DNA of 64,000 nt, taken from NCBI GenBank assembly GCA_963693055.1, contig OY843751.1, forward strand, positions 4,320,001-4,384,000. Direction: 5' to 3'. Below, piece by piece: positions 1 through 64,000 of this stretch. Within the stretch, counting starts at the first letter, position 1. Each line of letters begins with the position of its first letter. A model generated the notes under the pieces. That model searched no databases. It saw nothing but the letters and a program-made list of their open reading frames with translations, and had not been told where the DNA came from. Both the position numbers and the translations under genes were made by a program. The DNA is from a bacterium (GTDB lineage: Bacteria > Zhuqueibacterota > Zhuqueibacteria > Residuimicrobiales > Krinioviventaceae).

Positions 1-1264
1 CTTGAATTAAATACTCTTTGCGAATAAAATCAGTCAAAATTACCATTCGCAAATCATTCCCCATCGAATCATGTTCAATATCTACGATCCGGTCGATACT
101 TTCCAGCTTACTTAAAGAACTGCTTAATAAACGATTTATACGTGGATTATCTTCAAACCGGATTGATTTCCGCTCCAGCAAGCCATTACGCTTTAGCTTA
201 TTTATTATTTTTCCTTTATGTTCTTCAAACTCAAAAAAATGATCTATATCCTGATAAAGATAAAATCCAAGTAATATTTCCATCCAATCAAAGTTTAAAT
301 CCGGAATTTTAAACTTTTTATCACCAATCACCTCTAAATGCGCTTCAGTTATCTCTTTCCCCGCCGCATTCAAAAATATCAATATAGCAGAATAACATTC
401 AAGGTTATCATAAATCCATTCCAGATTTTCTAATGGTAATTGAAAAACAGGGTATCTGCTTACTGCATCAATCAACATTGTATCATTTTTCAATTCTTCA
501 TAAACAAGTAACGTCCGATCTCGTTGCCCGGTAATCATTTCTTTTTCAACATCGGTAGGACTGGATAGATATATATAATCCTGATGAGGGCAAAGATCAT
601 TTTCTGCCACCAGCTCTGGAATAGAAATTTCCGCATCCACTGGTCCATTCAAATCAATATATCGCTGCCATTCTAAATATGAAACATCATAGGGTGGTGT
701 TGCAGTTAATCCTACAACGGTTGGTTTTAAAGCATTTTTTACAGCATTGAGAGATTTCCACCACTCATTTTTTAAATGATGCGCTTCATCAACTATAATC
801 GTTCCTACATTTTGTCCTTCTAATAGCCCTATAATCTCTAAAATGTTACTCTTGACAGAATGACTACGAGCGGCCTCACTTTCATCTTTTTCACAAATAT
901 CCGTCTTGGCATTAGATTGATGATAGGTACAAGCCGCATGTAATCCCTGATATGTTATAGCAGTAAAGAATTTGGGATTTCGGATATCCGTCGAAATCCA
1001 TTCAGGTATGTCGGGTGTTTGTAGAAATAATTCACAAAAGCGATGTACCCATTGATTCCGTATTGCAAGCGAAGGTGCAAGAATTAATGTTGGCTTATTT
1101 ATTAAAAGGGCAACTTCCAAACCCAATACAGTCTTACCTGAACCAGGCGGTGCAACTATATGTAAATGTTTATCATCAAGATGCCTTTCCAATTCATTCA
1201 AAACTCGTTGTTGATAATTTCTCCATGCAAACTTGAACCGGATATCACTCGGAAATTCGTTCAT
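1..1264 (-). CDS. SF2 DEAD/DEAH-box helicase (ResIII-like), 3' part runs off the window
   Basis: Missing from the ORF track because it has no stop in the window. Manual translation from ATG 1264 gives MNEFPSDIRFKFAWRNYQQ, Walker A APPGSGKT, Walker B IIVDEAHH, motif III LTAT, and MVILTDFIRKE in the same frame at the window edge. Confidence 0.88.
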   Translation of the reverse strand, partial: MNEFPSDIRFKFAWRNYQQRVLNELERHLDDKHLHIVAPPGSGKTVLGLEVALLINKPTLILAPSLAIRNQWVHRFCELFLQTPDIPEWISTDIRNPKFFTAITYQGLHAACTYHQSNAKTDICEKDESEAARSHSVKSNILEIIGLLEGQNVGTIIVDEAHHLKNEWWKSLNAVKNALKPTVVGLTATPPYDVSYLEWQRYIDLNGPVDAEISIPELVAENDLCPHQDYIYLSSPTDVEKEMITGQRDRTLLVYEELKNDTMLIDAVSRYPVFQLPLENLEWIYDNLECYSAILIFLNAAGKEITEAHLEVIGDKKFKIPDLNFDWMEILLGFYLYQDIDHFFEFEEHKGKIINKLKRNGLLERKSIRFEDNPRINRLLSSSLSKLESIDRIVDIEHDSMGNDLRMVILTDFIRKEYLIQ

Positions 1265-1459
1265 AATCAAATCACTTTAAAATAATTTTTCTGTATTTTA
1301 ATTTTGATAATTACAAAAAATGCATCATTCCCATAATACAACATATCAAAAATTCTATCTGCATTAATCTACGCGTGCCTGACTATGGGCGGATTCATTT
1401 GTGGTTAAATATTATCCCCTATCGCTTTGCTGATAAAACAACAAATCCCCGTTAATATA

Positions 1460-2998
1460 TTATTTTCTTGCGTCGCTCTCTTTTTCAGCTTTTAATCCCT
1501 GTTCGGTAAAATCTTCCTGTTCAGGAGTACCGTACGCGCGCAGAATGCGTCTTATCATCTCGGTTGTAGACATTCCCTCAACCCCTGGCAACAGCGCAAT
1601 AGCGCCGTTATAGCTTTCAACCAGTTTACGCTCTTCCTGGTTAATGGTATCCAGCGTATAATCTCCACCCTTGGCATAAACATCCGGTTTTAACGTTTCT
1701 ATCATCCCTACGGGAGAATAATCATCAAACACCACCACATAGTCCACAAATCCCAAAGAGGACAAAACCTTGGCGCGCTCGTTTTCTTCCATCACAGGAC
1801 GTAAAACACCCTTAATCTTTTGTACCGAAGCGTCACTGTTTAATCCCACAACCAGAATATCTCCCAATGCCTTGGCCTTTTCCAGATAAATCACATGGCC
1901 TGCATGCAGAATATCGTAACAGCCATTGGTCCAGACAACCTTTTTACCCTCAACCTTGGCCTTGTTTACAATTTTTTTCAATTGTTCAAGATTTACATGT
2001 TTTTTAGTCGTATCGTTCAGAGCTAGCCGTTTTGCTGCGGTTAAAACATCCGAACTTTTAAATACATGATACCCATTATGGGTCAAGGCAATAGATGCCA
2101 AAAGACTGGCAAATTCTGCTGTCTCTTGTGGCTCAATACCTGCCATCACTCCAGCCGTAACACCACACAAAACCGCCTCATCCGAGCCGTGGTTATCCTG
2201 TATTAATTGTGATTTACCGGGTACATGCAGAACATCCGGTTCACCGGTCACCACACTAATGCCTTCACTCCCCAGCGTCATATAGACCTGTTTACAATTC
2301 AAATGACTGTACAGCCGCTTGGCTAGCTGATCGGATTTATTTTCTTTGCCATTTAAAAGCGATAAAACCGATTTTACATGAGGCACAACAGCATCAAACT
2401 TTTTCAAATCCTCAAGCTGTTCCAATGAATTGCCAATAAAAGGGATCTTTTTACCTTTTGCCAGTTTTTGAACCGCAGTGGTTATTCCGCGGGTCATAAT
2501 ACTTTTATCATGATCTAAAAATACAACGCCATCACATTCATCAATATGAGCTTCTATGTGATCATAAAACATTTCATACTTTTCTTCTGAAAGAGAAACC
2601 GGATCGGTAGAATCAATTTTCAAAATGTCCCGGTCACTATACCTACACCCCTCTACACGTATTTGTGTGCGGCAGGTTGTGCGGTATTCATCATCCAACA
2701 CGGTACATTTGGTGCCAACACCCTGTTTTTTCAATATTCTCAAAAGGTCATTACCTGCGGTATCATTCCCCATAACGGTAAACAAGGTTACCTTGAATCC
2801 CAGGCGTACTAGCAATAAAGCCAAATATCCCGCGGCACCGGGTACCTGGCTGCGATGGTGTTTCTGCACAACAGGTATAGGACCATCGTCAGACAATCGC
2901 TCAACTTCACCATACAGGATCTCACTTAGAAAAACATCACCTATCAGGTAAATGTGTTTGCCTTTGACCTTGTCCAGAATGTTTTGTACCTGCTGCAT
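1460..2998 (-). CDS. hldE: HldE/RfaE-like bifunctional protein: degenerate PfkB-type kinase domain plus intact ADP-heptose adenylyltransferase domain
   Basis: The C-terminal domain has TNGCYDILHAGH, GLNSDASV, KGGDY and GMSTT. The N-terminal domain has RfaE-I layout (GDVFL...PIPVV) but eroded motifs. Confidence 0.8.
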   Translation of the reverse strand: MQQVQNILDKVKGKHIYLIGDVFLSEILYGEVERLSDDGPIPVVQKHHRSQVPGAAGYLALLLVRLGFKVTLFTVMGNDTAGNDLLRILKKQGVGTKCTVLDDEYRTTCRTQIRVEGCRYSDRDILKIDSTDPVSLSEEKYEMFYDHIEAHIDECDGVVFLDHDKSIMTRGITTAVQKLAKGKKIPFIGNSLEQLEDLKKFDAVVPHVKSVLSLLNGKENKSDQLAKRLYSHLNCKQVYMTLGSEGISVVTGEPDVLHVPGKSQLIQDNHGSDEAVLCGVTAGVMAGIEPQETAEFASLLASIALTHNGYHVFKSSDVLTAAKRLALNDTTKKHVNLEQLKKIVNKAKVEGKKVVWTNGCYDILHAGHVIYLEKAKALGDILVVGLNSDASVQKIKGVLRPVMEENERAKVLSSLGFVDYVVVFDDYSPVGMIETLKPDVYAKGGDYTLDTINQEERKLVESYNGAIALLPGVEGMSTTEMIRRILRAYGTPEQEDFTEQGLKAEKESDARK

Positions 2999-3159
2999 GA
3001 AACCTCCAAATAATACAAAAAAGCTTGTAAATTCTCACAACAGTAAAGTTAAAAAGAATTTACTATAACTGCAAATTCTTTATCCCCATTTCAACACACA
3101 GGTTGATTGCAACACCATAAATTAGTATATTATCAGAAATTAACAGGACTTTTTCCAGA

Positions 3160-4539
3160 ATGCAATCAACTGTAATCCAAAGAGTTACCGAATTTTTCAA
3201 TCTAAATGCGCCATTAAAGAGCGGTACAAAGCTCATTGCCGCCCTCTCAGGAGGTATGGACTCTGTGGTAATGCTGCATTGCCTGTTAATGCTTCAAAAA
3301 GACAAACCATTCACACTTTTAGCGGCCCACCTGAACCACCAATTGCGCGGAGACGAATCCGATAGAGATGAATCTTTTGTACAGGATTTATGCAAAGACT
3401 GGCAGGTTAAACTCTATACCTCCCGACAGGATGTAAACGCCTATTGTAAATCTCACAACTGTTCCATCGAAACCGGTGCCCGCGAATGCCGTTATTCATT
3501 TTTCGAGAATATACACACTGATCTGCAAGCTGACTATATTGCCACTGCCCATCATGCGGATGATAATGCCGAAACCGTGCTCGACCGCCTGCTGCGCGGT
3601 AGTGGAACAACCGGCCTTGCAGGGATCCCCCCAAAACGGGATTTTTACATTCGGCCCCTGTTGCAAATCAGCCGCAAAGAGATAGAATCTTATGCCGCTG
3701 AACATCATCTAACCTACAGGACCGATTCAACCAATGCAGATACCCGTTACAAGCGAAACAGGATACGCCATGTGCTGCTGCCCATGCTGCAGCAAGAGTT
3801 TAATCCACAAATTGCAGAGTCAATTAACCGGTTCAGCAGCATAATGCGTGAAACGGATGAACTGGTAAAAAAAGAATCACAAATTGCATTTTCTCAATGT
3901 GTTAGAGAGGCAAGTAAAGATAAAATTATCCTTGATATTTCAGACTTTTTGGCGTACCTTGTTATTTTGCAAAAAGGAATGATTCGGGTAGCACTCGACA
4001 AATTGGATGAGCCCAACGGCATTTCGGATTTTGATCAGTTTGAAAACCTTATCACCTTTATTCGCAAAAACAAGAGTGGAACAAAATTCAGAATATCCTC
4101 AACAACCGGGATATTGATCAGCAGTAACGAACTTGTTATCGGACATGAACCCGAACAACATGAATCCGTTACAATACACGCTGCCCCGGGAAAATATCCA
4201 TTCTGGAATGGACAAATTCTTGAAATAAAAGAAGCGATAAAACCGTTAGAATTTCAGAACAAAACAAACACACAAGAATGGATAGATGCAGACAAATTAT
4301 TGGAACCCTTGGTCATACGCACCGTAAAAGACGGTGACCGGTTTACACCTGTTAATTTTCAGGGTAGTAAAAAAGTATCAGACTTTTTTATAGACTTGAA
4401 AATTCCGGTATACCAGAGAAACCAGGTCCCGCTCCTTGAAAGTCGGAGTAAAATTGTTTGGATAGCAGGATATCGACTGGATGATCGTTTCAAAGTAACG
4501 AACAATACCAAAAGAATCTTAAAACTGGAAGTAAAGTGA
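3160..4539 (+). CDS. tilS: tRNA(Ile)-lysidine synthetase
   Basis: SGGMDS PP-loop, HLNHQLRG, TAHHADDNAET, RNRIRH; tilS-hpt-ftsH synteny. Confidence 0.96.
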   Translation: MQSTVIQRVTEFFNLNAPLKSGTKLIAALSGGMDSVVMLHCLLMLQKDKPFTLLAAHLNHQLRGDESDRDESFVQDLCKDWQVKLYTSRQDVNAYCKSHNCSIETGARECRYSFFENIHTDLQADYIATAHHADDNAETVLDRLLRGSGTTGLAGIPPKRDFYIRPLLQISRKEIESYAAEHHLTYRTDSTNADTRYKRNRIRHVLLPMLQQEFNPQIAESINRFSSIMRETDELVKKESQIAFSQCVREASKDKIILDISDFLAYLVILQKGMIRVALDKLDEPNGISDFDQFENLITFIRKNKSGTKFRISSTTGILISSNELVIGHEPEQHESVTIHAAPGKYPFWNGQILEIKEAIKPLEFQNKTNTQEWIDADKLLEPLVIRTVKDGDRFTPVNFQGSKKVSDFFIDLKIPVYQRNQVPLLESRSKIVWIAGYRLDDRFKVTNNTKRILKLEVK

Positions 4540-5087
4540 ACAAATCATCAGAATTCTACAAAGCCAGGTACGAAAACAAATTCAGAGAACTGCTAACTAA
4601 AGACGCTATCCAATCACGTATTGAAGAATTGGGTACACAGATCACACAGGATTATGCGGACAAGGACCCGATTCTCATCGGTGTATTAAACGGATGTTTT
4701 ATCTTTTTTTCAGACCTTGTACGCCAGGTTGAACTGGATCTTGAAATTGATTTTATCAAGCTGTCCAGCTATGGCGATGCAAAAATTTCTTCTGGCAAGG
4801 TTACTGTTTTAAAAGATATTAATGCTGATTTAAAAGACCGTCATGTATTAATTGTTGAAGATATTGTAGACACCGGGTTATCAATAAGGTACCTGAGAAA
4901 CAAACTGCTGCAGTTTAATCCTGCTTCTTTAAAATTTGTTTCTCTGCTGTACAAAGAAAATAATGCTGACCTGGACTTTGATATCGATTATGTGGGATTT
5001 AATATACCCAATGAATTTGTTGTAGGATATGGACTGGATTATAAACAGATTTTACGTAATTTACCCGCAGTGTATGTAATGGAATAA
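4536..5087 (+). CDS. hpt: hypoxanthine phosphoribosyltransferase
   Basis: LIVEDIVDTG PRPP loop and FVVGYGLDY. Confidence 0.96.
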   Translation: MNKSSEFYKARYENKFRELLTKDAIQSRIEELGTQITQDYADKDPILIGVLNGCFIFFSDLVRQVELDLEIDFIKLSSYGDAKISSGKVTVLKDINADLKDRHVLIVEDIVDTGLSIRYLRNKLLQFNPASLKFVSLLYKENNADLDFDIDYVGFNIPNEFVVGYGLDYKQILRNLPAVYVME

Positions 5088-5102
5088 AATAAGAATCGAC
5101 TT

Positions 5103-7157
5103 ATGGAAAACGAAAAAAACAACATATTCAACAAATCCAATAAACCATCCAAAGGTTCGGATAATAATCCAAACAAATCCGGCGGTCCTCAGGGCCAAAA
5201 ACCGGAAGGGCCGCAGTGGAAAAAAGCTTCACGCAATCTGCTGTTTTGGATCGGTTTATTTATTGTTGCAATCATTATCTCTCAACAGATTACAACACAA
5301 CGCCAGCAAGAGCAGATTATAAAATTTAACCGCTTTATGGAACTGCTGCATGATGGCAAAGTGGAAAGTATTCTGGTTGAAGATACTATTCTTTATGGAA
5401 AATTTAAGGGATCAGATCCGGACAACCCTGAAAGTACAGCTACAAATTTCAGAGTGAATCTGCCGCCAGCCAGACTGGATTTTGAAACCATTGAAAAATG
5501 GCGCAGCGACTATGATCTCAAAGAAATGGATTTTAAACAACATACCCCGGGCGTTTGGGGTTACCTGTTTACAGCTCTGCCATGGCTCCTGCTCATAGGA
5601 TTCTGGATTTTCTTGATCCGCCGTATGCAGGGTGGCGGTGGTTCCAAAGGTATCTTTAGTTTTGGTAAATCTCGAGCCCGCATGTTTACTGAAAATTTCC
5701 CCAAAGTTACATTTAACGATGTAGCTGGTGCGGATGAAGCCAAAGTGGAACTACAAGAGATCATTGAATTTTTAAAAGAACCTGAAAGATTCCAAAAATT
5801 GGGCGGCAAAATCCCCAAAGGCGCTTTATTATTAGGCCCTCCGGGCACCGGCAAAACCCTGCTGGCAAAAGCAGTTGCCGGTGAGGCCGGTGTGCCCTTT
5901 TTTAGCATGTCTGGTGCCGACTTTGTGGAAATGTTTGTCGGTGTAGGTGCATCCCGCGTACGTGATCTTTTTGAAAATGGCAAGAAAAATGCCCCATGCA
6001 TCATCTTTATTGACGAGTTGGATGCCGTGGGCCGTCATCGTGGCGCCGGTCTTGGTGGCGGTCATGATGAGCGCGAACAAACACTGAACCAACTTTTGGT
6101 TGAAATGGACGGATTTGAATCTACAGAAGGTGTAATTCTGGTTGCGGCTACAAACCGCCCCGATGTTCTCGATTCAGCGCTGCTGCGTCCCGGTCGTTTC
6201 GACAGACAGATCGTAGTAGACCGCCCCGATGTCCGCGGTCGCGAAGGTATTCTCAAAGTACATTCCCGCAAAATCCCCATTGCTAAAAATGTAGATATGA
6301 ACATCCTGGCCAAGGGTACACCCGGTTTTTCAGGTGCAGATCTGGCCAATATGGTGAATGAAGCTGCATTGTTGGCTGCTCGTAAAAACAAGACCAAAGT
6401 TGAAATGCAAGACTTTGAAGAAGCCAAAGACAAAGTAATGATGGGTACCGAACGAAAAAGCATGCTCATCAGTGAAAAGGAAAAAGAAAGCACAGCCTAT
6501 CACGAAGCCGGTCACGTACTGGTTGCGCGTCTGACCCCAGGCTCTGATCCTGTCCACAAGGTTACCATTATACCTCGAGGACGTGCTTTGGGTGCTACCA
6601 TGACGCTTCCCCTGGATGAAAAACACAATTACTCGCGTACCTATTGTTTGGCATTATTACGTCATCTGTTTGGTGGACGTGAAGCGGAAAAACTCATCTT
6701 TAACGAATTGACAACCGGTGCAGGCGATGATCTGAAACGCGCTACCGAATTGGCACGTAAAATGGTTTGTGAATGGGGTATGAGCGACAAATTGGGTCCC
6801 ATCACCTATGGTGAAAAACAGGAAGAGATCTTTTTGGGTCGCGAAATTGCACAGCACCGTGATTACAGTGAACAAACCGCACAACTGATCGATTCAGAGA
6901 TCAAAAAACTGGTTGATGATGCCATTACGGATGTTCAAAAGTTACTTAGTGATAATAAAGATAAACTGGAAGATATTACCCAGGCTCTGCTGATACGCGA
7001 ATGTCTGGATGGCGAAGAAATAGAAAAAATTATGAATGGCGAAGAATTGCCGCCTTTTGATAATGGCAAGAAAAAGAAAGCCACCAAAAAGAAAGAACCC
7101 AAAGGAAAAAAAGAGCCTAAAACTGATCCTGAAGCAGATCAGAATACTGAAGAATAA
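5103..7157 (+). CDS. ftsH: ATP-dependent zinc metalloprotease FtsH
   Basis: Two TM segments, [31 protein letters not shown] zinc motif. Confidence 0.98.
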
Positions 7158-7177
7158 TAAAATATAACACATGTATT

Positions 7178-7211
7178 AAAGCCGGTAAAAAATTTTTTAT
7201 CGGCTTTTTTT
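7178..7211 (+). terminator. intrinsic terminator after ftsH
   Basis: aaagccggtaaaa...ttttatcggcttt stem followed by a T run. Confidence 0.7.
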
Positions 7212-7251
7212 ATATTGTTGAATTTTTAAGCAATTAGAATTATATTCTTTT

Positions 7252-8091
7252 ATGAGTAAAAGCAAAAAGTTTTGGGAAATCCGGAACAACACGCTGGACC
7301 TTGCACAAAACACACTGATAATGGGCATCATCAACACCACCCCGGATTCTTTTTCCGATGGTGGCAAATTCAACTCGGTTGATTCAGCAGTTGAACATGC
7401 CTACCGGCTACAGCAGCAAGGTGTAGATATTCTCGACATAGGCGGCGAATCCACTCGTCCCGGTGCTGATCCCGTTTCCGAACAACAAGAACTGGACAGG
7501 GTAATTCCTGTAATTGAGAGATTAAAAGATATTTCAATCCCCATTTCTGTTGACACCTGGAAATCGGGTATCGCTAAACACGCACTGGATGCCGGAGCTC
7601 ATATAGTAAACGACATCAGCGGCCTGCATTTTGACCCTGAAATGGCCAAGGTCGTAGCTGAATACCAAGCCGGACTGGTAGTAATGCATACCAAAGGTAC
7701 TCCGCGAAACATGCAAAGTAATCCAGTTTACAAGGAATTGATTGCAGAAATCAAAACCTATTTACAAAATTCGTTGCAGATTGCACTCAATGCGGGTATA
7801 TCTAAACAACAAATTGTTATTGATCCCGGAATTGGGTTTGGTAAAACGCTGGAAGATAATTTCAAGATCATTCGCGAACTAAAATCTTTTAAAGATCTTG
7901 ATTTGCCCATACTTTTGGGTCCATCGCGAAAATCTTTTATAGGTAACACATTAAACCTTCCACCAGATCAACGGTTAGAAGGTACAATTGCGGCTATAAC
8001 CGCGGGAATTTTGAATGGTGCAGATATTGTTCGTGTTCATGATGTACTTGAATGCAAACGTGCTGCAATAATTGCTGATAAAATTAAATGA
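7252..8091 (+). CDS. folP: dihydropteroate synthase
   Basis: MGIINTTPDSFSDGG, DIGGESTRPG, DPGIGFGK, SRKSF, VRVHDV. Confidence 0.97.
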   Translation: MSKSKKFWEIRNNTLDLAQNTLIMGIINTTPDSFSDGGKFNSVDSAVEHAYRLQQQGVDILDIGGESTRPGADPVSEQQELDRVIPVIERLKDISIPISVDTWKSGIAKHALDAGAHIVNDISGLHFDPEMAKVVAEYQAGLVVMHTKGTPRNMQSNPVYKELIAEIKTYLQNSLQIALNAGISKQQIVIDPGIGFGKTLEDNFKIIRELKSFKDLDLPILLGPSRKSFIGNTLNLPPDQRLEGTIAAITAGILNGADIVRVHDVLECKRAAIIADKIK

Positions 8092-8100
8092 TAGCATTAT

Positions 8101-8889
8101 ATGTTTGTCCTCTTTAAAATAGGATTTTTACCTGTAACCATAATGGACATATTGGACATTATGGTCATGTCCTTTATTATCCACAAGGTCTACAACTTTT
8201 TGCGTGGTACCCGTGGCGTGCAAATGCTGGTGGGCCTGGTTATACTGATCATCTTTTCTGGTCTGGCCCCTATGTTCCAGATGAAAGGGCTTACCTGGAT
8301 TTTTGAAAACCTGCGCACCATTTGGCTCATTGCGTTTGTAATCCTTTTTCAACCTGAATTGAGACGAATTCTTATCTATATTGGTCAAAACCGGGTTGTC
8401 CGTGCCCTGGTTAAAGTCTCTGACAGTAAAGTAGTGGACGAAGTTGTAAAAGCAACCGTAGCTCTGCACGATCGTGGCTATGGCGCACTTATTGTGTTGG
8501 GTCGTGAAACAGGTTTGCGAACCATTAATGAAACCGGTGTTATGATCCAGGCCGAAGTTTCAGAACAATTGATTTTATCTATTTTTAATCCCAGATCACC
8601 CTTGCACGACGGCGCTATTATCATCCAAAACGACATAATTGATGCCGCCAAGTGTATTCTCCCCATCTCTGAGGAAAACCAGGCAAAAACCGAGTACGGT
8701 ACACGTCACAAAGCCGCACTAACCATGTCAGAAGAATCAGATGCTATGGTCATTGTAGTTTCAGAAGAAACCGGAAAAATTTCTGTCGCAATTGATGGTA
8801 GATTCCAAACTGATCTCAATGCGGAATCACTTGAACATATTATTATCGAGGGTTACAGGTACGGTAACACCAATATTGAAAAGTCCTGA
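8101..8889 (+). CDS. cdaA: diadenylate cyclase CdaA (TIGR00159)
   Basis: Three N-terminal TM helices, FQPELRR, PLHDGA, GTRHKAA (RHR variant), VVSEETG. Confidence 0.93.
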   Translation: MFVLFKIGFLPVTIMDILDIMVMSFIIHKVYNFLRGTRGVQMLVGLVILIIFSGLAPMFQMKGLTWIFENLRTIWLIAFVILFQPELRRILIYIGQNRVVRALVKVSDSKVVDEVVKATVALHDRGYGALIVLGRETGLRTINETGVMIQAEVSEQLILSIFNPRSPLHDGAIIIQNDIIDAAKCILPISEENQAKTEYGTRHKAALTMSEESDAMVIVVSEETGKISVAIDGRFQTDLNAESLEHIIIEGYRYGNTNIEKS

Positions 8890-8894
8890 TCCTT

Positions 8895-10040
8895 ATGAAA
8901 TCATCATTTACTTTAAAAAGTTTCCTTTCAATTATTCTTACCGGCATTTCCCTTGCATTCCCTGCCGAAGAAGGTGTCTTTGCTGTTATCTCTCCTACTG
9001 CAACATTCGATAATAGACCCATGCTTTGGAAAAACCGATACAGCGACAGCACCAATACAGCGTTGCATGCCTTTAGAGGGAAAAAATACGACTATATCGG
9101 TTTGATAAAAAACAATGATACTACAGCAGTACTTGCAGGACAAAACACATCTGGGTTTGCCCTGGTATTCAATACACCGATGGACAGTAAAGATACTCTC
9201 TCAATAAACCCGGCGGTTCTGGTTAAATCTGCATTAGGAGAATGTGCAACAGTACAGGAATTTAAAGCATTGCTTAACACCCAAAACTGTTCATCCATAT
9301 TTGGCTGCTTTGACAATCGTGGCAATTGTTCTGTTTTGGAATCAACACCAAATTCTGTCATTGATTTCAATATCTCAAATCCAGAAACCGCACCAAACGG
9401 ATTTCTGGTGCGGCAGCAATTTTCTATGAGTGCCATAGCTCAACTCGAGTCAGATTCATGGTCATACCACCGCGCAAAATATATATTAAATCAACAGGCA
9501 GCACGTAAAAACATTGATTCTCAATACCTGCTTCAAGTTGTAGCGAGGGATGTAACAAGTAAAGATCTCGATCCTGCTCCCCTGCCCTTTAACGGACGCT
9601 ACAAAGACGCGCCAAAACAATTTGTAAAGACAGAAAACACTATAAACAGCTACCGCACAACCAATGCCTTTGTCTTTTATGGTTCCTCTCCTAATAAACC
9701 AGGACAAGCAGGATTTTATTACATTGCAGGGGATCCGTTATGTGGTGTTGCTGTTCCCCTCTGGCCGGATTGTGGCGAGGTCCCCAAATCATTACAGGGT
9801 AATGGCTATTTTTCTACCAGCAGTGCTATTGCAACAATACATAAAAGAATATATCACAAATCCAAATGGCCGCACTTTTTTGATTCAAAATTGCTGGCCA
9901 AAGGCAACAAATCAGTTTATAAAAGAAACCTCGAATTTGAGCAGAAAATGCTTAGTACTATATTTTCTGTATCAGATAACACTAATCTTTTAGAAACTCA
10001 GCAATACTGGGCACAACAGGCTTTTAAATTGCTGAAATAA
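8895..10040 (+). CDS. secreted peptidase C45/Ntn-hydrolase-like protein, nucleophile apparently absent
   Basis: Signal peptide, then AVISPTATFDNRPMLWKNR, which resembles the C45-type CTxAVISGxATxDGRPLLWKNRD; GQNTSGFAL resembles GxNxxGF. Confidence 0.65.
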   Translation: MKSSFTLKSFLSIILTGISLAFPAEEGVFAVISPTATFDNRPMLWKNRYSDSTNTALHAFRGKKYDYIGLIKNNDTTAVLAGQNTSGFALVFNTPMDSKDTLSINPAVLVKSALGECATVQEFKALLNTQNCSSIFGCFDNRGNCSVLESTPNSVIDFNISNPETAPNGFLVRQQFSMSAIAQLESDSWSYHRAKYILNQQAARKNIDSQYLLQVVARDVTSKDLDPAPLPFNGRYKDAPKQFVKTENTINSYRTTNAFVFYGSSPNKPGQAGFYYIAGDPLCGVAVPLWPDCGEVPKSLQGNGYFSTSSAIATIHKRIYHKSKWPHFFDSKLLAKGNKSVYKRNLEFEQKMLSTIFSVSDNTNLLETQQYWAQQAFKLLK

Positions 10041-10078
10041 TTACTATTTTAAAATCCTATTCAAGTTTTGGAGTTGTT

Positions 10079-11893
10079 GTGTCAGGCAAAATTCCTGCGG
10101 ATAAAATTGAACAAGTAAGATTGGCTTCAGACATTGTTGAAGTGGTTTCCCGCTATTTAACATTAAAAAAAAGCGGCAAAAACTATTTTGGTATATGTCC
10201 ATTTCATAAAGAAAAAACACCCTCTTTTAGCGTAAACGTTGAAAAACAGATTTTTCACTGTTTTGGGTGTGGTGAAGGCGGCAATGTTTTCAATTTTGTT
10301 ATGCGAACAGAAAATATTACATTTCCCGAATCCATTCGTCTACTTGCCAAACAGGCAGGTATCGAAATTCCTGAAGATGAAGAAAATCTTGCAGATTATC
10401 GCCATAAAGAGGCATTATTTTACGCCAACAACCTGGCAAAATCCTTTTATCTACACAACCTGATTTCCGAAAAATCCGCCCAAAAAGCTCGTGATTACCT
10501 GGCAGATCGCGGAATAGGCCCAGACCTCTATGAAAAATATGGTATCGGTTACGCGCTAGACGGTTGGGACAATCTCATCAAACACGCAAAAGAAAAAACA
10601 GTCAAAACAGAAGTCCTGTTTCAGGCGGGTCTTGTTCTGCAAAATAAAGAAGGCGGATATTACGATCGTTTTCGCGGACGGGTAACGTTTGCTATCCACA
10701 ATACCAGCGGGCAGGTTGTAGGGTTTGGTGCCCGGCGTATTATAAACGACAACTCGCCCAAATATATAAACACACCCGAAACGGATGTTTACCAAAAACG
10801 TCAGGTACTTTACAATCTTCATAACGCGCGTGAAGCCATACGTGAAAATGACCATGTCATTATCGTTGAAGGCTATACCGATATTACCGGAATGGCAATG
10901 AAACAGTTTAACAACTGTGTAGCAACATCCGGTACGGCACTTACCGCTGACCATGCTGCATTGCTTCATCGCTATACCAAAAACGCGACCTTGTTATTCG
11001 ATGGTGATTCAGCCGGTGCTTCAGCTGCCGTGCGTGGTGCTGAAATTTTGATGGAAAACGGTATGGATATTAACATATGCCTGTTACCCGGTGGCCAGGA
11101 TCCGGACGAATATGCACGCAATAACGATCACCAAACCATAAAGACATTTCTTGCCAAAGCACAACCCTATGTTGACTTTAGACTGGATCAATTTAAAAAC
11201 GTTGACAAGGGCGAAAATGCCGCTCAAAAATCAGATCTTACCCGTGATCTTTTAATGACCTATGCTAAAGTGACTGATCCTATTAAACGCGCATATATGG
11301 TAAAAGAATTGTCTGAAAAACTGAAACTGGAAGAAAGTATTCTCTGGAACGAAATAAAAAAAATGCAGCGTCATGTTCCCAAACCTATTACTGAACAACA
11401 GGCAAAAGCAGCCCCGATAAAAGACCCCTCATTTTTTTCAAGCAAACGGGGAGCGGCAGAACTGGGTTTAATGACTTCGGTATTTTTATTTCCCGAACTC
11501 ATCCCGGACATTCTAAAAAATGCCAGTCTGGATCTGTTCAGCCATCCGGAAATACATGACTTTTTTCATCATCTTGAAACAGACAAGGTCGAATCCAATA
11601 ATTTTGATGGAACCCGTTACCTGTCATTCATCGAAGATCCATATATAGCCCGGAATCTTTCGCAGCTTTTAGCTACAGACAACCAATCAGACAATCAAAA
11701 ATCAGTTACCCAATACGCCAAAGATTGTATAATTACCATCCAATTGTCTATAGTAGATATTGAAATTCAAAACGCTCGCAAAGAATTGCAAAATGGTACG
11801 GCTGTAAATCCCAAAGAGGTATTGGAAAGGATCCAATTTCTGCTTCAAAAAAGAAAAGAAATAACAGTCGGTTCCTTTATTTCCTTTAACTAA
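10079..11893 (+). CDS. dnaG: DNA primase
   Basis: CPFH...CFGC zinc finger, DRFRGR, PKYINTPET, VEGYTD, FDGDSAG TOPRIM motifs. Confidence 0.97.
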   Translation: MSGKIPADKIEQVRLASDIVEVVSRYLTLKKSGKNYFGICPFHKEKTPSFSVNVEKQIFHCFGCGEGGNVFNFVMRTENITFPESIRLLAKQAGIEIPEDEENLADYRHKEALFYANNLAKSFYLHNLISEKSAQKARDYLADRGIGPDLYEKYGIGYALDGWDNLIKHAKEKTVKTEVLFQAGLVLQNKEGGYYDRFRGRVTFAIHNTSGQVVGFGARRIINDNSPKYINTPETDVYQKRQVLYNLHNAREAIRENDHVIIVEGYTDITGMAMKQFNNCVATSGTALTADHAALLHRYTKNATLLFDGDSAGASAAVRGAEILMENGMDINICLLPGGQDPDEYARNNDHQTIKTFLAKAQPYVDFRLDQFKNVDKGENAAQKSDLTRDLLMTYAKVTDPIKRAYMVKELSEKLKLEESILWNEIKKMQRHVPKPITEQQAKAAPIKDPSFFSSKRGAAELGLMTSVFLFPELIPDILKNASLDLFSHPEIHDFFHHLETDKVESNNFDGTRYLSFIEDPYIARNLSQLLATDNQSDNQKSVTQYAKDCIITIQLSIVDIEIQNARKELQNGTAVNPKEVLERIQFLLQKRKEITVGSFISFN

Positions 11894-11968
11894 CACATTA
11901 AGTGAATCCTTATTCACAACAGTCTTGAGCATATAGTCGTAAATTTTCTCGAAATTTTTGTTTTTTTG

Positions 11969-11997
11969 TTGACAATATATTAGTTTTTTAATATATT
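11969..11997 (+). promoter_or_regulatory. sigma70-type promoter for the 12159-14550 module
   Basis: TTGACA-17 nt-TATATT preceded by a T-rich tract. Confidence 0.6.
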
Positions 11998-12074
11998 CAT
12001 GTTGCGGTTATAGGTAATCACTAAAACAGGAGGGGTAAAAGAACCAAAATAGTTTAACATTATTGTATCTGCTA

Positions 12075-12098
12075 TACTGAATTAGTATTAAATCAGTA
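12075..12098. promoter_or_regulatory. imperfect palindrome, candidate operator
   Basis: TACTGAATTA-GTAT-TAAATCAGTA lies between the promoter and the first gene. Confidence 0.35.
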
Positions 12099-12158
12099 AA
12101 ATCTTCCCTACCGAGAACAAGAGTCATGTCAATCAAACCTTAAAAAAGGAGATTCGAC

Positions 12159-12458
12159 ATGAGAAAGAGTTTTATTTTTATTATGGTAGGGTTAGCATAC
12201 GTTGTAATAGCCATGGCTGCATCATGGGCAAACACGTCTAATGCTCTGGACAAAACGCTGGCAATCATTGGACTTTCACAAGAAGCAGAAACCAGCACTA
12301 TACAGCAGATATCCGATGAGTTGAAACCTATGTCCGACAACACTAAAGGAGAAAAAGAGCAGCAAAAGACAAATATCCTTAAAAATTCAAGCAACTTGTT
12401 AGCTTATTATGTTCCGGTACCGCCTCCGGGTAATCCAGGTACCGATCCCAAAGACTGA
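12159..12458 (+). CDS. small secreted protein with Pro-rich C-terminal tail (possible peptide precursor)
   Basis: RBS AAGGAG, Sec-type signal peptide, polar spacer, C-terminus LLA-YYVPVPPPGNPGTDPKD. Confidence 0.75.
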   Translation: MRKSFIFIMVGLAYVVIAMAASWANTSNALDKTLAIIGLSQEAETSTIQQISDELKPMSDNTKGEKEQQKTNILKNSSNLLAYYVPVPPPGNPGTDPKD

Positions 12459-12530
12459 TTTTAGAAAATTTGATAATACACTTTACGAGCAACTAATACA
12501 TATTGACATGATCTTTTGTTCGAGGTACCT

Positions 12531-13604
12531 ATGATTAAAGGCAGATATAATTTCACATTGATAACCAAAATACTAAACAGTTGGGTATTGTGTTTAGTAT
12601 TTTTGGTTATTATTTCATATTTGCCACATTGGCCAATGCCAATCTCCAGTTGGATCAATCTTGGGCTATACGCCTTGTCCTTTATTCTTACTTTTTCAAT
12701 ACTCATCAAAGATAAATACAGCTTTTTTACGTTTGTACCATTTTCATTATTTTTTCTGGGTTGCCTGTTACTGTTACCCGCAATGTTTATTGGCGATGAT
12801 TTGATATTCGGCAGCAACCTGGTATCCATCCTTTATTACAAATATATCTTTTTATTTTGTATTTTCATGTTTGCCTTTGCGGTATTGAATTATGCTTCGC
12901 AGGTTGCATTGACCCCAAAACGGCAATGGATCCTTTTCCTGGCATCATTCGCATTTACTATGGGAGTCTTTGTATTTCATTTTCACGATATCTTTTCTCC
13001 CGAAGTAACAAACATATTTAATAAAAAGTTTTTCCAGGGCTCGCTCACCTATCATCTGTTACCTGTAGTAGCATTGTTTTCATATGGCATTTTAAATCCC
13101 TATTTGAGACCCAGGTATGGTGAGTATTCTCACTCTATCATGACCGTTCTTGCATTACTAAGCATCCGTGAACTAGGAACTGCCATCTCTGAACTGAAAC
13201 ACGTTTTTCTTTTCGGAATTGACCAGATTTTCCTCACACTTGCTTTAATTTTGTTAAACTTTTTTCTTTTCAAGAAATACAACTTTTTATCTTCAACAAC
13301 CGGTGCAATTTATTCTCAAATTGTCAACAATGATCTGGATATTGGAAACATGCGGCTCGAAAGTCGGGACAGAAAAGGTTTTAAAATCTTTGCCGCTTTT
13401 GTATTTTATTTTTACCAGAGGAAAAACATCATTCTCCCCTTTCTCTTAATGCTGGTTGTTGGGTTTAAATATCTCAATCCACCGATAATAGTAAGTCTGA
13501 ATATACTTGCATTTGCTATTGTCACTTTTTTTGTCTTTTTCTACTTTATTGTTATATATAATAAAAAGAACAAGAATCAAGATTTTTACATTCAAAAGAT
13601 ATAA
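12531..13604 (+). CDS. polytopic membrane protein (~10 TM), unknown function
   Basis: ATG 12531 follows GAGG; about 10 hydrophobic segments; no recognisable enzymatic domain. Confidence 0.75.
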   Translation: MIKGRYNFTLITKILNSWVLCLVFLVIISYLPHWPMPISSWINLGLYALSFILTFSILIKDKYSFFTFVPFSLFFLGCLLLLPAMFIGDDLIFGSNLVSILYYKYIFLFCIFMFAFAVLNYASQVALTPKRQWILFLASFAFTMGVFVFHFHDIFSPEVTNIFNKKFFQGSLTYHLLPVVALFSYGILNPYLRPRYGEYSHSIMTVLALLSIRELGTAISELKHVFLFGIDQIFLTLALILLNFFLFKKYNFLSSTTGAIYSQIVNNDLDIGNMRLESRDRKGFKIFAAFVFYFYQRKNIILPFLLMLVVGFKYLNPPIIVSLNILAFAIVTFFVFFYFIVIYNKKNKNQDFYIQKI

Positions 13605-13641
13605 AGGAACTAATTCATGAACAACATAACTGGGAGTAACT

Positions 13642-14550
13642 ATGGGTAGGGGTAAAAACAAAATACTGGGCAAAAGTTCAGAGATCAGCCGGGTACGGCG
13701 ATCTGTGAAAGCAATGAATGACAAGAAGGAAAATGTCTTGTTGGTTGGCGAAGTTGGCAGCGGACGCGCGCTGATTGCGGCTCAACTCCATGAAACCGGC
13801 GACCGTAAAGACAAAAAAATGGTTACCGTACTATGCAGTGCCATTGATGACACAATAGAACCTGATACTATTTTTGGCAATTCCAAAGATCCGGCAGTAT
13901 ATAATGGTGAACTGGATGCGAAAGAAGGTACTATCTATTTTGACAGTGTCGATCAATTATCTGCAGAATTGCAAAACAGATTGTACAATTTCATTTCTAC
14001 TGTCAATCCAAAATCCTTGAATGCTCGTATTATTGCTTCAGCAGATCCATCGCTTGAAAACAAAATACGTGAAGGTGAGTTTAAACTTGAACTTTTTCAA
14101 AAACTGGACGAGTTTAGAATCAACATTCCTTCTATTCGGGAAAGAAAACAGGATATTCCATTTCTATTCAGCCACTTTTTAGATAATTTCTGTGCCGAAT
14201 ATGAAAAACCGCTTCCAACAGTACCTTTTGATATTTTTGAAGCAATTCTGGAATATGACTGGCCAGGTAATGTAAGTGAACTAAAGAACAGCGTTAGAAA
14301 CCTGGTTATCATGTCTCCTGTGGGAGAGTTGTCACCGGAATTTTTACCATTCCGCGTTCAACCCAATCCACTCGAAGTGCTGGCAAGCCGCGACCTTACC
14401 TCTGCTGTTTCCGAGGTAGAAAAATTCCTGATCCGCAAAGCGCTTGCCCGTTACGAAGGCAACCAGTCAAAAGCAGCACAGTTGTTACAGGTTTCGGAAG
14501 CCACATTGCGTTATAAAATGAAAAAATACGGCTTTCAAAACATTAAATAA
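13642..14550 (+). CDS. sigma54-activator-like (bEBP) regulator with degenerate AAA+ domain and Fis-type HTH
   Basis: ILGKS, VLLVGEVGSGR, YDWPGNVSEL and GNQSKAAQLLQVSEATLRYKM; no GAFTGA and no receiver domain. Confidence 0.85.
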   Translation: MGRGKNKILGKSSEISRVRRSVKAMNDKKENVLLVGEVGSGRALIAAQLHETGDRKDKKMVTVLCSAIDDTIEPDTIFGNSKDPAVYNGELDAKEGTIYFDSVDQLSAELQNRLYNFISTVNPKSLNARIIASADPSLENKIREGEFKLELFQKLDEFRINIPSIRERKQDIPFLFSHFLDNFCAEYEKPLPTVPFDIFEAILEYDWPGNVSELKNSVRNLVIMSPVGELSPEFLPFRVQPNPLEVLASRDLTSAVSEVEKFLIRKALARYEGNQSKAAQLLQVSEATLRYKMKKYGFQNIK

Positions 14551-14576
14551 ATACCGGGGATGGATTCTGTACGGAT

Positions 14577-15344
14577 TTAGGCAATATATCTAAATGTATT
14601 CCTGAATTCGTGCAAACCCATCAATTTTAATCCCGCATTTATTCCTTTATTTTGCTGTTCCTGATCATTATATCCCCATTCAGCCATAACGCATCGGATA
14701 TTTGTATCTTTAATTTTTAATAAAGTGTCAACCTGATCATCCACATACCAGATCTGATCTGCAGGTAATTGGTGTTTTTGCTGAATATCGAGTAATATTG
14801 ATCGCTTACTGCGCTGTTTGTCTGCGGTAAAAAGATTTTCTTGAACCAATGTAATATTTCGGTTTGCTAACAGCTTTATCACAAAGTCTATTTTCTTTGT
14901 GGTAATGATATACAGGTTTTCCTTCACAGGAAAATTTAACATGTAATCAGCCATTCCCTCATACATGGGATTCAATTCCAGCCACAAATCCAAATGGTTG
15001 CTCGAAATATCTTCTCTTACCCGGTAAAAAGAGTCGAAAAATCCCTGCCATCGCTCTTTGTGCTCATTGGCAAATCTGTCAAAGTCCTGTTGATTATTGA
15101 TCTCTACACCTTTTTCAATGGCTAACAGTATGAATAAAAAATCTGCGCCTGCACGGATATAATTCCGGATTCGTTTAAATGTATCTACCAAAGAATCATC
15201 CAACGCTTCAGGAGAGCTAATCCTATCATCTCCCTCCAGTCCATAATATGCATTATAAGCGACAATTAAACATTCATTTACACTATTGCCAATTACTCCA
15301 TCAAAATCCAGAGCAAGTATGTGTTCTTTAACATTGAATTCCAT
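14577..15344 (-). CDS. HAD-superfamily hydrolase
   Basis: Motif I LDFDGV, motif II ITTK, motif IV YVDD, WGYN. Confidence 0.85.
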   Translation of the reverse strand: MEFNVKEHILALDFDGVIGNSVNECLIVAYNAYYGLEGDDRISSPEALDDSLVDTFKRIRNYIRAGADFLFILLAIEKGVEINNQQDFDRFANEHKERWQGFFDSFYRVREDISSNHLDLWLELNPMYEGMADYMLNFPVKENLYIITTKKIDFVIKLLANRNITLVQENLFTADKQRSKRSILLDIQQKHQLPADQIWYVDDQVDTLLKIKDTNIRCVMAEWGYNDQEQQNKGINAGLKLMGLHEFRNTFRYIA

Positions 15345-15424
15345 TGTATCTCCTGACTTTTTTAAAGATAGTAAATTTTTCCATCAAAAAAAAATCCTTG
15401 TTCTCTAAATATCACAAATAAATC

Positions 15425-15453
15425 TTGACATCAAAAAAAAAAATCAATACATT
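15425..15453 (+). promoter_or_regulatory. sigma70-type promoter of the trp leader
   Basis: TTGACA-17 nt-TACATT. Confidence 0.6.
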
Positions 15454-15484
15454 CTTTTAATCATTATTGAGGATTTTTAACACT

Positions 15485-15556
15485 ATGACAAAACAAAACA
15501 ACAACTGGCAATTTACCTGGGCTTGGTGGTGGAATATGTTTTGTTATAGTGGGTAA
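15485..15556 (+). CDS. trpL: Trp-rich attenuator leader peptide MTKQNNNWQFTWAWWWNMFCYSG
   Basis: 23-codon ORF after GAGGA with five Trp codons, three of them tandem; directly upstream of a terminator and trpB2. Confidence 0.88.
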   Translation: MTKQNNNWQFTWAWWWNMFCYSG

Positions 15557-15590
15557 GAGCAGATAAACCTTAAAATTTTTTAATATACTC

Positions 15591-15623
15591 AAGCCCGCTT
15601 AAATTCAAGCGGGCTTTTTTTTT
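15591..15623 (+). terminator. attenuator terminator
   Basis: AAGCCCGCTT-aaattc-AAGCGGGCTT plus a T run. The 5' arm can alternatively pair with AGTGGGT at 15548-15554. Confidence 0.88.
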
Positions 15624-15666
15624 GTAATTAATTTTTTTTATTAGTCTTTTAATTGATGGAGGAAAC

Positions 15667-17043
15667 ATGAGCGCCACTAAAATTCTTCTCAGCGAACAAG
15701 ATATGCCAAGACAATGGTATAACCTTGCCGCAGATTTACCCAAACCACCATTACCACCATTGGGTCCTGATGGAAATCCCGTATCACCAGAAATGCTTGC
15801 ACCGGTTTTCCCAATGAACCTGATTGAACAAGAAGTAAGCACCCAACGTTGGATTGATATTCCAGAAAAAGTGCTTGAAATCTATAAAATGTGGCGTCCT
15901 TCACCCCTGTATCGCGCAAAACGTTTAGAAGCCCTGCTTGATACTCCGGCACGAATTTATTTCAAAAATGAAGGCGTTAGCCCTGCAGGTAGTCACAAAC
16001 CCAATACTGCCATTGCACAAGCATATTATAACAAAGAATTTGGTATTAAACGTCTGACTACAGAAACAGGCGCAGGACAATGGGGAAGTGCCCTCAGTTT
16101 TGCATGTGCTCTGATTGGTTTGGAATGTAAAGTATATATGGTACGCATCAGTTTTGATCAAAAACCCTTCCGCCGGTTAATGATGGAAACCTGGGGCGGC
16201 AAATGTATCCCCAGTCCCAGTACCGAAACCAATGCCGGTCGTCAAATTCTTGAAGAAAACCCGGACACTCCCGGAAGTCTCGGTATCGCCATCAGTGAAG
16301 CGGTAGAAGCTGCTGTTTCTGATCCTACCGGCGAAACCCGTTATTCATTGGGTAGTGTATTGAACCATGTTATGTTGCACCAGACCATTATTGGTCAGGA
16401 AACTAAAAAACAACTTGAAATTGCCGGTGAAAAACTGCCGGATGTTGTTATCGGCTGTGCTGGCGGTGGTAGTAACTTTGCCGGTCTTGCATTCCCCTTT
16501 GTATTAGATAAAGTAAACGGTGCGGAAATTGATATCATTCCGGTTGAACCTTCCTCTTGTCCTACCTTAACCAAAGCCCCATTCCATTATGATTTTGGTG
16601 ACAATGCGGAAATGACACCACTCATGGCTATGCACTCACTGGGACACAAGTTTGTACCACCCCCAATCCATGCAGGAGGATTGCGTTACCACGGTATGGC
16701 TCCATTGGTAAGCCATGCGGTTGAACTGGGTCTTATGAATCCATTGGCACTTGACCAGTTGGAATGCTACGAAGCAGCGATTACCTTTGCACGTACTGAA
16801 GGTTTTATTTCTGCTCCCGAAACGTCTCACGCTATTGCGGCTGCAATTCGTGAAGCGAAAAAAGCCAAAGAAGAAGGTAAAGAAAAAGTTATCGTTTTCA
16901 ACTGGAGTGGTCATGGATTGATGGATCTTACCGGTTACGATGCATACATGCGCGGAAAACTGATCAACTATCCATTACCGGAAGAAGATATTGCAAAATC
17001 TATATCTGTTTTGGAAAACCTGCCCAAAGCAGTAATCAAATAA
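15667..17043 (+). CDS. trpB2: tryptophan synthase beta chain, TrpB2 type
   Basis: AGSHKPN PLP lysine, [24 protein letters not shown]; 458 aa with TrpB2-type N-terminus (PRQWYNL). Confidence 0.95.
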
Positions 17044-17051
17044 TTCTATTT

Positions 17052-17087
17052 ACCGGAATTTGCCTTTTGGGCAGATTCCGGTTTTTT
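17052..17087 (+). terminator. intrinsic terminator after trpB2
   Basis: accggaatttgcc-loop-ggcagattccggt followed by a T run. Confidence 0.8.
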
Positions 17088-17105
17088 ATTTTTTAGGCAC
17101 ATATT

Positions 17106-17363
17106 ATGATTGATCAACACGATAAACTTGAAAAACGCTGTCCCATGCTGGGGCACCCTATCCATTTTCACTATTGCAGGACCACCACAAAAGATACGCC
17201 CTGCCGTAAAATCATGGACTGCTGGTTCGAACAAATCCCCATTCAGGAATTTGTAAAAGAACATTTTACTGAGGAAATGATAACTGCCATGGAACAGCCC
17301 CCCAAACCCAAAATGCTCAGCCTCATCGAACTCATCGAAAAAGCAAAAAAGTCTCAGGAATAG
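17106..17363 (+). CDS. small Cys-containing hypothetical protein
   Basis: Pattern RCPMLGH...YCR...PCRKIMDCW, possibly metal-binding. Confidence 0.7.
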   Translation: MIDQHDKLEKRCPMLGHPIHFHYCRTTTKDTPCRKIMDCWFEQIPIQEFVKEHFTEEMITAMEQPPKPKMLSLIELIEKAKKSQE

Positions 17364-17439
17364 ACGATAAATTACTCCAATTACCCCTGCGCCCTCCGCG
17401 TTAAAACAAACTTATCCTATAATTTTTGTGCCAAAATAT

Positions 17440-17880
17440 TTATTTCCCTGTCAAACCAAGATGCTTAAAATCATCCTTGGTTAATTTAGTTGACTCTACT
17501 ATTTCCCGATTTAATAAATCTTTACGAATTGCAACATAAAAATCACCTAAAGCTTGTTCACGCTCCTTATCTGAAAATTTATTATTGTTATGCACTGTTT
17601 CTAAAAATTCATAACCTTTTTTAATAACATCATCAGATGTATATAACCAGCATTTATTAAGTTCATCCAGGAATTTTAATTTCATTAATGAATCGCTAGA
17701 CGAATCATAGAATCCTCGAGAGCATTCAATTAATACAGAATAACTTTTTTCTTTACGAATATACTGTTCCCATTTTAACTTTTCCATTGAATCGCAATGC
17801 CATACAAATAATGTAATTAAAACTGGGATTAAAATCTTAATAGAATCAACGATTTGTAAATCTTTTTTATATCTTTTCAT
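17440..17880 (-). CDS. hypothetical protein with one N-terminal TM segment (AT-rich)
   Basis: 146-aa ORF with AGGA RBS and hydrophobic ILIPVLITLFVW. Confidence 0.6.
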   Translation of the reverse strand: MKRYKKDLQIVDSIKILIPVLITLFVWHCDSMEKLKWEQYIRKEKSYSVLIECSRGFYDSSSDSLMKLKFLDELNKCWLYTSDDVIKKGYEFLETVHNNNKFSDKEREQALGDFYVAIRKDLLNREIVESTKLTKDDFKHLGLTGK

Positions 17881-18025
17881 AAATCCTCTAATGTCATATA
17901 CCTTTTAACCATTAATCTTTGGTAGTATTCCGCACTAATTTAAAGAGCATTACATCTTTATCTATTGTTGATATAGTTGATCTCAATGTATCTGAAGCAA
18001 TGGATAAGAAACTTTTTCAATTTAA

Positions 18026-18766
18026 TCAAAAACTATGTTTAATGTGAACTTCCTTATCAATAGGAAACCATAATCGATTATTCCTAATTACTGAATTCAC
18101 ACTCAAGTAGTCAATTAAATTTGAAATAAAAAATGAAAAAGATAAATCCACAAGTTCATACAATCTATTATTAGGGGTTTCATTTATCCAATATTTATAA
18201 AAGAATTGTTCATTAAAGGCAATATGATTTAGACGAAACATATTTAAATTACTTTCATTCTCCATGCCAACAACCGAATTATTGATTGCTCTTTCAAAAT
18301 TTTCTCTAATTGGTCCATTTGAGTAACCTTCATAAGAAAAAATACCATTAAAAAATGGATAATTCACTTTATTATGGAACACAAATTTTCCATTTTCATT
18401 TGCTGTTTTAATTATACTCTCTAAATTGTTGTTTTCAAGATTAGTTTTTACTTCAATTATTGCATATACAGCATCTGGTGTGACAATAACAAAATCACCT
18501 TCTTTAAAAAGAACTGGATTTATTATATTATAAATTATCAAATCAATTTGCCTTGATACTTCATGTTCATCTAATTCTTCATTATATTTCACAACAAAAC
18601 CAGTTCCAATTTCGAATTGTGCCGGTAAAAATCGACGTATAATATTTTTCAGAACTGCTTCCTTATGACGGCCAACTTCAGGCCAATGGTTAATTAAATT
18701 TTTAACCCTATTTTTTACAGCTAATAATTCATAGCTCGTTGTTTTATGAAATTCTTCGATATCCAC
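18026..18766 (-). CDS. DUF6602-like putative PD-(D/E)xK nuclease
   Basis: HWPEVGRHKE, FLP, IGTGFV, SRQIDLIIY, IIEVKT. The start is probably GTG 18766 (AGGA RBS) rather than 18826. Confidence 0.7.
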   Translation of the reverse strand: MDIEEFHKTTSYELLAVKNRVKNLINHWPEVGRHKEAVLKNIIRRFLPAQFEIGTGFVVKYNEELDEHEVSRQIDLIIYNIINPVLFKEGDFVIVTPDAVYAIIEVKTNLENNNLESIIKTANENGKFVFHNKVNYPFFNGIFSYEGYSNGPIRENFERAINNSVVGMENESNLNMFRLNHIAFNEQFFYKYWINETPNNRLYELVDLSFSFFISNLIDYLSVNSVIRNNRLWFPIDKEVHIKHSF

Positions 18767-18824
18767 ATTTACATTCCTGTATATTGTTATTTGATGAATT
18801 TTATTAAGTTGTATTAAAAAATAC

Positions 18825-18867
18825 AAAAAAATTATTGCCCGGCACCTATCTGATGCCAGGCAAATAA
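18825..18867 (-). terminator. intrinsic terminator after the TIGR03545 gene
   Basis: tgcccggca...tgccaggca stem, with an A run on the + strand. Confidence 0.6.
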
Positions 18868-18877
18868 CTTCTAAACC

Positions 18878-20698
18878 TTAAAATATCCCCTTGATCTTGT
18901 CGGTTACGTTCTTTTTTTCTTTTTCAATGCGGGCCTCGACCTCTTTTTTCTTATCGTCGATCTGCTTCTGGTATTCATTTACCCTGGCTTCCACATCGTC
19001 AATGCGTTTTTGCAGTTCGGCGTTCTTGTCCGCAACCAACTGCTCAACCTGCTGTTTTTTTGCATCTACTTTAGCATTTACAGCTGAACGGATTTTCTGT
19101 TTCGCTTTATCCACTTCATCACCCACCATGGACTTTAGCGCGTTTGCAACCACATTATCCAGATTAGAATCGAGTGAGAAATCGGTATCGTCCGGGGTGC
19201 CGGTATAGCCGGCCTTGAAATTCACAGTCGAGATATCAGCAAACACATCACGCACTACCGCGGCCGTCTTGCCTTCGCTCTCGGCAAAAGCAAAACCCAT
19301 TTGAGATCCGGTAAAATCCACATTTCCACTCAACTGTTCTTCCAGAACATCGAGTTTGGCCTGTACGCGTCCCGTACCTTTGGTAATGCTGCTGGGTAAT
19401 ATTTTTGTGCTGCTCAACGGCACATCGCTAAACGCCAGATTCGATGCATCCAGCGCAAAATGCTCTTCCGGAGATTCCCCCATATAGTCCAACTCCCCGG
19501 TTAAATTCAAAGCAGAACTGTTGGCCTTGGCTCCCTTGATCTCGAATGTGGTTGTCTTGCCGATAATAGGCTGCTCGGATACAATATCGTTAACAATACC
19601 GCTAAATTGATACTGATTTGGCACCAGCCCGGAAAGCTCTATCTTTTTGATCCAAAATGACGGAAACACATTCTTGCCGGAAAAGTGTACAGTCTGCCCT
19701 TTATAACGCGGCGGTTTTTCTTTTTTCGGTTTGTCGGATTTGAATTTTTCCGCGTATCCTCTTGCCTGACTGGTCAATGACAATACCCGGTTTACACGAC
19801 TCACAACCTGACGACCAAATAACAAAATCCCGATCTCCTGAGTAGAGATGTCGGGCAGCTTTGCTTTATCCATTGCCGCGGAAATATCATCACGCACCCA
19901 ATCGTCCATGGATTTGAGTCCGTTACGTGTTTGCTCAATATCTGTTCCAATACCCGATTTTGTTGTTTTCACAAACTGCTTTAATGAATCCATATCCGAT
20001 TGAATTGTCTTGAGTGTTGTCAAAGTACTTTGCAGTTTATCAACGCTCTTGATCTCATTCGGGTTAATAGAGTTGATTTTTGTTTTCATATCATCCAGAT
20101 CCTGAGAGATATTAGTCTTTGCAAAGGTATCATCCCATTGAGTATATGTCTCCCGTAAACCCGATTGCAGCGAGTCGATCTTTGCCGGGGCACCCAGCTC
20201 CAGAATTGCTATAATACTGTCGACATTGACCTTGCCGGAAAAGGAGCTGAAATCCAACTCCGGTACATCAGACACTTTGGTTTCAAGCCTATCAATAGTA
20301 TTTGAAATGAATCCCGGTTTCTTTTCCCCATCTTTGGATTTGGTTTTCCAGGTCCCGTCAGTGGTACGTTCAGTCCCCCAGGTAACATTGCTGAGCTGAA
20401 CATTATCGATCACCACCTTGTTGTACAACAAGGGATAAAATTCCATGTCATATTCGGTTTTACCGCTTGTCAGCATGTTTTTCCACGGATCTTTGGGGTC
20501 CGTAACCTGCAGACTGTCCCATCTAAAGTGTAATTGCAATAACGATACATCCAGATTATCGATCTCTACTTTGGCCTGTAAAGCGTTCGATGCTGTTTTC
20601 TCCAGTATGCCCTCAAGCCAACTGTCTGTTAAAAACAATCCCAATACAAAAACAATCGCGGCCAGTACCAGGAGGGCTATAATTCCTTTCCAACGCAT
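18878..20698 (-). CDS. TIGR03545 family protein (AsmA-like N-terminus, coiled coils)
   Basis: MRWKG plus TM, AKVEI, LQVTDPKDP, PPRYKG, PSFWIKKI; adjacent to a TIGR03546 gene. Confidence 0.8.
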   Translation of the reverse strand: MRWKGIIALLVLAAIVFVLGLFLTDSWLEGILEKTASNALQAKVEIDNLDVSLLQLHFRWDSLQVTDPKDPWKNMLTSGKTEYDMEFYPLLYNKVVIDNVQLSNVTWGTERTTDGTWKTKSKDGEKKPGFISNTIDRLETKVSDVPELDFSSFSGKVNVDSIIAILELGAPAKIDSLQSGLRETYTQWDDTFAKTNISQDLDDMKTKINSINPNEIKSVDKLQSTLTTLKTIQSDMDSLKQFVKTTKSGIGTDIEQTRNGLKSMDDWVRDDISAAMDKAKLPDISTQEIGILLFGRQVVSRVNRVLSLTSQARGYAEKFKSDKPKKEKPPRYKGQTVHFSGKNVFPSFWIKKIELSGLVPNQYQFSGIVNDIVSEQPIIGKTTTFEIKGAKANSSALNLTGELDYMGESPEEHFALDASNLAFSDVPLSSTKILPSSITKGTGRVQAKLDVLEEQLSGNVDFTGSQMGFAFAESEGKTAAVVRDVFADISTVNFKAGYTGTPDDTDFSLDSNLDNVVANALKSMVGDEVDKAKQKIRSAVNAKVDAKKQQVEQLVADKNAELQKRIDDVEARVNEYQKQIDDKKKEVEARIEKEKKNVTDKIKGIF

Positions 20699-20699
20699 A

Positions 20700-21224
20700 T
20701 TAATCCCTCCACCGGTTTACATTTTCATAAATAGAATAAAACTTGGACGATTTAACAACCTGCACAATTTTCAATTTCAAAACGCGTTCATGTATTTTTT
20801 CACGATATTGAACAACGCCAACCTTGGTCAGTAAATATACCGGTGCCAAAAGCAAAAGCGATGAAAAAAAGGCACCCAATACCACGGTATTATTAAATCG
20901 CGTCAATGCAACCACGGGTATATTATACATAGATGTCCAAACTCCCTTTAGCGCGTCTATATTCACCAACAGCCAGTAACCGATATTGTGAAATAACGGA
21001 TCCAGAAAAAAAGCAAAAGCGCTGAATACAATAAATCCCAGTATTGCCATTGAAACATTAACATTGATGATCAATATGAGAACAATTACTACCAAAGTCA
21101 GCAGACTCTTGCCCGGCAGTAGCCCAATGATCATACCCAGAATAAATCCACCGGCAAGCTGCGAAGGTGATTCGCCCGAAGTCAACGCCTTTAACAGCTT
21201 GGCCAGGTATTTCATAATTAGCAT
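20700..21224 (-). CDS. TIGR03546 family membrane protein
   Basis: SPSQLAGGFILG, LDPLFHNIG, TRFNNTVVLG. Confidence 0.85.
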   Translation of the reverse strand: MLIMKYLAKLLKALTSGESPSQLAGGFILGMIIGLLPGKSLLTLVVIVLILIINVNVSMAILGFIVFSAFAFFLDPLFHNIGYWLLVNIDALKGVWTSMYNIPVVALTRFNNTVVLGAFFSSLLLLAPVYLLTKVGVVQYREKIHERVLKLKIVQVVKSSKFYSIYENVNRWRD

Positions 21225-21298
21225 ATGAATACTCCCTCTCTATATATTTTTTTTGTTATACAAATAACAAAAGCGGATTGCGGAATATTGCAGAAAAT

Positions 21299-22927
21299 TT
21301 ATTTCAAAGTATTAACCAGATGAACAATATCCAGAATATTCACTTCCCCGTCGTTATTCACATCTGCTGATATTCTAGCTTTGTCAGAATACTGTTGCGG
21401 ATTCATAACCAGGTCCGCAATGTCTTTAACATCAGCCAGATCAATTTCATCATCCCCATTCACATCCCCTTTGAGTCGATATTCTACAGCCGCAAGTGCA
21501 TCAACCAAACCCCATCCATACAAATTATCGGGATTATCGGCCTTGTCTGCCGTGAACATGAGCGCTTCTCTCACCTGCATGGGCGTCCAGTGGGGATGTG
21601 CTTCCAATATCAAAGCGCAAACTCCCGCTACTATCGGAGTCGAGTAAGATGTTCCGGTCCCATACTCATACCCGGTATTATCATCCGGATCAGCACATCG
21701 CACACCCGTACCCATTGCAACCACTTCGGGTTTAATGCGTCCGTCATAGGTGGGTCCCGCCGAACTGTAAGCAGCAATATGTTCTTTATTATCAACAGCG
21801 CCAACCGATATTACACTGTCCCCGTCTGCCGGAGCGGTTATATAATACCATGCATTATCCCGTTCATTGCCGGCAGAAGTACAAATAACAATCCCTCTTG
21901 AAGCTGCCAGATCCGATGCAATAGTCATGGGTGATGTGTTGCCATCCATGTCCGCATATGTATACCAGTCCAGATACCCGATCGAACAACTGACGATATC
22001 CGCGCCCAGACTGTCTGCCCATTCGACGGCGGCTATCCAATGATCTTCTTCACCGGCATATTCCTGAATCAGGTCCTCGGTTTTGGCCAATAGATATGTT
22101 GCTCCAAAGGCTGCGCCATACAATTCACCGGATTTTTCCGCTCCCATTGTAGACAATACTTTGGTACCATGGTTATGCTGATCTGCGTGATCAACCGCGG
22201 GATCATTTTCCGTATCATCATCATTCCGCAAAAAGTCATATTCTCCGGCAACCTTGAGATTGGTAAAGACCTCATGATCGGTTTTAAACCCCGTATCTGT
22301 AATGCAAATCAAAACATCTTTGCCTGTCAATCCCATATCGTGCACATCCGGGACTTTGATCATTTCAAGCTGCTGCAAAGCTGATCCGTAGAAATACAAA
22401 TGGCTTTCTATCTGATAGTCTTGATACGGTTCCATTCGGATCTCGGGCACCGGTTGAATGGATTTTCTTCCCGCAATCATCCGGATCTCTTTAACATAAT
22501 CCAGCGAAGCTACAACATTCAACTGGTCAACATTCAGAATACCGCTTACTGCGTTTAACCATTTACTCTGGTGCCGAACATGTAAACCCAGTGTTTTTAA
22601 TTCATCTATATACTGTTTCTTTACCGGCAGGTCATAATAATCCAATTTATCGGCATTCACTTTTGCGCGTCTTTTCAGAGCACGCTCAGTTAGCGTAACT
22701 GCATTTATTTTTTTCAACAAATCAGATTGTACAATTACACCTTTATCCCTCAAAAAAATCCAGACCGGCACATTTCCATCAAACATATCTGAATTTATAA
22801 AACTTGTCACGTTAGTGTGAATGACAGGATCGCTTTTCTCCAAAACAAATCCACCTTGCGCAAATATAGATTCCGCAAAAAAGAAAAGCAGTCCAATCGT
22901 CCAAAATTTTAAATAACTTTTAACCAC
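21299..22927 (-). CDS. secreted S8 subtilisin-like protease with C-terminal dockerin-like domain
   Basis: Triad ITDTG, HGT, GTSYSTP; C-terminal GDVNGDDEIDLAD...ADVNNDGEVNILD duplicated Ca-binding loops. Confidence 0.9.
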   Translation of the reverse strand: MVKSYLKFWTIGLLFFFAESIFAQGGFVLEKSDPVIHTNVTSFINSDMFDGNVPVWIFLRDKGVIVQSDLLKKINAVTLTERALKRRAKVNADKLDYYDLPVKKQYIDELKTLGLHVRHQSKWLNAVSGILNVDQLNVVASLDYVKEIRMIAGRKSIQPVPEIRMEPYQDYQIESHLYFYGSALQQLEMIKVPDVHDMGLTGKDVLICITDTGFKTDHEVFTNLKVAGEYDFLRNDDDTENDPAVDHADQHNHGTKVLSTMGAEKSGELYGAAFGATYLLAKTEDLIQEYAGEEDHWIAAVEWADSLGADIVSCSIGYLDWYTYADMDGNTSPMTIASDLAASRGIVICTSAGNERDNAWYYITAPADGDSVISVGAVDNKEHIAAYSSAGPTYDGRIKPEVVAMGTGVRCADPDDNTGYEYGTGTSYSTPIVAGVCALILEAHPHWTPMQVREALMFTADKADNPDNLYGWGLVDALAAVEYRLKGDVNGDDEIDLADVKDIADLVMNPQQYSDKARISADVNNDGEVNILDIVHLVNTLK

Positions 22928-22933
22928 GCCAAC

Positions 22934-24355
22934 TCACCATATAAAAGGCATTTGAAATAAACAAAAATATCCAAATACAACAAAAGCCAAAATCAAACCA
23001 ACCAAAAAGATTAAACTGGGTTGTAAAACTTTTCTGGCTTCATCAGATAACAATTTAGGAAGTACAATGTATAAACCCGCAGCAACCCAAAGTGCCTGCA
23101 AAGGTGTAAGTAAAAGACCATCAAGAATTGCACCCAGTTTGACCAGAAAGACCGGCTTTAAACCCAAAGTAAAAACAATAACCATATTGGAGATAAAAAA
23201 GAAAACCAGAAAAATACGAAATTGTGTCTTCCACTGGAATTTACGGTTAAACGCCGGAACACAAAGCCTTAAACTGTCTGCCAGCAAACGCGGCCATCCC
23301 GCAAGCTGCCCAATCTGGGTGCCAACCAATGCAGATGCACCGGCTATCAGGAACAGCGTCCCTCCCAGTGAGCCCCATTTATTGCTGAATATGGTCGACA
23401 AGGTCAATGCTACATCCGGTCCTTCAGGAGCAAGTTTACTCGCTCCAAGCACACCCGCACCCGCTATCAGGAATCCGCTTGTAGAGATAACACCCAAAAT
23501 CATGGCAATTGAAGCATCGGTATAAACAACATTACACCATCCTTTAATTTTTTGGGCAGCATCTTTGGTCATATTTTTCAGTGCATGCAAATCAGCAGGC
23601 TGACCGTATCCTCTACCTTCTGCGGCGCCATAACCGGCACCCAATACCCAATAGGTATACCAAACCTGACTGGCAAAACCGCCAGCGGCCCAGCCCATCA
23701 ACGGCAAAATCTCACGCCATGGATTGTTAGATACGCCATCCAGCTTTACAGCCCAGTCCGGTACCGGAGGGATTGTAAATCCAAATAAATGCTCTGTCAA
23801 CCCAACCTGGGGAAGTACATTTATAGCAACATACAAAACACCTATCAGAACCACGGCAACAAAAAAACTCATAATAATCTTTAAAAGATCAAACACACCC
23901 GACCACACAACAATTAATGAAAATATGGTAACAAACCATCCGCCAAAATAGGGCGAAACCGGAACGAGGCTATTAATAAACACACCGGCTGCTGAAGCCA
24001 AAGATCCTATCGCTACCATGGCACTGGCAAACTGTGCTACCAGGATTAACCAGACAGCCCAGTTTTTAGGACCGGGAATTCTGGCACACATGTCTATCAT
24101 CCCTTCACCGGTACAAACCGTATAGCGTGCGCCACTCATGCCGATCCAGAATTTTAAAAACACACCCAAAATCAATGCCCATATAACAGCAGGGCCTAAA
24201 ATTGCCCCTACACGGGTTGCCAAAATAACTTCGCCAGACCCGATAAACTCTGCGCACCAGATAAATGCAGGACCTACCAGAGCAAGAACGGCAAATCCTT
24301 TTGGCGGCATTCTGTAAGCAGTTACGATGTTTTTATCACTCATGGGTTCAAACAA
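22934..24355 (-). CDS. Nramp-related transporter lacking the DPGN metal motif
   Basis: About 11 TM; VGPAFIWCAEFIGSGE and ARYTVCTGE. Confidence 0.75.
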   Translation of the reverse strand: MFEPMSDKNIVTAYRMPPKGFAVLALVGPAFIWCAEFIGSGEVILATRVGAILGPAVIWALILGVFLKFWIGMSGARYTVCTGEGMIDMCARIPGPKNWAVWLILVAQFASAMVAIGSLASAAGVFINSLVPVSPYFGGWFVTIFSLIVVWSGVFDLLKIIMSFFVAVVLIGVLYVAINVLPQVGLTEHLFGFTIPPVPDWAVKLDGVSNNPWREILPLMGWAAGGFASQVWYTYWVLGAGYGAAEGRGYGQPADLHALKNMTKDAAQKIKGWCNVVYTDASIAMILGVISTSGFLIAGAGVLGASKLAPEGPDVALTLSTIFSNKWGSLGGTLFLIAGASALVGTQIGQLAGWPRLLADSLRLCVPAFNRKFQWKTQFRIFLVFFFISNMVIVFTLGLKPVFLVKLGAILDGLLLTPLQALWVAAGLYIVLPKLLSDEARKVLQPSLIFLVGLILAFVVFGYFCLFQMPFIW

Positions 24356-25305
24356 TCCTCTACTACTTGTCCATTTATCAGCTTAACCAGATTTTCCACT
24401 GCTCGTTCATGTAACTGTCGCATGGCTGCGTCCGAATACCATGCATAGTGCCCCGTAGACAGCACCCTGGGATGTGTGATTATTGGCTGCTCTTCAGGAC
24501 CTGTAGGTTCGTGTTTAAATACATCCAGTCCCGCGCAGTGGATCTTGCCCTGATTCAATGCTTTTAACAAAGCATCAGGATCGATAACATTTCCACGCGC
24601 GGTATTGATCAATACCGGACGATAGTTCATTATCGCAAACGCGTTATCGTTAATAATATGATACGATGTCTCGTTCAAATCACAATGCAGGCTTATGACA
24701 TGGCTCTCTCCCAAAACATGCTGCAAGGTAGCTTGTGTTGCACCACACGCTTCAAAGACAGACTCGGGGATATTGGGATCATAGGCCAGCACCCGCCCAA
24801 ACAAATGCCTGACTTTATTACAAAAAGTACCTCCAATCCGCCCCAAGCCAATAATCCCTACGGTTTTGTCATGCAGCTCAAAAATTTCCGATGTTGGAGG
24901 TTTGCTAAAATCATTATATATAGATTTTGAACCGGCAGGTAGCATTCGAATACAGGAATACATTAACGCAATAGCATGGTCAGAAACCGAGTGGTTTGCA
25001 TATCCCTGAACATTTGCAACCCGCACACCCTGCCGGGTAGCAGCATTCAGATCCACGTTATCATATCCTACACCATAACGAACAATGGCTTTTAATGCAG
25101 GCAAGCGGGATAAAAAATGCTCATCAATCAATGTACCACGAACCAGCATTCCAACCGCATCTGATGCAAATTCTATTTTTGCATCCCGGTCCTGCGGATC
25201 TCCGTCAAACATTTCCAGAACATAGCCATGCTCTTTTAAATATGACGCTTCATAATCATAAGAATCGTATCCGCCGTCAATTATCACTACACGCTGCCTG
25301 TTCAT
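24340..25305 (-). CDS. D-isomer-specific 2-hydroxyacid dehydrogenase (CtBP/SerA-like)
   Basis: RYGVGYDNVD, GIIGLGRIG, INTARG, LDVF..EP, H-x-AWYS. Confidence 0.9.
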   Translation of the reverse strand: MNRQRVVIIDGGYDSYDYEASYLKEHGYVLEMFDGDPQDRDAKIEFASDAVGMLVRGTLIDEHFLSRLPALKAIVRYGVGYDNVDLNAATRQGVRVANVQGYANHSVSDHAIALMYSCIRMLPAGSKSIYNDFSKPPTSEIFELHDKTVGIIGLGRIGGTFCNKVRHLFGRVLAYDPNIPESVFEACGATQATLQHVLGESHVISLHCDLNETSYHIINDNAFAIMNYRPVLINTARGNVIDPDALLKALNQGKIHCAGLDVFKHEPTGPEEQPIITHPRVLSTGHYAWYSDAAMRQLHERAVENLVKLINGQVVEDCLNP

Positions 25306-26348
25306 TTTTCCTGCTCTTTTTTAATATTCAAAATTACATCCAAAATTTTTTCAGAGCCAAAACGTATCACATCTGTAACCGGCAAACCGGTTTCAAACTC
25401 GGTCTGTAATACAATATCTCGTGCTTCACGCTCACTAAAATAATACAAATTCAAAGAGATTGCAACCACCGGCGCTGAATAAACAGGTGCCGTCATTTTT
25501 TCGTATATTTCTCTTATAATATTAATGGGGGGAATTTTGGTATTTGCAGAACCGCGCATAATAGTCCGTTCGGGTTGATGACACAATACCAGCACATCTG
25601 GCATAAAACCATGCAGCAAGGACAATGTAACACCTGAATATAAAGGATTGGCAATAGCACCCTGGCCCTCTAAAAGGAGAAATTCATGGTCCTGATTTTC
25701 AAGCACCAACTGTTCAGCCGCACCAGCCATAAAATCTCCGGGAACACTGTCAATGGCAATCCCTTTACCCGACAACAAGATGCCTCCCTGGCCGGTTGCA
25801 ATGAATTCGGAATCCAGTCCCCGTTTCAATAATCCCAAATGCAGTTCATAGGTTGTTACTTTTTTACCGCAATTGCAATCCATACCAACCGTATGGACCC
25901 GAAAAGCTTTAATATCTGCAGCCCTGCAACGGTTTACAGACAAACCTTCCGGAGGTTTTCGAAGATCATACAAGGTAATATTGTTGTGTTGGGCTTTTGC
26001 AGAGATTTCACTATCATCACATAAATAACTATGCATGCCGCTGTAAATATCGAGACCGGCATCAATGGCTTCCAAAATCACAGAGCGCCATTCATCCGGC
26101 AAAGCCCCTCCCGCAGGATTAATGCCGATAACCAACGCATTGGGATTCAATGCCAGTGCATCTTGAAGAGAAGCGGTTATGGGTACCCCTTTTCCCACCG
26201 TTAACAATTCCGAAGCATCTCGCCCGGAATTATCAGGATCAATCAAAGCCACTACAGAATCCGGTCGATATCGCAATAATACAGATGCCATTTTGGCAAG
26301 CGTTGGATGCGTATTCCCGGTTGTTAGAATAGCGTAACGGCGTTCCAT
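25302..26348 (-). CDS. DUF1611 family protein (DgcN-like)
   Basis: GGALP, SGMH, VGMDCNCGKKVT, ATGQGGI, EGQG, LLHG. Confidence 0.85.
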   Translation of the reverse strand: MERRYAILTTGNTHPTLAKMASVLLRYRPDSVVALIDPDNSGRDASELLTVGKGVPITASLQDALALNPNALVIGINPAGGALPDEWRSVILEAIDAGLDIYSGMHSYLCDDSEISAKAQHNNITLYDLRKPPEGLSVNRCRAADIKAFRVHTVGMDCNCGKKVTTYELHLGLLKRGLDSEFIATGQGGILLSGKGIAIDSVPGDFMAGAAEQLVLENQDHEFLLLEGQGAIANPLYSGVTLSLLHGFMPDVLVLCHQPERTIMRGSANTKIPPINIIREIYEKMTAPVYSAPVVAISLNLYYFSEREARDIVLQTEFETGLPVTDVIRFGSEKILDVILNIKKEQEK

Positions 26349-26421
26349 ATTACCTCTTTGGTTTAAAAAAAGATAATATTAATTTCAGTCAGAGTCAACA
26401 GGCTTTTAAAAACCTGCAATA

Positions 26422-27378
26422 TTAAAAGCGGGGACGAAAGCCCTCACCCAGAACTTCGTGAACATTATTAACAATAATAAAAGCATCCGGATCAATGGCC
26501 TTTACCTTATCTACAAGGTTTACAATTTCCTTTTTGCTCAAAACCGTATAAATAACATCTCTGGAATGATTGGTATATACACCTTTGGCAGCCAACGCTG
26601 TTGCTCCACGGTCCATATCCAAAGTGATCATTCTTATAATATCTTCCTGCTTTTCGGATATAATAAAGGCTGAACGCGCGTAATCAAATCCCTCTATCAT
26701 AACATCCACAATACGTGCTGAAATGAAAACAAGCAAAAACGCATACAATGTTAATACCAATGCGGGGCGATCAGCAGAAAGATCTCTGGCCCAAATAATA
26801 ACACCGGCAATAGTAATCACTATAACATCCATAGCCAAAAAAGAGTGCCCCGGTTTTATTCCAAACCGTTTGCGGATAATTGCTGCAATAATATCCACTC
26901 CACCTGTGGTACCATGAAATTTAAATATTATCCCCAAACCTAAACCCACCAGTGCCCCTCCGGTCAACACCAGTAGTACAAACTCATTTTTAAGCATATA
27001 TTGCACTGCTGGATGTTCATGCATCCGAATAAAAGAAAGACCGGGCACAACCCCTTGTAACATATCTATAAAAAAAGAGCTGAATGTAAATCCTACAAAT
27101 GTACGTATACCAAAACGCCTGCCCAGTTCACGGATTCCCCAAATATACAAAGGAATATTGGTAATCCATATCATTAATCCTACCGGAATTTTATTACCTG
27201 AAAGATAATGGATTGCCATGGCCAATCCACTTACGCCTCCGGGTACAACTTTAGCATTCACTAAAAAGACCCCTATTCCCAAGGCCATTATAAATGACCC
27301 GAATATGATCAGAATATAATCTTTCCAGATTCCTTTTTGGTACAATCCCAGGTCCGATAAAAATTTTGCCAGATTCAT
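26422..27378 (-). CDS. YitT family membrane protein
   Basis: PGGVSGLA, NIPLY, GTTGGVDIIA, DPDAFI...EVLGEGF. Confidence 0.9.
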   Translation of the reverse strand: MNLAKFLSDLGLYQKGIWKDYILIIFGSFIMALGIGVFLVNAKVVPGGVSGLAMAIHYLSGNKIPVGLMIWITNIPLYIWGIRELGRRFGIRTFVGFTFSSFFIDMLQGVVPGLSFIRMHEHPAVQYMLKNEFVLLVLTGGALVGLGLGIIFKFHGTTGGVDIIAAIIRKRFGIKPGHSFLAMDVIVITIAGVIIWARDLSADRPALVLTLYAFLLVFISARIVDVMIEGFDYARSAFIISEKQEDIIRMITLDMDRGATALAAKGVYTNHSRDVIYTVLSKKEIVNLVDKVKAIDPDAFIIVNNVHEVLGEGFRPRF

Positions 27379-27537
27379 TCATGCCCTTTCATAAACGCAT
27401 AAAAAATTCAATTTTTAATGTACAAATTTTGAATCCGCATTGCAATATAATCTTTGTATTCTTATATTATGTATGCATCAAGTACTGCAATTATATTTAT
27501 TCACTTTTTCTGCCCACAGAACAAATCTGGAGGTTCA

Positions 27538-30500
27538 ATGTACTGGAAACGATTGCTTAAAGGGGCAATTTTAATCATGTTAATTGGTTCAAACAGTCAC
27601 TCACAAACCCTGCAAAACAGTATAACCCAATGGCTGGTGCTCGGTTCTTTTAAAACAGACACCTTGCACACAGCATTACAAACTCCATTCTTACAAAATG
27701 AAGCGAATTTACAGCCCGTAAAAGGCGAAACAGCGCTTCCATCTTCATTTCAGTGGCAAGCGATTGAAACGCTTCCCTCAGGAATCATTGATTTTAGCGA
27801 ATTCCACTTTCCCGCGCAAACCCAAAGTATCGCTTATGCAGCAACCTATATTTACTCACAAAATGAAAAAAATATTGTGCTGGCTATTGGCAGTAATGAT
27901 GCATATGCTTTTTGGCTAAATAAAACACGCGTTCACGAAAATTTTGTTTTTCGGACCCTTCTCAAAGGCGAAGACAATATTACCGTTAGACTATCGTCGG
28001 GATGGAACCGTCTCCTGTTCAAAGTCCTCAATGATGGTGGCGGCTGGGGGCTGAGTGTAGATCTGGAAGACACTGAAGGCAATGTGATAACAGACCTACA
28101 ATGCACCAACGAAAAACCGGAATCGGTTAATATGGAAGCCGCGTCTCCCTTTGCTTATATCGATCATTACGAATTTGGCCCCAGTTATATGGACAATGGT
28201 AAACGTTATTACCCACTCAATGTTACAATACGGAATTTGGGGAAATTGGGAGATCATTCGGGTAGAGCTACAGTAGATACTCGCAGAAGCCGGTTCCAGA
28301 GCAAATCGTTCAAACTCGACACGGTTACAACCTTGTCTTACAATTTCAGTTCCAGAGATTTGTGGAACAAACTTAACAAACCTTGTGGTATTCGAATTGT
28401 TATGAATGGGAAAATGAATGATACTGAAATTTTTACCATAGAACCCGAAATGATCTTTACCAGTCTGTTCAAGGGAGATGAATTACCGGAGGAAATTTTA
28501 CCGTTTAAACCTCTGTTTGCGGATTTTAAGGAAAACCTGTTTTGGTATAAAACCTTTACAGGCCAACCTTTTTCATATCAACCCAGCGATCTGGCAGATT
28601 GCGTGGACCATGCGTTGCATAACGAGTGGGGTCCCTTTGTACAGATGCTGAATACCCTCTTTGTTGATGTCATCAACTTGTCCCACATCATCAAACAGGA
28701 TACCCTGCACATGATCGGTCAGTCACATATCGATATGGCGTGGGTATGGCAATGGCCAGAAACCATAGATGTTTGCCGACGTACTTATGCATCCGCAATC
28801 AATTTTATTGATGAATACCCGGATTTTCAATACATCCAAAGTCAGGCTATTAGCTTTATGTGGATGGAAGAAAAATATCCCGATCTGTTTGCAAAAATAC
28901 AGCAAGCTGTTAAAGAAAACCGGTTCCATCTTGTTGGTGGAATGTGGGTAGAACCCGATCTTAATCTGGCCGGCGGTGAAGCACTCATTCGCCAAATTCT
29001 CTATGGCAAACGCTATTTCAGAGAAAAATTTGGTGTGGATTGTATTACCGGGTATACTCCCGACACGTTTGGTTATACCTGGACCCTGCCTCAAATTCTG
29101 GCAAAATCAGGATTCCAGTATTTTGTTACAACAAAGATCCGTTGGAACGACACGACCCATTTCCCGCATAGTATTTTTCGCTGGATATCACCGGATGGCT
29201 CTTCTATTCTGACGTGCTTGCCAAATGGATTAAATATCGCCAACAAGCCCGAAGAATTGGCAGAAAAAATGCTGGAATACAAATCCGAAGGGTATAACAA
29301 TGTACCGGTTCTGTATGGTGTAGGCGACCACGGCGGCGGTCCTACCCGTCAGCATTTTGAACGCATCAAAAAAATGCAGAATACCAGCGTTTTCCCGGCA
29401 TTGGCGCACGATGATCTGGATAGCTATATGCAACAAATCGATCATAAATACCCGGACGCACCAAAGTATGAAAATGAATTGTATCTGGAATATCATCGCG
29501 GAACGTTGACCACCCAGGGCCGTGTAAAAAAACAAAATCGCCAGGCAGAAATCGCTCTTGAAGAATCTGAAAAACTCGCTGTTTTTTCAGGTATACCCTG
29601 GCCTCAAGACTCGCTCGAAACAGCCTGGAAACTGGCCCTGTTTAACCAGTTCCACGACATTCTCCCCGGCTCAAGCATTCCCGAGGTTTATGATGATGCG
29701 GACAAGGATTATTTACGCGTCAACACGCTGACCAAAGATATTATAAACAATTCAATGCAGGCAATCACCAAAGACATTGATTTGGATGAAAAAGATACCC
29801 CTGTGGTTGTTTTCAACACCCTGAACTGGCAGCGAAGCGGTCTGGTTTCTGTCAATCTGCCCCAGGACCTGAGCATCAAAGAAGTTAAAGACGATAATGA
29901 TGAAAAAATGCCTTATCAGCAAACGGATATCAGCCTGCAGTTCATTGCCAGGGATGTACCCGCTAACGGTTACAAAACCTATTGGCTCCGAAAAGGCAAA
30001 TACAAACATCACGATGAGATCAAAGTTGGGCCTACCTTTCTTGAAAATGAATTTGTACGTGTAGAAATTGATGCCCAGAACGGCAACATTTCCAAATTAT
30101 TTGACAAAGTGAACAATCAGGAAATCCTTGCCGAAGGACAGCAGGGCAATATCCTCCAATTCTTTGAAGATAAACCGGACAACTATGATGCATGGAATAT
30201 AGGCTACACCGGTGAAATGCAGGAATGCTCACAGGTAAGCAGCATCATCATCAAAGAAAAAGGCCCGGCCCGCGCTATTCTCAGTGTTGTAAGAGAGTAT
30301 AACAAATCAGTGTTTACACAGGACTATACCCTCTATGCCGACAGCCCCCGCCTCGATATTGTAACCCAGGCAGACTGGCACGAACATCACATTCTGGCTA
30401 AAGCGGCTTTTCCGGTAAATGTACAATCAGACAAGGCAACGTTCGACATCGCCTACGGCAGCATAGAGCGCACAACAAATCCGCAAACCCCGGCTGAAAA

Positions 30501-31092
30501 AGCCAAGTGGGAAGTTGCCGCACACAAATACGCAGACCTGTCTGACGACAATTACGGCGTTTCTCTCATGAACGATTGTAAATATGGTTACGATGTTAAA
30601 GACAATGTTATGCGCCTCACCCTGCTGCGTTCCCCCCTAACTCCGGATCCCATCAGCAAACCCATTGGATACGAGAATCCCTATGCTGATCAGGGACTTC
30701 ACGAGTTTACCTATTCCATCTATCCTCACAAGGGAAACTGCAAAACTGCCAACAGTGTCCGCAAGGCATACGAACTCAATATGCCTTTAAAAGCGGTTGT
30801 AATGGAAAAACAGGATGGTCAGGCACCCCGTCAAAACAGCTATCTGAGCGTAAACAAGGAAAACCTGATAATAACCGCAGTCAAACGCGCGGAAGACTCG
30901 GACGCGCTCATCATCCGGCTTTACGAAACCCACGGCTGGCCTGTTGAAGCGAAAATCACACTCGCAGTGCCATTCACCAAAGCATGGACTGGCGATTTGA
31001 TGGAAAACAAACTGGAAAGTCTGGCAGTAAACGGCAAGACAGTAACTTTTTCAGCAGGCAAATATGAAATAGTAACCCTGATTTTGGAATAA
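27538..31092 (+). CDS. secreted GH38 alpha-mannosidase with N-terminal beta-sandwich extension
   Basis: ATG 27538 follows GGAGG; SHIDMAW, GGMWVEPD, PDTFGY, GDHGGGP, LYLEYHRGT, QFHDILPGS. Confidence 0.92.
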   Translation: MYWKRLLKGAILIMLIGSNSHSQTLQNSITQWLVLGSFKTDTLHTALQTPFLQNEANLQPVKGETALPSSFQWQAIETLPSGIIDFSEFHFPAQTQSIAYAATYIYSQNEKNIVLAIGSNDAYAFWLNKTRVHENFVFRTLLKGEDNITVRLSSGWNRLLFKVLNDGGGWGLSVDLEDTEGNVITDLQCTNEKPESVNMEAASPFAYIDHYEFGPSYMDNGKRYYPLNVTIRNLGKLGDHSGRATVDTRRSRFQSKSFKLDTVTTLSYNFSSRDLWNKLNKPCGIRIVMNGKMNDTEIFTIEPEMIFTSLFKGDELPEEILPFKPLFADFKENLFWYKTFTGQPFSYQPSDLADCVDHALHNEWGPFVQMLNTLFVDVINLSHIIKQDTLHMIGQSHIDMAWVWQWPETIDVCRRTYASAINFIDEYPDFQYIQSQAISFMWMEEKYPDLFAKIQQAVKENRFHLVGGMWVEPDLNLAGGEALIRQILYGKRYFREKFGVDCITGYTPDTFGYTWTLPQILAKSGFQYFVTTKIRWNDTTHFPHSIFRWISPDGSSILTCLPNGLNIANKPEELAEKMLEYKSEGYNNVPVLYGVGDHGGGPTRQHFERIKKMQNTSVFPALAHDDLDSYMQQIDHKYPDAPKYENELYLEYHRGTLTTQGRVKKQNRQAEIALEESEKLAVFSGIPWPQDSLETAWKLALFNQFHDILPGSSIPEVYDDADKDYLRVNTLTKDIINNSMQAITKDIDLDEKDTPVVVFNTLNWQRSGLVSVNLPQDLSIKEVKDDNDEKMPYQQTDISLQFIARDVPANGYKTYWLRKGKYKHHDEIKVGPTFLENEFVRVEIDAQNGNISKLFDKVNNQEILAEGQQGNILQFFEDKPDNYDAWNIGYTGEMQECSQVSSIIIKEKGPARAILSVVREYNKSVFTQDYTLYADSPRLDIVTQADWHEHHILAKAAFPVNVQSDKATFDIAYGSIERTTNPQTPAEKAKWEVAAHKYADLSDDNYGVSLMNDCKYGYDVKDNVMRLTLLRSPLTPDPISKPIGYENPYADQGLHEFTYSIYPHKGNCKTANSVRKAYELNMPLKAVVMEKQDGQAPRQNSYLSVNKENLIITAVKRAEDSDALIIRLYETHGWPVEAKITLAVPFTKAWTGDLMENKLESLAVNGKTVTFSAGKYEIVTLILE

Positions 31093-31100
31093 AGACAAAT

Positions 31101-31304
31101 GGCACCCTGCCCGGGGGACCTTGACCCGGGCAGGATAGCCCTGGTCCGCGGGTAGCCCCTAACCGCGGAACAAGGTTTGAGGCTGCGGCCGATATGGATA
31201 TTTACACTTGGCCCAATGAAACCTGCGCGTATCACGGACCTTTCCACATACCGGTCAAATCAGACCGGTTATACAAAATACCCGCCAGATGGGTAGCACT
31301 GGCG
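31101..31304. other. GC-rich multi-hairpin intergenic element
   Basis: Several stems: 31101-31140, 31139-31175, 31250-31269 and 31283-31304, between convergent genes. Confidence 0.5.
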
Positions 31305-31351
31305 AATATGAATGGTATAAAGCCCAACCCTGCATCAATCCCGCAAATCTG

Positions 31352-31825
31352 TTACAAACCGGCATCTGCCATGGCCGGCTTTGAAACCAGTTCCCATGTT
31401 TCTTTCAGATACCCTTCTGTTCTCTCTGATGCCTCAATTTCAATGGTCCACTGGTCTTCAACAATCTCGCTTTTAAATGTCAAATGCGTGCCCACTCGAG
31501 CCGGCGAGCTTGAAGCCTCGTAATACTCGGTATACGTACCTTCACCCAACGTATACGTGCCCACAGCGGCAAAGAACTGGGAATCGGGATTCGCCTTGTA
31601 CATCTCAATGACGGCAAAGTGCTCACCGCTCATGAGTTTGTAACAAATACGCTCCTCCCCGTCAATGGTACCGCTGATCTCTCCACTGGCATACTGGGCT
31701 TCAACCATTCTCCACGTACCGCAAAGAGGTCCCTTTAAAATCACTTCTCCCGGTTTGGGCTGGCAGGACATAAACAGCAAGATCATTAAAACCACGGAAA
31801 CGGTGCCATACATACCACGCATACA
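31352..31825 (-). CDS. putative lipoprotein (lipocalin-like beta-barrel)
   Basis: AGGAGG RBS near 31828-31833, hydrophobic signal ending FMSC, GTW motif, GTY, ETWE; exact start uncertain. Confidence 0.65.
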   Translation of the reverse strand, partial: CMRGMYGTVSVVLMILLFMSCQPKPGEVILKGPLCGTWRMVEAQYASGEISGTIDGEERICYKLMSGEHFAVIEMYKANPDSQFFAAVGTYTLGEGTYTEYYEASSSPARVGTHLTFKSEIVEDQWTIEIEASERTEGYLKETWELVSKPAMADAGL

Positions 31826-31993
31826 CACCTCCTGGTGTTTTGTGAAAAAACACAATAATGAATTAATGGAAATTTCCGTCCCGTTCCGGCAGGTTTGCGC
31901 CCAACATTCTGCGGATGGATGAGGTTCTTAAATTTGTAACAAAAATTTTGAGGAAAAGATTTCGGGGAAAGTGGAAGAATTATCGTTCAAAAA

Positions 31994-33424
31994 GGAAGTG
32001 TAAAGATTTTTGTGTAAATCATGAACAAGGGTTCAATAACCCGTAGGGTTATTGAATTTCGATCGCTGATTGATTTGCACACACTTTTCCAAGGGACTGT
32101 AAATTCGCTTGTGTTTTAAAAACAAATATTACATTTTATTAAATACAGGAGAATTTACCAATGAAACTTACACCTGAAATTATTAAACAACTTGAAAAAG
32201 ATTTTGAAAATTGCAAGACAGCAGACGATCTGCTGGGCAAAAATGGTCTGGTCAAGAATTTGATTAAGGGCATATCAGACCAAATTATGGAAGCTGAAAT
32301 GACCCAGCACTTGGGCTATGAGAGACATTCTTCAGAAGGTGATAACAGTGGCAATAGTAGAAACGGTCACAGCAGCAAAACAGTGAAGACAGATTTTGGT
32401 GAAATTGACATCAAAATCCCCCGTGATCGGAATGGAGAATTTGACCCGGTACTTGTCAAAAAGCACCAGCGTGATCTGGGCAAAATAGATGAAATTATCG
32501 TTGCCTTATATGCCAAAGGTCTGAGTACAAGAGACATCAAAGACCACCTGGAAACACTTTACGGCCTGGACGCTTCCCCAACATTTATTTCCAATGTTAC
32601 CGAACGGGTACGCGAGCTTGTCGTTGAATGGCAGTCAAGACCGTTGGATAGCGTTTATCCTATTGTTTATTTGGATGCTATCCACTATAAGATACGTGAC
32701 GAAGGGCGTATTATAAACAAGGCCGCCTATACTGTACTGGGAATCAATGGTGAAGGCTTTAAGGATTTACTTGGTATTTGGATCGACCAGTCCGAGGGCG
32801 CCAATTTCTGGCTGTCTGTTTTAACCGATATACGAAACCGTGGGGTTGAAGATATTCTGATTGCATGCGTAGATGGGCTGAAAGGCTTTCCGGATGCTAT
32901 TGCCAGCATTTTTCCCGATACTGAAGTCCAGCTTTGTATCATCCATCAAATCCGTAACTCGCTTCGTTATGTTGCATCAAAACATCAAAAAGAATTTATC
33001 AAAGATCTGAAGCTGGTTTATCAAAGCACAACTAAAGAAAACGCTGAACTGCAACTGGATCGCCTTGAACAAAAATGGGGGGTCAAATATCCCATTGTTA
33101 TCAATTCCTGGAGAAAAAACTGGGACAACCTGTCCAACTATTTTAAATATCCCGAAGAAATTCGGCGAATGATCTATACCACAAATAGTGTAGAGGCTCT
33201 GCACCGACAGCTTCGCAAAGTCACTAAAACCAAATCTCTGTTCCCCCACGATGATGCGTTGAAAAAAATGCTGTTTCTGGCCTACAGGGATATTGCTAAA
33301 AAATGGTCGCAGCCCATCAGAAACTGGGCCTTTGTTGTTTCTCAATTTTCTATTATATTTAAAGACAGGATGAAAATCCAAATATAGCACTACTATTCAT
33401 TTACACAAAAAAGTTTACAGTCTC
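31994..33424 (+). mobile_element. IS256-family element with appended ~99-bp MITE-like left end
   Basis: 8-bp direct repeat TTCAAAAA at 31986-31993 and 33425-33432. Outer IR GGAAGTGTAAAGATTTTTGTGTAAAT, inner IR GGGACTGTAAAT at 32093, right IR ATTTACACAAAAAAGTTTACAGTCTC. Confidence 0.85.
32161..33387 (+). CDS. IS256-family transposase
   Basis: NSRNG, PRDRNGEF, YLDAI, ACVDGLKGF, QLCIIHQ, YTTNSVE. Confidence 0.97.
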   Translation: MKLTPEIIKQLEKDFENCKTADDLLGKNGLVKNLIKGISDQIMEAEMTQHLGYERHSSEGDNSGNSRNGHSSKTVKTDFGEIDIKIPRDRNGEFDPVLVKKHQRDLGKIDEIIVALYAKGLSTRDIKDHLETLYGLDASPTFISNVTERVRELVVEWQSRPLDSVYPIVYLDAIHYKIRDEGRIINKAAYTVLGINGEGFKDLLGIWIDQSEGANFWLSVLTDIRNRGVEDILIACVDGLKGFPDAIASIFPDTEVQLCIIHQIRNSLRYVASKHQKEFIKDLKLVYQSTTKENAELQLDRLEQKWGVKYPIVINSWRKNWDNLSNYFKYPEEIRRMIYTTNSVEALHRQLRKVTKTKSLFPHDDALKKMLFLAYRDIAKKWSQPIRNWAFVVSQFSIIFKDRMKIQI

Positions 33425-33575
33425 TTCAAAAAATCTTTATATATAATATTCAAGTACTCACTTAATCCAACAAGAGCAATGTCTATATTCATTCTCAACT
33501 ATTTACAACCTAAAAAATATTATAAGGTTGGTAACTCAAATTTAACTAATTAAATTAAATAAAAATATATAGTCA

Positions 33576-35129
33576 CTAATCATTTTTAAGAATAGTTGTT
33601 CCAAGAAATTGCTTATCATTTAAAATATCCTTTATTAACATAACAATACTTTCCAATGTATTATTATCTAAAGCAAGCCCACCTTTTAAACTATTATTTT
33701 CAGAAATCAATAAATATCCATTTCCAACTTTATCTTTACCAATATTATTTGGATTAGCAATCCAATAATTTGTATGTTTTAACAACTCTTTTAATAAATT
33801 ATCTTTTAATGTTACATATTTAATATTTTCGCCAATATTTTTTTTAGTCAATTTTCGCATCCGTTTTGCAAGTTCTAATAGCTTTTTATAATCATTTTCA
33901 TTATTTAAAAAAAACAAATAATGAGAATTTTTCGTAGAAATATTATAGAACATTGCATTAAAAAAATCTTGATCTTTATTTCTTAAAAAGTTAGGCAATA
34001 ATATCCAAAATTCTTTCAATTCTGGAAATGTACGTTCCCACTTCGCAATTTCAGACATAGGTGTAATTTTTAAAATATTTTGTGTTTTAATATATTTCAA
34101 AATACTTTCATAATTTATATTAGTTTTGCCAAGCTGTTTAGCTGTAGTAATAATTAACTGAGCTTTTATTTGATTTTTATAAAATTCATGCAAATTATCA
34201 AATTTGTTTTCAGACAATTCATAATCAGAAATATTTTTCAAAAACTTTTCCACGTTCTTATTTTTTGTACTAAAAAAATCTGGTGAAATATTTAAACAAA
34301 GCTGCAAATAATCAGCTAACAACAATGATTCATCAGGATTTTCCTTTTTACCTATCACAACATTTTCATCAACTTCTAAATTTAAATCTGTATGAATTAT
34401 TGTAAATCGCTGACTTTCATTTTGAAGTCCAATTTTTTCGATAATTGAGTTTTTCAAATTAAACTCTTGATCATCTAGCAACTCTGGCAATCTAGTTAAA
34501 ACTGGAATTATGTCAATTGGTTTTGTTTCATCAGGTTTAGAAACATTTCTAATACAATTAACTATTATTTTTGTTCCGTCAATATTTTCAGTATTATTCA
34601 TAAATAATACTACAACTTTATCTGCTAGTAATGAAGTCGCTACACCACCAATTTCAGTAATACCGGTCCTTGAATCGATTAATAAAATATCAGGATGATA
34701 TTTTTTTTCAATCATTCCTTTTAAATTTAAGAAAAAAGAAATTCCTTCTAAATCATGGTTATGATAAAATTTTTTATGCCAATCTAATTTAGATAATTTT
34801 TGCAAATAATCACTTTCTAAAGGATTTCCTGCAGGTAATAAATGAATTGAGCCACATTTTGATGTATTTTTATTTATTTCAATCACATAACGATTCAAAG
34901 CATTATCAACACTTTTATATTTAAACCAATAATAAATAAAATCAATTAACCCTTTTTTCATTTCTTCTTTATTTGTTAAAGCAAACTTGTAATGCTGACC
35001 AGGTGCTTCTAAATCTAAGTCTAAAACAAAAACATTTAAACCTATCATGGAATAAAAATTTGCCACATTCGCAACTGCTAAGGATCTTCCAACCCCACCT
35101 TTATATGAATAAAATGTTACTGTTTCCAT
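33576..35129 (-). CDS. KGGVGR-motif ParA/MinD-like ATPase with uncharacterised C-terminal domain
   Basis: TFYSYKGGVGRSLAVANVA, DLDLEAPG, LLPAG, LIDSRTGITEIGG; about 230 extra C-terminal residues. Confidence 0.85.
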   Translation of the reverse strand: METVTFYSYKGGVGRSLAVANVANFYSMIGLNVFVLDLDLEAPGQHYKFALTNKEEMKKGLIDFIYYWFKYKSVDNALNRYVIEINKNTSKCGSIHLLPAGNPLESDYLQKLSKLDWHKKFYHNHDLEGISFFLNLKGMIEKKYHPDILLIDSRTGITEIGGVATSLLADKVVVLFMNNTENIDGTKIIVNCIRNVSKPDETKPIDIIPVLTRLPELLDDQEFNLKNSIIEKIGLQNESQRFTIIHTDLNLEVDENVVIGKKENPDESLLLADYLQLCLNISPDFFSTKNKNVEKFLKNISDYELSENKFDNLHEFYKNQIKAQLIITTAKQLGKTNINYESILKYIKTQNILKITPMSEIAKWERTFPELKEFWILLPNFLRNKDQDFFNAMFYNISTKNSHYLFFLNNENDYKKLLELAKRMRKLTKKNIGENIKYVTLKDNLLKELLKHTNYWIANPNNIGKDKVGNGYLLISENNSLKGGLALDNNTLESIVMLIKDILNDKQFLGTTILKND

Positions 35130-35141
35130 ATTTTCCTCTAT

Positions 35142-35615
35142 TTAATCTATTTTTTCACAAAAAAAACTTTTATTCCAATTTGATTTCATATAAAAATTTA
35201 AAGTTTTTTCATCAACAAATTGAAAAATATTCTCTTCATCTTGAAAAGAATCATTGTCTATACGTTTTTCCAAATTAAATGGCAAAAATTTGATTTTATT
35301 CATCTTAATAAACTCAATAAATTTTTTACTTGTACTATCTAAAAAAATAAACTTTGTTGAAATATCTGAATTAAAATCTTCAATCGATTTTTTAGTATTG
35401 AAGTGATAAAGTCTTCCTTCAAAATGAAGTAAAATTGTTCTCCATTTTTGAAAAAGAGTATACACACATTTATAATCAGAAATATCATGTGTTTTCATCA
35501 TAAAATCTTGTAGTTCATTTAGGTATTTAATAATACTTTCGGCTGGTAAATTATCCGTTTCAAAAAGAGAGTTTTCTAATATTTCGTCCTGCAACTTGAA
35601 TTCATCGATTTTCAT
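35142..35615 (-). CDS. hypothetical protein (island gene 2)
   Basis: 157-aa ORF in very AT-rich DNA, ATGA overlap with the upstream gene. Confidence 0.7.
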   Translation of the reverse strand: MKIDEFKLQDEILENSLFETDNLPAESIIKYLNELQDFMMKTHDISDYKCVYTLFQKWRTILLHFEGRLYHFNTKKSIEDFNSDISTKFIFLDSTSKKFIEFIKMNKIKFLPFNLEKRIDNDSFQDEENIFQFVDEKTLNFYMKSNWNKSFFCEKID

Positions 35616-36223
35616 AAAACTCTTTCTATACTATTCTTTAGTTCAGTATGCAAGTAATCCAAAATGGGTGCTGTATTAATAATTGATTTATCAGCAGCAT
35701 TTAAGATTGTTTTAATTTTGGTTTCAATAATTGCTACATATGGAGTAAATGTTTTTCCATAATTCTGATTATTATCCATTTGCACTATTTTTTTAAAAAC
35801 TTTTTTTAACTCATTCAATTCATTATACATTTCATTATAAAACAAATCAATTTTCTCTAAATTTTCTCTAATTGCATATGTGAAATATTGGACTTTACTT
35901 TCTTCAAAAACAATTTGAATCTTGTTTGGATTACATTCTTTTATAAAACTGTTATAATAATCCAACAATCTTTCCACTTTTTTATGTTTAATCGTAATAT
36001 CCGTAATATCAAGAATACTATTAACAATTTCTTCAATATTAATTTTCGAAAAATCTTCACAACCATTATGTATTGTTTTAGCATCTTTTAACATTTGATA
36101 CACAATATCAATTTTTAATAATTGACCATTCATCTGTATTAGGACATCTTCATGTTTTGAATCTTTGTTGAAGCTTTGATACACACTCATCGCACTTAAA
36201 ATAACCGATACAAGTTCTAACAT
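35612..36223 (-). CDS. hypothetical helical protein (island gene 1)
   Basis: 203-aa ORF with GGGAGG RBS and short hydrophobic N-terminus. Confidence 0.7.
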   Translation of the reverse strand: MLELVSVILSAMSVYQSFNKDSKHEDVLIQMNGQLLKIDIVYQMLKDAKTIHNGCEDFSKINIEEIVNSILDITDITIKHKKVERLLDYYNSFIKECNPNKIQIVFEESKVQYFTYAIRENLEKIDLFYNEMYNELNELKKVFKKIVQMDNNQNYGKTFTPYVAIIETKIKTILNAADKSIINTAPILDYLHTELKNSIERVL

Positions 36224-36375
36224 CTAAACCTCCCAACCATTCTAATTAGAAATATAATTATTAAAAAAATATATCAATACATAGTAATGCAACGAATTGA
36301 TTTTACATATTTCATTAATATGCAAAAAGTCTAAAATTTTATAATTTATGAACAGCTTTACAACAAATATAGGTT

Positions 36376-37587
36376 GAAACCTCTGAAATATTATTAGAAT
36401 CAAAGGTAATAATTTACTAATTTGCTGTATGATAAAAAAAACTGGAGTTTTACATGGGTCGCAATAGAATAAACAATGAAGACTTGTTTACCACAGCAGC
36501 AAATGAAAATTTCAAAAAGCATATAAAAACCCAAAGCAAACAAGCTCTGGAAATTATCAAAGAAAAAATTGATTGGCAAAATTTACTTGAACCCATTGAA
36601 GAACGTATTGAACAATCAAAAACCAGAAAATCAAATGCAGGCAAGCCGTCATTTGATTTGTTAGTTATTGTTCGTTGTTTTTTATTACAACGTATCTATG
36701 GTTTATCCGATCCTCGCCTGGAAGAAGAGATTGCGGATCGACGTAGTTTTCAATTGTTTCTGGAACTGACCAGTGCGGATGCAATCCCTGACGAAACCAC
36801 TATCTGCCGATATCGTGAACTATTTGCCCGTCTTGGTCTTGATAAAATACTGTTCCGGCAATTCAACAAACAGCTTGAAAAAATGGGTCTGATCGTTGGC
36901 AAAGGAACACTTGTTGATGCAACTATAAAACAAGCACAAGCGAAACCAGGAAGCAAGCGTGATCGTGATGCAGATTTCACAAAGAAACGTGGCAAAACGC
37001 ATTATGGCTACAAAGGCCATATTGGTACAGATTTGGACAGTGATATTATTCATTCTGTAGAGTTTACCAGCGCAAGTATTCACGACACAAATCTTTTTCC
37101 GGATCTGATAACAGAAAAAGAAAATGCGGTGTTCGCAGATAAAGGTTACACGAACAAAGCCCGCAAGTGCAACCTGCGAGGCAAAGGAGTCTATTGCGGC
37201 ATTCTTGATAAAGGATATAGAAACCGAAATTTGACATCAAAGCAGGTAAAAAGAAATAAGCAATTATCTAAAGTTCGGAATGCAGTTGAAAGACCGTTTG
37301 CCTTTATGAAGCAAGTATTAGATTATGATCGGTGCAGTTATTATGATATGGGCCGAAATCGTTTTGAATTTGTGATTGCAGCATGGGTTTATAATATCAG
37401 GCGTATGGTTACATTAACCACTTGAGCCATTTCGTAGGTATATAACCTATGTATTAGAGTAATGATAGTAAATTTTGTCAAAGAACAATTTTAAATGTTA
37501 TAGATTTTATAAATATTTCATTCTCTTTGGAAAATTGAACTCAATTTATTAGTTCAATATGAAAAAATCCAATATTTCAGATGTTTC
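36376..37587 (+). mobile_element. IS5-family insertion sequence
   Basis: Terminal IRs GAAACCTCTGAAATATT / AATATTTCAGATGTTTC (16/17 match); flanking direct repeat AGGTT at 36371-36375 and 37588-37592. Confidence 0.92.
36454..37425 (+). CDS. IS5-family transposase
   Basis: YGLSDPRLEE, PDETTI, LVDAT, YGYKGH, ADKGY, RNAVERPF. Confidence 0.96.
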   Translation: MGRNRINNEDLFTTAANENFKKHIKTQSKQALEIIKEKIDWQNLLEPIEERIEQSKTRKSNAGKPSFDLLVIVRCFLLQRIYGLSDPRLEEEIADRRSFQLFLELTSADAIPDETTICRYRELFARLGLDKILFRQFNKQLEKMGLIVGKGTLVDATIKQAQAKPGSKRDRDADFTKKRGKTHYGYKGHIGTDLDSDIIHSVEFTSASIHDTNLFPDLITEKENAVFADKGYTNKARKCNLRGKGVYCGILDKGYRNRNLTSKQVKRNKQLSKVRNAVERPFAFMKQVLDYDRCSYYDMGRNRFEFVIAAWVYNIRRMVTLTT

Positions 37588-37846
37588 AGGTTGTTAATTT
37601 ATTTTTAATTACATGTAAAACTTTAACAATCAAAATCAACATTTTTGTAATATTAATATAATCCCAAGACCCCTTTGCCCCCAAAGGCCCCTTACATTCT
37701 TGTAATTCAATTTACAATTATTTACAAAAATGTCAAGTGTAAAATTACATTTTCTGTACTTTTTTTCACAGATTTTTACGCAAATAGAGGAGATATTGGA
37801 TATTTATAAAGATGTTTGTTGCAGTTTTTGCACAGATTGTTGACAA

Positions 37847-38755
37847 TTAGTCACATATGAGTCCCAGCAGCGTTTCCGCCACATCCACAATACTCTTTAC
37901 CGGATTGCCGAATTTTTCTTTGCCCGACCCAAATGCCAATGTCATGGCAGGATTTCGGGTGTGCCCCTTGAATGATAGATCTTCAATATTGCCGTGGTCG
38001 CTGGTGAGCAGTACCAGTGTCTCGTCCAGATTTACGGTTTTTAGAATGGCCCCAAGAAACGCTTCCAGTTTTACGATCTCGTTCCTGGCGCGCTCCATTT
38101 CTTTGCTATGACCGGCAAAATCGGTTTGAAAATATTCAAACAACGCCAGATCATACGCCCGGCTCTGTTTCCCAATGATCTCCCCCGCCTTTTTCGGAGA
38201 TACCACCGGTGCGTCAAATCCTTTTTCGCGCAGAGCGTCTCCGCTCATATCCTGATATACACTGCGCTCCGCCCAGATATCCTCGATGCCGAAAAACTTT
38301 TGTCCCGCAAAATAGTTCATACACGACGTAACGGACAAGTGCCGGATGATCTCGTCCGGTTCAAAATCAAAGAATGGCGGACGGAAAGCGTTCAAAAACG
38401 CGACCTTTTTCCCCTTGTCCACCAGTTTTTTAAAAATGGAGTGCTCTTTAATCACCTCGCGCAATTGCGCGTTGGGACGGTGATTGAGGTGTCTCCCCAG
38501 CAGTTTACTGGCATTAACACCGGTAAACAGCGATGTCTGCCCGGTTGCGCTCTGCGGCAGCAGGGGCATATCCAGATTGGCATCCAGTCCCAGTGCAATG
38601 CCGTCATGCGGCAGGGATTTGGGATACTGTTGATCAAGCGTATTGTTGAAAAACCGCCATTGCGGGTCCGCACAGGGATTGATTTCGGGATCGTTTTCGC
38701 CAATACCAATACCGTCAACAAACAGAAAAAGAATATGTTTAGGAGATTTTAACAT
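37847..38755 (-). CDS. alkaline-phosphatase-superfamily metalloenzyme (iPGM/phosphopentomutase-like)
   Basis: FVDGIGIG, PQSATGQT, TDFAGH, TSDHGNIED, GHTRNP. Confidence 0.82.
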   Translation of the reverse strand: MLKSPKHILFLFVDGIGIGENDPEINPCADPQWRFFNNTLDQQYPKSLPHDGIALGLDANLDMPLLPQSATGQTSLFTGVNASKLLGRHLNHRPNAQLREVIKEHSIFKKLVDKGKKVAFLNAFRPPFFDFEPDEIIRHLSVTSCMNYFAGQKFFGIEDIWAERSVYQDMSGDALREKGFDAPVVSPKKAGEIIGKQSRAYDLALFEYFQTDFAGHSKEMERARNEIVKLEAFLGAILKTVNLDETLVLLTSDHGNIEDLSFKGHTRNPAMTLAFGSGKEKFGNPVKSIVDVAETLLGLICD

Positions 38756-38867
38756 AAATTCACATTTTCAAATCAAAACAACAAAACGCAAAGGATGCAG
38801 TCAAGTTAGAATTGTATACACGCAATCATCTCTGCCAAAAAAATCATTTTATATATCATCATGGATA

Positions 38868-39428
38868 TTAATAGTCAGATTGGGGAGCAGTTGAACTGAC
38901 ACATAATTTTTCATATAAAAATTCCGGTGCAAAATCAGCTCCATTTGGCCAGACAATTGTTCTTAATTCCTGATCAAGTTTAAATTTTTTAAAATAAGAT
39001 ATATCATTCAAGGGAGCAAAAATATCCCCATCCAGTTCATCTTTTAGGTCAATATGGCCACTCACGCCATCTTGAAAAGAAATATTCAATATATGTTCTT
39101 TAACATACTCTACTTTGGTAATTCTAGGTATCATATGACTACTCCAATGGTGCATTTTTTTCAAGCGGTTTTTTCTGCTTAGCAAGCTGCTGACACATAA
39201 TTTTTCATATAAAAATTCCGGTGCAAAATCAGCTCCATTTGGCCAGACAATTGTTCTTAATTCCTGATCAAGTTTAAATTTTTTAAAATAAGATATATCA
39301 TTCAAGGGAGCAAAAATATCCCCATCCAGTTCATCTTTTAGGTCAATATGGCCACTCACGCCATCTTGAAAAGAAATATTCAATATATGTTCTTTAACAT
39401 ACTCTACTTTGGTAATTCTAGGTATCAT
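38868..39428 (-). CDS. DUF2442 (antitoxin-like) protein, present as an in-frame tandem double
   Basis: Two identical MIPRITKV...FQDG...TIVWPNGADFAPEFLY units; ATGs at 39428 and 39134. Confidence 0.8.
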   Translation of the reverse strand: MIPRITKVEYVKEHILNISFQDGVSGHIDLKDELDGDIFAPLNDISYFKKFKLDQELRTIVWPNGADFAPEFLYEKLCVSSLLSRKNRLKKMHHWSSHMIPRITKVEYVKEHILNISFQDGVSGHIDLKDELDGDIFAPLNDISYFKKFKLDQELRTIVWPNGADFAPEFLYEKLCVSSTAPQSDY

Positions 39429-39483
39429 ATGACTACTCCAATGGTGCATTTTTTTCAAGCGGTTTTTTCTGCTTAGCAAGCTG
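38896..39483. repeat. 294-bp direct tandem duplication
   Basis: 38896-39189 repeats at 39190-39483; the period of 98 codons keeps the frame. Confidence 0.92.
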
Positions 39484-39689
39484 CCAGTAAACCAGCAATT
39501 CTTTCTTATTAAGCTCCATCCACTCTAATACAAGACCTAATGCACATTTTGGAAACCGACCGTTTATTACTCCAGTTTCTATCTCTATGGTAATATCATA
39601 TTCGCCATACACGCATGAAAATGTGCCGGAGCATGGTCCTTGTAATACATAGCTATAACAATTCCTAAAAACCGGGATATTTCAGGCAT
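39433..39689 (-). pseudogene. DUF4160 (toxin-like) gene with 1-nt frameshift
   Basis: MPEISRFLGIVIAMYYKDHAPAHFHA, a frame change near 39611, then YGEYDITIEIETGVINGRFPKCALGLVLEW...KNAPLE-stop. Confidence 0.85.
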
Positions 39690-39764
39690 TGCCAATCCTT
39701 TCAAAAAAAATCAATCGAATACTTTTGTATTACAAATAAAAGCAAAAAAAACCAAAGCCCGGTT

Positions 39765-39808
39765 CCTGAGTGATCCGTCCGCAGCATGCGGGCGGATTGT
39801 ATCGAAAG
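39765..39808. repeat. REP-like palindrome
   Basis: CCTGAGTG-atccgtccgca-gca-tgcgggcggat-TGTATCGAA; single copy in the window. Confidence 0.45.
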
Positions 39809-39829
39809 ATTAGGGCCTAATTAACCATA

Positions 39830-41458
39830 TCAATAATACTTGTCTAACACCGCACCGCGATAATAATGCGTCAATATCTGCTGTGCGGATTTGCCTTCTT
39901 CTGCCATCATGGCCGCACCAATCTGGCACATGCCTACTCCGTGTCCCCAACCCGCGCCGGTAAATACAAATTCTTCGGGGAAACCGTTCACGTCCCCAAT
40001 CTTGTCCACAACAAAACAGGCGCTGTACAAGGCGGTTGACGACAATGCCCTGCGGATGTTCAGCTCTTTTCGCACATTGATCTTGCCCGCCGCACCACGG
40101 ATCTCGATCTCAATCAGTCGTCCCGATACACCTCGTTCAACCGGAACAATATCAACCAGCGTACCAATATCATGATACTTGTTACGGATGATATTCTCCA
40201 ACTCTAACCGGGAATATCGCTGCTGCCAGCGATAATATTTCACACTGTATTTTGAATAATCCGGGGTGCCGTGGCTTTCCGCATTACAGTTGACCTTGGG
40301 CGAGCTTTCTACCCATCGTCTTACACTCTCTTCCGTAGACAGATCAAACGAAACCGGCAGATCTCGTGATTCAGGATCGTCCAGTACGCCTCGTAAATAG
40401 GGTAACGATTCACCCATCCATACATTCTCGGTGTTTTCCGTGTGTCCGCCACAAACCGCGGAATAGGGAGTTGTGCACAAACTTCCATTATAAACCAGCA
40501 CCTCGCCCTGTGTCTCACTGATTGCCTTGCGTATGCGATCATTACTTCGTCCCGCACCCACAAACGCCTGGCTATATACATCATCCGTTACATCATAGGG
40601 TTTATCACGATAGCGGCTGCCAAAATTGTACAGAAAAAAAGTACGGGCTGCAACTGCCTGCGCTTTAAGTGCTTCAAGCGGAAATGTGGGAATCATTTCA
40701 CCGGGCAATACCCCTTCAAGATAAGATTCCAGACTTAATACATTAATCACAAACAGCTTCCCATTGGGACCAATCATCAGTTCCAATTCACCGCCATACT
40801 TGCGGGTTTCTTCTCGTGAGTAATGGAACCCCTCTCCAACCTTGACAGCTTGCAGATTAACCAACGCTCCGGAAATCCGCAGTGCGCTTTGAATAACCAA
40901 CTCTTTACCGGACTCGGATTTTAAATGAATCTCACCACCCGGATCGCCATCAGGCCGACTAATTACTAAGGCATTGCGCAATGCCGGATTCTGTCTTTTA
41001 TATTGCTCGGCTTGTTCCTGTGTACTAAATTTTTGTTTCAGCAATACCAGGTATCGTCTTTTATCAACCAATACCTTTTTGTCCATATTCAACACATCAC
41101 CGCTGGTAATCTTTTCAACATCCAAATTCTGGGAACGCGCTTCCTGAACGCCTGCATCAGCGGCAGTTTCCTTACTGCTCGATGTATATTGGATTCGATA
41201 AACAGATGGGGCCGGAGAGCCATTCACCAAGGTTGCCCGCCATACTTCACCCTTGTTCATCCGGTACATTTTCCCGTTTCCGTCTGCAATAACAAACGGA
41301 CCTTCGGGTTCAAAAGCAATTTCAGATTTATCTTCAAGCAGTCCCACCCGCACAACCGGTCCTGTGGTTTGAATCGCAGGGCCATAATAGACACCCGCGC
41401 ATGAGAATAATAAAACCATGCTCACAAGAACAGTTGATATACTGACGATTCGTTTCAT
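39830..41458 (-). CDS. SpoIID/LytB-domain lipoprotein (lytic transglycosylase-like)
   Basis: Lipobox LFSC, LESYLEGVLPGEM, EALKAQAVAART, YSAVCGGHTE, GWGHGVGMCQIGA. Confidence 0.9.
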   Translation of the reverse strand: MKRIVSISTVLVSMVLLFSCAGVYYGPAIQTTGPVVRVGLLEDKSEIAFEPEGPFVIADGNGKMYRMNKGEVWRATLVNGSPAPSVYRIQYTSSSKETAADAGVQEARSQNLDVEKITSGDVLNMDKKVLVDKRRYLVLLKQKFSTQEQAEQYKRQNPALRNALVISRPDGDPGGEIHLKSESGKELVIQSALRISGALVNLQAVKVGEGFHYSREETRKYGGELELMIGPNGKLFVINVLSLESYLEGVLPGEMIPTFPLEALKAQAVAARTFFLYNFGSRYRDKPYDVTDDVYSQAFVGAGRSNDRIRKAISETQGEVLVYNGSLCTTPYSAVCGGHTENTENVWMGESLPYLRGVLDDPESRDLPVSFDLSTEESVRRWVESSPKVNCNAESHGTPDYSKYSVKYYRWQQRYSRLELENIIRNKYHDIGTLVDIVPVERGVSGRLIEIEIRGAAGKINVRKELNIRRALSSTALYSACFVVDKIGDVNGFPEEFVFTGAGWGHGVGMCQIGAAMMAEEGKSAQQILTHYYRGAVLDKYY

Positions 41459-41479
41459 GTATCAAATCCTTTAATACGT

Positions 41480-41511
41480 AAAAAAACGCGCGTTTTTACA
41501 GACACGCGCGC
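41480..41511 (-). terminator. possible terminator after era
   Basis: cgcgcgt...acgcgcg stem with an A run on the + strand. Confidence 0.45.
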
Positions 41512-41552
41512 TATCATATCAAATTAATTGTACTACCCGGTCGTTAAATACT

Positions 41553-42455
41553 TTATCGACCATCATATCCAAATTCTTTGAGAAACGTATCCTTTTTGCG
41601 CCATTTCTCTCGCACTGCCACCCACAACTCGAGGAAAACCGGCCTCCCTATAAATTCTTCTATTGCAATCCTCGCATCCTGGCCCAGGGATTTTAACGCT
41701 TTGCCGCCCTTGCCAATAATAATACCTTTTTGTGAAGCTCGCTCTACCACGATTCTGGCCTTAATCACATCTTTGCGCCCCTCTTTTTCCACAAACTCGT
41801 CAATCACTACTGCCGTGGAATAGGGAATCTCGTCACCATATTGCTGAAAAATCTTTTCGCGAATAATCTCGCTTACAAAAAAGCGTTCAGGATGTTCGGT
41901 AACCTGATCATCAGGATAAAAAGGAAAACCTTCCGGTAAATATTTCAATATGGTCTTTTCAAGGTCTTCCACATTATCACCCGTCAGAGCAGAAATGGGT
42001 ACAATATCTTTAAAACTAAAGATATCTTTATACTCATCAATCAATGGTAAAACTTCCTGGGGCTGGGTGCGGTCCATTTTATTGATCACCAGCAAAACAG
42101 GTTTTTCAATTGATTTCAAATAACTGAGTATCTCTAAATCACGGTCTTTGGGTTTTCTTCCCGCTTCAATCAGAAACAATACCAGGTCCGCATCCCTGGT
42201 TGCATTATGTGCGGATTTGACCATATAATCGTGCAGTTTGTATTTGGGCTCCATTAATCCCGGGGTATCCAGAAATACAATCTGACAACCCGGTTTGGAT
42301 AAAATACCCAAAATACGGTGCCGTGTGGTTTGGGGTTTAGCTGTAGTAATAGACAGCTTGAATTGCAGTAAATGGTTAGTCAGGGTAGATTTACCCACAT
42401 TGGGTTGCCCCACAACCGCAACATAACCCGCTTTAAAAACATTTTCATTCATCAT
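41553..42455 (-). CDS. era: GTPase Era
   Basis: GQPNVGKS, PQTTR, DTPG, NKMD, KH-domain IIGKGG. Confidence 0.97.
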   Translation of the reverse strand: MMNENVFKAGYVAVVGQPNVGKSTLTNHLLQFKLSITTAKPQTTRHRILGILSKPGCQIVFLDTPGLMEPKYKLHDYMVKSAHNATRDADLVLFLIEAGRKPKDRDLEILSYLKSIEKPVLLVINKMDRTQPQEVLPLIDEYKDIFSFKDIVPISALTGDNVEDLEKTILKYLPEGFPFYPDDQVTEHPERFFVSEIIREKIFQQYGDEIPYSTAVVIDEFVEKEGRKDVIKARIVVERASQKGIIIGKGGKALKSLGQDARIAIEEFIGRPVFLELWVAVREKWRKKDTFLKEFGYDGR

Positions 42456-42910
42456 TAAATATAAGCATCCAGTGTGTGATATTCGTCAAGTTTGTCCAGC
42501 AGGTCTTTTCCATCAGTAAGCTTTAAATTATGATTTTGACATCCATTCCGGGCGCAGGCTTCCACACGTCCTCCATGCGGAAGATAAACACCGCACATAC
42601 TTGAACCGCATTCATCGCACACAACATGGTCCAGAATCAGTGTGGTGCCGCAAGTAGGACAAAAGAATTCTACCGTTTCACCATCCGGGATGTCAATCTC
42701 GGACACATTTTTAAAACTCCCATAAACAGGATCAAGATGGATCATACCCGCTACATCTTTGTATTTGACCTTGACAGTAATTGAGGCATATCCATTTATC
42801 AAATGGTCCGTATCCATCAGGTTGTGCCGGTTTGGGCACATTGCATGTTGAATTCGCAGCGATTTACTGGGAATCTCGATGGTTATTTTTTCCTTTTCTC
42901 TATGAACCAT
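42455..42910 (-). CDS. Cys-rich hypothetical protein
   Basis: CPNRH, CPTC, CDEC, CARNGCQNH; translationally coupled to era. Confidence 0.75.
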   Translation of the reverse strand: MVHREKEKITIEIPSKSLRIQHAMCPNRHNLMDTDHLINGYASITVKVKYKDVAGMIHLDPVYGSFKNVSEIDIPDGETVEFFCPTCGTTLILDHVVCDECGSSMCGVYLPHGGRVEACARNGCQNHNLKLTDGKDLLDKLDEYHTLDAYI

Positions 42911-42914
42911 AATT

Positions 42915-44273
42915 TCACCTCAGGTGTTCTCGGGTTTCTTTAATTATTATTCCACTCAAAGCCAGCAAACCAATCAAGTTCGGGATTGCCATCAAACCAT
43001 TCATAATATCGGCAAACGTCCAAACCAGGTTTACTTTGGTAATAACAGCGCCAACAAATACCATAATACTAAACAAAATACGATAAGGCATTACAGACCG
43101 GGCGCCAAGTAAATATTCAAATGATTTCTCACCATAATAACTCCACCCTAATATAGTGGAATAGGCGAAAAAAACCAAACCAAAAGCAACTATCATACCG
43201 CCAAACTTTCCGGGCAGTGCAGAACTAAAAGCCATTGAAGTCAGTTCAGCTCCGGTAGCACCGCTCGTCCAGGTGCCGCTTGAAAGGATCACAAAACCGG
43301 TAAGCGAACAGACGATAATGGTATCAATAAAAGTCTGAGTCATGGATACCAGCGCCTGATTCACAGGAGTTTTCGTCTGGGCTGCCGCGGCCGCAATTGG
43401 TGCGCTACCCAATCCGGATTCGTTAGAGAATACGCCGCGTGCAACGCCCCAGCGAATAGCCTCGCGAACCATTGCGCCTGCAAAACCACCTGCAGCGGAT
43501 GCAGGTGTAAAAGCATTACCGATAACCATTGTAAAGACTGATGGTATAGCTTTATAATTAATTATTACAACAATCAAAGAACTGAGCATGTATAACAAAA
43601 TCATAAACGGAACAATCACCGCGGTCGTACGACCTATACTTTTAATACCGCCAAGCAGTACAAGTGCGGTTGCTAAAAATAAAACAATTCCCACATGATA
43701 ATGACTGATTTGTGGAAACACAGCCGTAACTGCATCTGCAACAGAATTTGACTGAACAATATTTCCTATTCCAAAGGCTGATATAGATGCAAACAGAGCA
43801 AACAATACTGCCAGCCACTTCCAGCCCAGTCCCTTTTCAATATAATACATGGGACCGCCGCGCATATTTCCGTGCTCATCCACTTCACGATACTTGACAG
43901 CCAATACGGCTTCACCATATTTGGTAGCCATACCAAAAAGGCCGGTCACCCACATCCAAAACAATGCACCGGGACCACCAGCGGTAATGGCGGTTGCCAC
44001 ACCGGCAATGTTTCCGGTACCCACGGTAGCAGCAAGTGCGGTCATTAAGGCCTGAAAATGGCTGATATCGCCTTCAGCATCTCCCTCTTCACGACGTTTG
44101 ATCAATGCCATGTGCAATGAATATTTCAAAGTCGTGAACTGGAGCCCGCCCAGACGAATAGTCAAATATATTCCCGTACCCACCAGCAAGAGAAGCATTG
44201 GAGGGCCCCAAATAAATCCGCTTACCGTTTCAAATATGGATAATAATTGTTCCTGCAAATCAAGCTCCATCAA
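42915..44273 (-). CDS. alanine/glycine:cation symporter (AGCS family)
   Basis: [38 protein letters not shown]. Confidence 0.95.
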
Positions 44274-44281
44274 TAGCTAAA

Positions 44282-45712
44282 CTAGTAAGATTTTCCAACC
44301 AGCACACGCTGTTCAGAAGGCTTGCCGCAAACAATACATGATCCGCTTTCTTTTTCTCCATCCACAGGAATCAATCGTATTGTAGCTTTGGATGTTTCCT
44401 GAAATTTATTTTCACATTCCGCTGAACCACACCAATGCACCCAGAAAAAACCGCCCGGATCTTCGATGCGTGTTTTAAATGCTTCAAAATCATCTTCATT
44501 AAATGTATTTTCTTCACGAAATTTCTTTGCACGGTTGTACATGTCTTTTTGCATCTGTTCAAGTTCAGACTGAATATGCTCCAAAAGTCCATCTTGCGAT
44601 ACAAAGGTCTTTTCACCGGTATCTCTACGCACCATCACAACCTGGTTGTTTTCAAGATCTTTGGGGCCCATTTCAAGACGGATAGGCACACCGCGTTTTT
44701 CCCATTCATTGAATTTAAAACCGGGGCGGTATTGATCTCTGTCATCAACTTTAAAACGGATTTTACCTTTCCAATCCGCGGTCAACTCTTCAATGCGTGC
44801 TTTTAGATTGGCCATATCCTCATCAGATCGCCAGATCGGGATCAATACCACTTCAATCGGTGCCAGGCGAGGAGGAACAACAAGCCCATTGTCATCACTA
44901 TGGGTCATAATCAATGCACCAATTAATCGGGTAGATACACCCCAGCTTGTTGCATAAACATGCTGCTGCTGGCCATTCTCATCCTGAAAGGTTACATCAA
45001 ACGCTTTGGCAAAATTCTGTCCCAAATTATGTGAGGTACCTGCCTGCAGGGCTTTTTTATCCTGCATCATGGCCTCAATACAATAAGTTTCTTTGGCGCC
45101 GGCAAACTTTTCACTGTCTGTTTTAACACCAACCAATACAGGCGCTGCCAAATATTCTTCAGCAAATTCACGATACACATCGATCATTTTCAATGTTTCT
45201 TCCTGAGCTTCTGCTGCCGTTGCATGCGCAGTATGGCCTTCCTGCCATAAAAATTCAGTGGTACGTAAAAACAAACGGGTCCGCATTTCCCAGCGTACAA
45301 CATTGGCCCACTGGTTGATCAAAATTGGCAAATCACGATACGATTGTATCCATTTTTTATAGGTAGACCAAATGATGGTCTCTGAAGTTGGACGAACAAC
45401 CAGCGGCTCTTCAAGCTTTTTGCCGCCACCATGTGTTACAACTGCGGTCTCGGGGGCAAAGCCCTCAACGTGTTCTGCCTCTTTTTTCAAATAGCTTTCC
45501 GGTATAAACATGGGGAAATACGCGTTCACATGACCGGTTTCTTTGAACATTTTATCGAGCTGCGCTTGAATGTTTTCCCATAGCGCATACCCGTTGGGTT
45601 TGATCACCATACAGCCCTTGACAGCGGAATGTTCTGCCAGGTCTGCGGCTTGAATAACATCAAGATACCATCGCGAATAATCTTCTGATCGTTTGGTTAA
45701 ACCTTTTGCCAT
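44282..45712 (-). CDS. proS: proline--tRNA ligase (eukaryote/archaea-like type)
   Basis: [37 protein letters not shown]-terminal zinc-type domain ending in KSY. Confidence 0.97.
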
Positions 45713-45743
45713 AATACATCTTCCTGATTTCTGTATATATTAA

Positions 45744-46604
45744 CTATTCCTGATTACAATGATCTATAACGCGTTTTGCATTCACATAGCATAAATTCTG
45801 ATCTTGAATGCCTTCAAAACAATACAATTCTCGAAATGTTTGAATGCGGCCATTATGCTTTTCAATCACATCCACCAAAGCGCCATGCGGACAATGCAGG
45901 CATGTATCACTTTGATTCTCAAAACGGGTAGCCGTTTGCCGTGCTACCAATGCACGGCTGTTGTTCCAGGTTTGCTTACCGGATCTGTACTCAAAATCTA
46001 CATGCCAGATCTTGTCGAACAATATTCTACCCTTGTCCAGAGTAAACTTGCCTTTGGCTTCAAACTGGTCACCGGCAGCAAATCTTAACCGGTCTTGCTG
46101 GCCCGGAGAAATATGAACATAAAAAAAGTCATCAATTCCGGTTTGGCCAATAAATCCATTTTGAATGATCAGCAGATAGCCATCAAGTCGAATCTGGCCA
46201 CCTTTACCATAAACCTGTTTCTTGAATCTGGGTTTAATTGTCACAATTTCACACCAGATATCCATTTCACGATTCTGGTATTCGTTCACCCAGTCATTAA
46301 ACTCTTCAACCTCTTGCAAAAACAACTCAAACTCTTGTTTCTCTACTTTGATGCGAGGTTGATAGTTTATTTTTTCATCCTCATAGTGCGCGCAGCCTTC
46401 ACACAATCTTCCAACATAATTATAACCGCGTACACAAGATTTTCCACGGTCCTTGAGTCTGCACGACCATTTAAAAATAATACAGCCCTGGGGATAACAT
46501 TTTTTCTGCTGCATAACATGATACGCTGAGACCCGATGTTCAAAACGCTCATGTCCTTTGTAATTACATATAAATATATCAGTTCGTTTTAATGGATTTC
46601 TCAT
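45744..46604 (-). CDS. Cys-rich hypothetical protein
   Basis: 286 aa with Cys clusters at both ends (CYPQGC, C..C..CEGC; CLHC..C..C). Confidence 0.75.
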   Translation of the reverse strand: MRNPLKRTDIFICNYKGHERFEHRVSAYHVMQQKKCYPQGCIIFKWSCRLKDRGKSCVRGYNYVGRLCEGCAHYEDEKINYQPRIKVEKQEFELFLQEVEEFNDWVNEYQNREMDIWCEIVTIKPRFKKQVYGKGGQIRLDGYLLIIQNGFIGQTGIDDFFYVHISPGQQDRLRFAAGDQFEAKGKFTLDKGRILFDKIWHVDFEYRSGKQTWNNSRALVARQTATRFENQSDTCLHCPHGALVDVIEKHNGRIQTFRELYCFEGIQDQNLCYVNAKRVIDHCNQE

Positions 46605-46711
46605 AAACGCTCATAAAAATATTAAATAATATAATTACACTGGTATTGATAAGCAAGAAAATAATATGGGATTTACGGCATGCAATGAATTGGATATATT
46701 TCAGAATAATT

Positions 46712-46739
46712 AAAAAAAAGGCGCTTAAAAAAACGCCTT
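46712..46739 (-). terminator. terminator after the PTS EIIB gene
   Basis: aaggcg...cgcctt stem with an A run on the + strand. Confidence 0.5.
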
Positions 46740-47226
46740 ATTCTTTTTCTAATTCGAGAGAATCAGCTATATCGATAGGTGGACGTGTGGGTACGTCTCT
46801 GCCCTCAAGGTAGATTTTCTTTTTGTATAAAATACTAAAATTCTCAATATCATTTTGATCCACAAAAATAAATGGGGTGATCTGGTTTTTCCCTGGTTTG
46901 AAATGCATTCCCCCCACATTCACTTCTTTGATATCCACGCCGGCATTTACCAGATCTACAATTGTTTTCGGTGAATCAACCAGCATTAAAACACGCTCCT
47001 GCACAAATTCATTTGCATTCAAAGCATTTATGGTTTCTTCAAGCGTTAAAACAGATGCTGCAATTTCCGGGGGAACTGCAGACAAGTAAATTTTCCGCTG
47101 CCAATCGGAATTTGCGACTTCATCGCTGCACAATAAAATCCGTTGCGGTTTCAAAACATCTCTCCAGCCAACAACGACCTGGCCGTGAATCAGTCGGTCA
47201 TCAATTCTTACCTGTACCAGTGGCAT
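46738..47226 (-). CDS. PTS mannose/sorbose-family EIIB
   Basis: RIDDRLIHGQV phospho-His motif and VNVGGM. Confidence 0.92.
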   Translation of the reverse strand: MPLVQVRIDDRLIHGQVVVGWRDVLKPQRILLCSDEVANSDWQRKIYLSAVPPEIAASVLTLEETINALNANEFVQERVLMLVDSPKTIVDLVNAGVDIKEVNVGGMHFKPGKNQITPFIFVDQNDIENFSILYKKKIYLEGRDVPTRPPIDIADSLELEKE

Positions 47227-47260
47227 TACTTACTCTCCATATTCTGTTTATTTTTCATTA

Positions 47261-47647
47261 TTATTTCAATGTTGTTATACCGCGCAATCCATCATTTATT
47301 ATCTCTTCTACCAGTTCATCCAGAGAATAAGTTTCTCGTTTGGTAACAAAAGATAATATCATGGGTAAATTCACGCCGGAAACAACCCGAACATTCTGAT
47401 AATTCATTGCAATACCTGCTGAAACATTCCAGGTACTGCCACCTTTAAGGCAAGCCATAATAACCAGGCCATCCTGTTGCTCGTGTGGTGCTTTGACAAT
47501 TGCCAACAGTCGGTGATTAATTTCTTCCAATGTCATATCGGTCACTGAAAGTGCGTGCAAGCCTTCGTCCATTCCAATAATATTACGGACCGCTTCTATC
47601 AACGCGCTTCCCATGGGTCCATGTGTAATTAATGCTGCATGTTTCAT
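47261..47647 (-). CDS. PTS mannose-family EIIA
   Basis: LITHG, GGS, SGVNLPM. Confidence 0.88.
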   Translation of the reverse strand: MKHAALITHGPMGSALIEAVRNIIGMDEGLHALSVTDMTLEEINHRLLAIVKAPHEQQDGLVIMACLKGGSTWNVSAGIAMNYQNVRVVSGVNLPMILSFVTKRETYSLDELVEEIINDGLRGITTLK

Positions 47648-47655
47648 AATTTAAT

Positions 47656-48633
47656 CTAACTCCGGTTTTGGTTTTGCATCTTTTGGATCAATCGCTCATT
47701 AAATTCCTTGGCCGGATGCTCGCCATGTTGCTTGAGTTGGTGATTCATTGCTACGACTTCTGCTATTACCGTAATATTCTTACCCGGAAAGATTGGAAGC
47801 TCTACAAGAGGCAGTTCAACATCAAGAATTTTTACGGTCTTGTCTTCTACTCCTGAACGTTCGTATTCGCGGTTTTCATCCCATAATTCCAGTTTAATTA
47901 CCACATCAATATTTTTATTACCGCGAATCCCTCTAATGCCAAACATTCTGCGCACATCAATAATACCCAAACCACGTATTTCCATATGGTGGGTCAATAT
48001 TTCACTTGGGGCTCCCTGCAATACATTTGTAGCCATTTTGGTAATGTACACAGCATCATCTGCCACAAGCTGGTGCCCGCGTTCAATCAGGTCAAGCGTC
48101 AACTCGCTCTTTCCAATAGCACTGGGACCGGTTATCAGCATACCTACGCCATATACATCGATCAAAGATCCATGCACCAATATATATGGGGCAAATGTGC
48201 GATTAAGATATTCACTGAGATAATACGTAACAGTAGTCGTACTAAGGGGGGTTGAAAATATGGTTATGGCATTGTTATTGGCTATTTCTACAAGTTCATC
48301 CGGAATGCGGTTGTCGTTGGTTACAATAATACAGGGCAAATCAAAGCCCAAAACTGTGGATATAGCGTGCATTCTGGCTTCTCCGTGCAGGGTATTTAAA
48401 TACCCAATCTCTGTATTCCCCATAATCTGGAGTCGCCAATATGTAAAAACTTCAACAAAGCCGCTAAGAGCTAATCCCGGTCTGTGTAGTTCCTGCTCTT
48501 TGATTTTTCGAATAAAACTGGCTTCGTTATTAATGATTGATAATGATAATTTTTCTGAATTATCAAGATACAACTCTTCAACTGTAATAAAAGGCCTGAC
48601 TTTGGGTTCACTATCAAGAATGGAATCAATCAA
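47656..48633 (-). CDS. hprK: HPr(Ser) kinase/phosphorylase
   Basis: HRPGLAL, GPSAIGKSE, LVADD, MEIRGLGIID. Confidence 0.95.
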   Translation of the reverse strand: MIDSILDSEPKVRPFITVEELYLDNSEKLSLSIINNEASFIRKIKEQELHRPGLALSGFVEVFTYWRLQIMGNTEIGYLNTLHGEARMHAISTVLGFDLPCIIVTNDNRIPDELVEIANNNAITIFSTPLSTTTVTYYLSEYLNRTFAPYILVHGSLIDVYGVGMLITGPSAIGKSELTLDLIERGHQLVADDAVYITKMATNVLQGAPSEILTHHMEIRGLGIIDVRRMFGIRGIRGNKNIDVVIKLELWDENREYERSGVEDKTVKILDVELPLVELPIFPGKNITVIAEVVAMNHQLKQHGEHPAKEFNERLIQKMQNQNRS

Positions 48634-48719
48634 CGCTTGTACATCTCCATTTAAAATGTGCTTTATTCAGCCGGGCGTAAACGCCCCTGGCAAAGACCCT
48701 GGTCTTTGCCAGGGTATCA

Positions 48720-49040
48720 TTATTCTTCAAACTTTTCTACAATTTTCTCTTTGTCAAAATGCCTGGTTTTTTCTTTATATTTTACAATGTTCCGTTCAAG
48801 GGTATCCACCGCCAGTGTTATGGATTTATACATATCCTCGCTGCGGGTCACTACCGGTATACGGGTGCCGTACACCTTGGCAATTATTTCAGCAACTTGC
48901 TCCTGCTTAATATAATCCAAAATTATTTCTACATCAAGTATTCCGTCATAATACTTTTTTAATCTCGTAACTTCTTCAGTCGCGAATTCTTTTAATCGGT
49001 CCGATGGCTTAAAATGCCTGGCAGTGAAAGAAACTCTCAT
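48720..49040 (-). CDS. hpf: ribosome hibernation factor HPF/RaiA
   Basis: MRVSFTARHF, SEDMYKSI; sits upstream of hprK. Confidence 0.88.
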   Translation of the reverse strand: MRVSFTARHFKPSDRLKEFATEEVTRLKKYYDGILDVEIILDYIKQEQVAEIIAKVYGTRIPVVTRSEDMYKSITLAVDTLERNIVKYKEKTRHFDKEKIVEKFEE

Positions 49041-49115
49041 ATGTTACCTCCTTAATTTAATATAAATAATCAAAAAAAACAAATTGCCAGACGATTCAAA
49101 TCCTCCTATTTTAAT

Positions 49116-50051
49116 TTATTTTTCATTAGCCCTGGGATGGGCCTGCTTATAGATACGTTTCAAATGTTCGGCTGAAACATGTGTGTAAATCTCTGTAGTC
49201 CCTAAATTTGCATGGCCCAACAATTCTTTAACAGACATTAAATCTGCTCCTGAATCTAACAAGTGGGTTGCAAATGTATGCCGCAATGAATGCGGATGCG
49301 CTTTTTCTGTATCTGCTACTTTTTTAATATAATTTTGAACAATTGTTGCGACTTGCTGTCTGGTAAATGGCTCCTTTTCCTCTTTAACAAATAAATAGCG
49401 GTTATATTCCGGCTTTACAGACGCTTGCACTTCAATTTGCTGTAAATACCGGCGTATATCCTCAATTACTATACCGGGCAGGGGTAAAACTCTTTTTTTA
49501 TTACCTTTACCTAATACGGTGAGTGTGCCGTTATTCAAGTTCACATCACTTGTTTTGATATTGATCAACTCACTTACGCGGATGCCTGTAGCATAAAACA
49601 ACTCTAGTATCAAATAATCCCGCAATCCCTCAAAAGTTTCAACATCCGGTAAACTCAACAATGCCTTTATTTCCGATTTTGTCATAAATGATGGCAGCTT
49701 TTTATCCAGCTTGGGAGAAGCAATGTTAGCAACAGGATTTGCCTCAAGCACTCCCTTTCTAACCAAATACCGGGAAAACATCCGTAACGCGGAAAGTTTT
49801 CTGCTGGTACTACGTGCCGTATATTTTTCTTTCAATAATTCAGACAAAAAACCCCGTACCACAGACTTGGTCAAGTGATCTGTTGCAAAAAGTTCGTCCG
49901 TTTGATAACGCTTCTTTAAAAAACTGACATAATGATTCAAATCACGTCTATATGCTGCAATTGTATTTGCAGAACTGCGTCTTTCAACTTCAAGGTGTTG
50001 TAAAAATTGCGGGATCCAGTTTTCTAATTTTTCTTTTTCCATCGTCATCAC
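49116..50051 (-). CDS. xerC: tyrosine recombinase XerC/XerD
   Basis: YATGIRVSEL, GKGNKKR, HSLRHTFATH, LLGH, TEIY. Confidence 0.88.
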   Translation of the reverse strand: MMTMEKEKLENWIPQFLQHLEVERRSSANTIAAYRRDLNHYVSFLKKRYQTDELFATDHLTKSVVRGFLSELLKEKYTARSTSRKLSALRMFSRYLVRKGVLEANPVANIASPKLDKKLPSFMTKSEIKALLSLPDVETFEGLRDYLILELFYATGIRVSELINIKTSDVNLNNGTLTVLGKGNKKRVLPLPGIVIEDIRRYLQQIEVQASVKPEYNRYLFVKEEKEPFTRQQVATIVQNYIKKVADTEKAHPHSLRHTFATHLLDSGADLMSVKELLGHANLGTTEIYTHVSAEHLKRIYKQAHPRANEK

Positions 50052-52231
50052 TTTTCGCTGATCACCGAAATAAACTGGTCATCGTATAGATGATTACATT
50101 TAGGGCATTGATAGCCTTTGTGGTCCTCTGTCAAATCGTGTTCGACAAGATACCGGTTGCCGCAATTACGGCACAACATATTTACCGGTTTTTTCCACGC
50201 GGCAAAAGAACAATCAGGATACCTGCTGCATCCGTAAAACAATCGTCCTTTTGATTGCCTTTCTACTACTTTGCCGTCACATCCGTCAACAGGGCAAGAG
50301 ATGTTGAGTGTGTAGGCTTTGGTAAAATCACATTTAGGATACCGGGTGCAAGCCAGAAACCTTCCATATTGTCCCTCTCTGACTGTTAGCGGTGCTCCAC
50401 AGATCTCACATATTTCTTTTTCTTCTTTATTATCAGCCTTATATATATAAACGCAGCTTGCAGGGTAATGTTCACAAATTATTTTATTATCGTCACCGTG
50501 TAGCAATTTGCCTCCGCACAACGGACAAGCACTTTTCCCATCTGCGCCAATTGTTACAGGGGCTTGAACAGAACCACCATGTTCAAAAAGTTTACTGTAA
50601 CTGTTTATAAACACCTCTATTGTTTGTTTACCAGACGCCACAGTTCGGATCGAATTATCCAGCTGCAAAACTATACCGGTATTGATATAGCCTGAATACT
50701 TTAATAACAAGGCATTTATGGCATAAAATCCCTTCGCTGAAGGATAAAGTCCGGATCTCTTTCGTTCAAGCATTTGAATTGCAAAAAGCATGCCCGAATG
50801 ATATAAATATTCATAAATAGAACCTGTCCCGGATGCCAGCCACAAGTGCAGCATTTCAGGCTCTGAATATCTATTTGATATTTCGGATTGATGGGTTTGA
50901 ATGTCAAAATCTACAACCTCAAGCTCCTTACCCGTGTTCCAGGTATCTGGTATTTTTACAACCTCACGAACATTAGATTTTTCAGGAAGAACCTGTCGAA
51001 AGCCCCGAAACAGGTCTGTTTCATACTCGTACTCGCAAATACAAGGGTCTTCTTTATCATCACTGACAGAGATTGTAGTAATCTCTGAAACGGATTTTGA
51101 CATTTGTGAAGCAATATAACGATGCCAAATCATAGAATAGATGTCATATTGCTGCTCGGTAAGGTGCTTTTTCAGTTTGCGTGGAGTCATCCGCAAATCA
51201 AGGGGACGTATAGCTTCCCCTTCCGGATGATGACGGTTTTGCTTATATGCGCTTTGCGGTAGGTAATCTGTTCCATAATTGTTATAAATATATTCCCGAA
51301 GCTCTGCAATACTTTCGGGCTTTACAAAATCGGAAACTGAAAGATAATACGTTATCAAGCTAATGGGCTCATCGCCCCCCATTCTCACACCTTTGTACAA
51401 TTTATCAAGAATCTTGACGCTATGGGCTACAGAGTGCTTGAAAAACTCCTGGGCATCTGCCAACAAGGTCTGCGTTGTATAGGGCTTTGGGGGTGGTGTT
51501 TGGTTTTGCCGGGTTTGAATATTTCGGATCTTAAACTCACCATTCTTGACTTGTGATACCATGGCTTTTGCAAGCTGTACATTTCGCACATCCTGCTCTT
51601 CTTTACCAATTTTAACAATCTGAAAATCTAGATTCTTTTTCCCTCTGACCTTGAAACGTACTGAAATTTGATAATGGCGGTGTACCTTTTCGCTTTCAAC
51701 CTCGGTCTCTTTTTCATATAAAAAGCGTAAAAGCAGGGCCTGCTTAATGTGGGTAAGCTCTTTTATCCCCTTAACGGCTTTTATTTTTAAAAACTCGTTG
51801 TGCAATAAACGGTTTGCCCAATAATCCGCGCATTCCGCATAAAACAAATCCGGAGTTACTGCTTTGATCTTTTTCAATTCATTGTTCAAAAACAGGGCCG
51901 TATTCTGATACATTTTGACTCTGACGATCTTTTTATAAGTACCGTCAAACAATAACGCAAGTAATCCCGCTAAAAAATCACTATCATTCCCAGGATCCAC
52001 AACCAGAACAATTGTATGAAAAGCTTGAGCAAAATCAAAAAGGGGGTTGAATATATCTAATGCCGATTCAAGCAACCGGACGGATGAATTCGAAAAATCA
52101 ACATTCTGTTGAATAAATTCATTACGATTTATTTTTTTCAAAAACTTGTAATCTTGAAAAACCGTAAATCCATTTATTGTCAACAGATCATAGCGATTTT
52201 TAGAATCAACTACAACAAGCGTTTTTTGCAT
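50048..52231 (-). CDS. topA: type IA topoisomerase (TopA)-like protein with degenerate catalytic motifs and intact C-terminal zinc ribbons
   Basis: PPKPYTT, LITY, EAIRP, IWHRYIASQM, GRFLACTRYPKC, FYGCSRYPDC; smg-topA-xerC synteny. Confidence 0.8.
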   Translation of the reverse strand: MQKTLVVVDSKNRYDLLTINGFTVFQDYKFLKKINRNEFIQQNVDFSNSSVRLLESALDIFNPLFDFAQAFHTIVLVVDPGNDSDFLAGLLALLFDGTYKKIVRVKMYQNTALFLNNELKKIKAVTPDLFYAECADYWANRLLHNEFLKIKAVKGIKELTHIKQALLLRFLYEKETEVESEKVHRHYQISVRFKVRGKKNLDFQIVKIGKEEQDVRNVQLAKAMVSQVKNGEFKIRNIQTRQNQTPPPKPYTTQTLLADAQEFFKHSVAHSVKILDKLYKGVRMGGDEPISLITYYLSVSDFVKPESIAELREYIYNNYGTDYLPQSAYKQNRHHPEGEAIRPLDLRMTPRKLKKHLTEQQYDIYSMIWHRYIASQMSKSVSEITTISVSDDKEDPCICEYEYETDLFRGFRQVLPEKSNVREVVKIPDTWNTGKELEVVDFDIQTHQSEISNRYSEPEMLHLWLASGTGSIYEYLYHSGMLFAIQMLERKRSGLYPSAKGFYAINALLLKYSGYINTGIVLQLDNSIRTVASGKQTIEVFINSYSKLFEHGGSVQAPVTIGADGKSACPLCGGKLLHGDDNKIICEHYPASCVYIYKADNKEEKEICEICGAPLTVREGQYGRFLACTRYPKCDFTKAYTLNISCPVDGCDGKVVERQSKGRLFYGCSRYPDCSFAAWKKPVNMLCRNCGNRYLVEHDLTEDHKGYQCPKCNHLYDDQFISVISEK

Positions 52232-52271
52232 AAATATCCCTAAGAGCCTAAAAGGGGGATTTCAGGAGAAA

Positions 52272-52739
52272 TCAGTGTGGCAGCATGTTGGAATTAAACT
52301 GGAAATAACCATCAGAAGCACTGTTTTCAAAATCCAATACTACCGCGGCAATTAAATCCTGCATTTCTTTAACATCAATACTTGCAAGTTGTAAACTTAC
52401 TGCGCGCTCTATGATCAGCTCCATCATATCGTCAGTAACCAGTTCCAGTTCACGTAATTGAAACAGGTACCCATACGCCTCGGGAGAGATTATCTCTTTT
52501 TCAATCTCATTCAACTCTCTCCAGATCGGCCGGGGAATATCCGAAGGATGCCCTTTTATGATCCGGTCTATACTTTCCCCATGGTTTAACAACCAGGACA
52601 TGGCCGTAGAGATTTCTTCATCACTAAAGCCCTGTTCCGATAATATATCTAAAATCAATTGTAAGTCTATTTCTCCAAAAGCGTTGTCACGAATCTCTTT
52701 CATCACAAAACTCAGGATATCCAAAAACCTTTTGTTCAT
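52272..52739 (-). CDS. smg: Smg/DUF494 family protein
   Basis: GFSDEEISTAMSWL, ISPEAYGYL, ELIIERA; upstream of topA. Confidence 0.75.
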   Translation of the reverse strand: MNKRFLDILSFVMKEIRDNAFGEIDLQLILDILSEQGFSDEEISTAMSWLLNHGESIDRIIKGHPSDIPRPIWRELNEIEKEIISPEAYGYLFQLRELELVTDDMMELIIERAVSLQLASIDVKEMQDLIAAVVLDFENSASDGYFQFNSNMLPH

Positions 52740-52910
52740 CCAGGTTCACTCCGCGTGCTTGTTTCATTATCCGAATATACAATTTTTTCATACAAATGCA
52801 AGTGATTGTTCTGGCTTTTTTTTATCAATAACAGAACCATCACAAGCAATCGCACGAAAACAATATTTCAATCTTGTCCTTTGTGTATTTCTAACACAAA
52901 TTTATTCTCA

Positions 52911-55900
52911 TTAATTGCCTTTGCCACAGCAATTTTTATATTTTTTTCCACTTCCACAGGGACAAGGCTCGTTTCTACCAACTTTATTGGTATTAATCAC
53001 CTGACGTTGCTTTCCTGCCGGACGTCCCGGTGTGGGCTGGGCCTGTGCTTTACCTTTTGGTGGAGCCATTACCTGTTTAAACAGTTCTACCTGAGAATGA
53101 GAAGTAGATACCTTTTGCGGTTCAGAACGTCTCATTTCCCGCTCTTCAAGCTCACCGCCAACATCCAGTACGCGGAAAAGAGTGCTTACAATATCTCTGT
53201 TTGTACTGTCAATCATTTTCACAAACATTTTATAAGCTTCACTCTTGTACTCGATCAATGGATCTTTTTGTCCGTAACCACGCAAACCAATACCTTCACG
53301 CAGCTCATCAACACCACTCAAATGCTGACGCCAGTTTTCATCGATTTTTTCAAGGATATAATACCGCTCGTATCTGGCTACCATAGATTCGCCAATCTCA
53401 TCCACACGGCGGCGGTAAATGCTTTGCGCCCAACTACTCAGCGTATTCATCACCGTATTGGGATCCATTGCCTCACCGCTTTCATCATGCAGGCGTGGTG
53501 ATTGTCTGAATACCAGACGGCATTCCGATTCCAAACGACGAATCTGGGTTGCATCAAGATCGTCATTATTACCCAGCACACCGCTAATCATTTGATAGAT
53601 TGTATCATCAATCATGGTTAATACAGAATCAAAAACAATATCTGTACTAAGCCGCTCCTGATGGTAACGCTCAACCCGGTCTGCATAGGTCTTGTAGAAA
53701 CTTAAACCCCATGCAACCAGTTCTTCACGATAAGAGTTTAATGCTTCACGCTCACGAGATGCCGGTAGAATCTTGTCCGGTTTACCCATAAACATATTCT
53801 GAAAACTTGATGCCAGCAATTGTTGTGTTGATTCGGCATCTTTATTTTCTTTGATTACATTTTCAAACCGTGCTATAATTGAAGATTCTATCAATTCTTC
53901 AATGGATGTATTGGCAAGCAACAATTGGTTATATACGGTAATATTTTCTCGCAAGTGTTCCAAATAGGTATTTCTTGCCCACCGCATTGTCTGGCTAACA
54001 AGGTCAGGCCAGTCTTTTAATGCCTCAGCAGGTTTAAATGCTTCTCCAAATACACTCTGCAAAAACTCTGCCTGTTTTTCTTCCAGTTCCAAAACATCAC
54101 GGCTATGATATGCCGATGCCTGTATAAAACTATGTTCAACCACTGCATTAATATATTGTACAGATGAAAAATAACCCAGAATTCGGTTCCGGTACAACAT
54201 TTCATCTTTACCAGCAATTGCCAGGCCGTCAAGCCATTCCTGAACTTTTTTTATAACTTTTTCACGTCGAATGGTGCGCATTTCATTTTCACCAATGGGA
54301 GGACGCTGCATAAATATCTTTTCCAGATCACTCAAAAAGTTTTCCGAATTCCAGGTTGCCGCTGGCGCGTCAATTGGTAAATGACGGTTAACCAAACCAT
54401 TTACATAAATTTCCAGAAAAGTGTTCAACGGAATGGTTTTAAAAAGAATACTATCTATTGCTTTTTGCCCGTTTTCTACCTGAGAATTATAAACAGATGC
54501 AGCCCATTCTTTTAACCTTGATTCAAAAACATCAGCAGTATCAATATTGCTATTCTCAAGCCAATCTGGTTTCTGCTCAAAAATACGCTCCATCTCATAA
54601 CCAATGCCCGAGATATTCCATTTTGAAATATCTCGGGTACCAGCGTTATGCAGTCTTATTTTCAACAATACCAGCTCATCTATAATATCTTGAATATTAC
54701 AATACCCGGTAATACGGTGACGCTCCTGCATTTGATAGAGGTGGCGCTGTTCTTTCAACTTTTCATCAACCCAGGTTCTCAAAGTCTCCCGAACACCACT
54801 AACATCCTGGCTTTCAAGTTCAGATTTGGTAAAATCAGGTTCTGCACCAAAATACCGTTTCAGATTTTCAAACAATTCATCCAGTTTCCAGGTTGAACGA
54901 TCATCTTCTTCATCAATAAAGCGTTTGATCTTGGCTTCTACAAAATCTTCCGGCTGTGCAAAACCCAGCAGGTTTTGTCGTCGTTTATATATAATCTTTC
55001 TTTGTTCATTCAATACGTCATCATAATCCAGCAAATGCTTACGAATTTCAAAGTTGCGTTCTTCAACTTTTTTCTGAGCGCGTTCAATGGATTTTGTGAT
55101 CATAGAGTGCTCAATGCGCTCTCCCTCATCCATACTGCCTAAACGACTCATAATATTTGTAATGCGGTCAGAACCAAACAGACGCATGAGATCATCTTCC
55201 AATGACAGATAAAAACGTGAAGAACCCGGATCTCCCTGACGTCCCGCACGACCACGTAACTGCCGGTCAATTCGGCGGGCTTCATGCTTTTCAGAACCAA
55301 TGATCTGTAAACCACCTTTTTCAATTACATCTCTGGTAAGCTTGATATCCGTACCACGACCCGCCATATTGGTCGCAATGGTTATGGATCCCGGTAGACC
55401 TGCTTTGGCAACAATTTCAGCTTCGTTTTTATGATATTTGGCATTCAATACCGTATGAAAGCGTCCCGATTCCAGCTCTTTGGTAACATCACCCTTTTTC
55501 AGCCAGTTGGCAACAGGAATACCGCGCTGGGTAAACAAATTACTCAGATGCTGAGAAACATCAACGGAAACCGTACCAATCAGAACCGGTAGTCCTTTTT
55601 CATGATACTCTATGGTATCTTTAATGATTGCATCATACTTTTCAGCCTTTGTTCGATAGATCACATCATTCATATCATCACGAATAACCGGCCTATTGGT
55701 TGGCGCAACAATAACATCCAGGTTGTAGGTACTGTAAAATTCCTGCGCTTCTGTTTCGGCAGTACCAGTCATACCTGCCAGTTTATTATATAATCTAAAG
55801 AAATTCTGCAATGTAATGGTAGCCAGTGTCTGGCTTTCTGCCTGCACTTCTACACCTTCTTTAGCTTCCAACGCTTCATGCAAACCGTCACTAAAACGGC

Positions 55901-58900
55901 GTCCCGGCATTAAACGACCGGTAAACTGATCAACAATCATAACCGCTTTATTACCACGTTTTGCACCGGTACGTCTTAATTCATTGTCTTCCACTGCCTT
56001 GACCACATACTCGACATCATTATGATACAATGTATATGCCCGCAGCAACTGGGATATATTTTGCACGCGTTCTTCCACGTGGTTATAATCCTGCCAGATC
56101 TTGTCTCGCTGTTGTTCCAGCATTACCCGTGGACGACGTTCAAAATGGATACGGAACCAGTGTTCAATCTCTTCATTACGCATTACAAAATTCGGCATAT
56201 GTGCGTTAGACAGCAATTCAGTCATCTCGCGATCATCCAAAACAATATGACGTGAACGTAAATGCGTTTTTTCTTTTGGAAGCAAGCCTTGCAGCTCTGC
56301 CCGACTGCCGGCTTTTTTGGTACTTAGCTGCATAATCTCATCACGAAAACTCTGATACTCGTCCCGGTAATTGAAATAAGGTAATCCGCCAATCAACAAA
56401 GTACGGGCAGCTTTTTCAATGCCTTTGGGTATTTTATTTTCATCCAAAACAAACAATGCATCAACATCCACATTCGGATCGCTTGCAGCTTCTTTTAATT
56501 TATCTACAACCTGACTGCGCTCAAAAAACAGACCCTGCAAATTCTTGCGGCCGTTTTCAGTCAATCCTGTAATATTGACAGTCTTAAAAACGGGGTCCTC
56601 CGGATGCAAGGTACCACTAAACTGGAAATACCTGCGAAGCCAGCGCTGGCGCTCTGTAAGGGTTTGATCAGTATCTGCCAGGTTTGTAAAAATCATCTGT
56701 ATCGTTTCATTGAGGCGCTCAACCTCTTCAAACCGACGTGAAGCACTGATAATCTCTGCAGGCAAGTTGAATTTATCCTGCAGATGTGCATCCAGCTTTA
56801 GCTTGTTAGACAGTTCATTTTTACCGGTATCACGGCTCCAGGATTTAATTTCTTTATCTACATCGGCAAAATTCGCGCCCATCAAGCGTTCCAATTCAGC
56901 GTCTGCCAATCCGGCCACATGTCCATTCGCTTCAGTTTTAAAAATAGCCTCGGGCTTGTCTTTATAATCACCCAGATGTTTTTCAAAGTGACGTATTACG
57001 GTTTTACTTTCACTACTGAAATTTGAAAGGCATTCAACACCCAGGGAGGTTATATCAAACCTGCCGGTTTCCATAACATAAAAATCATTATTTTTAGGAT
57101 CTTCAAGGGTTTGAATATGTTCATAAAGTGCTGTTACATCTCTATCCATATCTTCTACAGCAAGAACATGAGCAGAATAATCATAATCTGCCTGGTTCAA
57201 AGTATCATCCAACTGCTTTTGGATCTGCTGGTCACGTTCTTCAACCAGGGTTCTGTCAGGCAGTACATACAGATCAGGATTACCACCAAGCAGAGCAATA
57301 CGGCCTTTTTCAGTAATTTGATTTAAAACAGCGCCATTGTCTTTTAACTCGAAATATTCCTGCTTGATATTTTCAATAGAGGTTAAATCTTGCGTTGAGG
57401 CAGGATTAAGAAGCGCAATCAATCCATTAACAGTAGGCAGCAGCATAGGATCGCCAGATTTTTGCATAGCCAATACCGCCAGTTTACCTTCTTGGGTCAA
57501 ACCGGTAATTGCGCCAAACTGTTTTTCAGTTTCAAAAAAGACGTCGGTTAATTCTCTTCTTCTGTCAACAAGCGGACGCTTCATAACCGGTTCAGCATCT
57601 ACGTCTGCTTCTTCTCGCACCATATCTAAAAGCTTTACAAAAGCATCTACAATAGCTTCATCATATTTACCGTTTGCATTGGATTTCAGAAAATCAATTC
57701 CCGTAGATGACATGCTGTTTACAGCCCTGTCCATCTTTTTGGTCATACCATAAAACTGCCGCCATACAGAGGCCTTGTCACCTTTATTATTTTGCAAACG
57801 AGTATTAATTTCTTCAGGTAAATTATTCAATTGAAGAGAAAGCTGCTCAATGGGTTCAAATTCAGACTCGGTAACCCCGGATTGTATACCAATAAGCGCG
57901 GCTTTACCCGCAAGAGTCAATCCGTTACAGGTACCGGTAATGGAATCATGTGTAAAATAGATGGAACGGTTCTTTTGCTCGCTGATTTTCTCAAGCGTTG
58001 CGCTCAATACATCCAGTTTTTGAATTTTATGAACAATATCCTGGTCGCGGCCGCCCGAGAGGAAAATACGTCCCTTTTCGGTAATATCTATAACATGGCT
58101 CTTTTCATCAATGGTGAAATACAAATCCGCATCAACTTCACCCATTTGCTTGTTTACTTCATATTGGCCCTGAATTCGTTCAATCAATTTCTTGACCCAA
58201 AATTCCGAAGTCAGCAGTTCCAACAGTTCTTTGTTTTTAGGATCTCCACGATGGACCTGAAGAATTTTGATTCCTGCTTGTTCTTCATCGTTCTCGAGCA
58301 ACTCTTTGCCTTCACGCAACAGTTGTTGCACCAGCTCGTTCTGTCGTTTAGCCAGGTTCTCTACAGTGGGTTTTAATTCTTTATAAATATTCTTGGGTGC
58401 TCCAACAGCTCCCGATATAATCAATGGTGTTCTGGCTTCATCAATCAAAACACTGTCCACTTCATCTACAATTGCGTAATGTAAGGGTCGCTGCACAACA
58501 GACCAAACATCCTGAGACATATTATCACGCAAATAATCAAATCCAAATTCGTTATTGGTACCATACGTAATATCCGCATGATAAGCCGCGCGGCGTTCTT
58601 CTGGAGATTGATCTCCAAAAATTGCAGCTACCGTTAATCCCAAAAACTTGTAAATTTCGCCCATCCATTCACAGTCACGTTGGGCCAGATAATCATTAAC
58701 AGTGATAAGATGCACACCCTTGCCTTCTAACGCATTCAGATACAAAGGCATAGAGGCTACAAGGGTTTTACCTTCACCTGTTGCCATTTCAGCAATTTTC
58801 CCATCATGCAGTATCATACCACCCAATATCTGCACATCATAAGGAATCATGTCCCATTCTATTTCCTGCCCGCGAACCATCCATTTTTTACCGCGCAACC

Positions 58901-59141
58901 GTCTACAGGTATCTTTAACAACGGCAAAAGCTTCGGGTAAAATATCATCAAGGGTTTCCCCCATACGTAATCTATATTTAAACTCGTTGGTTTTCGCTTT
59001 TAATTCATCATCAGATAGATGCTCATATTCTTTTGCATAGTCATTCACCGTAGCAACTAATGGCTCTAACCGTTTAACTTCACGTTCGGTGCTTGTGCCT
59101 CCCATAACTTTGGAAAGCATTTTTTCAATAGACTTTAACAT
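52911..59141 (-). CDS. secA: giant preprotein translocase SecA (2076 aa)
   Basis: [69 protein letters not shown]-terminal [19 protein letters not shown]. Confidence 0.97.
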
Positions 59142-59308
59142 TTACAAAATCCTCGTTTATCAAATCTATAAATAATTATACCGGCAATACTTATATGTAT
59201 ACAAACAACACAAGTTTCAAATTTAATGGATTTTAGGCTAAAAATCCAGCAAATTAATTACGCCGGTATTATTTAAATTGGCTGTTATCAAATTAGAGCA
59301 TGGTGGGG

Positions 59309-59830
59309 TTAAGCGGGTAAATCCTGTTTGTCCAGGCATCCTCTACCGGTTTTTTGAATTTTATTGTTCTTTTTCAAACTTTCATAAACAGCATCCAAAA
59401 TCCCGTTAATAAAACCACCGCTCTTGTCCGTACTATACAACTTGGACAGTTCAATCGCTTCATCAATGGAAACTTTGGGGGGGATATCATTAAAATTCAT
59501 AAACTCACAGATCGCAATACGCATAATAATGCGATCAATAATAGCAATACGCTCGAACTTCCAATTGGTAGAATGGTCTCTAATGTTTTGGTCCAAAACT
59601 TCCCTTTGATCAAAAGTTTGACGAATCAATTGTTTTGTAAACTGGGTAATTGTATTATCTACAACATCTTTGCCCAAAACCAGGGTCAAAACCTGTAAAA
59701 CAGAATTACCAGAGAGTTCCAGTGCATATAAACCCTGTAAAGCTGTCTCTCTGGCTTTTCTACGACTTGCGGGGGGTGAAATTAATTCAATTTCATCATT
59801 ATTTTCAATAAACATGGTATAAAAGAACAC
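59309..59830 (-). CDS. nusB: transcription antitermination factor NusB
   Basis: RRKARETALQGLY, DRIIMR, VSIDEAIELSK, FINGILD; true start may be slightly downstream. Confidence 0.93.
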   Translation of the reverse strand: MFFYTMFIENNDEIELISPPASRRKARETALQGLYALELSGNSVLQVLTLVLGKDVVDNTITQFTKQLIRQTFDQREVLDQNIRDHSTNWKFERIAIIDRIIMRIAICEFMNFNDIPPKVSIDEAIELSKLYSTDKSGGFINGILDAVYESLKKNNKIQKTGRGCLDKQDLPA

Positions 59831-59832
59831 CT

Positions 59833-60762
59833 TTATAAAGTTATAAAATCATGCCAATTGTAAATATCATCACACTCGCCGTTGATATATTCAAAATAGC
59901 GTTTCTGTATCTTTTCAGTAATTTCTCCCCTGCTTCCACTGCCAACGGTAATTCTATCAACAGAACGGACCGGGGTAATTTCTGCGGCAGTACCGGAGAA
60001 GAATATTTCATCAGCAAGGTACAGCATTTCACGAGGTATTTTGGTTTCCACTACAGGAATATCCAATTCTTTTGCAATGGTAAATACACAATCGCGGGTA
60101 ATACCCAACAAAATGCTAGAGTGTATTGCCGGAGTATAAATCACGCCATCACGGATCACATAAACGTTTTCTCCGCTGCCCTCACTTACATAACCCTGAA
60201 CATCAAGCCCAATACCTTCAGAAAAACCGGCCTGGGTTGCTTCGGTTTTAATCAGTTGAGAGTTCATATAATTAGAACCAGCCTTGGCCATAGAAGGCAT
60301 TGTGTTGGGTGCCAGTCGGTTCCAGCTCGAAACAGCAACATCCACACCATTAACAATAGCGTCTTCTCCCAGATAACGTCCCCAATTCAGGCCGCCTATT
60401 ATCACTTCTACCGGGCACTTGGAAGCATCCACACCCAGACTGTGATATCCACGGTAAACAAGCGGACGTACATAAGCAGATTCAAATTTATTTACTTTGA
60501 TAGTTTCTTTACATGCCTCTACAATTTCTTCTTGTGAAAAGGGAATAGGCATACGATATATTTTTGCAGAATCAAACAATCGTCTGATATGTTCTTTTAA
60601 TCTAAAAATACTGGGACCGTTTGGTGTCTTGTAACAACGCATGCCTTCAAAAACACTGGTTCCATAATGCAGAACATGAGACATAACATGGACATTTGCA
60701 TCTTTCCACGCAACAAACTCACCATTCATCCATATTTTGCCCTGTTCATCTCTGGGATCCAT
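59833..60762 (-). CDS. ilvE: branched-chain amino acid aminotransferase
   Basis: LHYGTSVFEG, AKAGSNY, EGSGEN, LLGITR, GTAAE. Confidence 0.96.
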   Translation of the reverse strand: MDPRDEQGKIWMNGEFVAWKDANVHVMSHVLHYGTSVFEGMRCYKTPNGPSIFRLKEHIRRLFDSAKIYRMPIPFSQEEIVEACKETIKVNKFESAYVRPLVYRGYHSLGVDASKCPVEVIIGGLNWGRYLGEDAIVNGVDVAVSSWNRLAPNTMPSMAKAGSNYMNSQLIKTEATQAGFSEGIGLDVQGYVSEGSGENVYVIRDGVIYTPAIHSSILLGITRDCVFTIAKELDIPVVETKIPREMLYLADEIFFSGTAAEITPVRSVDRITVGSGSRGEITEKIQKRYFEYINGECDDIYNWHDFITL

Positions 60763-60780
60763 AATACCCTCCTAAAAAAA

Positions 60781-62508
60781 TCATCTTAAATCTTTAGCTC
60801 TTAATTGTATGGTTTTTCGCCCCATATATTCATTTTCTTCTATAACATACGCCAGATCAAGATTGCCGTCACCGGGAGATACTCTGTAAAACAGATCACC
60901 CATATTAAATCCTATAACATCTAAAACCTTGCCGTTCTGGCGGACCCTGAATTTCAGGTGGTTTCTGCCAACAATCAGTGGACTACCCACTACCTGCAAC
61001 TGCCGTGAAACGAATATAGGACGCATATTATGTGGTCCAAATGGAGCAAATTTTTTCAACATATTTACAAAACTATCATCAATTTGGTCCAAAGTCAACT
61101 CTGCATCTATAGACAATTTGGGAATAAGTAATTCTTCAGTAATTTTACTTCTTGCAATTTCCTCAAATCGGTCAATAAACACTTGTAAATTCTCTTCTTT
61201 GATCGATAAACCGGCAGCATATTTATGTCCGCCATAGCCGATCAATAAATCCTCGCATTCCTGCAAAGATTCATACAGATCAAAGCCCTGAATACTTCGG
61301 GCAGATGCTTTGCCCACACCTTCTTCAATAGATATCAATATGGTTGGACGATAATATTTCTCAACAATTCTTGAAGCAACTATACCAATAACACCGGTAT
61401 GCCAATTCTGTTTATGCAATACAAGTGAATGGGTTTTTCCATTTCTAAAAAGTTTGTCTGCTTGAAATAATGCTTCGTTAAAGGTCTCTTCATCCACAGT
61501 TTTACGATGTCGGTTTTCAGACTCTATAACCTGGGCAATTTGGGTTGCCTCATTTTCATCAACTGTGGTCAACAGCTTGACTGCACGTTCAGCGTCACCC
61601 ATTCTGCCAACTGCGTTTAAACGGGGAGCAATAATGAACACAATCTGACCAGTTCCAATATCTTTGCCCAGCAATCCGGCAGCTTGAATGAGTGTGCGTA
61701 GTCCAACATTCTCGCTTTCATTCAACTTTTCCAGACCAATCTTGACAAATATACGATTTTCATCAATCAACGGAACGATATCCGCAGCTGTACCAATGGC
61801 TACCAGTTCAATATACTGCTCAAGAATAGACATGTCTATTTCCATGCGCATCAACAGACCCTGAGCAACCTTGTAAGCCACACCTACACCGGCAAGTTCT
61901 TTAAATGGATAAGTAGAGTCACTACGTTTGGGATCAATCACAGCAACCGCGTTTGGCAGATCAGCGCCCGGTTCATGGTGATCAGTAACAATCACATCAA
62001 TGCTGTGCGTTTGGGCTGCATCAATTTGCTCATGACCGGTTATACCACAATCTACAGTTACAATTAGGTTTACACCCAGTTCAAGCGCAAATTTGATGCC
62101 CTTTTCAGACAATCCATACCCTTCAATCTGACGATCAGGGATATAATAATGTACATCTGCCCCCAGCTCTTCAAGCAATAAATAGAGAAAAGATACAGAA
62201 GTAATACCGTCTACATCATAATCCCCATAAATCAAAATCCTTTCGTTGCTTAAAATGGCACGACGTAATCTTTCAACCCCCAAATGCATATCATTCAACA
62301 AAAACGGATCGTACAACTGGTCCAAAGTCGATTGAAAAAACTTTTTGGCACTTTCAATTGTATGCACACCACGTCGAATTAAAATTTGGGCAATGATTGC
62401 AGGCAGCTCGGTCTTTGCGGCCAAATCATAAACAAGCTCCCTGTTTTCATCTTCCAAAACAATCCATTTTAGGTCCATAAACAAGCTCCGGGATTTATCA
62501 AATATCAT
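60781..62508 (-). CDS. recJ: ssDNA exonuclease RecJ
   Basis: GDYDVDG, TVDCG, TDHH, PRLNAVGR, GGHKYAAG. Confidence 0.96.
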   Translation of the reverse strand: MIFDKSRSLFMDLKWIVLEDENRELVYDLAAKTELPAIIAQILIRRGVHTIESAKKFFQSTLDQLYDPFLLNDMHLGVERLRRAILSNERILIYGDYDVDGITSVSFLYLLLEELGADVHYYIPDRQIEGYGLSEKGIKFALELGVNLIVTVDCGITGHEQIDAAQTHSIDVIVTDHHEPGADLPNAVAVIDPKRSDSTYPFKELAGVGVAYKVAQGLLMRMEIDMSILEQYIELVAIGTAADIVPLIDENRIFVKIGLEKLNESENVGLRTLIQAAGLLGKDIGTGQIVFIIAPRLNAVGRMGDAERAVKLLTTVDENEATQIAQVIESENRHRKTVDEETFNEALFQADKLFRNGKTHSLVLHKQNWHTGVIGIVASRIVEKYYRPTILISIEEGVGKASARSIQGFDLYESLQECEDLLIGYGGHKYAAGLSIKEENLQVFIDRFEEIARSKITEELLIPKLSIDAELTLDQIDDSFVNMLKKFAPFGPHNMRPIFVSRQLQVVGSPLIVGRNHLKFRVRQNGKVLDVIGFNMGDLFYRVSPGDGNLDLAYVIEENEYMGRKTIQLRAKDLR

Positions 62509-62526
62509 TCATATACAAATCATATA

Positions 62527-62885
62527 ATACAAAGCAGGTCATAAGCCGAATTCTGTTATCCGCAAATGCGGATCGATGATCATTTATCTGGGATGGCGAT
62601 TGCCCGCCACCTCAAGCGACCTACCCGAGAGTCAAACGAGACGGGCCGCCTCTTCTCTCCTATTTGGTCTTGCTCCGAATGGGGTTTACCCTGCCCCCGA
62701 TGTCACCAACGGGGCGGTGAGCTCTTACCTCGCCATTTCACCTTTGCCCCAAAGGGCTGTATATTTTCTGTGGCACTTTCCCTGCTTCACAACAGGTCCG
62801 CGTTACGGACCATTCTGCCCTGTGGAGTTCGGACTTTCCTCATCCCGCAAAATTGCGGAACGCGATCACCTGCCCTGCTTTGTAT
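62527..62885 (-). ncRNA. rnpB: RNase P RNA (type A)
   Basis: The minus strand carries GAGGAAAGTCCGAACT, AGTGCCACAGAAA, GGTAAACCCC and ACAGAATTCGGCTTA; the P1 ends ACAAAGCAGG/CCTGCTTTGT pair. Confidence 0.96.
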
Positions 62886-62935
62886 ATTAAAATAACAAAT
62901 TACACCAATTTTCAAAGCATATAATTAGCTATTTT

Positions 62936-63685
62936 CTAATTATTTACAGATTGTTCCTCGGCTTCTGGTTTTTTGTTCTTTTCCATATCCCACACCATTA
63001 TTCTACCGCAAACTTCACAATAGTACAATGTATCCATCAACCGAATCTCCAAACCTCGCTGCGGCGGTATACGAGAAGAGCACTCTCTGCATGCACCATC
63101 TTCCAGATAAGATAATGCTCTGCCTCCCCGGTTCACCCGGATACGATCATAAGTATTCAACAAGGGTTTGGATATACCCTTTGACAATTCTTCCCGCTCA
63201 ACCAACAATACGTCTTCTTCTTCTTTGGTTTTTTCCAACATCACTTCAAGGTTCTTTTGTTTATCTACAAACTGTGCTTCCTGTTCCTCAAGTTTTTGGG
63301 TGGTTTCTGTAATTTTCTCTCCCAAAGAGGTCAATGCTTCATCTAGTTCCAATATTTCATATTCATGTTCTTCAATATTTTTTTCACAATTCTCAATTTC
63401 TAATGTCATTGCATCATATTCTTTATTATTTTTCACTTGATATAATTGATCCTGATATTTTTTCAATTTTCCATTCAGCAGCTCAACCTCACCCTCTATC
63501 TGGTGCTTGCGGGTTTCTTTTTCCTTTTTATCAATATTCAACTGATCCAGCAAAAGACGTATACCTTCTATCTCACTTTTCAATTCATTTACTTTTTGAG
63601 GTAAATCTCCTCTTGCTTCCTCCAATGTCTGCAATTTTATATCTACTACCTGCAGGACCATTAATTTTTCCAGGATTTTACGCAA
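62936..63685 (-). CDS. coiled-coil protein with C4 zinc ribbon (DUF164, CT398/HP0958-like)
   Basis: Long coiled coil, NNKEYDA, CREC...CEVCGRI; commonly found next to rnpB. Confidence 0.88.
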   Translation of the reverse strand: MRKILEKLMVLQVVDIKLQTLEEARGDLPQKVNELKSEIEGIRLLLDQLNIDKKEKETRKHQIEGEVELLNGKLKKYQDQLYQVKNNKEYDAMTLEIENCEKNIEEHEYEILELDEALTSLGEKITETTQKLEEQEAQFVDKQKNLEVMLEKTKEEEDVLLVEREELSKGISKPLLNTYDRIRVNRGGRALSYLEDGACRECSSRIPPQRGLEIRLMDTLYYCEVCGRIMVWDMEKNKKPEAEEQSVNN

Positions 63686-63734
63686 TTTAAATTCTCCTTT
63701 TCACGATTATCATATGTTTGTTACGGGCCATAAC

Positions 63735-63770
63735 AAAAAAAAAGTGCACCCAGAATCTGGATGCACTTTT
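63735..63770 (-). terminator. intrinsic terminator upstream of the zinc-ribbon gene
   Basis: Minus strand aaagtgcatccaga-tt-ctgggtgcacttt plus a long T run. Confidence 0.6.
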
Positions 63771-64000
63771 AATATATTGTCAACTGTACAAATTTTTTTA
63801 TTTGACTAATGCGTTGATCACTCTCAAAATCTTTTATTATCATTTTCCTATCCAAAGAACCTCATATAACATTTTATGCATTAAAGTAAAATAATAATAA
63901 ATTTTAAAAGAATCAAGAAAAAATCTCAAAAGTATCAATTAATTACCATAATTGATATTGACCGTCTTTGATTATAACTTCTTTCTTGTTCTGTGAGTAC

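Follow-up and report, generated by a model that had tools for sequence, protein, structure and literature searches.

A giant SecA with amplified preprotein-binding and wing modules in one order of Zhuqueibacterota

How a housekeeping SecA came to be about twice the normal length, and what the additional residues might do, are the questions raised by a gene in the window, a 64,000-nucleotide stretch of contig OY843751.1. The initial annotation described a 2076-aa SecA with intact motor motifs and zinc tail, in which about nine diverged hairpin-helix modules enlarge the preprotein-binding domain (PPXD) together with the contacting wing domain, and it did not recognise such a protein as described. 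Length, motifs and tail were borne out, and no description of a giant SecA was found in the open-access literature, to which the search was confined; the word 'SecA' is absent from the main text of PMC11683472. The giant SecA is a real, order-wide and apparently undescribed variant of a core machine, with firm anatomy and distribution and with a function that we infer.

The gene, its locus and its authenticity

The gene (secA, 52911..59141, 2076 aa; this and all features below are on the minus strand) scores 909 bits with the NCBIfam model TIGR00963 (cut-off 800) and 973 with PRK12904 (cut-off 814). The Pfam domains SecA_DEAD, SecA_PP_bind, P-loop_SecA, SecA_SW and SEC-C follow the usual order, with PF07517 and PF21090 matching the two nucleotide-binding domains, PF01043 placed at aa 1020-1092, and PF07516 also detected. 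NBD1 (58407..59141, aa 1-245) contains a sequence at aa 119-126 that we take to be Walker A and the sequence DEVD at aa 226-229, presumably the DEAD-like motif, while NBD2 (55122..55754, aa 1130-1340) carries a presumed motif VI at aa 1294-1303. Between them lie a helical PPXD segment (58137..58379, aa 255-335), common to sister-lineage SecAs and missing from the B. subtilis alignment, and the C-terminal part of the PPXD with the clamp loop (55842..56096, aa 1016-1100). The PPXD is inserted in NBD1, as in other SecAs of the housekeeping type, and its N-terminal half can be aligned with the sister proteins. The two-helix finger with the C-terminal part of the scaffold (53157..53381, aa 1921-1995) and the SEC-C zinc-binding tail (52920..52976, aa 2056-2074; PF02810, E 9e-9) complete the protein.

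The best sequence matches are canonical SecAs (B. subtilis 1tf2, 1m6n and 3jv2; E. coli 2fsf and 2vda), which share with the giant the order NBD1-PPXD-NBD2-scaffold-wing-two-helix finger-zinc tail, scores above the TIGR00963/PRK12904 cut-offs and a predicted C-domain geometry, but measure about 840-900 aa. Alignment with B. subtilis SecA breaks twice, from aa 267 to 1028 and from aa 1443 to 1894: about 760 residues separate the aligned PPXD flanks in the giant as against about 40 in B. subtilis, and the wing region holds about 450 extra residues. With the PRK12901-type long SecA model (NF009536), the giant scores 1095.7, below the cut-off of 1493, as does the sister SecA L033 (1326.6 of 1493). 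The accessory SecA2 proteins (TIGR03714, TIGR04397, TIGR04221 and NF012136) have the same ATPase core, but the giant falls below all four cut-offs and is a sole copy at the housekeeping locus, and a SecA2 identity was rejected on the scores and the lack of a second copy.

The gene is flanked upstream by nusB (59309..59830) and downstream by a DUF494 gene (52272..52739), presumably Smg-like, both of which are also found at normal-size secA loci. At giant loci nusB adjoins secA in 30 of 30 cases, and at the sister loci nusB and/or DUF494 does so in 18 of 18; since this neighbourhood is common to both, the giant gene is an ordinary secA altered in place. A second, normal secA, which the initial annotation had suggested looking for, is absent from the rest of the source genome (6.5 Mb, one contig, 100% complete), leaving the giant as its only copy, and secY, secG, secD and secF were all found alongside this primary secA at its conserved locus. 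By each feature testable in the sequence, the giant protein is the housekeeping SecA, its translocation activity being predicted. No SecB match was found in the genome, as had been queried, but the same search recovered the family in just 4 of the 14 control genomes, Bacteroides not among them, and the absence of SecB does not discriminate between the readings discussed below.

Matching expansions elsewhere in the pathway, which had also been envisaged, did not materialise: SecY, SecD, SecF, SecG, YidC, Ffh and FtsY were all normal-sized. Across 87 class genomes, whether or not they belong to the order, most open frames measure 444-502 aa for SecY and 680-725 aa for SecD, a few being cut by contig ends or longer, and in the source genome (G000) SecF, recognised from its position behind secD, has 303 aa, YidC 611, SecG 130, Ffh 441 and FtsY 309. 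A stand-alone copy of the PPXD module or of the wing module was not found elsewhere in the genome.

The authenticity of the insert was examined at the level of contigs, composition and domains. A single contig spans it without differences in each of three runs of one sample, possibly the source sample, and a second study supplied a contig of 9318 bases that covers window positions 53305-59300, with 453 differences and an ORF free of gaps; GC and GC3 of the insert are like those of the rest of the gene. These contigs, homologues of 2049-2111 aa and the absence of long DNA repeats led to the rejection of an assembly duplication, in agreement with the earlier view that the copies are too diverged for one. 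Intein-containing housekeeping proteins likewise carry a large in-frame insert in a conserved gene, but no H-N/Q-C/S/T junction occurs anywhere in the giant protein, and no Pfam family lies above cut-off in 30 of 30 inserts, with no Hint or endonuclease match; an intein was therefore rejected, as the initial annotation had anticipated. A foreign mobile domain was set aside as well, the insert being made of the host's own module and fixed across the order.

Two arrays built from native modules

In the PPXD, 666 aa lie between the end of the ITEKG motif (aa 357) and the start of [13 protein letters not shown] (aa 1024), where about 665 had been estimated. All nine hairpin-helix motifs quoted initially were found, at aa 341, 395, 463, 535, 596, 687, 733, 838 and 896 (window 58121 down to 56406). 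The PPXD spans 822-868 aa in 45 full-length giants vs 211-215 aa in 18 of 18 sister-lineage SecAs, and the net gain over the sisters is about 630 aa.

M1 (57960..58121, aa 341-394) is the native hairpin-helix, matching the sister module with P 2e-17, and is followed by M2 (57756..57959, aa 395-462), recognised by profile comparison, window scan and AlphaFold. M3 (57540..57755, aa 463-534) and M4 (57357..57539, aa 535-595) were each recovered by the sister profile, module profiles, window scan and AlphaFold, and M5 (57084..57356, aa 596-686) is highly conserved and bears the native NPDLYVLPD loop (P 2e-6). M6 (56946..57083, aa 687-732) was supported by the sister profile, module profiles and AlphaFold; module profiles, window scan and AlphaFold together identified M7 (56631..56945, aa 733-837), M8 (56457..56630, aa 838-895) and M9 with a conserved helical return (56097..56456, aa 896-1015). 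The weakest copies are M6, M7 and M9.

Single-sequence BLASTP self-comparison did not reveal the PPXD repeat, and a DNA-level repeat search of secA returned short, mostly two-copy matches and no long repeat. When module profiles were compared with each other, 38 of 72 ordered pairs exceeded the maximum (19.1) of 189 control comparisons, nearly all of them in register, and these matches join all nine modules in one network. Since the windows of this comparison had been picked on the motif, an unbiased window scan was run as a blind repeat, in which 61 of 435 non-overlapping window pairs exceeded the maximum (18.0) of 217 reversed controls, nearly all of them at the nine module sites.

In 18 sister-lineage SecAs, the PPXD holds a single unit composed of a hairpin, a helix, an NP-x-LF-x-LPD loop and two helices. 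Compared with the giant profile, this unit matches aa 330-386 (P 2e-17), aa 596-670 (2e-6) and aa 988-1030 (2e-4, the native end), the only three matches to exceed the shuffled-control maximum of 31.4, and more weakly aa 462-539 (P 0.004), 683-729 (0.01) and 533-602 (0.08). Direct homology to the sister module is thus clear for M1 and M5 and weak for M3, M6 and M4 (P 0.004-0.08), while M2, M7, M8 and M9 are tied to it through other modules. On this profile evidence, the nine copies are the native hairpin-helix unit that sister SecAs hold once, an identity for which the sister-lineage profiles and the predicted secondary structure are the grounds.

Residues common to the copies are chiefly structural. 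An aromatic strand residue and a G-L-T-x-x-G helix start recur, and the DEK tip is fully kept only in M1 and mostly lost in the others. Conservation is uneven, with a majority-residue frequency of 0.43-0.79 per module and peaks at M1, at M5 and after M9. Stretches near M5 and after M9, the latter including conserved basic patches, approach core-level conservation and contain invariant charged residues.

The two arrays were modelled separately. An AlphaFold model of aa 234-1120, built with 61 sequences (mean pLDDT 79, pTM 0.59), shows a two-stranded beta-hairpin with a helix after it in each of the nine modules, with pLDDT below 50 at its ends, including the native C-terminal part of the PPXD. 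Fold and sequence searches did not retrieve SecA: Foldseek with the 887-residue PPXD model gave 0 matches at E<=0.001, the model being too large for single-module matches, and a wide VIA search with it returned no chain with Z>=8 and no SecA among 50 rows, a result that says nothing on the fold. Single modules, too short or too diverged, did not retrieve SecA from PDB sequences and matched Pfam in 0 of 9 PPXD modules and 1 of 6 wings (E 0.026). The insert profile had 2 chance-level matches to PDB sequences, and ESM Atlas gave no usable match.

The suspected co-expansion of the contacting domain was confirmed, the wing being present in six copies at 53382..54965 (aa 1393-1920), namely W1 (54702-54965), W2 (54438-54701), W3 (54177-54437), W4 (53916-54176), W5 (53637-53915) and W6 (53382-53636). 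The sister wing profile matches the giant at four places, aa 1396, 1482, 1571 and 1831 (P<=2e-5), whereas W4 and W5 do not rise above control in direct comparison with it. The six units are all connected, with the strongest similarity between W1 and W3 (P 5e-13) and the second strongest between W2 and W4, a pattern that suggests duplication of a two-unit block. The array spans 556-566 aa in 45 proteins and carries a repeated RHR-x-G motif; the extra residues of both arrays total about 1060.

A model of the C-domain (aa 1312-1995; pLDDT 87.5, pTM 0.81) contains six helical units and superposes on B. subtilis SecA 3jv2 across the insert (Z 19.1, rmsd 2.1, 175 residues). The scaffold, one wing and the two-helix finger are predicted to keep normal geometry, each copy is predicted to keep its fold, and both arrays are predicted to fold as rigid extensions.

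The closest comparison is with the sister KSB1/Zhuqueibacterota SecAs (L033-L050), whose open frames of 1037-1145 aa occupy the same locus and share the helical PPXD segment and the NP-x-LF-x-LPD loop. The sisters have one module and one wing, whereas the giants have nine and six; the sisters' NBD1 and NBD2 insertions are missing from the giants, which have gained conserved inserts of 16 aa in the clamp loop region (55944-55991) and 19 aa in NBD2 (55458-55514). Among otherwise fixed core positions, 26 differ and 357 are shared between 30 giants and 18 sisters.

Distribution, descent and selection

The insert (aa 360-1015) was matched in 42 of 43 genomes of the window's order, covering five families, the exception being G090, which is 78% complete. 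Among 124 other genomes of the phylum, a tally that includes the unpublished G158 and G162, to which no conclusion is tied, 2 weak matches were found (E ~9e-4, on the native loop motif). A search with aa 255-1040 yielded 47 proteins, comprising 44 of 2049-2111 aa and 3 fragments, which are 41-57% identical except for one at 95%, and only 7 of 1.84 billion cluster representatives matched in a profile search, all giants or apparent pieces of giants. The large in-frame insert is thus order-wide, which sets it further apart from the intein hosts mentioned above. Outside the order, SecAs among the matches listed have open frames of mostly ~1010-1180 aa. Additionally, a second, shorter SecA-like frame occurs in 4 of 43 order genomes, and in G089 the giant gene is split into frames of 804 and 1324 aa.

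Intermediate copy numbers were not seen in the best 120 of 8000 scored SecAs of 1141-3633 aa, and a trimmed giant form was not found among the order genomes or those 120. One unrelated database SecA, P0058, had qualified as an intermediate by score, but it was discarded because its exact internal duplication looks like an assembly artefact. Other long SecAs do carry insertions at the same PPXD site, with spans of 320-388 in 10 of 69 non-giant proteins listed, and in those displayed the inserted stretch is helical and lacks a second module. Within the order the number of copies does not vary, and length is near-constant.

RBG_16_48_16 and DPZ2_202101_bins_149, both of which carry the insert, are classed as KSB1, o__UBA2214, in the supplement of PMC11683472, where a genome with the o__UBA2214 label is also placed in Residuimicrobiales. 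Because insert-carrying records are so classed in that source, the order of the giants is likely o__UBA2214, Residuimicrobiales.

In a quick tree that used 14 of the 30 giant loci, the 14 giants form one clade (SH-aLRT 99) on a long stem of 1.24 substitutions per site even in the core, and a long-branch join with L051 is flagged; such a tree supports a single giant clade rather than its exact sister. For all 10 pairs above 80% identity among the 30 loci, which are not independent of one another, dN/dS was 0.05-0.28 in the inserts vs 0-0.09 in the core (10 of 10 close pairs). By this measure the inserts are under purifying selection, which alone indicates constraint and not new function.

Readings of the enlarged domains

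According to PMC5963308, the substrate occupies a site between PPXD and NBD2, the signal sequence one between PPXD and wing, and the PPXD swings from the wing to NBD2; PMC5963308 and PMC11711467 together indicate that this swing between wing and NBD2 must occur in each cycle. Likewise, bioRxiv 10.1101/2021.01.18.427065 describes a wide-open state that owes its stability to contacts of the PPXD with wing and C-tail and that restricts part of the signal-peptide cleft. Given the contact and the signal-sequence site reported in PMC5963308 and bioRxiv 10.1101/2021.01.18.427065, it is the groove-lining domains, in mutual contact at rest, that have been amplified.

The best explanation, held tentatively at somewhat under an even chance, is a canonical motor with one rebuilt superstructure, likely a larger gate by which the opening of the clamp is reset and the chain is shielded on entry. 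The protein would hydrolyse ATP and push chains through SecYEG as any SecA does, and the duplications would have a single origin in the order's stem, after which divergence would have made each copy a position-specific part of a single superstructure instead of one more identical binding site. Since the signal-sequence site is lined by PPXD and wing, which are in contact at rest, the most likely effects of the extensions are a larger PPXD-wing contact, a reset of clamp opening and protection of the entering chain. Frozen spans, module-specific conservation, lost and gained inserts and the 26 changed core positions point to one rebuilt superstructure, and the arrays, judged from their sequences, do not look like exchangeable binding beads. 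Expansion of both domains in the same lineage, with the two small conserved inserts in clamp and NBD2, speaks for an enlarged gate, while the net acidity of both arrays, -2.8 to -5.5 charges per 100 aa, speaks against it, and a simple electrostatic contact between the arrays is not favoured for that reason.

Alternatively, the protein may be a multivalent holdase in which each extra PPXD module binds unfolded preprotein, providing its own chaperone for very long exports, a possible but rather unlikely reading. The amplified unit does belong to the substrate-clamping domain, no secB was found in the genome, and 81 ORFs encode at least 1200 aa; judged by eye, many of the 70 listed start with a signal-peptide-like stretch. 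For the PF18962 secretion tail, the density of candidates is higher in 32 genomes of the order than in 54 other class genomes, G158 being left out (median 37.6 vs 28.2 per Mb), but the ranges overlap (26-62 vs 13-44 per Mb; counts 108-370 vs 49-326), these first-look candidates are a rough proxy, and related genomes are not independent. Because of the overlap on so rough a proxy, a heavy export load is present, yet not peculiar to the order. Further counting against a holdase, the aromatic and G-L-T-x-x-G positions persist in the copies but the DEK tip of M1 mostly does not, the number of copies is invariant, the PPXD inserts are no more hydrophobic than the NBDs (hydrophobic fraction 0.29-0.31 vs 0.31-0.36), and 86 of 87 class genomes encode trigger factor. 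Of the multivalent, chaperone-like translocase first suggested, the tandem amplification of a native module stands, whereas the diverged copies, frozen number and retained trigger factor weigh against the chaperone function. A specific architecture, in which the nine clamp modules and the six wings form a closed cage above SecYEG where very long unfolded preproteins are captured and held, is doubtful.

Structural entrenchment is an improbable account, according to which tandem duplications arose in a burst at two surfaces that tolerate insertions and drift then fixed them in the stem, without added export function, the copies now packing together so that they cannot be lost. The unrelated insertions of other long SecAs at the same PPXD site, the long stem branch, the unchanged size of partner genes and an insert dN/dS several times that of the core all speak for it. 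It sits poorly with the retention of about 1060 extra residues in 42 of 43 genomes and five families without any trimmed form found, with the near-core conservation and invariant charged residues near M5 and after M9, and with the expansion of two separate domains in the same lineage.

More improbable still is a docking platform, in which the arrays would bind the ribosome, membrane lipids, a second SecA protomer or an order-specific factor. Ribosome binding and dimerisation of SecA are described in PMC6620043 and PMC5963308, and the basic patches after M9 and the RHR-x-G motif of the wing array would suit such binding; nevertheless, the locus, an ordinary nusB-secA-DUF494 neighbourhood, offers no candidate partner, and the Sec components examined are normal-sized. 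An artefact or removable insert, whether assembly duplication, intein or foreign mobile domain, has for it the unusual size, the broken gene of G089 and the duplication artefact in the unrelated P0058, but can practically be dismissed in view of 44 full-length homologues from several sources, spanning contigs from two studies, the lack of long DNA repeats, intein junction and Pfam family, and ordinary GC and GC3.

If the arrays do hold substrate, the giant would be a translocase with its own chaperone, and if the cage were true, a whole order would export with motor and chaperone chamber in one polypeptide. SecA is in general strongly conserved, and the order's only SecA, with about 630 extra residues on the moving PPXD and with six wings, provides a test of current models of clamp motion. 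Giant SecAs are also natural material for asking what roles the PPXD tip and the wing play, and their large arrays could act as built-in markers for cryo-EM or AFM of the SecA cycle, while the insert itself is a clean marker for the order.

Insertions in the clamp and motor domains of SecA

Helical insertions at the site where the giant SecA is expanded, the preprotein-crosslinking domain (PPXD), were found in ten other long database SecAs (P0064, P0065, P0070, P0073, P0082, P0083, P0093-P0095 and P0100), in which the domain spans 320-388, versus about 212-226. These independent additions suggest that the PPXD tip tolerates insertions. The additional length of two further database SecAs is likely artefactual: P0058 repeats one stretch exactly, and P0061 continues, out of frame, into a PF01134 protein.

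Smaller differences also separate the giants from the 18 normal-size SecAs of sister lineages. A 16-aa insert in the clamp hairpin (window 55944-55991, minus strand) and a 19-aa insert in the motor domain NBD2 (55458-55514, minus strand) are conserved among the giants, and none of the 18 has either, whereas the sister SecAs carry insertions of their own in NBD1 and NBD2, both of which the giants lack.

A helical PPXD segment common to the giant and sister SecAs (aa 260-324; window 58170-58364, minus strand) was matched by structure, with Tom20 (2v1s), the mitochondrial presequence receptor, as the top match (Z 7.5, rmsd 2.8, 63 of 66 residues). This Z is at background for small helical bundles, and the likeness may serve as a lead only.

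Additional and interrupted secA genes

Shorter SecA-like genes of 795-856 aa, plus one distant copy of 934 aa, occur as second copies in 4 of the 43 genomes of the order (G089:C5, G090:C22, G092:C166 and G084:C23, the last being locus L051). Comparable frames of 810-825 aa occur in G059, G139 and G142, all outside the order. G089, assembled in five contigs, encodes an 856-aa second frame and has its giant secA in two frames of 804 and 1324 aa, with a break near aa 770-799 (L052:3328-3417) that could be either an assembly error or a real frameshift.

The neighbourhood of secA

A class A RNase P RNA lies at window 62527-62881 on the minus strand (RF00010, 299 bits), and the two plus-strand ORFs overlapping it are likely spurious.

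The second gene downstream of secA (50048-52231, minus strand) encodes a 727-aa TopA-like protein in which the Toprim DxDREGE and YMRTD motifs are absent; a full topA of 889 aa resides at a separate site of the same genome (G000:C1:4503294-4505960). Both motifs are kept in the syntenic copy at five of five loci from sister orders, and the copy is without them at all five readable additional loci of the window's order, two unparsed loci being left out. In some families the syntenic gene is shorter or was not found. A second topA, ~870-990 aa long, is present in many of the order's genomes. This looks like an order-wide replacement of topA, with a degenerate paralogue kept.
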